A DNA stretch of 61,449 nucleotides, the filler included, from Hausera hauseri (taxonomy: Eukaryota): NCBI GenBank assembly GCA_046269625.1. It is 10 parts of 10 records of this genome, joined end to end, with 100 filler letters (N's around TTAATTAATTAA, not from the genome) between each part and the next. Parts side by side here need not be neighbours in the genome. Positions count along the whole stretch, not along the records: positions 9,047 to 16,463 come from JBJURY010016010.1; positions 16,564 to 20,993 come from JBJURY010586222.1; 8 more parts are not named here. One strand, 5' to 3'. Below are positions 1 to 61,449 of the stretch, in pieces (position 1 is the stretch's first letter; every line of letters starts with the position of its first letter). The notes below the pieces were generated by a model, which was not told the DNA's origin, made no database searches, and saw only the letters and a program-made list of their open reading frames with translations. The translations under genes and the position numbers were made by a program.

Positions 1-699
1 GAGCTTAAAATAGTGCACACTATATTTAGTGTTTAATTCGTTGGGGGCAAATTGAGCATGAGCTAAATGAAAACCATAACAATAAGCAAGTTGTAATATT
101 GTTTTTCATTAATTTTAACGTAATTGATATTTGTCCGAAATACGTAATTGAGAATAGTTTACTTATTGTATCGATTTTTCACTAATCATATTCAAATTTT
201 CAATAATGTAGTAACACTGAATTTACTGTAAATAAGGCAGCAATTACTCATTTAACCATTATAGTAAATATATTATACAACCATAAAAATAATAATTAAA
301 ATGTGCGCTTATTATATAAATCGGAAATATAGTATTTCATGTCGTAAAATCTGTCGCATAACAACATAAAATCTGTTAATAACAAATAACAAAAAAGATA
401 ACAATGAATCTTTCCATTTTCACACGAAACGAATTTAACATGATTTTAGAATTTTAAAAAAAGCACACAAAAATTAGACTTCTTGTCGTGCCTAAATCGA
501 CAAACCATTCAACGACGATGTCCGAAATATTTCTTCATCTGTTGGTGGATTTTCTGGGTCACCGTACCGTATCAACTAGTTTTATGGTGATTCTATATGA
601 TTACTACCTGAACGAGTATATTTGATTTGACATCATCATCAACGTAATGCTACAATGAACAATAGTTTATGACAAATGTGAGTTGAATTTACTTCATTG

Positions 700-1650
700 A
701 ACGATTCGAACGCAAGCAACTAATCTACGGTATATTTGGGTAATATGCCGACAATTTAATAAATGCTTGTCATGTATCAACTATATAGGAAAATTACTTT
801 GATGACTTGTCTAAATCATAAACAATTTTTTCATAGGGGTAAATTTTACACCAATAAATTTCAATGGGGTTTGCTGGAATAGTTTCATTTTCAAATACTC
901 GTAATTATTTACTTTTAACTTCGTTAATTTAATTCAATAATATCGAATCAGATTTGCATATTACCCTTCAACTGAAATTATTTACCTCGACACTTTTGTT
1001 CCCATTAATTAAATATACAGGTATCGTTCTTAAAGCAACTCTATCTTGGAGGAGATCAGACAGTTTAGTCTCCATCTTTGTCATGTGTTCGTCTTTCTGG
1101 AATATCAACGTCATTTACTTGACAAAAATTATCTCTATGCTCTGATTTCACTGCATTTGCACTTAACAAATCACCTTCCTTTTCATCGTGCCTTATACAT
1201 AATTTTGACGTCCGGATATTATTAAATTTTTTATCAGAAACATTCAAACAATCAACCTTCTGTTTTATGGAGTCAGCAGGAGGTTCGTGTCTAAATTGAC
1301 AATTTGTATCATATCTGCAATTTCCATGTTGAAAGCACACACACACACAGGCCCTTTGGTCAATATAGTTACGATCGTTTCGATTTTCCTTTTCATGTTC
1401 ATATGAACATGATTCACCTAGGCGATATTTTCCTACTTGGAAATACTTTTAAGGTCTCGGTTGACTTCGTGATTCTTTCTGCCATCTATTTTATAATCAT
1501 CTGATTTATTTCCATTTCTTTGTTCGTTTTTCACATTGCTCGTATTATTTGTTTGTTTGAATTTATCGTCCGTTAATTCCATGTACTCGTTCTGTAGCAA
1601 CTCATTTTAGTTCAGCGCGTCCTTTTCTATCCATATCCTTAAATTTTGTA
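700..1650 (-). mobile_element. Degraded retroelement-like fragments: CCCH zinc-finger segment(s) and a possible BEL/Pao protease-proximal segment
   Basis: Minus strand gives CVCFQHGNCRYDTNCQFRH (C-x8-C-x5-C-x3-H), a second degenerate finger KYFQVGKYRLGESCSYEH, and VALRTIPVYLINGNKSVEVN near 1040; many stops. Confidence 0.35.
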
Positions 1651-2060
1651 CATTCCGTTTTGTAACGCTCCCAGGTATTAGGAAGAATTTGTTCAATTTA
1701 ATCATTTGAATGGACTGGTCTGATTCGCCAAATTCGACTTTTTACTCAATATCAATTAGTTCAATTAAACAAAGGAAAATTATTGGACCCTGAGGAGATA
1801 AATGGGAAATTGTTGTCATAGCGATATCTATGAGTCATTTTCTATACAAATGATCGAACATTACGTAATGCATAAAATGCAGAATTCGAACTAGAAAATA
1901 TTGATTAAAATTCATATTTACACACACACACACATGCACACACGCACAAAATATGAACTGTACTCAACTGAAAATCGACATTTTACTCAATCAGTGTGTA
2001 TTCGACAAATTTTTCATGAATTTTCCCCCAAATCATTTTCGTCAGTATTCGACAGAATTA

Positions 2061-5000
2061 ATGAACTTATTCAGCGGATTATTCGTCAGAAACGATCCCA
2101 AATTCAAACAAGAATCTATCGTAACATTAGCAAGGAATACTCTGGATATTGCACTGCCTGGATTTCATGCATGGCCTGATCGTTCTCTGTTCATATTTTC
2201 TGAGGATAATATGTTGAGGAAGACAACAAAATACGTTGTTAATATGACATATCCTTTTATCGAATATACATATGAGTATTGTTTATTGACTGGCAATTTT
2301 CCTCAACTTGATGATTACACTGCATTTGAGGTGATGATTCAATTGACAGTTCTCGCCAACTGTATCGTACTCGCTATGGAACATCATTTACCAAAAAATG
2401 ACAAAACCCTACTCAATATGCAATTAGTAAGTACAAAATTATCCATTGCATTTAATTAATTTTGCCATTTTCCCGATTTCGCCCAACTTTTTTGTAAAAT
2501 TGTTGTAACATTCTTCTCTTGAATGATGATAACTCTGTAGGCTATTCCAGAATGTATCGCTGTCCCGCTGTAGGTGCTCGAATTGGTCCCATTATATTGG
2601 TTCCACGATAGAATTTGTCTAGGATATTCGGCAATCAACGATCTATACACTTCCTTGTTTGATATTTATTCAGGAGGCTGAAAAGGTATCTATGATCAGC
2701 ATCTCATTTTCAATTACCGAATAGTTCTCTGCGACTCATATTAATACTCTTCTCGTATAAACAATAAATCTGTCTGTAGTTTATGGCCGTTCTAATTTCA
2801 TTTTCAACGTCCAATGATTGCGATGTGTGACTGTTAGCGTGGGCATTACTAGAATTTGATGTTGAAACGTCAATATTCGGCGGAAGCTTATCTACCGCAC
2901 TTTTGACTTTGGCATCAGTGTTACGCTGAGATAAGACCAATGAAGCAATTGGATTTACATCACCTCTAATAACGGCTTCAACAATTGAATTAAGCAACGT
3001 AGAATCATTTGAATCGGTAGACAATTTTTTATCGTATTCTAGTTGAGAAATAACCTTAATATCCGAAATTCCCCTTTTCTTCAATGCACTGATTTAGACG
3101 CTTTTCGACATTTTCGCAATCAAGAACTTCTTGTCGAAATTGATTGGTAGCTGTGGAATTTCTGTGATCAGGTAGACTTCCAAACGTATAATAAATTCAA
3201 GCGATGATTAAATGATTCACTGGAAAGAAAATTCCATTTACAAAAACGAATTAAAACTAATGTGACAAACGGGCCAAAAATTCAAAGTATAAACAAGACT
3301 TTGAAATTTCACTATTTATTGAATATTGAAACAAGCGTTTTTTCCGTATATAAAGTACACAAATATACACATGTATGTATATATAATTGCCTTTTTTTCC
3401 GTGGGCCAATGTGGGCACCACACTGTCCTCGACTTAATATTGCTACCAGAGATTCTGTTCTTCACCCCATTTAAAAGTCATTCCTTGTTTATCAAAATCA
3501 TCGAAATAGACTCCCACAATTTTGAAACAGTTTATTCATTATTCTTTTTGGAAATCAGTAGATATACCCGAAAGGTAGCCAGTATGATGGAAAATTTTGT
3601 TTCGATTACATTTTTCCAATTCGGGCAGTTCGTGCCGATCTCATGGATTCGGTGGTGGTCCGGCAATACCATATAATTACCTGCATCTGTATTTGTTATG
3701 GAAAAATGATACTAATATGGACGATTTAACATCGAATATTCCACAATTCGGCATTGCTGGAATTAGCTGGTCATTTTGAAATTCGATTCGTAATCATGCG
3801 GATTCTGGATTTTTAAATTTCGACTCCGACTTTTGGTATTGGGTTTACAAATAACCTGACACCTTTGTTATAATGAAATTTCTGGAATACATGGTGACGT
3901 GGACCTAATTTTATATTTGCGAAATACAATGTTACGATGTAGTCGAATTTCGCAGTGTTATTCGTTTTTGCTGTTGAAGAACACTAACATGAAGGGCATT
4001 ATTCTCCATGTTCACGAAGCGTATGGTGAGGAAGGCCCATCAAAGGCGACCATTTATAACTGGATTTGCCAGTTTTCCTCTGTGTTTGACAGCGAAAGGA
4101 AATTGTGGCCCAAGAAAGGAAGATTACCCAAATGGAGCAGCTTCTGCTGGAGAAATTGGGAATCAGGAAGCTGTGCAGTCGATTCGTGTCACTCTTCTTT
4201 CAAACAGCATGTGAAAACAATCTTCGCCTGTTAGAGGAGATAGGACTAAGTTTATTGGCAAATATCGTGACTGAAGATGAGACTCCATTATGTCTCTATA
4301 TTACGTACTCCAAGCGAGAATCAAAGGAGTGGTTTTGCCCGACGAGAAGCCACATCTCACCCAAAATGTGTCATGTTGAGCACTTTTTGGGACTCCAAAG
4401 GAATCGTGAAGGCCGATTTCACGAAAGGAATCATTAATTCTCAACCAGGACCTCTATTTGCTGCACGAAAACGCTCCTGGGCACACATCGCATCGATTTG
4501 CATGCAGCAATTTTTGGATGTTTAACCACCTCAAGAAGCATTTGCGAGGCCAGAGATTCGATTCGAAGGACGATCTGAAAGAAAATGTGGAAAAATTTCT
4601 CTCGGAAAAGGGTTCAGATTTCTTCAAAATGGTGTTCAAACTCTTGGTCCACGTAACGTTTATATTTCTATACGAGTCTAAGGACTTTTAGCCTCACCAC
4701 GTAAGTGCAGATCGATTTTCGGGTTCTGTTCGGTGGTCGACTTTTTTGAGGTCCATGTTGGAATTTGGTTTTGGTTGATGTTTGTTATCGGTATTTCGGG
4801 GTTAGTGTTAATTAGCGAATGCTAACATGTATCCAGTTTTCAAATATTGCGCTGGTCCTCCTTCGAATTTGTCATTTTGATAAATTTTATTCATCATGTA
4901 TTGTTTGCACAGTTCAATAGTTTGAGAATTTCATTCCCTCGTACTTTGAGTTATTTATTATCGGTTTCCATTAGCATTTACACACTTGTTTGCCGATATT

Positions 5001-8000
5001 CAGGGTACGGTACTGCCATCTGAGTGCTTTGTAAACCTTGATATGTAATTCTCGTTTGTTTCTTGTACCAAACGGATACATTCACAATCCGTTTCAAAGT
5101 CATTTATTCAAACAAAATAAAAAATATTTTTAATATTTAATTTCATGTAGGACGATGCAGAAATATTTTTCCTCATCCTGTTTACTACAGAAGCTGTGTT
5201 GAAGATAATTGCATTGGGATTCATAATTGGACCTGGTTCGTATTTGAGGAATCCGTGGAACTTCATCGATTTCATTGTGATAGTGATTGGGTGAATTTTT
5301 GATGAAATTTGATTGAAAATGGTCTTTATTAGAAATATTGGTTCAATGATTCCGAATTTTGATCAACGGGTTATTGGAGCATTGCGGGCATTACGGCCAT
5401 TGAAGTTGATCTATAATTACAACAGTAATGATTTATTCGACACGGATGACTAATTCTTGTTAATTGTGAGGTTTGAAAATTGTCATACAGTCCTTGTTGA
5501 ATGTCCTTCGACCTCTGATGCAGATCGCCATTTTGATCATATTCGTTATACTTATTTTTTCTGTTATTGGTCTTGAGTTTTTTATTGGACGATTTCATTT
5601 TGCATGCTTCGGTTAAATTTGTTTGCAATTGATAAAAATGGGTTTAATGTTCCAGTAGCTGATGATGGCCGATCAATTCCGGATAAAGAGCAGCCGTGTT
5701 CACCATACGATACTGATTCTACAAAGCAAAGTTGTCCAAATGGAACAAAATGCCGGACATATTGGGATGGACCGAATTATGGGGTCACGAATTTTGATAA
5801 CATTCTCTTCTCCATGTTGACTGTGTTCCAGTGCCTGACGATGGAGGGATGGGTTGACATTTTGTATATGGTATTTACACATTATGCTCACATAAATGAT
5901 TAATGGTAAAATTAGACAAATCGTGCAACAGGCAGCCTGTGGAGTTATGCGTATTACGTGTCGCTTGTGCTCATAGGGTCGTATTTTGTGCTAAACCTGA
6001 TTTTAGGTGTACTTAGTGGGTAATATTTATTGACCGTATGGACATGTGTTTGATGAATACAGAGAATTTGCAAAGCAACGAGAGAAGATCGAGAAAAGAG
6101 AAAACTACCAAAAAAAGAGAAAGGAAAAAATGGTTCAAAGCCAGGTCGAGGGTTATCTGGACTGGATAGAAACTGCCGGTTAGAATTTTTTCTGTTATTG
6201 AAAAGATTATTTGCTTGTTTAGAGGAAATTCTGTTGGATGAAGAAACTACGACTGCTGAAAAAAGAAAAAAAATTTGGAAAGGTTAGAGACATGCAGATG
6301 GGATGTAATATTGGCGTGTTTTTGTAGCACGACAGAGGGCAGAGAAAATTCGGAAGCAGACAGGAGTGTCCACAGGGTTGGAATATGTGAATCAAATGGA
6401 ATTTGACAAAGGTTAATTGAGTGCATTTTGTGGTAAATGGATGGGGAACTCCACTTATTATTTTTAGAATTTGTGAAGGCTGTAAAGAAGCACCATCGTA
6501 GATGGTTACCAGAGAGTTGTGAGCACTGCTGTACGACAATGGCCTACGCAAGGTTCATGAACAAATATTTATTTAAATATAAATTGATACTCAGATTGAG
6601 AACCAAGGCGCTGGTGAAGAGTAAAGGATTCTTCTGGTGTGTCATCATGGTCGTCACATTGAACACGATTATCATTTCCATGGAACATTACAACCAACCT
6701 CAGTTTCTGACAGATTTTCTCGGTAATTAATTCATTATCCCCCCGCCCACCATGATATTGATTATTTTTCTTCTACAGCTGCATCAGAATATGTTTTTCT
6801 TGCCATATTTTTATTCGAGGCATTTCTGAAATTATTTGCTCTTGGATTCGTCGAATATTTCAAAAATCCATTCAACATTTTTGATTGTTTAGTTTGTTGA
6901 TTTCATCTTCGCTTCTTTTATTGAATTTTTATAGATCGTTTTTGCCAGCGTCTTTGAGGTGATCTGGCAGATTTACCGGCCAGATTCGTCATTCGGTATA
7001 AGTGCACTCAGAACAGTACGAATTTTGCGAATATTCAAGGTCACAAAGTGGGTTTTGATCTTTCTCCAATAATTTCATAATATCGTACAGATATTGGCAT
7101 TCCATGAAAGTTCTTGTGAAGTCCCTGATAAGTTCATTGTACAGTATTTTGAGCTTGCTTATTATATTGTTCATGTTCTTATTTATTTTTGCTATCCTTG
7201 GAATGCAGCTGTTTGGAGGCAGGTAAGACAGATTGAATGACAGTTGATTATCAATGCCAATTAAAACTGACCAATGAACGAGAAATGAAAAATTAAAACA
7301 AATTATACAGGAGTATATTTATAGCATATTAAACTAATCACTTTTTTGAATTTTTTTCACATTTTTAAGACTGTGGGACATCAGCAACATTTGTTTCCGT
7401 CCGAATGCAATTTCATATGGAGCGTATTCCATTGTCTTTTGTTATGTGTTTCTTATCCCGTATTCTACCTAAGTCCAATCCGTAATTTTCCGTTCCTCCA
7501 TAACTGCAGCAATCTGCTGTTTCATTGTTCTCAATAGTCTCTCCACTAACCTACCATCCTGATGAGTCATTTCTTCCGCAGTCACTTTGCATCTGGGCAG
7601 GTGTGACTAGTTTTGAAATCCTTGCTGGAATTGATCCTACAGGCATACTTATGATACCTGAATGGTCCCGTAATATCAACTCGTACTATTTCAAATTGTC
7701 CAGTTGCGTAAAACTTTTAGCGAGTCTTTGAATCTCCCATAAATTTTGGACTATTACACAACGATTTGTTACTTTTCCAATAATTTTTTTGCAGTTACAA
7801 TTTTGATGATCGACAGCCCGACCAAACTTTTGATGGATTTTTTCGTGCAATGTTGTCAGTATTTGAGGTACATTGTCCATGAAATTCATTCAATCTAAGT
7901 GTTACATAATCAGATAATGACCGGAGAGAACTGGAATGATGCCATGTACAACGGTATCAGATCACAGAAGGAGAACATGAGCACTGTCAGCATGCTGTAT

Positions 8001-8739
8001 TCCATTTATTTCATTATGATCATACTCATAGGAAATTGTGAGTATGGATTAGTACATTATGTACATGACATATTGACCATAATTACAGATACTTTATTGA
8101 ATGTGTTCGTCGCCATTGCCGTGGATAACATCGGCAATGCACTGCACGATGTTGAACAGGCTAAACGAGATGGGGTAAATCAGACATCACATCAAAATGA
8201 CAAATTTTTTTGTGTGTAGAACAAAAATGAATCTGACGATGAATTCGACAAATTACTGGGGGGTAAAATCGACGTACCGAAATTGCAGTTAATTCCGGAA
8301 GATGAAATGAACAAGTGAGTTTTACATTGAATTCAAATTGATACATGAGTGTCATTTAGAGATCCGGCATACAGATTCAGAAGTATTGAAGAAGAAATTC
8401 ATGCAATATGTGGTATAAATGAGTTCCGTTCATGACTTGAATAACATCCTCACAGGGGCATATCGTACAGGGCAATTCACCAATCAAACATCTCTCGGTA
8501 TTCCAATTAATCCATACAGTTCTTTGTATATGTTCAGTCCACGGAATAGAATTCGTCGAGTTATTCATTTTTTGGTGAATTTGGAACATTTTGAAACATT
8601 TATACTGTTGGTTATCATGGCCAGTTCGTTGTCGTTGGCTGCTGAGGATGTAGTTAATGACGACGCCATGATAAATCGATGTTTCATTTATTACGATTAC
8701 ATTTTTACTGTTGTATTTGCCACAGAAAGTTTTCTCAAG
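2061..8739 (+). CDS. Voltage-gated calcium channel alpha-1 subunit, Cav2 (cacophony/UNC-2-like), multi-exon, partial (N-terminus to domain III S2; contig ends)
   Basis: Approximate exons 2061-2248, 2321-2426, 5151-5290, 5333-5424, 5471-5610, 5657-5870, 5916-6019, 6063-6178, 6223-6282, 6328-6411, 6469-6552, 6595-6722, 6779-6891, 6935-7028, 7091-7222, 7795-7867, 7914-8037, 8089 onward to 8739. Motifs: [40 protein letters not shown] (DI pore), [11 protein letters not shown] (AID), [24 protein letters not shown] (DII pore), [25 protein letters not shown]. Most introns are 30-65 nt GT-AG. Start codon uncertain. Confidence 0.93.
2249..2320 (+). other. U12-type (minor spliceosome) AT-AC intron
   Basis: 5' ATATCCTTTT, branch site TTCCTCAAC (~2299-2307), 3' end TACAC; removal yields [23 protein letters not shown], collinear with Cav2 [23 protein letters not shown]. 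Confidence 0.88.
3888..4703 (+). mobile_element. Decayed mariner (DD34D) DNA transposon inside Cav intron 2
   Basis: HTH segment [15 protein letters not shown]; NIVTEDET (first D); [14 protein letters not shown]; LHENAPGH; [20 protein letters not shown]. Ends TACATGGTGA...TCACCACGTA with TA dinucleotides; frameshifts and internal deletions. Confidence 0.85.
7390..7720 (-). mobile_element. Ty3/gypsy integrase remnant in a Cav intron
   Basis: Minus strand [12 protein letters not shown] ... [11 protein letters not shown] ... [11 protein letters not shown] with stops. Confidence 0.6.
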
Positions 8740-8946
8740 GTTACCACATTTTTGTTCGTTTGTTTGTTTATTGCAAAAATATCATTCAAGAAGAAAATGG
8801 AATCATTAAAATTCGTATAGAACTATAGTATATGTATATTTTCATATTTTTTCTGATTATTACAAATGACAAACAAAGGAACTATCAATGTTGTCATAAT
8901 TAACATTTCAGTCATGTATTTGTCGTGTATGTGTGCATATCATATT

Positions 8947-9046
8947 NNNNNNNNNNNNNNNNNNNNNNNNNNNNNNNNNNNNNNNNNNNNTTAATTAATT
9001 AANNNNNNNNNNNNNNNNNNNNNNNNNNNNNNNNNNNNNNNNNNNN
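8947..9046. other. Artificial contig spacer N44-TTAATTAATTAA-N44 (first of nine; others at 16464-16563, 20994-21093, 25857-25956, 32466-32565, 42909-43008, 48016-48115, 52064-52163, 56524-56623)
   Basis: Identical 100-bp structure each time, containing an all-six-frame stop linker; flanking sequences are unrelated across it. Confidence 0.98.
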
Positions 9047-12000
9047 GTTCTTGGCGTGAGGAAGGATGTTTCATCGACATGATGTTTAGCAAGGGCTTGT
9101 GATCGGTCTGTATGGTAAAACGGTGAGCAACAAGTAGGTGGGAGAAATGCTTTAAAGCGAGCAAGATGGCCAATAATTCTCGATCGAACGTTGAATATCT
9201 AGTTCTAGGGGATGTTAGCTTACGAGAAAAAAATTTTAGCGGTTGATTGTTTCCTTTGTGTATTTGGTGAAGCACAGCACCTACTGCGGTGGTTGAAGCG
9301 TCTGCAATAAGGATGAGTTCCGCATTAGGCCTGGGAAAAGCCAGAATTTCGACGGTTTTAATTCCTTCACGTAGCTTATCGAACTTGTCAACCAGGTCAG
9401 ATGTCTACTGGATTGGCTGATGTTTTTTTCCGCCGCTTAATTGAACAAATGGTGCGGTAAGTTCAGAACAGTACGGCACATACTTGTAAACGAAGCGCAA
9501 AGTTCCCAAAAAGCTCCTCATTTCTGTTGTTGTTCGAGGTAGTTGTATAATTTTGACAGCTTCAACTCGTTCTGGCTGAGGAGAATGACCATTTGCTGAA
9601 ATTATGTATCCGAGAAAGTTAATAGGTGTTTGGAAGAAGTAGCATTTCGCAAAATTAATTTGTAAATTATGGTGGTTAAGTCGTTGGAAGATAGAACGAA
9701 GGTGTTCCTCATGCTCTTTGGTTAAAGAAGAAGCAATCAAGATATCGTTGATATATGGATGCGCGAAAGTGAAATCCGAGAGGATGAAATCCATGTGACG
9801 TTAAAATATCTGCGCAGCGTTGCGTAAACCAAAAGGCATATAAATGTATTCGTACAGGCCGAAAGGTGTCATAACGGCAGTATTTTTGATGTCCTCGGGT
9901 GCTACAGGAATTTGATAATATGTCTTGGCTAAGTCTACGGTTGAATATACGGTAGTGGAATTGAGCCCGTGCAGGATATCCTTAATTAATGGTAAAGGAT
10001 ATGCATCCACAACAGTTAAAGTGTTTAGATGACGGTAATTACCGCATGGTCGGAAGGATCCATCTTTTTTGGACAACGTGTAAAGGCGAAGACCACGGCG
10101 ATTTAGATCTGCGTACAATGCCGGAGCGTTCAAGGTCTAGAAATTCCGCTTCGACAGTTTGCCTACGACGAGGTGACAAAGAACGTACCTTTTGATGAAT
10201 GAGTCTTTGGTGTTGCGTTATGATGTGATAAAAACTGCTGTTTGTAGATGTGAAGGTTCGGTCCTTCTGGATTAAGCGGGGACATGAAGTGTGTATGTAT
10301 TGCCGTAGACTTGCATGCAATTGCGAGAGATTGGGTGATGGTGATGGTGTTGAGTCAATATGCGCAATGACGAGTGATGTTTGCGAGTTATTGAAATCAA
10401 TGGGAAATTGGTGTAGGATAATATTATTAAAAAGTGTATGAAGAGGTACTTTTGTCTAGTGAATGTACTAAACCAAAGCAATCGTAGCTGTCAAAACTAA
10501 ATGTCGACTGAATATCAATATTATCATTAAAAAATTTACGAAATGAAAAATGCTTGTTGAATAAGTTTGGATTACTTACAGGATTTTTGAGTATAGGCTT
10601 CCGCGGAAAGATCGTTTTCGCCTTAGCGGATATAGTATTTATTCGCTCGGTAAGATATCCAGTAGTGTTCCGTTTCAGACATTGTTGTTTGCAATCAACT
10701 AAAAGATTATAGTGCGATAATAAAGCTGAACCCAAGATTGCTGTGCGGATGTTAGCGATGGTAAACGTCCAATAAAACGTGGACTGAAATTCTGGTAAGG
10801 TGAACTACAATTTAAATGTACCTGAAATGTCTAGCGGTTCTCCTGAAGCCTTAAATAACGATTTAGCTTTTAATGGTGAATTTTGTACAAGGAAAGTGAG
10901 TGGTAGCAAAGAAACCGCATCGTCTGTGTCGATAATGAAATCTATGGATTAAGTTGTTGGTGTGGTTATCGAAGCCTTTAGTGTAAATACTGCAAAAAAA
11001 GTGTGTTGGCAGGTAGTATTAGAGAAGTTGCCTTTGCCAGACTCTGCCGTAAATACTGGCGGCGAAATTAGTTTTTTTGTAATTGAGATTTTCAGACTAA
11101 TACTAGGAGAAATAGAACGTCTGTCGGTAGTATGGTTAGCGTTATTCTTATAGTTGCAGGCTGAAAGACATTTCTGTGCGTGGAATCCAAATTTCGCATG
11201 GTAGATGCAAACAATCTTGTCTGAATGTAAATTTGGAGTGCAATATCTGCACCATAAGCAACATTTATTAGCTTTATTGTGAAATTTGCTATGATAAGAG
11301 CACAAAAAAGATCGTGTGGGCGATGGTGACCTGTTTCTGGAAACAGAACAATTATGGTTATAAATAGTAGCACTTCGTCGTGGTAATGGTAAATCGTTCA
11401 ACCTATTATTGATGGTATTTACTGCCTGTTGTAGTGCTAAATTTTCAGCGGGTAATTGGTTCAACTGTTGCTGTGTTGTTGTATGGAGTTGATTATCGTT
11501 TGTTGTGACCGCTGCTGATACAATTAGTTGGGAATTTAATTGTAGCACTTCATGTACTTTATCAGCCAATTCCGCCAATTTATCCAACGTCGTAGTTTCC
11601 TCGACAACGGTAAGGAGTGCTTTAATTTGTATAGGCTACGCGTTTAAGAAATATCGTCGCAGAAGATCTGAATTATGCTGCCTAGTTACACCAAGCGTTT
11701 GTAGGTAAGCCAACGACGTACGTGGGAACTCAGAATGCCTTTGTATTCCAATGGCCTTATTATTAAAAAATCAATGTATTATGGAATCCTTAGACGGTTT
11801 GGTAAGTTTTAAAACTACGTTATAGAGATGTGTGTACGGGTCGGATTGTTTAACAATATCTAAAATGTCTTGAAGAGAAGTTTTTACTGTGTTTGGTAAG
11901 AGGCAAAGTAAACTATGAGCTTTTGCTGAGGGATCAATAATGTTGTTAGACTGCAGCCAAAGTTTGTGAAAGCTGAGCCAGGTTTTGCTGGATTTTTCGT

Positions 12001-12170
12001 GATTGATAAAATACTCCGTGCATTGAGAAGTGTGTTTGGCTGGCGGGATGGAAGATGTATGACTGGTGAAAGTAGATGGTGTGGTTATGGTCGTTGATTT
12101 CTGGTGAAAAGCAAAATGTGATGGTTTAGAAGTAGTTTTGTCAGTGGTGTCAATCGTTGGTTAAGAGTCC
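9047..12170 (-). mobile_element. Ty3/gypsy LTR retrotransposon, decayed gag-pro-RT-RNaseH
   Basis: SKSPWSSPLHVV, DGSFRPCGNYRHLN, YMPFGLRNAAQ, PYINDILIAS, IADASTTAVGAVL, YSTFDRELLAI, TDHKPL; gag-like DKLAELADKV and C-x-Y-H-x2-F motifs; frameshifts and stops. Confidence 0.92.
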
Positions 12171-13742
12171 ATTCCACCATGTAGGCGCAAACGTACATGG
12201 ATAATCAGGTGTGGAGTTGAAGGAGAAAAAAATTTGCGGGTATTGACATTAGCAAGTACATATTGTACATACTTGTGTAAGAACGGTATGTCTATATGGT
12301 ATTTAATGTTATGTGTTAGTATTTGAGAGTTATGCATTAAAAAGGCAAACGAGAGGGGTGTCACAGGCCCTAGTGGGTGGTATGGGAAAGTACAGGGTCG
12401 TCGCGTAGGATCCACTGACATAGGCCATACGGCCGGATAGTTGGTCACGCTGTGATGTACCTGAAGATCCGGGATGACCGGATCCACTCCGGTGGATCCA
12501 GCCAGAGATGTATGTTTTTTTCCATTGTACGGACGTAAAACCATGAGGAAAAGCTATGAACTGGATAGTATCGGTAGAAACTTTGTCAATCTGTGGCATT
12601 GTTGAAATAAAAGGCTTTATGTATGCAGCAAATATCGTTGACAAACTTTTTGGTAAAGGGAGGGACATTCCTTTCGTAGTAGAATTCCGATATGAACATG
12701 ACTGTAAGAGAGCACAAACAAAAGTACACCAGATCCTAGAGAATGATAGTGAATACCAAGAAAAATAACCAAAGGTGACCAGAAACTCAACAACACTGCT
12801 GTGTGTACTGCGAAACCGTACACGTAGCCTTACTCCGTTACGAGCATATGGAACAAGAAACATCGAAGGTGGTAATAAGTATATTCCGGTCAAGTCACTA
12901 CATATATTAGGCAAAATCAAAAACAACGTAACAACGGAAGTATCCATAACTTTCGTTATCAGTTCCATGTGTATTCGGTTATATAAGAAAATCAAAATAC
13001 TCTGTGAGTAATCGATGGTTCGAGGAAGATATTCTGAAAGTATGAAATGTGGCGGGGTTGGCTGAAAAATAAATTAAATTTCGAGATGAGACAGGGATGG
13101 AAAGTACTGCAGAAAATCATCGGGTAAATAAATCGCGATAAATCCCCAAATAATATCATCTAGAGGGGTAATAATTTCAGGAGAACAAACTGGCTACATG
13201 TATTGTTCAAGGTTATTATCAAATTTATAGCAAATTTTAATCCAAAGGTAGGAAAAAAGTGTAAATAACGTCATAGAAAAAGATCTGAAGTTGTGGACGA
13301 GGTTTCAACGAGGGCATAGAATTGAGGTGTGCGAAATGGAGGTATGACAAAACATTTTGTACGTACGGAGACTGAAAATCAGATACAAAAGAATATAGCA
13401 ACGGGAGGAAAGAAAAGATATCCGTAAAAGATACATGAGAAAAACAATCGCCGACAAATCCATATACAACAATCAATCTTACCCCGTCGTGCACTAGTTT
13501 CTCCAACGAGCACCGCGTAGAAATGTCCATGTAGAACGTAGATGGCCATAGTGGTTTCTTCCATTGTGAAATAGCCCGACCAGCTCTTTCTCGTTCAAGT
13601 TTTTATAAAGTATATGCAGACTGTAGATTATCACAAGAAGAAATAATATCGCTCTTCGTTATGTCACTTGTCACAGATACAGTAGACAATGAAACACTGT
13701 TTTTGCTTTAGCACGTGACATGGATGGTTTGACATAGTTGTG

Positions 13743-16434
13743 TTATGCAATTACTATAAAATCTTTGCAAAATCCTCCATTAACGTCTTCGATTTTGGAA
13801 TCATGATGGATCATACGAATACTTGGTTCAGCTAATGTGATGGAAGAATTACCAATGCTATTTGCATTGTAAGAAGATCCGAATGATGATGCAGTTGAAA
13901 TCGGGTTGCTATGCTCTTGTCGTGTTCTTACAGGTCGAACAGTTCTCTTCGTAGTTCGTGGTGATAAAGGAGGTTGAAGACTGTTCATTTCAACATCGAG
14001 TTTACTGAGATCCACACGAGCATCCATGTACTGTTTTTTATTGGAAACGAGAATTATTGCTGCTAAATAGCCCTAATTATGAACTGCAGTCAACGAGGCA
14101 TCATCATTCGGATCCACTGGATGATAATCGATATTGTTCGTTACTGATACTTGCTGCACATTCGATTTACGCATAGTATGGTATGGGGATATTACAGAAC
14201 TTGACGAATCATACAAGTAATTATGTCGATCATATTCAAAATTGTCCTTAATTTTTATGATTCGCATGCTGCTAGAAAAGGTCATGCCATTCATTTTTGA
14301 CAAATTGCTGTAATCAACAAATCCACTCGGTTTTAGTGATGTATGACGAGCCAAATTTATCGAAATGGCGTTGTCGAATTGAACTGGACGAAACGCTGAT
14401 GTCTCATTGGTGTTTTGGCTTAATTTATTTGGAAACTTTGGTACTTCTGAGATATTTGAATCTTGGTCGTTGAAGGCATCGAAAAGACTTCGACAACCAG
14501 AAAACGAGTTTTCGGAAGTATATGTACTTTGTAAAAGGCTCATCACTCTTTGCGTGGATTTTGTTGAATCTGTGTCGAAATCACAATTCTTATTTTTAAG
14601 TCTATCTCGAATAGTCATTGATCTAACCGAGACAGAATGTTCAAGAAATTCGAGTCGAAACGAATGGGTATCGGGTCTTGAAAATTACTTTGGGCGTATT
14701 GAACAATTTGCGATACATTCTGACTTATTGTCTCCGACGGTGATGCTGACAAAAAGATAGCTACTTTCAATGTCTCTCGTAGACAAGTTGGGTCGCAATG
14801 TTATGGCTCTGAAAGAAGGTATGAAGAGCAATGCAATACTCTGTTTTAGATCTATGTATCTTATTGAATCTTTCAGTTTCGACTGATCTGACATATAAAC
14901 TCGAGGTAGTCTTTTATTCCATTTACTTTTGCTTTTAGACGACTTAATTTCACTAGGAATCGATCCACCTTTCTCCTTGGATTTACTACTCCTTGAGTCA
15001 ATGGGAAACGTTCTCCGAGAAATGCTATCGTGTTCAAAACTTTCTTTATTGTCAAAGACACTATGCGACAGAGATACAGACATGGAATAATTCGTTCCTT
15101 CAGCGATTTTCTAATCCGCTTTCCTACTGTACATTAATGGAGTGAAATGACCATCGCTCTTTTCTTCTGATTGGATGAAAAAACGAATGTCCGTTTGGCC
15201 GCGATTAATAATTTCATTGTCGAGTGGTCCATCTTGGTATTGCGATTCTGACATTTGATTGTATGAAACGTCCATTCGAATATAATCATCCGCTAATATT
15301 AAACGTTCATCCAAAAGAGCCTGTTGCTCTTCGGGTGCCATAGGCCAGTTATAGTATGTTCTCAAACGATTAGTAACTGTTAACGGCATTATGGCTGGAA
15401 GTTTATTTGTTTCATCGGTATAGAGTCGATAAACGTCTTCTTTCGATGGATCCCTCACCATATAGTTCAAATAATACGTCGGATCAATTGTTTTACCAAA
15501 CCGCTCACCGGGATGAAGAAACCAATCCTGGTTCTTAACATTTTTTATTTCAAATCTCACTGACATTTTTGTGAATCATCATTCGAATGAGAACAGATAC
15601 GGAAGATGAAAGTGTGTTAGGAATGGTGTATTCACCAGCAGCTATTTCATCGGATATTAAAATAATATTTGGGTTATTAAATGGAACCCGACCACAGAGC
15701 ATGAAATACAGACTGATACCGGCACCACATACATCAAGTTTATAACCACAAATATTGGAAGCTCCACCTGCTAACTCTGGTGGTTGAATCGCAGGAGTAA
15801 TCTGACCACCTGTAATAAATGAATTCGGTTGGAAAATATCAAATTTCTCCGAAACGCCAAAATCCGTTATTTTCACCATTTCATGTTCGGTTAACAGAAA
15901 ATTGCCCGGTTTCAAATCTTTATGAATAATCCATTGACTGTGCAAATATTCCACACCAGCAATAACTTGAATGAAATATGAATGAGCTTGCCATTCCGGT
16001 AAACACCCAAACAGATTCGACAACTCCAAAATACCATTTGACTGTAAATCATGAATGGATCCGAGACAAAATTCCTTGACAATACAGCGTCGTTCTGGAT
16101 CGACTTCACGAAAATCGTCAATCAACCGAACGATATTGTTGTGAGACAACAATTTCATTAGCGAAATTTCATTTTCAACATGGCGCATTCCGCCCGGAAT
16201 CTTTATTTTTATTCGACAAACAATCTTTATTGCATATCGCTTTAACGTTCGAATATCAATGGAATCTTTCACTTTCCCATAACTTCCTTGCCCAATTGTG
16301 TCACCTAACAAGTGATAGTCGTGGAGAAATTTTGGTATTTTTCTTTTATTTTTCCAATAACAAACATTCGATTCGTTTATATCGTCATTTAAATTTACAC
16401 CCTCAATTTTCAAAACAGCATCATCGTCTGCCAA
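13743..16434 (-). pseudogene. STK11: Intronless, disrupted LKB1/STK11-like Ser/Thr kinase with long C-terminal tail
   Basis: GQGSYGKVK, KIPGG...EI, QAHSYF, HKDLKPGN, DFGVSE, TPAIQPPE, GYKLDV are LKB1-type motifs. Frameshift near 15560, then in-frame stops at 15111, 14685 and 14073 link five ORFs into one frame; DVW is DVC. Confidence 0.82.
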
Positions 16435-17069
16435 TTGACCAAAATAATCCGCATGATTGTTTCNNNNNNNNNNNNNNNNNNNNNNNNNNNNNNNNNNNNN
16501 NNNNNNNTTAATTAATTAANNNNNNNNNNNNNNNNNNNNNNNNNNNNNNNNNNNNNNNNNNNNCTTCCATTGTATCCAAATCATCGTTGCTGGTCTTTTT
16601 CACCAACAGGTCATATTTCACCGGTTTGATTTTGACCGTTTGCGTCAAAGGCTATTGAATAGCGTTCCGCAGATAATGTAAATTGAATCCATTATACAAT
16701 ATTCTAAGCGAATATTTGCTGTACTGTGGCTTTTTAGAGAGTGTTACCTGCTGAATTGTTTTACAAAGACATTTTCTAAATAAGACAAACGGGAAATGAA
16801 ATTGAATTCATATTTATATCAAATGTTTGTTTTCATTGTAAACAATAGACATCTACTTTGTGAGCATTGTCTCATATCACAATGATACAAATTACCTCCA
16901 TGTTATTGAAGTCAATAGTAATAAATGTGTACAATAATTTTAGTCCATGATTATTATTAAAATAACCTACACTTATTTATGTCTTTTGAATTATTCAACT
17001 GACCAATACTGCCAAACATGACATGAACATTATTTACAGAAAGAAGGAAATACGTACATATATTTATTT

Positions 17070-17562
17070 ATTTGCATGAAACATACAAGTCAATACAAGG
17101 CCGTAGACAATTTTTGTAAGCACAATGTGGTCCATCACCACGATACGAACATCAGATATTGTCATGTACCATCGCCAGAGAGTTATTCGATGTTGTTGAA
17201 TACGTCATCATTCGTAACTGGGGAAAATGTGAATGGAGTTGTGTAAACTTTTGCCAGTCAATTTGATCTTTAGTGTAAAATATTTTATTTTCAATGTCAA
17301 AACAATCAGAAATTTCTTTCATAATATACGGCGCACAAAACGTTGAATTGCCTTCATACCAATGAAGTCCATGACGATGTCGAAAGAGAAATCAATTTGT
17401 AATTTTCGCTTTTTCCATCAGGTTTTCCCACACAATACCGGGCTTGAATATGTACATAAACGGTTCGAAAATGTTACCGACGTCCATAGTACATAATTCC
17501 ATTATTATGTACCGAGCATTATCATCCTGGAAAGCTTAAATATCTATAAATCCTGTCGCCAT
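17070..17562 (-). pseudogene. DEDD-superfamily exonuclease-like small protein of the type associated with Polinton/pPolB elements (3 in-frame stops)
   Basis: Manual translation MATGFIDI*AFQDDNARYIIMELCT...YIFKPGIVWENLMEKAKITN*FLFRHRHGLHWYEG...FYTKD...CSY..GPHCAYKNCL fits the D-x-[EQ]-x-F / IxxEL / FKP / HGLxWxxG / CAxxN pattern; absent from the ORF track. Confidence 0.65.
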
Positions 17563-17659
17563 TACTTATCTGAGACAAAAACATTTTTGTTTATAACACA
17601 AGCAAAACAACTAACCAACATTATTATTATCACAATCATTAAACATAGGTGGTTTTGTC

Positions 17660-18092
17660 CACATTCTTTGCGTTCATTTCGTGTCGATTCATTAATATTA
17701 TTCGGTGACATTACACTGAATTCCACCTCCTCATTGCGAAGAAAAACGATTTGTACGATTGCACTGCCTTTCGAAAAAGCATACAATTCCCCGGATTGGT
17801 TTTCCAACAGCACCTTAATTTCACCACGAAAGTTTGAATCAATGACACCGCCGCCACCCACAACCGTCAGTCCGAGTTTTTCCGGTCCACTTTTCGATAA
17901 AAGTTGGCCGTATTAACCGGTGGAATCGCCAATCGAATCCCAGTCGTTATGCATTTGATTGTGCTGTCCGAAATTGTCGTATTGACATTGGAAAACACGT
18001 CGTAGACTTCAATGTTTGTTGTAACACATCTCGGTATAAAGGCATTTTCGTCTGTTAAGATAATCTTTGCATCATTCATTATCATTATTCCT
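17660..18092 (-). pseudogene. dut: dUTPase (frameshifted, motif V missing)
   Basis: ENAFIPR...YDVFS...ITTGIRLAIPP, then frameshift to YGQLLSKSG...GGVIDSNFRGEIKVLL...KGSAIVQIVF. Confidence 0.88.
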
Positions 18093-18179
18093 ATGCCAAT
18101 ATTAAAATTAAACGTATATATATACTCGTTATTTGGGTTAATGAAAGAAGAAAAAGAACGGTAAAACAACATCGTTTAT

Positions 18180-18860
18180 TAATAATTAAAATGTGCTTCA
18201 CCTATACGACAAATCGGGTTTTGGGTATCAGCTTTTTCCTTGTATCATTGCAATTTAATGTTCAGTCGGCACTTTAAATCATCATCGGGTACATAAAACA
18301 TTTCGCGACGGATAAAGTCAAACAATTTTGTTTTTTGCGCCGGTAAATCTACTTGATGTTGCACGGTCGTTTTGTTCAACTTTAAATTCACGTTTAATTG
18401 ATGTAGAGCATTAGAAATTTTATCCAAATTTTCACTCGAAAGCCGTTTTACACAACATATGTACTTGTGTGCACATAGAGACATGGGTTCATTCAATAAA
18501 ATCAGTACGGGCGTTTTCAGAAAACGCATTTTATACTTGCGAAAAATTCATTTCGGTAAAAATATCTGTGTTTGGTGCGATGATGGTTTTGAATTTTATT
18601 TACGCATTCTAATTTTTGCATTGTGCATTTGTAACGCAGTTTTTATGCTGCTGCTGATTTCTGAGCAAGTGCCTTTTTCGTTTCCAGACAATCGCCATTA
18701 GAAGGTTTTTCTAATTGTTGGAGAGATTTTGTTTTCATTTCCAGCTGCTTGACATTAGAATTATCCTTTTTGTAGCCAAACAGCCACGCCCAATCTGAAC
18801 TTTCATCATTCTTACAACACCATCATCATTATTGAATAGAATTGTTTTGTCGTCGTCGTC
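18180..18860 (-). pseudogene. Unknown decayed ORF (~200 aa) within the pPolB cassette
   Basis: ORF 18245-18529 extends both ways through isolated stops (ESSDWAWLFGYKK...FRKYKMRFLKTPVL...FDFIRREMFYVPDDDLKCRL); same strand as neighbours. Confidence 0.4.
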
Positions 18861-18929
18861 GTCTTCTATGGCAGTAATGTTTGAATGAGCATGGAAATGG
18901 TTTTTGTAGTTTGTTGTGCAATGTACGTT

Positions 18930-19307
18930 ATTTTGATTTACTAAAACATTTATGTGGTTTTTAATTTGATTAATAATCGGTTCATAGTCCACTGCCCGAA
19001 TACCGAGTACAACAATTTTTCCACTGCTGAACACTGACACAAAGTGGGCTAAACGATGTCAGTCTCAGTGCAGGAAACAGTTCGTGTTCATACGTATATT
19101 TAGTAGTGGCCATAGCTAATTTGTACAGATTGATTGTCTGGTAGTCTAACTGAGTCGTTACCATTATTGATTGGATTTGGTCAATGACAAGTCCGAATTG
19201 CAGTAGTTTACTGTTACCGTCAGCTGTGATTGGTTTGAGACAATCAATAATAAAACACTTTCCCGATTGAAATACGATGCATGTAAAATCCGGTGGACAC
19301 TTTAGTT
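18930..19307 (-). pseudogene. Divergent TATA-box-binding protein (TBP)-like gene, one frameshift, 5' end missing
   Basis: FTCIVFQSGKCFI (repeat 1 IFxSGK), IQSIMVTTQLDYQTINLYKLA, YTYEHELFPALRL (YEPELFPGL equivalent), then a frameshift near 19035 to VFSSGKIVVLG (repeat 2). Confidence 0.8.
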
Positions 19308-19524
19308 TTTAGCGTATGATGATTAATACAATTTATTGATTTTGTTTGTTTGTTCGTTTTTCGTCACAGTAAGTTAAATATAAAGATACTTTAAATGATA
19401 ATAATAATAATAAAACAAAAGGCAAAACAATGAAGAATATACACTATTTATAAAACGTAGATTACAACAAAATGTCATAGTCAATTGATCTGTCTGCACC
19501 GAATTCTGCACGCGCGTGCGTGTT

Positions 19525-20993
19525 TTATTTCAAACGCCAATGTCCGTACACCAAACTGTTATTTCACCCCACCCGCTTACGCTTATCATCATTGCATGAT
19601 AAAGCGACTTTTTTGTTCGTTACCGTATACAACTTGTGCTCAATCGATCGGATGATCGTTAGTGACACAACAGCCTTTGATTCACCTCCTCCTCCTTCTT
19701 CATATATACGACGATAATCACCACGGCCGATTTCCGTCTGTCTCAGCTGGACTCCTTTTGCCTGCATTTTCGGTCCACTCTCCGTCAGAAAACTGTAGCA
19801 CTTTGGACGTAGAAATATCCATTCCCGATACTGAACTCTGCATTCACTTTCACTATGAAGCAGCCGATTTTGTTGGTGATCGCGGTGCTGTGCAACGGGT
19901 GATCAGATGGATAGTTGGACGTGTCAAGTAGTCCATCTGCCATCTTTTGCCGGAGTAGTTGGTCGCGGTTTACGTTTTTCAGCTGAAGGAAAATCTGTCT
20001 GTGTCACAGGCAACGATACAAATATCTCACAGACATCGAACATTTACCGGTAACGTGCCAAGTCGCGATATTGGAGCTCGTACATTTGCAACTTGCTCAG
20101 ATCCCATAGCACTTGTCCGATGTAATTTGGCCGGTCCAGAACGACTTCTTCCCGGTTTAACAACACAGCAACCAATCCAACAGAAATGTGCATTAACCGC
20201 CGAAACTGCACCTTAATCATGGATGTGACCAACCGCTTTTCGCTATTGCATAGGCGTGCATTGAGCCGCTTTTTAGATTCTCCACTGTTTTTTCATACAG
20301 GGAATTGTTTTTCAGCTTGTAATAATCCTTTTCAAACTTTGTGCAAGCTGCGGCTCGTTTCTCCGATTTTCCATATATGTACGCCTTGGTTATAGGAGCT
20401 GACCGAATCGGATTGCACGATGCAGCTGTGTGACGCGTACATTCAACTGCATGTAGAACTGTAGCAGACGCCAATGGACCACGTAATTCAGCTTCGCTTC
20501 ATGCGTCATAAACAGTTTCTTTACTTTTGAGCCTGGCGAACATTGGTTAAATGGTGCGACTGGTAAATCGTTCAAAAACCTCATGAAGCTCATCTGGTAC
20601 TACGATATCGACCTACACCAGGTATTCGACTGAGCCTGCCATATCTACTCGTGGTAGGTTGACCAATATGTTGTCCAGGTCTTGTCTTTCGACTACCCAT
20701 TAGAATGAAGCGTACGGCAAGGGTTGCAAAAGCGTCCAGCCGTACAGGTTATTAATATCAATATACAGCAGTGACGAGGTATCGGCGGTAGCACTGACCT
20801 GATGCTTGTTGACAAATGTCATGCCGCCGCAAATACGAACATCAAACAGCCGGTATATTTGCAGATCTTGCAGCAGCTCAATGTCTTGATCCAGTGACAT
20901 TAGAGCTGACGCCAAACTCATTCCCGGTATGGAATAAAAGTTGAGCGGCTCCAGCCTATCTTCCTCCAACGCTTTCGCTCGAAACGCCTGAAA
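19525..20993 (-). mobile_element. Protein-primed family-B DNA polymerase (pPolB, Polinton/Maverick-type), decayed C-terminal part
   Basis: GGMTFVNKH, LLYIDINNLYGW (motif A), YKLKNNSLYEKTVEN (motif B), PNYIGQVLWDLSKLQMY, DTD (motif C), LDTSNYP, LRPKCYS, AKGV, DDKR...YGH; frameshifts. Confidence 0.92.
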
Positions 20994-21093
20994 NNNNNNN
21001 NNNNNNNNNNNNNNNNNNNNNNNNNNNNNNNNNNNNNTTAATTAATTAANNNNNNNNNNNNNNNNNNNNNNNNNNNNNNNNNNNNNNNNNNNN

Positions 21094-22973
21094 GGACATG
21101 AGAACTTTCTTAGTCACACTCCACTTCATCCACAAATACGTATCGCATTGCTCTGAGTTTACAGCACCTTTCGCACATCTGTCATCTGGAAAAAGAGGCA
21201 GTTGATCCATTGGATTCCTGATTTGGTAACCAAGTTTGATCACTTGCACGAAAGTCTTAAAACCGTAGAAATACTGGCTTATCCGAAACCCAAGGCAGAT
21301 CTTATACTTAACTGATGCCTCAACCAGAGCTAGTGGTGCTGTACTGCACCAGATCTCTAATGGCGTCAACGAGCTATTAGAATATTATTCTAGGAAGCTT
21401 ACACAACCCGAGAGCCGTTATTCCACATTTGACCGCGAGTTACTCGCCATAGTTCTGACAGTAAAACATTTCAAACATCTATTTATCTTTTGTCCATTTG
21501 TCATTCAAACTGACCACAAGCCTCTGCTAAATATCATGTCGTTAAAACAGCCATCACCGAGTCAAGAGCGACATATATCATACCTGTCTACTTTCAGCTT
21601 TGTTTTGGAATACATTTCAGGCACAGATAATCTGGTAGCAGATTTTCTATCGAGGTCGGTTGGCTCCATCACAGTTGACCCAATTTTGGCAAATCTACCG
21701 TCTGCTGACCTACTTAGTTCCTTCAAATCTTTCGAGATCATCGATGGCATTGCTTATACATGTCAAATACCGGTAATAAAAAGATCATCATAGCACAACC
21801 TTTACAAAAGCCATCTTTCGTTCATACGCATTCAGTTCATCACCCAGGTTCGAAAGCTACCTTTCGCCTGCTGCAACGTCATGTAGTTTGGCCATCAATG
21901 CGCAAAGGTGTACAGGACTGGGTTAAAGAATGCATGGCCTGTCAAAAATACAAAATCAACAAACACCTTAAACCACCACTTTACCACTTTCCCTGTACAT
22001 CACACTTTCATACAGTTCATCTTGATTTAGTTGGTTCTTTACCTGCCGACAACGGGTATCAACACATACATATTATGATTGATCGTGCTTCTCGTTGACC
22101 TGAAGCCGTTCCTCTTCGTTCGACAAACACTGATTCAGTAGCCGACGCTTTTATTAAAATCTGGATCAGTCGCTTTGGTTCCCCACGTTACATAATAACG
22201 GATCAAGGTCCACAATTTGAGTCTGAACTTTTCAAATCACTTGTCAAACGCTTGGGGATATCCCATTTTTATAATACTCCATATCATCCTTAAACAAACG
22301 GCCTTCTTGAAAGGTTCCATCGTACAATGAAAGTCTCTAAAAATCTTGTCTGACGCTCATTGCAATTGGACGTCCATTTTACCTTTTGTTCTATTAGGGT
22401 GGCGCAACACAGCTTCGACCACTACCGGTTGTGCTCCAGCTGAAGCACATTGGGACTCCAATTCGAGCCTTATTTGAACTTTATGATCTCGACAACAACC
22501 CCACAGACGAAAACATTCGTGCGGCACAATCTCACTTTGTCGAGGTCAACTCAGATTCATTCTGTTGCCTTTTTAACAACAAATGCTATATTCCGAAGGA
22601 TTTGTATTCCGCCAAGTTTGTGTGGTTGAAGGATCAATCGCCTTCAGATTTTAGACCTCAATATATTGGCCCGTACAAACTGCTGAATCTTTCATCTCAT
22701 ACAGCTACCGTTTTACGCCAAGATAAACCGTACAACGTTCACATTTCGAATCTGAAGGCTGCCTTCTTCATTGACGACATTCCAGATACCAATTCTACAT
22801 TCAATTCAAACTCAGCTAGCACTTCTACTGATTTTCTAAATGATTTTTCATCACCACCAATTACATCGCCTTTTTTGCTGGACTCATCTTCGCTACCATC
22901 TCCATCACAAACTATTACTCAACAACCCAACACAAATCGTCCAAGAATACTTACCAGTCGTGCAGAAAGGTAA
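21094..22973 (+). mobile_element. Ty3/gypsy pol remnant (RT end, RNaseH, integrase)
   Basis: TDASTRASGAVL, YSTFDRELLAI, HSVHHPG...CMACQK (HHCC), VHLDLVG, ITDQGPQFES, NGLLERFHR, QYIGPYK (GPY/F); same family as 9047-12170 and 28700-32465. Confidence 0.9.
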
Positions 22974-23049
22974 CCTAAGAGACTTGTGACAGCACATCGT
23001 CTCACAACTTTATCAAATTATCATTCAATGTGGGCCCTGTCATGATTAG

Positions 23050-23877
23050 CATTGCCACAGCTCGGCGTGTATTACATCGTCATGAGTTTTTCGGCAGCTC
23101 CTGTTCCAGGAAGCCATTAATTATGGAGAATAATCGAAAACATCGCCTGAGATGGTACCTGAGAAGACGGAATTGAACTGCTGAGCAGTGGCGCTCAGTA
23201 ATTTGGAGTCATGAGTCGCGTTTTACGCTTTTCAAGCCTGATGGACGAGAGACCTGTTTTCGGAATGTAGGAAAGAGGTTTTATCTTAAATTCATTCAGC
23301 CTACTGTGAAACATGGTTGAGGCTCAATCATGTTTTGGAGCTATTTCACAAGCAACGGAACTGGACTTCTGGTTAAATGCAGCAGCCACATGACATCAAC
23401 ATAGTACCGCGAAATCCTGGATTATGAGTTGGTACCCTTTCTTCCTGAAGTGGTGAGACTTTCCAACAGGATAACTCACACGTTCACACCTCACATGCTA
23501 TGATAGCATTTTTTCCAAGATCATGGAATTCGGGTGTTGGATTGGGTTCCTCAGAGCCCTGACCTAAATCCTATCGAATTCCTGTGGAATGTGGTCGGTC
23601 GCTAGGTTCGCAAAAGGTCTCCAGCTGCTCGAAATTTGGCTCAGCTGGAATGTCACCTGCGTGAGAAATAGTTACAAATCTCTCCAGAATTTCTACTCCG
23701 AGTGGTGGAGTCCATTCCAAAACGAATTCGAATGGTGATCCGTATGAATGGTAATGCCACAAAATACTGATTTATTATATAACACTGCATACCATCGTTC
23801 AATTGTATTGTATCTGTATAATTATACCAAAGTATGTCATGTCATACTTGACTGCTGACTTTTGCGAGGGTGGGGTA
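23050..23877 (+). mobile_element. Decayed Tc1 (DD34E) transposase
   Basis: RKPLI...RLRW, VIWSHESRF, PTVKHG*GSIMFW, FQQDN, WVPQSPDLNPIEFLW. Confidence 0.88.
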
Positions 23878-24928
23878 CAAAAAGGGTTTTTCCAATACCA
23901 CTTTGCCCAACTATCTGGAATACTGCATTGTTGTTAAGATCCATTTTTAATTACGTGTATCAATATTGTCTTCTTTTAAATTCATCTTTAATGTTCGTAA
24001 TGCATATGGTTCGATCTATATGTTCTATATAGTCTTGTTTTATTAAACAGTAGTAACGTTGTATTTCATTTAGGAATTGGATATAATCAGTTTCCGCTTC
24101 TAACTCCATTTTATTTAAACTGTATTTAACGTTTGTTTATTAAAAAGTGAAAATACTAACAATATTTATTAACATTACAATTTTTAACAACAACGAATTT
24201 CTACAAGTTTCCAGACGGGTTCACTTTTCCCATCTTCTTTTATTCCTTGAATACATACATTAATATATGCCATTGTGTATTGGAATAGATCCATTGTTGA
24301 TACCTTATAGCCCATAAAATCCTTGATTATGGGTCGGAGCAAAAATATTGCGCGCGATTATCATTTAACTTGTCATCAGGACTTGTACCAATTGTTTGTA
24401 ATTCTGCAGCGATACTGATGTAGTTTTTATCTGTAATGTTCGTCACATGTAATCAAAACTTGCTTTGCCTAATATGTACTGAATCATGTAGCTCAAATGT
24501 TCTTGTATATTTTAGAAAACTTATATAGTATTCGATATAGTTTGTCGAAGTCTTCATTTGAGGCACCTGGATTTCATGGCATCTTGATTCATCATACCAT
24601 TTTAGTTCCGTCTTTATAAGAATATGCAATGTCCAACTGTTCCTTCAGCTTTCTCATGTACTCAATCGGGCATTCCGTCTTATTACAGTTTGGGGACTTC
24701 AACACTTCATCAATCGTTTCACCAAATGTCACATCATCCGGATTCTAAATAGATATAATTCTGGAGAGTAGAGTTAAAAACTCATTATTCGCCGAAAGGA
24801 ATTTTGAAATAATGAAAAATATAACAATGTCAACATGCAATATCTTGATTTATCGGTATTTTAAAAAATTATCGCTTTAAATTTCAAGTTTATTGATTTT
24901 TAATTGAAATTTATAGATTTTTCCAGTA

Positions 24929-25085
24929 TATAAATCACTACTTTCACACAGTCATCTCATTTAAAAAAACAGCAAAATGCTGAGCAATATTAATTACAAG
25001 GGCTTCACTACAGATTCTTTAGGTGGATTTCAATTCAGAAGTAAGCCTAAACAATGTGTTTTAGGATATGCGGGATATACAAGTT
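24929..25085 (+). pseudogene. Possible N-terminal fragment of a second TBP-like gene with TATA box and CAGT upstream
   Basis: TATAAA at 24929, CAGT at ~24949, ATG at 24977; MLSNINYKG...FRSKPKQCVLGYAGYT could be the first strands of a TBP repeat, then similarity stops. Confidence 0.3.
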
Positions 25086-26236
25086 ATGGTGCCATGGTCG
25101 CTGGCACAGCTCGATTTCTCGCCAGAATGTTAGTCGTCAACGTAATGCTGCTGATGGTAAGAAACAACCGTTTCATCCGACATATCAATTTCCACCACCA
25201 CTTATTTCCAAAAGTGAATCATCCAGAGGACATATCGACCAGTATTAACACCAGTGAGTCAGTTATATCATGTCGAACTTCTTCAATATTCCTTCCAGCA
25301 GGCTGAATTTTTATTGATAAATTTTCATTTGTCTTTGCAGAGTAATCACATTTTTAACGAAAACTACTCATTTTCCAATTTAATGCCAGCGCTCGGTTTT
25401 TTGTGAAAACGTCTGATTTATGGAATAACAAAATTGGAATAAACTGTTTATTTGTATATTGTGTATTTTTATCTTGTTTATGGTATCTAACCTTGCTTAT
25501 TTTGTTCACCTTTTTTCTTTCTGACTATTTATTGCCCTTTACCATGTTGTAAATATTGAAATAATTGTGATAATGATTAATGGTTTTTTATCATTTGAAA
25601 TTTTGAATAATAGAGTTTCTTATCGCTTGGATATCTTCTTTCTTATTCATTTTGTACATAACAGTTTTTTCTCCTCATTGGAATTAATTTAGAACCATTA
25701 CTACATAAAAAATGGTGTCATAAGAGTCGGTTGCTGAATATAAAATTTCTTTTGATTGCTCCGATCAGTTAGCTCTCGCAATTCATGATTCTAACCAAAC
25801 GGCAATCCAAACACCTTTTGATACATGTTTATGGTCGTTCACATATAGGTTGTGGGNNNNNNNNNNNNNNNNNNNNNNNNNNNNNNNNNNNNNNNNNNNN
25901 TTAATTAATTAANNNNNNNNNNNNNNNNNNNNNNNNNNNNNNNNNNNNNNNNNNNNTGCCTTATATACTTTTTGCCAACCTCTTCTTTTTGAAGCAGACG
26001 GTATGAAACTGCTAAAATATGGAAAACTTTTAATGCACAAATGATTTTAGGGGTGCGCAGGTAAAAAAATAAAATGACACATGATTTTTTGATACATATA
26101 TAAATACACGCATTCATGCACACACAGCATTACCTATAAATGTGACCTTCAACCAGTTTGATTTCTCTTTTCAAAAAACTGTCAAATGTCAATTTTGTTT
26201 CAGGAAATTTTCATTTTTTTACATTAGTTTTTGAAA

Positions 26237-28080
26237 AATGTCAACTTTGCAAATATTGCACTTCTGTAGTGCACAATGAAGAAAATTGTCACAGAACAAT
26301 TGAAAAATATAACGGACTTTTATTTTATGGTTCCAATTATTATATATGTCCATTCTGTGAAACTGTCTCGAGAGTTTCTTATTCAGTATTTTTCAAGCAG
26401 CATGGACACCACCTGGCCGATTTCTGTCAAAAGAAGAAAGTGATTTTTAAAAATCAAAAGGAGCCACTAGAGATGGCGAGGAAATTATTCAGATAGAATA
26501 ATGACAATGAACAATCAACCAGTGCAGAAATAAAAACAAGAGGATACCGAAAGCGCTCAAGTGTCACTTTGAACGGGCAACAGACATCCAGATGGTGTTG
26601 CTTTTGAAAGTCGAATGTGAAAATTTGTACTATCTGCAATAGGATAAAATACATCATAGGAATTTCTGGATTCCATTTTAAATGAATCAATAGGAATATT
26701 GGAAGATAATCTGAGGGAGCTGAAGTCTATCAATGTTAATTTAATGTTAGAAGCCATATATACTGACATAGATAGTGAGAAAGCAAAAAGAACATTTAAA
26801 AGAAAAAACAAGCCAGTTTTGGATCAAAATAATATTAGTAAATTTTTGAAAAATGCGTTCAGACACTTTATACACGAATCAGAAGAATGTCAAGGAAAAA
26901 CAGCGGTTGGACACTTTCGGTCATTAAAAATTTAATCATTCGCATACATAAGTATTCCCCATGGAGGGGAATTTCTTACATTAATCTGTCTGACTGGATT
27001 GAAAATAAAAAGGCATGTATTAATGTCAAGAACAGTGATCATTTTTGTTTCAAATATGCAATTTAGCAAAATTTATAAATCTGGATGCTTAAAGGGAGGA
27101 ATTGTATAGAGACCTTCAATATGGCTGATTTATCATGTATCAGCCTTCCACCATCATTTCATGATATTGAGAAATTTGAGAAAATAAATTGAATTTAAAT
27201 CAGTATATTTGTGACTGATGATTCACAGAAAATGTATCCATTCAAAGTATGCAAAAATGACAACCAGATCATGGAAACTTGCTTTTATTAAACTAAGAGG
27301 AGAATAAGCATTATGTGTGGATAAAAAATCCCTTCATGTCTGGTCTCCAAACAAATATCCAACCACAATGGGAATATTGAAGTGTGCAAAAGACGCTTGA
27401 CATATTTCCACGATGATACAGATTAAATGAAAATATAAGAAACACAAACTGTATTTCAATGAAAATGAATGCTTACGAGTTGAATTTCAAAGGAGAATTA
27501 CATAATTTTTAATGAGTATGGAAAAACGCTCAGAGTACCAATAGTCATATATCGTGACTCTGAATCAATATTGTACCCGATGCATTGATGTTATCAAAGT
27601 CATTAACAGTCCCATACTACAACATATCAGCTGCGTGAACTGTCTTCATTTTTCATGTATACAAAAGGCTATTTTGAACAGAGGTCCAGGAGCGGTTTTT
27701 TATTCATGAAGAGATTGGAGAATATAGCAAATGCAGTTCAAAATATGAAACCACAACGCATGGTTATTACATTTGCTGAAGAAGCTGAATGAGAAAATGC
27801 CACAAATTGTTATTTATGCAGCAACAGCTTTACTTTAGACAATCACAAAGCCGGTATCATTGTCATATCACTGCTGGAAAGATTGATGTAAATCCTCACA
27901 GTGAAGAGAAATATAATAATAATAACTAAATAAATCTCGGATTTATTGACAGCTACAAATTTATGAGTTTGTCACTTGACAGTTTGGCCAAAAATCTTTC
28001 GCCGGATGATTTTAAAGAAACAAGAAAAAATTTCCCTGCAACACTTTTTGACTTAGTAAAGCGTAAAGGGGTTTTCTCCA
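26237..28080 (+). mobile_element. pPolB N-terminal half (terminal-protein region, EndoVII-like motif, exonuclease), heavily decayed, distinct AT-rich lineage
   Basis: CxxC segments; SINVNLMLEAIY; SGWTL; SYINLSDWIENKKACINVKNSDHFCFKYAI; HYVWIK; VPIVIYRDSESIL; CYLC...HCHIT; FIDSYKFMSLSLDSLAKNL; RKGVF. Confidence 0.82.
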
Positions 28081-28699
28081 AAGACGGAGAGAAAGAATCC
28101 TGATCAAATCAAGTTACATGATCCGTCCTTCATTGCTAATTTGTTCAATACAAACACCCGCAGGCATAAGGACGGTACAAAAAGTAATTCATTGAATTAT
28201 ATTATGAAGCAGAAAAAGTCCAAAGACAGAAAAAGTCGATCAAGATGCTACACTTGAGATCGACGTTATCACTGCCGATTGAATCAATCTCAAACACCGT
28301 GGTTTTATTTCGGTTTCCGGAAATGCGGTACCGGCGATCATTTTTCTCGACGGAGGCTTTCCTGCTGTGCAGTTTCGGCGCCATCGTGGTGGAGCTGTGG
28401 TATCCATTGTTCACCCTGTGGTCGTGGGCCACGCGGCACGCAGTGCGGAGTAATCACATAACGCCCCTGGTTCCAGCCAGCCCACTTTTCCATTTTCATT
28501 TTTAAATACAACACAAACACCCACATTCATACCGTAAATCACAATACCTTAGGAAAAGAGCTACATACTTCAATTTTACACGCCACAGACATGTCTGACT
28601 TTGCTTTGTTTTTCAGCGGCTTCATCATCCATCCACATGATCGTCTGTATAGCTTTCTTTTGCATCCATCTTCATTCATAAGTATCACGCTTCAGCCTA

Positions 28700-31600
28700 A
28701 ACGTCGTGGTGGCTTTGACCCCAACTCTACGAGACTAGGACGTTGCCTAGCATAACCTTCGTGTCGCCAACTCCATTCAATTTTTTACACTTCCAGTGCG
28801 CTGAATTCTTCCTTGATAGTCAAAATTCCAGCAGAACATGGCTAGACTTCCACGCAAAGTTGCTAGCCTCACATAAAATCACCGATTCCTTTCAAAAAGC
28901 CAACAGTTTGCTGATTCATCTTCTGCAAAACATAAAATCTTTCATTGCTATTCTATCTGACTTTTTCAATCACTCCTACCCCGACAAATCTCTATTGGAC
29001 GCTGTGACTAAAGCTACTGAGCCTTCTCTGAACTCTAATTCAAAAACCCAAAGAATTCCTGCGCACTTCACTATCGCAATTGAATTCTTTGGGAGTAAAC
29101 AAACAAAATAACGCCGATCTTTTCCGACGTTACTTCCTTTCAGCTCTTCCAATCCAAATACGCGCACTCCTCACTATAGTTGGGATTCTACGTCGCTTGA
29201 CAAACTGGTGCAACTTGCGGACAAAAGTTACAAAATTTTTCATAACAATGCATATAAAACGATTTCAGCTCTACAATCCACACAATCACCAACAATAGTT
29301 GCATATCTACAATAAGCAAACTCATCAAACAACGGGAACAATATAGTTCATCATATTCAAAATCTGAAAGCCGAAAATGCAGCCCTACGTCAAGCCATAT
29401 CGGCCATCTGTAGCAAAATTGACGCTTTGTCTCTATCGCGTCGTGATCGGTTTAGCACGGATCGAAGCAGACAGTCGTCTGCAAACTTTAGGCACGGCCA
29501 GTCACTTCGAGACAAATGGTGTGCTAGTATCACACCAAATTCAACTGAAATGCCAAAAAATACTGCATAGGCTGAAAGTTCTATATGCAGCGTTTCCAAT
29601 CAAACGATGCGGTGTGCATCTATTACAGTAAGTTTAAAGACAATGCAGGACGCTGCTTACCTGTGTGTAAGTTTTACACCCAGAAAACTCCAACATCTTT
29701 ACTTATTCAAAAACAAACGAATAAAGACGCCCAAAACTACGGCAACCTCTGGTAAAGGCCATTTTTCATTACTTAATCGCTGTACCAATGCTGTTTTTCT
29801 TTTGGACGCTGCATTCACATCTTTCCCGCACCACACCAAATTTCTGATTGACTTGGGTGCAGTCGTCTCATTAATTCCTTTATCCTTCAACTCCTTAAAA
29901 ATATTTCCCACGTCTGCCTGACTTTTCAATGCCACTGGACAAGCTTTACGCATTTCTGGTACTGTAGAACTTTCTTTTACTTTAGCACATTTCTCTGAAG
30001 TATTCCAATGGAAATTCATAGTCGCTGACATCAAAACTCCTATATTAGGTTATGATTTTTTATAATATCACAATTAACTTTTCGATTGCAGACAGCATCG
30101 TGTCATCAAAAATACAATCGATAATACAAAATCACAAAATGGTACACCACTTGTCGCGCATCTGACTGCGATGCTGAATTCGATATCAAAGAAATTTGTC
30201 ATCAAACTACATAAAATGAGTGTTGGTAATACCGATTGTGACGATTCTATTCATACAATCACGAAAAAAAACAACTGCTGATACAAACATGATTTCTCAG
30301 CCTGCATCCCCATTCTTGCAACTAGATTCAGCTCTTCGCGATTACATAAAAACTTCTTGTGCCAGACCATTAAAGAAAGATCCCAGTTTTAAACCTGCTT
30401 CTACAACGTACCATCATATTGTCAGTGAACACCAAAGACCAATTAAGCAGAAGGTTAGGCCACTTTCTTCTCGCAGACACTAAGCCGTAGAGTTGGAATT
30501 TAACGAATTAGAAAAAACAGGAATCATAAGGTCAAAATCCCCTTGGACCTCACAATTACACGTTGTGCCCAAGAAGGACGGCACATTCAGGACCTGCAGC
30601 TATTACCAAAAATTAAACATCATCACGGTAATGGATTCATATCCATTACCGCCCATTAACGACATACTACATAAACTCCAGGGCAAAATCATATTTTCAT
30701 CGATCAATCTTCATAAAGTCCATCATCAGATTCCCGTGGCACAGGATGACATACCGAAAACGGCTGTAACAACACCTTTCAGCCTTTTTGAGTATGTTTT
30801 CATGCCATTTGGACTTTGTAGTGCCTCACAAACATTTCAAAGGCATATAGACACAGTGCTCGCCGGTCTAAACTTTGCATTCCCATACATAAACGACATC
30901 CTTATCGCTTTGTCGTCTCCCAAACAGCATTCTGAGCAATTACGCATAGTCTTCCAGCGCCTCCACCAAAGTAACCTGGAAGTCAACTTCGCTAAATGCT
31001 TCAACACACAATCAACATTCTTGGTCACATTATCAGCAAATCTGGATACTCTCCTCAACAAGATCGCACAACTCAACTTAAAACATTCAACTGCCTCGTA
31101 CAACAACTGAAATGTGCTCTTTTCTTGGTACACTCCACTTTGCTCATAAATACATGCCACATTGCTCCGAATTAACCGAACCTTTTGCATTTCTATCGTG
31201 TGGAAAAAACAGTTAATTCACAGGAAGCCTGAACTTGTAAACTAATTCGACCACTTACGTGAGGGTTTAAAAACCGATGAAATTCTAGAATACCCCAAGC
31301 CTGACGCAGAGCTGATATTAATCACAGGCGCTTCTACCACAGCAGTCGGAGCAATACTGCATCAATTTCTAATGGCGTCAACGAACCCCTGGAATTTTAT
31401 TCTCGGAAACTTGCACCACCAGAAAGTCGTTATTAAACTTTTGACATAGAGCTCTTAGCCATAGTATTAGCTCTAAAACACTTCTCGCATTTGTTAATTG
31501 CCAGGTCTTTTACGATCCAAACGGACCACAAACCTCTTCTTCGCTTTGTGGACATGAAAACCCCTTCACTCCGACAGGGACGTCACATATCGTACTTGTC

Positions 31601-32465
31601 GACGTTCAATTTTAAAATGGTACATATTTTATGGACTGACAATCTAGTTGCTGATTTTTTGTCGAGATCAGTTAACATCATTGGAGTCACCCCGATTCTT
31701 TTACGGACAGTGCTTCGGCAAAGCGTGTCAGCACAAGATATTATTAAATCCTTTAAATCACACCAAATCATCGACAGAATTGCCTATTACACTTCTCAAC
31801 CCGGGAATCATAAATTTATACTATCTTCCTTTTTGCAGAAAACGGCATTTCATAGTGTGCATTCTCTTCATCGTCCGAGTGCTAAAGCAACTTTTCGTCT
31901 GTTGTAACGCAACGTTATATTGCCGTCGATGAGTTCAGATGTACAAGCGTGGATGAAGGAGTGTGTGGAATGCCAAAAGTTTAAAATTAACGAACATCTG
32001 AAGCCACAGTTTTATCATTTCCCCTGTACGTCGCGATTCGAATCCGTGCATATTGACCTAGTCGGCCCTCTTCGTCCAGATAACGGCAATCAATTCATAT
32101 TGACCGTGATGGACCGTGCTTCTCGATGGCCAGAAGCTATTCCATTACGCTCCACCAACACGAACAATATCGCTGAGGTCTCCATTAAAACTTGAATTAG
32201 TAGATTTGGCTCACATCTTTTTATTATCACGGACCAAGGTCTACAATTTGAGTCAAATCTCTTTAAATCCTTAGTCAATCGCTTGGGGGTCAAACACATA
32301 CACACTTCTCAATATCATCCTCAAACGAACAGTTTACTTGAACGTTTCCACTGCACAATGAAGACCTTGCTCAAAATCCTTGCTGAATCACACAGCAACT
32401 GGACATCTGTTCATTCACTCGTCTTGCTCGGTTGGCGTAACACACCCTCTACAACGATGGGTTGT
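28700..32465 (+). mobile_element. Ty3/gypsy LTR retrotransposon, decayed gag-pro-RT-RH-IN
   Basis: FLIDLGAVVSLIP (protease), SKSPWTSQLHVVPKKDG, MPFGLCSASQTFQR, PYINDIL, TDHKPL, HIDLVGPL, DRASRWPEAIPL, YHPQTNSLLERFH. Confidence 0.92.
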
Positions 32466-32565
32466 NNNNNNNNNNNNNNNNNNNNNNNNNNNNNNNNNNN
32501 NNNNNNNNNTTAATTAATTAANNNNNNNNNNNNNNNNNNNNNNNNNNNNNNNNNNNNNNNNNNNN

Positions 32566-32702
32566 GGAGGAAACCCACGCGGACACGGGGAGAACATGCA
32601 AACTCCACACAGAAAGGACCCAGATCGCCCCACCCGGGGATCAAACCCAGGACCTTCTCGCTGTGAGGCGACAGTGCTACCCACCGAGCCACCGTGCCGC
32701 CC
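32566..32702 (-). mobile_element. Teleost-type tRNA-derived SINE, 5' part (3' part at 42780-42908)
   Basis: Minus strand GGGCGGCACGGTGGCTCGGTGG (A box) ... GGTTTGATCC (B box) followed by TGTGTGGAGTTTGCATGTTCTCCCCGTG core typical of fish SINEs; 14-bp TSD CCTCATCCCCTAAC at 32704-32717. Confidence 0.88.
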
Positions 32703-32793
32703 TCCTCATCCCCTAACATGCCAGTCCATATATGGGTGTGTTTTCTTGTGTTTTAAGTTAAAATCCTTTTTCTTCATTTTCTGTGTAAAACAG

Positions 32794-33425
32794 AATAAGT
32801 GGGTGCCCAGGACCAACAACAAGGTCAGCACCACTAATAACAACATGGTCCGCAACGAAGCTCAACAAGACAATAAGAAGAAGGTACAAACCAAAATGAA
32901 CCTCACTTCTGAAAGGAAGACCCCATCAATTGTAAAACAGGTTTCACATAAGCAATACATTTCACATAAGCAAGACCAACTGTGTTTTCTATTTTACTCA
33001 ATTCACAGACTGGAACCCAGAACTACCAGGAGCATGATGCTCTTGGAAGAGGATACTTATGGAGAAATCAAGGCAAATGGCGCAATGCACCAAAAATCAA
33101 AATTGAAATTGAAAAAAGTACTTCTTCCAGGTAAGACATCTCGTTTCACAGATGCCTAAATAATGGACGCATCAACCTGTAATTATTGCACTTTGCTTTT
33201 TTACAGAAATAGCTACAGCAGGAATGATCAATGTGGCCAAGATCAGGACCGCTTTGAGCCCCGTTACAGGAAATACAGGGGACAGGACCTGTGCCCTTCT
33301 ACATCAAACAGATCAGGTACAACAAGGAGTTTCAATGTTCCTAATTAAATGAGCATGTCTGTTTTGAGCTTTAATAATATATTTGTGTATTTACAGAGAA
33401 AACAAGCTGGAGCTGTCGGAAATGA
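32794..33425 (+). CDS. 3' exons of a divergent truncated eIF4G-like gene
   Basis: Exons 32794-32940 (NKWVPR...KKVQ, matching the NWVPR exon after MIF4G), 33009-33130, 33207-33316, 33397-33425 (stop); GT-AG phases consistent; AATAAA at ~33474. Confidence 0.7.
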
Positions 33426-34468
33426 AGCCACACACAGAAGCTGCTTCCATAATGTCGATCAAGAACTATGAGCAATAAAAAAACATAAACATTTTAAACG
33501 TTGTGCGTTTCATTCTGTTTACATTGGGTGGTCAGAGGAGCTACTGCTAGCTACTGTTGTGACTAAAACAAATTAGAACATTAAAACATAATTAGAAAGA
33601 ATGTCCCAGTACTTTGGTCCATATAGTGTATGTAAGTGTTTATACACACTCTTAATAATTAAATTGTTATTTAGCCACACTTCTGCTAACAAATGTATCA
33701 ATAAAATTGACATTAATACATTTGTTAAAAATCAATGTCACACACGAACAGCTACATTTTAAACAGCGCTTACTTAGACATTTGTTTTTGCCAATCTGGC
33801 CACTAAGTATTATGAAGTCAATTCCCTTGTTTTTTTAAACTGGCTAATACAGTTTAGAAATGTTTTATGGGATGATCTGTACTAAATGACACCTTACACA
33901 TCCTTAGTTTTTACACCGACTGCCCTTGATGAAACTTATCTGTCTTATTTATCTGGGCTTAAGACCACCACTACAATGCACAAGCCCATTTCTAACCACC
34001 AAGCTATAGCTGCCACCAAAACAACACAATAATAATGAAATGAAATTGATAAAAGAAATATAGATCTATACATATGCAGCATGGTGGGACAATTTCAGGG
34101 AGAACAAATCATTTTATAAAGCCTTGGTCTGTCATATGCACTTTGTTGAGCAGAGAGAAGCACAGGTCAATGTAAGTGTATCTTCAGTGCCCATAATTCC
34201 CTGTGCTCTGTGTTTGAGGAAGAAAGAAACAGATATATTGTTAGAATGCTGTTGAGGTGTGTTATTGCTAGTGGAATAAGCAGCTAGGTGTTTTGAACAC
34301 AAATTTATTTTTAAAAGCCCCTATCGCTCTTTTTTGTGCTGTGCTTATTTGCACTCCTGAGGTGTGTCCGGAACCGCGCCCTATTCACTTTATTGTGCAC
34401 TATTTGGGGATTCGGCCAGGTGTGTTCGAAAACCTAGTGCAGCGTTTTCAGTGCACTCAAACAATCAC

Positions 34469-34716
34469 ATAATGCACGGCAAAGAATAGTGTACAACCAA
34501 TGCACACTAGCTGGTTGTTGATACCCATAATGCACTGCAAAAAATAGTGTACAACCAATGCACACTAGCTGGTTGCTGATACCCATAATGCACTACAAAG
34601 AATAGTGTACAACAGATGTATACTAGCTGGTCACTGATACCCATAATGTACTGCAAAGAGTAATGTACAACCGTTGTATACTAGCTGGTCACTGATACCC
34701 ATAATGCACTGCAAAG
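34469..34716. repeat. 58-bp minisatellite, ~4.3 copies
   Basis: Unit ATAATGCACTGCAAAGAATAGTGTACAACCAATGCACACTAGCTGGTTGCTGATACCC starting at 34469, 34527, 34585, 34643, 34701. Confidence 0.95.
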
Positions 34717-35224
34717 TTTATAGTATGCTTATACGATGAATTTAGAATTAATTAGGACACTTTGCTGTTTATAATAGATTTTATAGTGTACAGGGCAGAT
34801 GTTTAAGTGGGTAATGACCAAACCCACAAAAGGTGTAGTGTCCAAAATCATTCCCTATCCTCCATAAATCATTCCTGTATATTAGTGAGCAATGTAGGGA
34901 TTGGGGCCATTTTGAACCCTTAGTTAGTTTTTATCTAATAAATAATACACTTTACTGTTTGTGTTCAATTGTTATCTGCTGACTGACTTGGGCTATTATG
35001 TGTAGACAGGCACTCAGCAGACGAATGGGATCATTTGAATAAATTCAGTAGCTTTTAGTTGGAGTAATTTGTCTATATCATTTTAGGACTAATTGTGCTG
35101 TACAGTACATTAACAATTTTCCTTTTTCTGTTTCCAAAGTAAGCTGAATCTCAAATGGCCGAACATCAAATGGCTCCTCACTGTCTACATTTGTGCACTA
35201 CAACATAATGGCTTCTCCACCCTA

Positions 35225-35405
35225 TATAGTAGAAGAATGCCTTTATTTGTCATTACACATATACAGATGTACAGTACAACAAATTCTTTCTTCTCATATC
35301 CCAGCTTGTATGAAGTTGGGGTCAGAGTGCAGGGTCAGCCATTGTACAGCGCCCCTGGAGGCGGACAGGGTTAAGGGTCTTGCTCAAGGACCCAACAGTG
35401 AACAG
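35225..35405 (-). mobile_element. Teleost SINE-like repeat fragment
   Basis: GGGTTAAGGGTCTTGCTCAAGGACCCAACAGTG and TTTATTTGTCATT motifs; related inverse copies at ~37040-37110 and ~38440-38660. Confidence 0.6.
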
Positions 35406-38048
35406 TTAAGTTAATTAGAACTGATTGATATATTAGTAGTTTAAAACAAATAAAAATTACATGTTAAAGTGTGATTGATTATAAAAACATTTCAAAGCAT
35501 TTTATTGGGATGTTTAACAACCTCATAAGTGATAATAGACGATGTTGGATTGTTCATTGTGGCTTTAAAAAAAAGATTAAAAAATGCCTCATCAGCTTCT
35601 CTTTCATAATTGACTGAAATGGGCAATTTGTATAACTGCCACAAAGTCAATTATTTCCAACAAATATATGAACACATGAACATTATTTATATTTCATGTT
35701 TTTATATAAATGTATGACATTTTGAAAAAAAAAAGAATAATTACAGATGAATTGTGCTTAAATCTTGTGCTTAAAGTCTTCAACTGAAACCACTGTTATT
35801 GTTAACCACTTGAAATGTATTTTATTTTTTTATTTATATATATATATATATATAAATCAATAGATTTCTAATACAGACAACATTAATATTGTCTTTGTTT
35901 TTCACTTTAGAAATGAGCACTTTTCCTTCTCTGTTCTAGCACCCAGCTGTAAGGATTCATATCTAATCGTAGCATGTTAAGAATCCACGGGTCTTTGTGA
36001 GCCCCTGCCAAGAACTCGTCCAGTGTTATGCGACCTGAAAGAGAAACAACAAATTATTATTGAATCTTTTTGCCATTATTCTTTATCTGTTGGATCTGGG
36101 ATTGAACCGGCAATTAATGAAATACAATTCACCAGTAGGGTGGCACCCAGCCAACTAGCAACACTGAGATTCGAACCAATACAGTTGAGTGCGGTTGAAA
36201 ATTTCAATACTCCACCTTGACCTAGGACCAAGTGTATGCCTAATGACAGCAGTAAGTAGGGTATATTTACATGGTATATTGCACACCAACAGCACAGCAA
36301 GCAGTCTAGCAACATGGATTAAAATAGTAATAATAAAATATTGTAAAATAACCAAATAACAATATTTGTGTTGCGTCTCTCACGTGAACTTTTGTATAGG
36401 TGATACAGATAACAATTCAAGTAAAAATGTATCAAAATCAAATTATAATTCTGTTTCTAAAATATTCACTTTTACAACTTTCCACATTCATTTGAAAACA
36501 TTTTGGATCTGTTGGTTTCCCAGTGATCTCAAAATACTGTCAGACAGTTTTTAATTGTAGGTTCATGCGTCATTTTGGTTTTCATACCTAAGTAGTGAAA
36601 ATATGATTTAATGTAAGAGCAACATCATTTGTGTCTAAAACTATTATTCGACTACTGTTTAACCATTTTAGCATTTAGCAGATACTCTTATCCAGACCAA
36701 CTTACAGAACTGCTTAAAGTATAACCAGTATAGTATTTTATATATATATTATTTATGTTAATCTAAATGTAAATATAAGTATATTTACATTTATATATTA
36801 GCTAATTAACATATTGATTTTTGTTCCAATAATTGCCCAATATACCCTTTACCAGAATGAATTAAAAAAAACTTAGACTAAAGTATTGAAACACTTCTTG
36901 TAATTATTGAATTCATATGTGTTGAACAGGTTTAATAAATGTAAACAATTATCTATTCCAGCAAGTCCTGTGCACAAATCAAGCTCTATAAAACATGAAG
37001 AAACATTTCTGACTGGGATAAAGCATAAGGAAATGTGCACTGGTTCAAGCCCCATCACTGCCAGATTGCCATTGTTGGACCCTCGAGCAAATTCCTTAAC
37101 CTTCAATTTAAAGTGCTAAATGCCAAAAATGCATATAAATCTGTAGTAAAACAATCAATAAATGAATAAATATTCCAGAATAGTTTGCTGGCTAATATGC
37201 CTGGGTGGTTTTGTTCTAGTATTGTATTGGTTTAAAGAAATACCAGTGGGTTCACAGTGTTCTCAGCCCCACTAAAGAACCTTACAATGAACCGTAACAT
37301 CAATTTAAGCTTTCTTTAGTGTCGATCTATCTACAACTAATCAACACTCTATAAACCAGTCATTACATAGAATAGAAGTGTAAAGAAAAACACATATGAA
37401 GTTTTCTACATTGAACAGGGATTAACTGGTCTGAACCCTCATTCTCTACTGGGGTAATACACTATGGTGAATGAATCCTTTCAGCCCAACACATGAACAA
37501 ATAAAAACCTTAAGTTTACTTTTAATATCACTATGACCAAAGCCAAAACAACACTAATAAAGCACAAATGTAAAGAAGCCTAATATAACCCTTTGTAACA
37601 TATTGTACATATTTTTATATTATAATATATATTATATTATTGTATCTATTCCATGTACCTTATAACAGTATAACATATTTTCCCATTAGGTCCCAGTTGT
37701 ATTTTATTCTTTAGAAATTAGACTTTCTAGGAAAAGTTTCTTCGTTAAAATATAGCTAATAAGTATATGCACTTGTAAATGCTTTTGCTAGCATAACAGT
37801 ATACATTTTTAATTTGTCATGTAAACTTTGTTTTTAGCACTTTGCTAGACAATAATAGAAATATATTTTTTGGAGTATTGTGTGGCATGTTATGTAAAAC
37901 AGTTATACAAATATTCTGTGGCAAATGTAGCTATATCAAAGCTAATAGCTAATTAAAAACAACGATAAGCTGAAATATGTGACCAAATTAACGAAATAAC
38001 GCGAAATTTATATTATATATATATAATAATACTAAAAAAATCCTTTCG

Positions 38049-38165
38049 ATGCTAGCACGCGCACAAACACACGCGCCAATTTGCACGCGCGTGTTTGTGG
38101 GCGCGTGCGAGTTTATGCTAGCCAAAAATTCGTTGAGTTTAATGCTTGTACAATTACATGCATCT

Positions 38166-38208
<43 letters not shown>
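38049..38208. repeat. Imperfect palindrome (MITE-like) followed by (CA)n microsatellite
   Basis: GCACGCGCACAAACACACGCG...CGCGTGTTTGTGGGCGCGTGC hairpin; ~20 CA units at 38169-38208. Confidence 0.8.
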
Positions 38209-38211
<3 letters not shown>

Positions 38212-39789
38212 TCAGTACACACTTCACCTGCACAATCTCCATTTAAGTATCCTCTCTCAGAAGCATCCCTGCTGTGGGTGTGGAACAGCTGAACCTCGTC
38301 TAGGTACCCCAGCTCCCAACTCCACAGAGCATGCTCAGAATATTACATCACTAGTGAAGTTTAAGAGGAATGCTGGGAAATGAATTCTTTAACCCTAAAG
38401 TGCAGTGTAGTTTTATCAATAATTATTCAGAATCACCAGCAGATGGCGGTGTAGAGCTTTGGGCTATCAACCAGAGATTAGCGGTTCAAATCTCAGCTGT
38501 GCCACACAGCCACTGTTGGGTCCTTCATCATGACCCTCAACCTTGTCTGCTCCAGGGGCGCCATACAATGGCCAGGTTCCAAGGCTGGGATATGTGAAGA
38601 AACAATTTTGTTGTATTGTACATATGTATATGTGGAATGACAAATAAAGTCATTCTATTTGATTCTATTCAATAAATTCCTAATAAAACCTAAACAACCA
38701 AATTGACATTATTAAGTAAGAAAAAGTACACATAGCGTCTGCAAATATTCAAGCAGCTACACTATTTAGAGTCCATTTCTATATACTCCTAAATTAGGTA
38801 TTTTAACTGAAAGTCAATAAAAAAGAAGAAACACACCTTTACATCATTTAGTATTAGTCTTTGCTGTGGGTGCAGTTTTACTCATTTTGTACTGCTGAAC
38901 TACACTGGATCAGAAACACTGCGAGAATTTAGGCATTATGTGCACATTCAGAGCACTTTATAGCACCTCTATTGATTTCAGAAATAAAGTTAGGTGTTGC
39001 TATTCCGATGTGAACTTTTCTGCACATCAGCTTGATACATAGATTTTTGTTTTCTATTTTAATTCATGAATCATTTTATCCTGATCACAGTTGCAGGTAT
39101 GGTATCTGGCTAATCGATGGCTTGAATTATTAGCTTTGGGTGAATTAATGAATGGTTAAGTGATGCTACATGGTGCTTTTCTTATTGTATATACAATAAC
39201 TATTTAAAATGTTGTTTTGGTGTAGCCCTGTTCCAGGTTCCTAAAACTCAGCTCTAATAGTCTAGTGGTTTTTGGCCTCTTGTTTTATGTCTATGTAGAT
39301 TTGTTTCAAGTAATTATGTTATTCTTTGCCTCAAAAAAAGTTCAACTTACAATAAACCTGTAGGATGATAGGAGTCTATGGGTGTGTGTGTAGTGGCTTA
39401 GAGTGAAGGCTTATCTGTAATGTATTTCACCTTTTTGTCATGGACCCACATGGCAAAATTAAGTCTAATGTGTTTAATGAAGGAAAAGTTGAGCAAGCTT
39501 CATATTTAAAAATGTTTTGCTAGTAGCTATACTCATATACAAATATGTATATGTACATATAATTATCCTAAACCTTAATTTGATTAACAAAACAATTGTT
39601 TAAATAAAATATTTCCAAAGTTTTCAGTCATATTGAAAAATAAAACGTTAATTGAAACGAATTGAAATTTTTTTTTTTACATGAAATAAACATGATACAC
39701 CCACATAAATATTTAACATGTAGATGTTTTACCTGTACTAGTCGTGTCCAATCATATTCATTATTTTACTCTCTTACTTTTTTCAATGC

Positions 39790-40045
39790 TTATCTTATCA
39801 GGATCCTAGAGGAAGGGGTGCTGGAGCGTATCCCAGCTTTTCAATAAGTACAAGGCACACCGAAGCACCCTGGATGCAGTGCCAGTTCATTATTGGGTAG
39901 GCACCAATACCCACACACACTCATTCACATACTCATTTACCTATAGGGCAATTTTGTGTCTCTAAATAACTTAACTGCATGGTTTTGGACTGTGCAGGGA
40001 AACCCACAAAAACACAGGGAGAACATGCCAACTCCAAAGAAAAAA
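39790..40045 (-). mobile_element. Older teleost SINE copy
   Basis: GGGAAACCCACAAAAACACAGGGAGAACATGCCAACTCCA is a diverged version of the core at 32566-32610. Confidence 0.75.
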
Positions 40046-40506
40046 GACTCTGTTGTTGTTATAATCTGTTATTTAAAGTAACTGAATAAAATAAAGGCTA
40101 AAATAGGCTAATTATTTTATTCCTTTAATATCAATAAATAATAATAATCCGCTCTGGATTAAAGTGCTTGGAGATTGTATTGCAACTAATAGAGCAATTC
40201 AAAATGAATTGTTTTGATTCAATCTACAACATGGATGCCATGGTGAAATGACGTCACCGTGGCTGCAGGTTCGAGAGTTCTATTGAAGAGGTTCTTTTAT
40301 GTTTCACTCATCAGTAGAATTTACACACAGCACGATGAATTCTACTGCTCGACAGGTTATTTTATTTGTATTACTATTTCATTGTTTTATTTGAAATGTC
40401 GTAGATTGATAGTGATCTTAGTGTGGTTAAAGACTTTGTGAATGTTTAATGTTTTAAATCCAAACCCTGCATACATTGTTTTCTGTTGCAGAAGTATTAC
40501 GCTTAT

Positions 40507-52866: not shown

Positions 52867-54985
52867 GAGAATGCCAAAATACCGATGATTCCGTTAACAT
52901 CTACTGAATGGTCTTGTTTTAAAAATGCAACAACTTGTTACCTCTGTCATGAAAAGGGCACTACATTTGTTCGGGATCATTGCCATATCACAGGTAAATA
53001 CTTACGCGCAGCCTGAAATCGGTGTAACTTGGCTCGTAAGATTAGGGATAATTTACCTGTTATTTTCCATAATTTGCGTGGATATGATCTCCATCATATC
53101 TTGAAACACGCAGTAAGTAAATTCAACAGTTGGGAATTAAGTGTTATTCCGCAAACAACTGAAAAGTTTTTAACAATGCAGGCAATGATCCGCTGTTCAG
53201 CTAAAAAGTCAGTATCTATTCGGTTTCTAGACTCGTTCCAGTTTCTACCGGCTTCACTGAAGACTTTGGCTTCCAACTTAGATAGCTATCCTTTTACTGA
53301 GTCAGCTTTTCCTTCTGACATTATTAAGGGAAAAGGTATTTTTCCATACACTGCAGCCAAATCTTTCAGTGACTTGCAGTCTATTAAGGCGTTGCCATCG
53401 AAATGGGATGGTGTCAGTGATAGTGATTATTAGGCAGCACAAACGGCTTGGTTGAAATAGAGTTGTAGTTGTCTTTTAGATTATATGTTGGTATACATGA
53501 GGCTTGACGTATACTTATTAGGCGATGTCTTTGAACGGTTTAGAAAGGAGGTTAAGTTGCAGGATGGTTTACACGCGGTTAATTTCCTTCCAATTCCCGG
53601 TTTATCTTGGACAACTGCACTGAAATCCAGTTACTGTAAGATTGAGCTCATTAAGGATCCTGAGATGTAAAATTTCTATAAATGAGGTATTCGCGGTGGC
53701 ATGACTTTTGTAAACAAGCATAGGGTTACCGCTCATGAGAGCACCAGTCTCTTGTACACAGATGTAAATAATTTTTATGGTTGGGCTTTATCACAACCTT
53801 TGTCATTTGTGAATCTGACTTGGATTTACAATGAGGACGTCTTGGCCAGTCTGATCCACCAATTACCTGTTATTAACTGTGTTAAGAAAAAACGGTTTAG
53901 AAAGGTCTTTAAAGTTGACTCAAGCATTCCAGCTGACAAACATGGTAAGTTGCACCAACTGCCTCTAGCTTCAATTAATAAATGTCCTCCTGGTTCAAAA
54001 GTTAAGAAATTATTGCTGACACGAGCGTAAATCCAACTATGTTGTTCACTATCGGCTCTTACATTTGTACATCGAGTTAGGTGCTGTAGTTGAGAAGGTA
54101 CATCGGGCCGTTGAGTTTGACCAAGGTTATGTCTTTAAGGATTACATCGATCTTAATACTGCTAAAAGGGCTGCATCAAATAATCCTTTTGAAAAAGACT
54201 TTTGTAAGCTTAAGAACAACAGCTTATATGGCAAAACAATAGAGAATTTGCTGAATAGGTCAAACTTCAGATTGTTCAATAATGTTAAAAAGCTAATCAT
54301 GTATGTTAGTAAGGCCCAGTTTAAAGAGAGCATAATAATAGCCGATGATCTGGTTGCCGTTCTTCTCGATAAAGATAAGGTTACGTTAGATAGGCCATCA
54401 TACATCGGCCAGACCATACTTGATCTATCCAAGTTACGGATGTATGAGCTGAATTATATAGAGTTGGAGACGTATAGGCACCAGTTTAATTGCGAACTTA
54501 ATGTTGTTGCTGGTGACACTGACAGTTTCTTTCTTGAGTGTCGCGGTGTTGACTTAAAATCACAACTGTTACCAGCAATGATAGCTAATGAACAGCTAGA
54601 TACATCGAACTACGACAAGAGTGATCCGCTATACTCGACTCACTTCTCAGCTGTAATTGGGAAATTTAAAGACAAAAGTAAGGGCTGCGTTTAGTATGAA
54701 GAGGGGATTTTTCTAGGACCGAAATCTTATGCCCTTAAAACCCAATGCAAACCAGTTCTCAAATGTAAGGGCGTAAATCTGAAGCAGACAGATTTGAAAT
54801 TCGACAGCTCTTTACAGACTTATGAATCCGGTTGTGGGACCATGGTGGATCAGGAACAAATCGGGACTAAAAACCATCAACGTATGTCGATCAGCACAAA
54901 AAAGAAAGCATTGGATCCATTCGATGACAAACGGCAGTGGATTGAGAAAAACAGATCAGTTGCTTACCGACATTATTGTATTTAA
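52867..54985 (+). mobile_element. pPolB pseudogene (EndoVII-like motif, exonuclease and polymerase domains)
   Basis: CYLC...VRDHCHITGKYLRAA*NRCN; PVIFHNLRGYD; FLDSFQFL; KGIFPY; DVYLLGDVFERFR; YTDVNNFYGWAL; KLKNNSLYGKT; GDTDSFF; GKFKD; DDKR; AATAAA at ~55022; multiple stops. Confidence 0.94.
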
Positions 54986-55114
54986 TTGTAAATATTTCGA
55001 TTTATTTGTATATGTTGTATTAATAAAAGTTTTAATCTGTGTTATATTGTTTTTGTTAGTTAGGCCTTTAAGTAAATACGTTCAATTTCCTTTATTTTCT
55101 ACACTAGACACAGC

Positions 55115-55514
55115 GTGATGTTTGAACATATTACTACATAATCACATATTAAGAAAACAATACACATATAAAGGTAATCTATTGGAGGGAAACATGAATG
55201 CACCTAAGGGCACTTGATCCTTAAGGTGGAAATAGGGAAATCCAAGCTGCACTAAGCCAAACAAAGGCAAACAAAGCTAAACACTAGCCACACCAAGCTA
55301 AACCAAGGAAAACAAAACTAAACACTAACCACATTAAGCTAAAACAAGCCAAAGCAAAATAAACCTTAGCCACACCAAGCCAAAGCAAGCTTATTTCCCA
55401 TGTCTTGTTTCCCATTAGCCAATTTTCCTATCACACAATGACTCATCCGGCAAAGAAAACTTTTTTCTCCCTCGGGTGGAGGGTTGTGCTTATGTCCTCA
55501 CTTCTACCTACTCA
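55115..55514. mobile_element. ~400-bp insertion (solo-LTR- or MITE-like) containing a 10-bp-period repeat
   Basis: Starts TGA and ends TCA; truncates the minus-strand pPolB exactly at 55514; CCAAGCTAAA-like repeats at 55240-55390; terminal 16-mer shared with 52259-52274; no TSD seen. Confidence 0.45.
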
Positions 55515-56523
55515 TTTTCATTGGGTTGGAGAAAGTTTTCAAACTGTAAATCTATTTGCTTCAGATTTATATCTCTGCATTTCGACACTGCCTTTGTTTT
55601 CATCTTTAAACTTGCCTATAACAGCCGAGAAGCGATTGGAATAAAGAGGGTCGCTAGTACAATAATTCAACGTGTCTAATTCTTCATTTGAAATCATTGC
55701 TGGTAAGAGTTTTGATATTAAATCAACTCCACGGCATTCAGAAAAAAGCTCTCCGTGTCACCAGCAATGATATTTAATTCACAATTAAGCTGGTGTCTAT
55801 ACTTAACCAGTTCGATGTAATAAAGTTCGTACATCCGTAACTTTGATAGATCAAGTACGGTCTGACCGATGTATGAGGGCCTATCTAATGTAACTGTGTC
55901 CTTATCAAGGAGAACAGCAACAAGATCATCAGCAATAATAATACTTTCTTTGAACGCAGCTTTGCTGGCATATGCTACAAGCCTCTTTGCATTGTTACAA
56001 AGCCTCAATTTCATCAGATTTTCCACGGTTTTTCCATATAAACTGTTGTTTTTGAGCTTAAAAAATACTTTTCAAAAGCATTTTTAGCAGCAGCTCTCTT
56101 TGCTGCATTAAAGTTGATTCAATGGTTTTATATACCTTGTCAACTACAGCGCCTAACTTGATGTATGGCTGCAAAAGCCTATAGTGTATAACATAGTTGG
56201 ACGTTTGCTTGTGTGTTAGCAGCTATTTCTTTATTCGTGAACCAGGAGGTCATTGGTTGATGGGAGCTAAAGACAGTTGGTCTAACTTACTATGCTTATC
56301 AGCCGGAATTCTCAAATAAACTTCGAAGACGAGACTACGTTTTTGTGTAACAGTGTCGACAAATATAATTGTGAAATCAGAATGTTTAATTTATCTTCAT
56401 CATAAATTCAAACCAAATTTGCAAATGGTAAAACTTGAGATAAAGCCCAGCCGTACAAATTATTTACATCTATATACAAGATAGTGGTGCTTTCATCGGT
56501 GGTAACCCTATGCTTATTTACAA
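55515..56523 (-). mobile_element. Second pPolB copy, convergent with 52867-54985, decayed
   Basis: YIDVNNLYGWALSQ, KLKNNSLYGKTVEN, DRPSYIGQTVLDLSKLRMY, GDTES, GKFKDENKG; closely similar to the plus-strand copy, with deletions. Confidence 0.92.
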
Positions 56524-56623
56524 NNNNNNNNNNNNNNNNNNNNNNNNNNNNNNNNNNNNNNNNNNNNTTAATTAATTAANNNNNNNNNNNNNNNNNNNNN
56601 NNNNNNNNNNNNNNNNNNNNNNN

Positions 56624-58525
56624 GATCGTAGGTCAAGATCACATGGCATTAACTTTCCTTTATTCGTCAACATATTGTAGACTCTCGCACTGAGTATCGT
56701 TATTTGTGCGCCAGTGTCAACAAGAATTCTGACACGAATCTTGTCAAAATATACAATGCAGGAACTTGGATCTGAGGTGGCATTAATCTCATATGTTCTT
56801 TTCTTCGGACGCTGTAAGTACTGTTCGGTAACACCATTTGGTTGCTCAAATACCACAACTGGATGGGAGGATTCGTAACTGAGACTTGTTGGACTTTTAG
56901 TGATCTTCTTTCCTCGCAACTGTGGGGTGTTCTGGAAATTATCAGGGCGGGTGGGCAATCTCTGTAAGAACTGGCCATGGGAATGTGCGCTTCGGGACTC
57001 ATGAGGACTGGGTGGGGTGATTCTTCTAGCAGCGTTCATAAGACTAGACGGGCCATCATGGACTCTGTTCTTTGTAACCTGAGTGGATGCGTCTATATCC
57101 ATGGACTCTTCCTCGGGTCTAATGTTCGCATTTCTCCTCATCTCTCCGCGAGAGCTTCTTACATTATCCTTCGCTTTCAACCTGCTTGTGACATTCGTTT
57201 TCTTGAAACTTCAAAAACCTGGCTGCTGTTTGCTACCACTTGAATTCCGTTTAACATCTGCTGATTTCTTGGCAATGGTCTGCGTCCATTCTTCTGTGGA
57301 TTCTGTTTCCTTCGCAACTTAATATTTCTTCTCAGAAAGCCTTCCTCCTTTCTCGTCCCTAACCGCCGGAGGTTTACTTCAGCAAGGGTCACACGTTTCC
57401 CAGATTCAACTTGTCTACTGTCTTGGGATTGTGTTCCATGATCCATCTTGCAAAACTTTGCAAAATGTCCAACTCTGCCACAATGAAAACAATTTTTCGC
57501 TTGTGCAACACCTTTATCAGCTTCTTTAGGGGATTCTCTACTAGTTCTGCAATCTCTAGTCTTGTGACCAAACTGACCACATCGAAAACATTGTATAGGA
57601 CTCAACACTCCCTGAACTAACTTCTGGTTATTCTCTGCATAACTACTTCGTTGTACTGTTCCATTTATCCGCCTGTGCCTCAACTGATCAACTTCCATAG
57701 AATCTTCCTGTCTATCAACAACATTTCTCTGCCAAACCTCATATCTACTTGCTTCGAAAAATTTGCCTCATCAACTGCAATCTGAATAGCCTCATAGATA
57801 GAAGAGGGTTCATCTTTCATGAGCTTAATACGTGTGCGTTTGCATCGGAGACCGTCGGTAAAGATAGGAACCAGCGTCTTGCTAATATTCGTGGAGGAGA
57901 GATCTAAAGTATCAAACGCAGATTCAGCCATGTTCAACAATCTATCTCTGAACATCTGCGGAAGCTCATCTCTGTCCTGACGGATGCGTCATAAAGCTGC
58001 TAGTGCACACTGTATATCTGTAACTTCAGCATATCTGCTCTCTAACGTTCTCTTCAGTTCTGCCCATGTCTCATTCGGATGTGACTGCAGTCGCCTGCGA
58101 ATGAAGTCATTCACCAAGGCTTCAGACGTCATATAGGCAATTTCTTTCATCTCTAAGTCCCATGACTTGGAAAAGTGAGCAAAACGTTCCACTTGACTTA
58201 TCCAAACTTTAAATGCTTTCGGGTCTCTGCCGGTAAAGGACTGAACAGATGCCCGCAAACTCTGATATTTATTATGCATATCAGACTTCGTAACCATCTT
58301 CTCAATTGTATCTAATGTCTTCTTTACTGCGTCATCCTTATATGCCATAGGCGTCTTTCGACCTCTTTGCTTCATCTCTAAACTTCCTAATTGTAATTTG
58401 TCAACTATCACTTTCATCTCTTCATGTGCTACTCGCATATTATTATATTCTTGATACATCTTATCAACCTGACTCTGGGGGATTAATACCATTTGTTCTT
58501 CAACTTGGGGATTAGGACTAGCCAT
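56624..58525 (-). mobile_element. Ty3/gypsy gag-protease (different family), decayed
   Basis: Capsid-like FTGRDPKAFKVWI...TWAELK; FTDGL; two CCHC knuckles CFRCGQFGHKTRDC and CFHCGRVGHFAKFC; protease ILVDTGAQITIL; in-frame stop and frameshifts. Confidence 0.9.
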
Positions 58526-58850
58526 TTTAAATCGCTTTATCAACAAAACCCACTTATTGTTTATTCCTCACTATCCCAATGTAACTTCAATCTTCATCTC
58601 AACTTTAAACAAAATCTCAACATCAACATTTGTCTAAACATCACAACAAAAAGAATTTATTCAACTGTCTCGTCTTGTCTTCACCAGTGTTCACTGTGGC
58701 AAGTGTGTGTCTGCTGTGGATCAGTGCCGGTCTATGGCATCACGATATTAGTTTTGTGATAGCGTCGGTTGACGGCATCAATTCAAATGTGTACTTGTGA
58801 TAGCTACTCCTTGCTTGTAGCCCAGCCGGTATATATACATATATATATCT

Positions 58851-59030
58851 TGATCGTTGTGATAATAGAGTGCCTGAACTCAATATCTGGTTCAGTAACG
58901 CCACTAACTCAGTTAGGGCTTTACACTATTGCCGTAGTGATCGTTGTGATAATAGAGTGCCTGAACTCAATAACCGGTTCAGTAACGCCACTAACTCAGG
59001 GCTTTACACTCTTGCCGTAGTGATCGTTGT
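58851..59030. repeat. ~85-bp tandem repeat (2.1 copies) in the retrotransposon leader
   Basis: TGATCGTTGTGATAATAGAGTGCCTGAACTCAAT... at 58851, 58938 and partial at 59021. Confidence 0.92.
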
Positions 59031-60879
59031 ACTTCAAGTGTCGTTGTGTTTCCTCAGGCGTCCCAGGCGATCTGTAGCAGTCCTTGGTACTGCAATAAAC
59101 TTATCCAATACACACACTGACGTTTGCTCACAGTTCAATGAACACCAATTATTAAGCAACAACCTCTGAAAACAAAAAGTCTTTATTAAATTAGAACATC
59201 ATAATCCAACATAATAACTATCAAGGTACAACAGGAATAGACAGACAGACAAACAATTAGGTTTACCAACGTCTCCTCAACTTCTTCTGCTGGAATTCTC
59301 ACTGCAACACATCTGCAGGGTACCACACTATTATAATGTGCGTTACTGTCTTCACACTTCTTGAACACCTATTTCATTGTTTATTCACGTTCTCTACTTC
59401 GAGTGTCAATGTTCATATAATTCACAACTCACGTCGACAGGTACTACAACTTCAAGGATCTAGAACATCGTTAAGTAAGCCTCGGGAATCTTCTGAAGGA
59501 ACACACTGGTACGTCAGGATTTAAAGTTCTCCGATCAAGGACTAAACAGGATACTGGAATCAATGCCACTCTCTGCACTGGTAAGAAAGCGGTTGGTACA
59601 GCTCAAGGCGACAGAGGGTTCCAAGGTTTGACCGAATTCAACAGCTGAAATGTTTTCACCACGGGAGCAGGTACAGGTCAAGATGGCTGCCAAGGTCGAC
59701 AGGGTCGGGACTGAATGGATTTCGACTGGACTGGAGTTCTCTGGTTATGATTCAGGCTATATTTCGAATGACAATTAGCTATATTCTATACGACGTCAGT
59801 ATCAGCTACACTCCTGTATTCAGATCTGCTGTGATTGACACCCTTACGAGTAATTTTATCGACAGTGTTCACTTCTTCTATAATTTCACCTTTTACATCA
59901 ACTATTCTGCCATACAATTCAGCATTATATAAGTTCAGCTTCAGATAGCTCCTTTTACTGGAGTTACAATCCTTTAACACAATTAACAGCTTCTAACGAC
60001 AGTAGTTCACCAAATATCTGACAAACGAATAACAAAATGATTGCATATCAACAGTTCATCATTTCAGTTTAACTTCGTGCAAAACGTGACTTAGTATTGT
60101 TCTCAGCCTGACTTTTTCGTCATTGTGCATCTTTCTTCATCAATATAATTTACCAGCTTCACAAATTCTCCAATATATATATATATAACTGGTTAGTATA
60201 CTCGTAATTCAGCGTTCTAACACGAACTGTTATTCATAATCCGCTGATTTTATCACACCAGCATAGCGACATGTTCAGTGACCTAATTTCTCTTCTGTAC
60301 GACTAGAAAACACCGGAAGTAGACTAAAGTTCGCCTTACATATACATCGTTCTACTTACAACATGAGGTAGTTTATTCATCTTCGCTGGACAGCTTTGTA
60401 TAATTCTTCTGCAACCTTGTGTAGACAACAATTTGGAGCAGCGTTCAGCAATACTTAGATTTTACAAACTTGTGACGAGTGCGAACGTACAACCGTACGT
60501 GGTGATCAATGCAACTGACCTACTCTTACAATCGAGCCACAACTGCCGTGTAGAAATGGTTCCTAGAATGCTTCACAAAACATCTTGAAACTGTAGACAG
60601 GACCAGCGTGGTCTTGTCCGACGATAGTATGGCTATCGTCTTACTCAGCGAGATTCATATGACCTTCTCATCCAAATGCCGAGCTAACACTATTTCAAAT
60701 CTCTTTGTTCATACAAGGGTAAGATGTCGTCCTGTGATCACATGACACCTCGTGACCAATCTCTGGACGAGAATATTCTAGAGCGAAAAGGGGAGCTCAC
60801 TCGCTTTTACTGTAAATTAAACATTCTACTTTCAACTCGCTTAATTTTTTCTTCGCAGTTTTTATCTCTGTCACATTTG

Positions 60880-61237
60880 TCATGTCAGCAACTTTTCATG
60901 TTGGTGACTTTACATGATGACAACCTTCATGTCGACAACATTCGTGTAGTGACTTTGGAATGTCGGTAAGTTTTCATATCAGCAACATTCAAAGTCTCAA
61001 GTTTTCATGTTAGGATTTTTCACACTGACACATTTTCATGTCGACAACGTTCAGATCGACAACACCTTTTGTGTCATCAACTTTCATGTCGACAACCTTC
61101 ATATCAACAACATTCGTGTCGACAACTTTTGTGTAGCGACTTTGGAATGTCGGTAAGTTTTCATATCGGCAATATTCCACGTCTCAAGTTTTCATGTTAG
61201 GATTTTTCACGTCAACAAGTTTTCATTGAGGCAACCC
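60880..61237. repeat. ~15-bp-period degenerate array with a ~187-bp higher-order duplication
   Basis: GACAAC(C/A/T)TTC(A/G)TGTC units; GACTTTGGAATGTCGGTAAGTTTTCATATC at 60951 and 61138. Confidence 0.8.
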
Positions 61238-61449
61238 AGGGTATCTACAAAAAAGTCAAGATCACATTTAATGACTTTTTAATGAGCTTTTCATGATTTT
61301 TAATGATCTTCTCACGCGACACTATTTTGTTATCATTTGATAAAATAATGCACATAGACTTACCAATGTTGCTTCCATTGTTGTCTACACAAGTAATCCA
61401 GCTTCCAAGAATATATTCCAGAAATTATTTGAACCATTTGAAAAAAAAA

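What the first reader, a model, noticed from the sequence alone, without database searches (positions are those of the whole stretch)
16564..20993. Endogenous pPolB virus-like element apparently carrying its own TBP, dUTPase and DEDD exonuclease
Seen: five intronless, tightly packed, co-oriented minus-strand genes in 4.4 kb, in the order pPolB, TBP-like, unknown ORF, dUTPase, DEDD-type exonuclease, followed by a further coding-like stretch at 16564-16770. All are similarly decayed by stops and frameshifts. Established: pPolB marks Polintons/Mavericks and related viruses, whose usual cargo is integrase, packaging ATPase, protease and capsid proteins, whereas viral TBP homologs are characteristic of Nucleocytoviricota. 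Inference: this is a fragment of a pPolB element lineage encoding a basal transcription factor, which could redirect host Pol II to its own promoters. Caveat: the pPolB part looks more GC-rich than the downstream genes, and no capsid, integrase or terminus lies on this contig.
Basis: partly seen in the sequence, partly recalled or inferred. Interest (0 to 1): 0.85.

Follow-up and report, generated by a model that had tools for sequence, protein, structure and literature searches.

The report
Decayed Polinton carrying its own TBP
This is a broken fragment of a Polinton (a virus-like transposon) carrying a shortened TATA-binding-protein gene found in many intact relatives, whose packaging, integrase and presumed capsid genes share one upstream DNA motif, so these elements likely switch on their late genes with their own promoter-reading factor.

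Summary
Confirmed. The 4,430-nt contig (linker-bounded; neighbours unrelated) holds decayed pPolB, TBP-like, dUTPase and DnaQ-fold genes. The unknown ORF and last stretch are two paralogues with a predicted T7-gp2.5-type SSB fold; the 'DEDD' gene is Maelstrom-like.

The TBP belongs to a compact ~150-aa family. Of 80 metagenome loci, 38 carry Polinton core genes and 8 carry pPolB. Trees put the window's pPolB and TBP in one sub-lineage, and the GC step also occurs in intact relatives. This copy's TBP lacks its first 30 codons, so the pPolB–TBP adjacency is probably a rearrangement.

In relatives, YATAAAC precedes 62 of 70 core genes versus 6 of 288 interior windows and 2 of 60 TBP genes. The TBP keeps the TFIIB-binding glutamates, lacks the N-lobe regulatory helix and is changed at specificity positions.

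Best reading: a Polinton-encoded late-promoter factor, analogous to herpesvirus vTBP; binding is untested. Starrett 2021 labels a TBP in one related virus map; my searches found no described lineage or motif. This scan noted the same system on other DNA three times.

The parts
19525..20993 (-). 3' part (polymerase domain) of a protein-primed DNA polymerase B, cut by the contig end; 4 stops, 5 frame changes
   Evidence: Profile of relatives' pPolB matches six single-frame pieces, E 1e-14 to 1e-50; 39-65% identity to L005/L022; break count
19309..19524 (-). AT-rich spacer (GC 0.28) with a canonical TATA-like site starting at 19452; ends at a probable deletion or rearrangement junction near 19305
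   Evidence: no trace of the TBP's first 30 codons, score below shuffled
18903..19302 (-). Compact TBP-like gene, 5'-truncated, one frame change
   Evidence: Pfam TBP E 4.9e-4; family profile E 5e-24; 67-71% identity to intact P0069/P0073
18604..18900 (-). Low-complexity coding-like stretch, possibly first exon of the SSB gene; not identified
   Evidence: Relatives have an upstream exon and short intron; only a weak profile match here, E 1e-3
18566..18603 (-). Candidate 38-nt GT-AG intron (tentative)
   Evidence: analogous intron in relatives
18180..18544 (-). ORF3: predicted single-stranded-DNA-binding protein, T7 gp2.5/Enc34/ASFV CP312R-type OB fold; one stop
   Evidence: Family C2 profile E 1.9e-14; model of an intact relative pLDDT 93; top four VIA hits all this SSB type, Z 6.8-7.8, next 5.2; Foldseek viral hits
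17658..18079 (-). dUTPase; one stop, one frame change; canonical TATA-like site at 18124
   Evidence: Pfam E 1e-8; about 69% identity to intact P0168
17589..17595 (-). YATAAAC motif, the only minus-strand copy on the contig, 33 nt before the nuclease start codon
   Evidence: about 3% of shuffles of that 120 nt contain it; 7 of 10 relatives of this gene have it
17068..17562 (-). Maelstrom-like DnaQ/DEDD-fold nuclease-family gene; three stops
   Evidence: Family C5 profile E 1e-37; Atlas structure neighbours RNase T/Rv2179c TM 0.65-0.71 and a Maelstrom lead at 0.86; invariant E-H-C-H-C in 14 relatives
16564..16696 (-). Second SSB-family gene, cut by the contig end; canonical TATA-like site at 16818
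   Evidence: Family C2 profile E 2.3e-6
52867..54985 (+). Another decayed pPolB of the same sub-lineage on a different contig
   Evidence: Pfam DNA_pol_B_2 E 1.5e-6
55587..56523 (-). Third decayed pPolB piece, tail-to-tail with the previous one

Best explanation
The contig is a decayed, probably rearranged piece of a Polinton whose lineage encodes a compact TBP that likely acts as the element's own late-promoter factor. Shown: the genes, their Polinton context in intact relatives, the TBP fold of a relative's model, and a YATAAAC motif in front of the ATPase, integrase, protease, PLA2 and presumed capsid genes but rarely in front of the TBP gene. Inferred: host TBP/Pol II first transcribes the early genes (TBP, SSB, dUTPase, with ordinary TATA boxes) that support pPolB replication. 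The element's TBP would then bind YATAAAC through its altered DNA-binding face and recruit host TFIIB and Pol II through its retained acidic loop. Lacking the N-lobe basic helix, it would escape TFIIA/TAF1/Mot1-type control and switch on virion and integration genes. This particular copy is dead.
For: Linkage: of 80 loci kept from 138 confirmed, 38 have at least one Polinton core gene (28 of 37 loci of 3 kb or more), with ATPase on 28, integrase 18, pPolB 8, nuclease 17 and SSB 20. Pfam confirms A32-like ATPase, rve, adenoviral protease, PLA2 and DNA_pol_B_2 on such loci. The closest intact TBPs and dUTPases are listed on contigs of four identical lengths (2683, 4354, 10114, 10226), implying they share contigs. 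Trees: window pPolB groups with L005/L022 at 97/95; window TBP lies in the group holding them at 85/88. Fold: pLDDT 95; 145 of 148 residues align to yeast and human TBP, Z about 13, rmsd 2.6; no N-lobe H2 helix. Across 154 family proteins both TFIIB-loop glutamates are kept (144 and 154 of 154), three DNA-intercalating Phe positions are kept, and R/C/N are near-invariant at the equivalents of yeast 194/203/205, which PMC1636458 names as the altered-specificity positions. Motif: 62 of 70 core-gene upstream regions versus 6 of 288 interior windows; ATAAAC is the top de novo 6-mer in each of two clades and holds in the other (33 of 37; 31 of 33); 0 of 136 antisense; 2 of 60 TBP genes. Two loci with divergent TBPs lack it (0 of 3, 0 of 6). 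In the window it sits only before the nuclease gene, as in relatives.
Against: No binding, expression or transcription-start data. I could not obtain TBP-less Polintons as a control (empty), so the motif may be general to Polintons and read by host TBP; TATAAAC is close to a canonical TATA box. 14 of 95 motif copies lie under 20 nt from the called start, too close for a TATA position unless starts are miscalled. The early/late split is imperfect: pPolB has the motif in 1 of 4, SSB in 2 of 16, and only 28 of 60 TBP genes have a canonical TATA (15 expected by shuffle). The capsid assignments had no database support. dUTPase is on 0 of the 80 TBP loci. The TBP tree support is below the starred threshold, and the second pPolB tree did not resolve the window copy. 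No ATPase, integrase, capsid or terminus lies on this contig, and no host genome is held.
Confidence: 0.65

Rival explanations
1. The TBP is a real Polinton gene, but YATAAAC is read by host TBP. The element's TBP does something else, such as sequestering host TFIIB, bending DNA at termini or repressing early promoters.
For: TATAAAC differs little from canonical TATA. No TBP-less control was available. The N-lobe is reduced and one intercalating Phe position is not conserved.
Against: About a third of motif copies start with C (36 of 109) and a C follows the A-run; PMC1636458 reports C as generally disfavoured at the downstream positions selected by a yeast TBP mutant. Loci with divergent TBPs lack the motif. 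The DNA-facing residues are invariant, though altered.
Confidence: 0.22
2. The contig is a chimera: the pPolB piece and the TBP-SSB-dUTPase-nuclease block come from independent insertions or a misassembly near 19305-19500.
For: The TBP 5' end is cut abruptly. No locus among 80 has this gene order. The one run laid could not bridge 19387-19426, which was skipped as a repeat. Rearranged pPolB copies occur elsewhere in the window.
Against: Both sides belong to the same Polinton sub-lineage. The GC step is typical of intact relatives. Decay is similar on both sides. TBP and pPolB are linked on 8 other loci. Even if two copies were joined here, the lineage-level link stands.
Confidence: 0.1
3. The downstream block is an endogenous fragment of a giant virus (Nucleocytoviricota) or a host TBP paralogue captured next to a Polinton.
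For: TBP, dUTPase and this SSB fold are all common in giant viruses.
Against: The family's neighbours are Polinton genes. Giant-virus TBP models are only 10-20% identical and longer. The one giant-virus-like contig found (L001) branches outside the family.
Confidence: 0.03

Closest known systems
Polintons/Mavericks (adintoviruses; Starrett et al. 2021, PMC8502044: passages, section 3.4 and text of Supplementary Fig. S2 seen; Fig. S1 slides and figure images not readable)
   Same: pPolB, A32/FtsK ATPase, rve integrase, adenain protease, PLA2; accessory labels MAEL, SSDBP and dUTPase occur in their maps; the Fig. [quoted passage not shown]
   Different: There TBP is only a label in the figure of MELD viruses from mainly non-animal datasets; no TBP label is in the readable text of the animal adintovirus maps, and no family, promoter motif or mechanism is described in what I read.
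Beta/gamma-herpesvirus vTBP (KSHV ORF24, EBV BcRF1, HCMV UL87; PMC7498053, passages seen)
   Same: A virus-encoded TBP mimic that replaces host TBP at a variant TATA element (TATT) of late genes and uses host Pol II; this is what the Polinton system would work like.
   Different: vTBP is a large multidomain protein in a six-protein complex and binds the Pol II CTD directly. The Polinton protein is a bare ~150-aa saddle, about 21-26% identical to cellular TBP in structural alignments, with no partner complex seen.
Nucleocytoviricota TBP-like proteins (Ravarani et al. 2020, PMC7221094, passages seen)
   Same: Viral TBP that has lost the N-lobe regulatory signature, predicted to evade Mot1/BTAF1.
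   Different: Those have diverged at the TFIIB-binding glutamates and many such viruses encode their own TFIIB. The Polinton family keeps both glutamates, and no TFIIB homologue appeared among the 47 proteins scanned.
Cellular and archaeal TBP; yeast altered-specificity mutant TBPm3 (PMC1636458, passages seen)
   Same: Two-lobe saddle, C-lobe Phe pair, Pro191 equivalent and acidic loop.
   Different: About 26 residues shorter, N-lobe H2 absent, and natural substitutions at the three TBPm3 positions.

Membership tests
Polinton/Maverick | Protein-primed DNA polymerase B | tested here: met
   Window pieces match relatives' pPolB profile; relatives hit PF03175 E 2e-21; window copy at 54 kb hits PF03175
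Polinton/Maverick | rve integrase, A32-type packaging ATPase and adenoviral-type protease in the same element | tested here: inconclusive
   Absent from this 4.4-kb contig; present with the same TBP family in relatives: ATPase 28, integrase 18, protease 8 of 80 loci
Polinton/Maverick | Double- and single-jelly-roll capsid proteins | tested here: inconclusive
Polinton/Maverick | Terminal inverted repeats and target-site duplication | not testable with these tools
   Contig ends are assembly breaks; no host genome held; no terminal repeat pairs among the longest inverted repeats of four partial relatives
TBP (PF00352) | Two-lobed saddle fold | tested here: met
   Model of intact relative P0006: Foldseek E 7e-10, VIA Z 13.5, 145 aligned; the window copy lacks the first 30 residues
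TBP (PF00352) | Four DNA-intercalating phenylalanines | tested here: not met
   Three positions conserved (151, 154, 154 of 154); the fourth, mapped by internal repeat symmetry from recalled TBP structure, is mostly K/P/S
TBP (PF00352) | C-lobe glutamates that bind TFIIB | tested here: met
   144 and 154 of 154; role from PMC7221094; binding itself untested
Eukaryotic cellular TBP | N-lobe basic helix H2 for TFIIA/TAF1/Mot1 | tested here: not met
   No helix of 4 or more residues between N-lobe strand 5 and the C-lobe in the model
Herpesvirus-type viral late-promoter TBP | Binds a variant TATA element and is required for late transcription | not testable with these tools
   Motif enrichment and covariation only
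Canonical DEDD exonuclease | Four conserved acidic catalytic residues | tested here: not met
   Only the first D/E pair is partly conserved; invariant residues are E-H-C-H-C plus others
MAEL (Maelstrom) domain | DnaQ fold with EHHCHC residues (PMC2628886, passages seen) | tested here: inconclusive
   DnaQ-type structural neighbours and a Maelstrom lead under 0.9; five matching invariant residues in 14 relatives; no Pfam Maelstrom hit
T7 gp2.5/Enc34-type SSB | OB fold of this subtype | tested here: met
   Top four of 48,161 chains are gp2.5, DUF2815, Enc34 SSB and ASFV CP312R, Z 6.8-7.8 (under 8, but above the next at 5.2), 103-110 aligned; ssDNA binding untested
Nucleocytoviricota endogenous element | Giant-virus core gene neighbourhood | tested here: not met
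   Neighbours of the family are Polinton genes

The most novel reading that the evidence does not exclude
A widespread, undescribed Polinton lineage runs a two-stage transcription programme with its own minimal, altered-specificity TBP and a private late promoter (YATAAAC). It converges on herpesvirus late transcription with a single 150-residue protein, and TBP and motif co-evolve (a divergent element, L079, has a different TBP and a different candidate motif).
Probability: 0.55. Interest if true: 0.85.

Novelty: new variant of a known kind. Interest (0 to 1): 0.68.

Why it matters
How Polintons time their gene expression, and whether they behave as true viruses with early and late phases, is essentially unstudied in the papers I found. 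A self-encoded TBP with a matching promoter makes this testable with one small protein and a 7-base motif. It would be a further independent origin of viral TBP use, besides giant viruses and herpesviruses, and a natural altered-specificity TBP that could act as an orthogonal promoter switch. The motif also offers a way to annotate late genes in these elements. The copy in this window is a fossil; the interest lies in the lineage.

Tried and rejected
No host genome is held, so no within-genome linkage test. Viral-contig scans: the window TBP piece found nothing; the family alignment found one giant-virus-like contig; the presumed capsid alignment and a pPolB piece found nothing, so there is no TBP-less Polinton control; the dUTPase scan gave 42 loci, none with Polinton or TBP-family genes. 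Atlas: no usable hit for the TBP piece. Pfam and PDB sequence searches did not name the SSB, nuclease or capsid families. Rfam: 0 matches in the window. Sequencing runs: one holder, no RNA holder listed; contig depth was not used to rank genes; low cover of 19376-19523 coincides with a skipped repeat and proves nothing. GC contrast as a sign of chimerism: rejected. A remnant of the TBP N-terminus in the spacer: rejected, 466-495 of 500 shuffles scored as high. No complex prediction was run, since a TBP-TFIIB pass would mostly reflect likeness to solved structures. Literature: ten searches. Those pairing Polinton/Maverick terms with TBP, TATA, TFIID or promoter terms gave only the Starrett legend as relevant; subscription journals, Repbase and figure images were not searched. 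PMC11161782 and bioRxiv 2023.08.22.554363 (passages) have no 'transcription' hits; the one held supplement of PMC11131425 has no TBP term.
Full report
Setting. The window is ten unrelated contigs joined by N44-TTAATTAATTAA-N44 linkers; the finding is exactly one of them, 16564-20993. No whole genome is held. Other contigs carry a reverse transcriptase, zinc knuckles, a hAT fragment and a kinase, so the host is a repeat-rich eukaryote. That it is an animal is my inference, helped by the arthropod-rich clusters of the nuclease family.

Observation. Six-frame reading, Pfam and profiles built from intact relatives confirm, on the minus strand: pPolB 20993-19525, TBP-like 19302-18903, ORF3 18544-18180, dUTPase 18079-17658, nuclease 17562-17068 and a cut gene at 16696-16564. 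Breaks run at 2.5-7.8 per kb in every gene. Two more decayed pPolB copies lie tail-to-tail on contig 52164-56523. The one public run that holds the stretch (0.22 of sampled words) laid 20,719 contigs over all 30 bins, mostly 85-99% alike. I read this as many diverged copies in that organism; the run may be the source or a relative.

The TBP family. The unbroken 93-aa piece found 48 cluster representatives, mostly 130-180 aa. The family profile found 719 proteins at E up to 1e-5, of which I saw the best 120; the rest may include cellular TBPs. The model of intact P0006 (pLDDT 95) is a TBP saddle: 145 of 148 residues align to yeast 66-239 and human TBP, Z about 13. It has a short first helix and no N-lobe H2. 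Across 154 proteins, both acidic residues of the C-lobe loop are kept (144 and 154). Three Phe positions are kept. Arg, Cys and Asn are near-invariant where yeast has I194, V203 and L205, the positions that change TATA specificity in TBPm3 (PMC1636458). The mapping counts from the conserved FP and F..G motifs using recalled yeast numbering; the HMMER alignment to archaeal TBP places a one-residue gap nearby, so the 203 equivalence is least sure. PMC7221094 assigns the glutamates to TFIIB binding and the N-lobe basic patch to TFIIA/TAF1/Mot1, and reports that known viral TBPs lost both signatures. This family kept the first and lost the second.

Context in relatives. The metagenome scan gave 138 confirmed stretches, of which the best 80 were kept; one of them, L081, is an archaeal-type TBP. 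38 of 80 carry at least one Polinton core gene, as do 28 of the 37 loci of 3 kb or more. ATPase occurs on 28, SSB 20, integrase 18, nuclease 17, presumed penton 15, presumed major capsid 11, protease 8 and pPolB 8; dUTPase on none. L005, L022, L058, L060 and L079 are near-complete Polintons. Pfam confirms ATPase, rve, protease, PLA2 and pPolB; the capsid names rest on recalled gene layout, as no library matched them. The closest intact TBPs (67-71% identical) and dUTPases (about 69%) are listed on contigs with four identical lengths, so they probably lie together there. I could not read those contigs.

Unknown ORFs. ORF3 and the last stretch are one family. A relative's model (pLDDT 93) matches T7 gp2.5, DUF2815, Enc34 SSB and ASFV CP312R best (Z 6.8-7.8, next 5.2) and many giant-virus proteins: a predicted SSB. 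Most relatives inspected have an upstream exon and a short intron. The nuclease has DnaQ-type structural neighbours and a sub-threshold Maelstrom lead, and invariant E-H-C-H-C rather than four acidic residues. This fits the 'MAEL' label in adintovirus maps (PMC2628886).

One element or a chimera? The first pPolB tree groups the window copy with L005 and L022 at 97/95; a second, shorter segment did not resolve it. The TBP tree (51 rows: the window piece and loci of 2.6 kb or more plus seven chosen shorter ones) puts it in the 34-row group holding L005, L022 and L040 at 85/88, apart from the L056-L069 clade. pPolB is GC-richer than TBP in all 7 relatives measured. But the TBP starts abruptly at residue 31, and in L005, L022 and L040 pPolB points the other way. 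The run gave one contig over 19427-19623, skipped 19387-19426, and showed one contig joining 16566 to 20447 on opposite strands. I conclude: same lineage on both sides, local order probably rearranged, junction not verified.

Promoter motif. Earlier scan notes mentioned a shared TATA-like motif, which prompted the test; I saw YATAAAC by eye. In de-replicated 120-nt upstream regions it precedes 95 of 136 genes in a broad late set, against 0 antisense and 5.5 in shuffles, and 21 of 120 other genes, including 2 of 60 TBP genes. For the six core genes alone it is 62 of 70 versus 6 of 288 interior windows. ATAAAC is the top de novo 6-mer in each of two clades and validates in the other. 46 of 95 copies lie 29-50 nt before the start codon, as a TATA-like element would; 14 lie under 20 nt. 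L078 and L079, whose TBPs differ at the DNA-facing positions, have it before 0 of 3 and 0 of 6 genes. L079 instead shows YAYGCAA 19-70 nt before five genes, a post hoc pattern from one locus. In the window the only minus-strand copy lies 33 nt before the nuclease gene, while canonical TATA-like sites precede the dUTPase and second SSB and lie in the spacer before the truncated TBP.

Mechanism. Shown: genes, linkage, folds of relatives, residue pattern and motif distribution. Inferred: early genes use host TBP; the element's TBP then binds YATAAAC, recruits host TFIIB/Pol II, escapes N-lobe regulators and drives virion and integration genes. The main rival is that host TBP reads the motif; the missing control is TBP-less Polintons (empty).

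Prior knowledge. Starrett 2021 lists TBP in the legend of a MELD-virus figure. The readable supplement text has no TBP label; slides and images could not be read and may bear on this. Ten searches found no description of this family or motif. Herpesvirus vTBP is the functional analogue. This scan noted the same system on other DNA; those notes are leads, not support.

Verdict. A real, decayed Polinton fragment from a widespread TBP-bearing lineage: a new variant of a known kind, interest 0.68.

Noticed in passing
window 52164-56523: Separate contig with two decayed pPolB genes tail-to-tail (71-76% complementary arms), same sub-lineage as the focal copy, no TBP behind them.
   Followed up: partly
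L079 7276-13092 (minus strand): Polinton with a divergent TBP-like gene; lacks YATAAAC but has YAYGCAA 19-70 nt before five late-type genes (9 minus-strand hits, 1 plus). Possible TBP-motif covariation; single locus, post hoc.
   Followed up: partly
L005 1502-2135, L011, L012, L016, L020, L026, L028, L034, L041: The SSB gene appears spliced: an acidic upstream exon, a 40-60-nt AT-rich GT-AG intron, then the OB-fold exon.
   Followed up: partly
window 15553-16461: Intronless protein kinase ORF (Pfam Pkinase E 7e-44) on a neighbouring, unrelated contig among decayed repeat-like sequence.
   Followed up: no
window 32569-32619 and 39998-40048: Two 51-nt copies, 80% alike, resembling the V-SINE core domain (recalled, not tested); that contig has low CpG (o/e 0.38), unlike the rest.
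   Followed up: no
window 21353-21528, 30484-31540, 57180-58567, 45359-45667: Decayed LTR-retrotransposon pieces (RT, gag zinc knuckles) and a hAT fragment on other contigs.
   Followed up: no
L040 1918-3327; L022 225-719; L060 7142-7999: TBP-bearing Polintons carry further cargo: a leucine-rich-repeat protein behind YATAAAC (5 of 5), a ubiquitin-conjugating-like gene and KilA-N proteins.
   Followed up: no
L005, L022, L060 pPolB: These pPolBs contain an endonuclease VII (HNH-type) domain, recalling the HNH insert of pPolB2 in bioRxiv 2023.08.22.554363; class not determined.
   Followed up: no
window 48116-52063: Long low-complexity, repeat-rich coding-like region with no Pfam match in the two frames scanned.
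   Followed up: no
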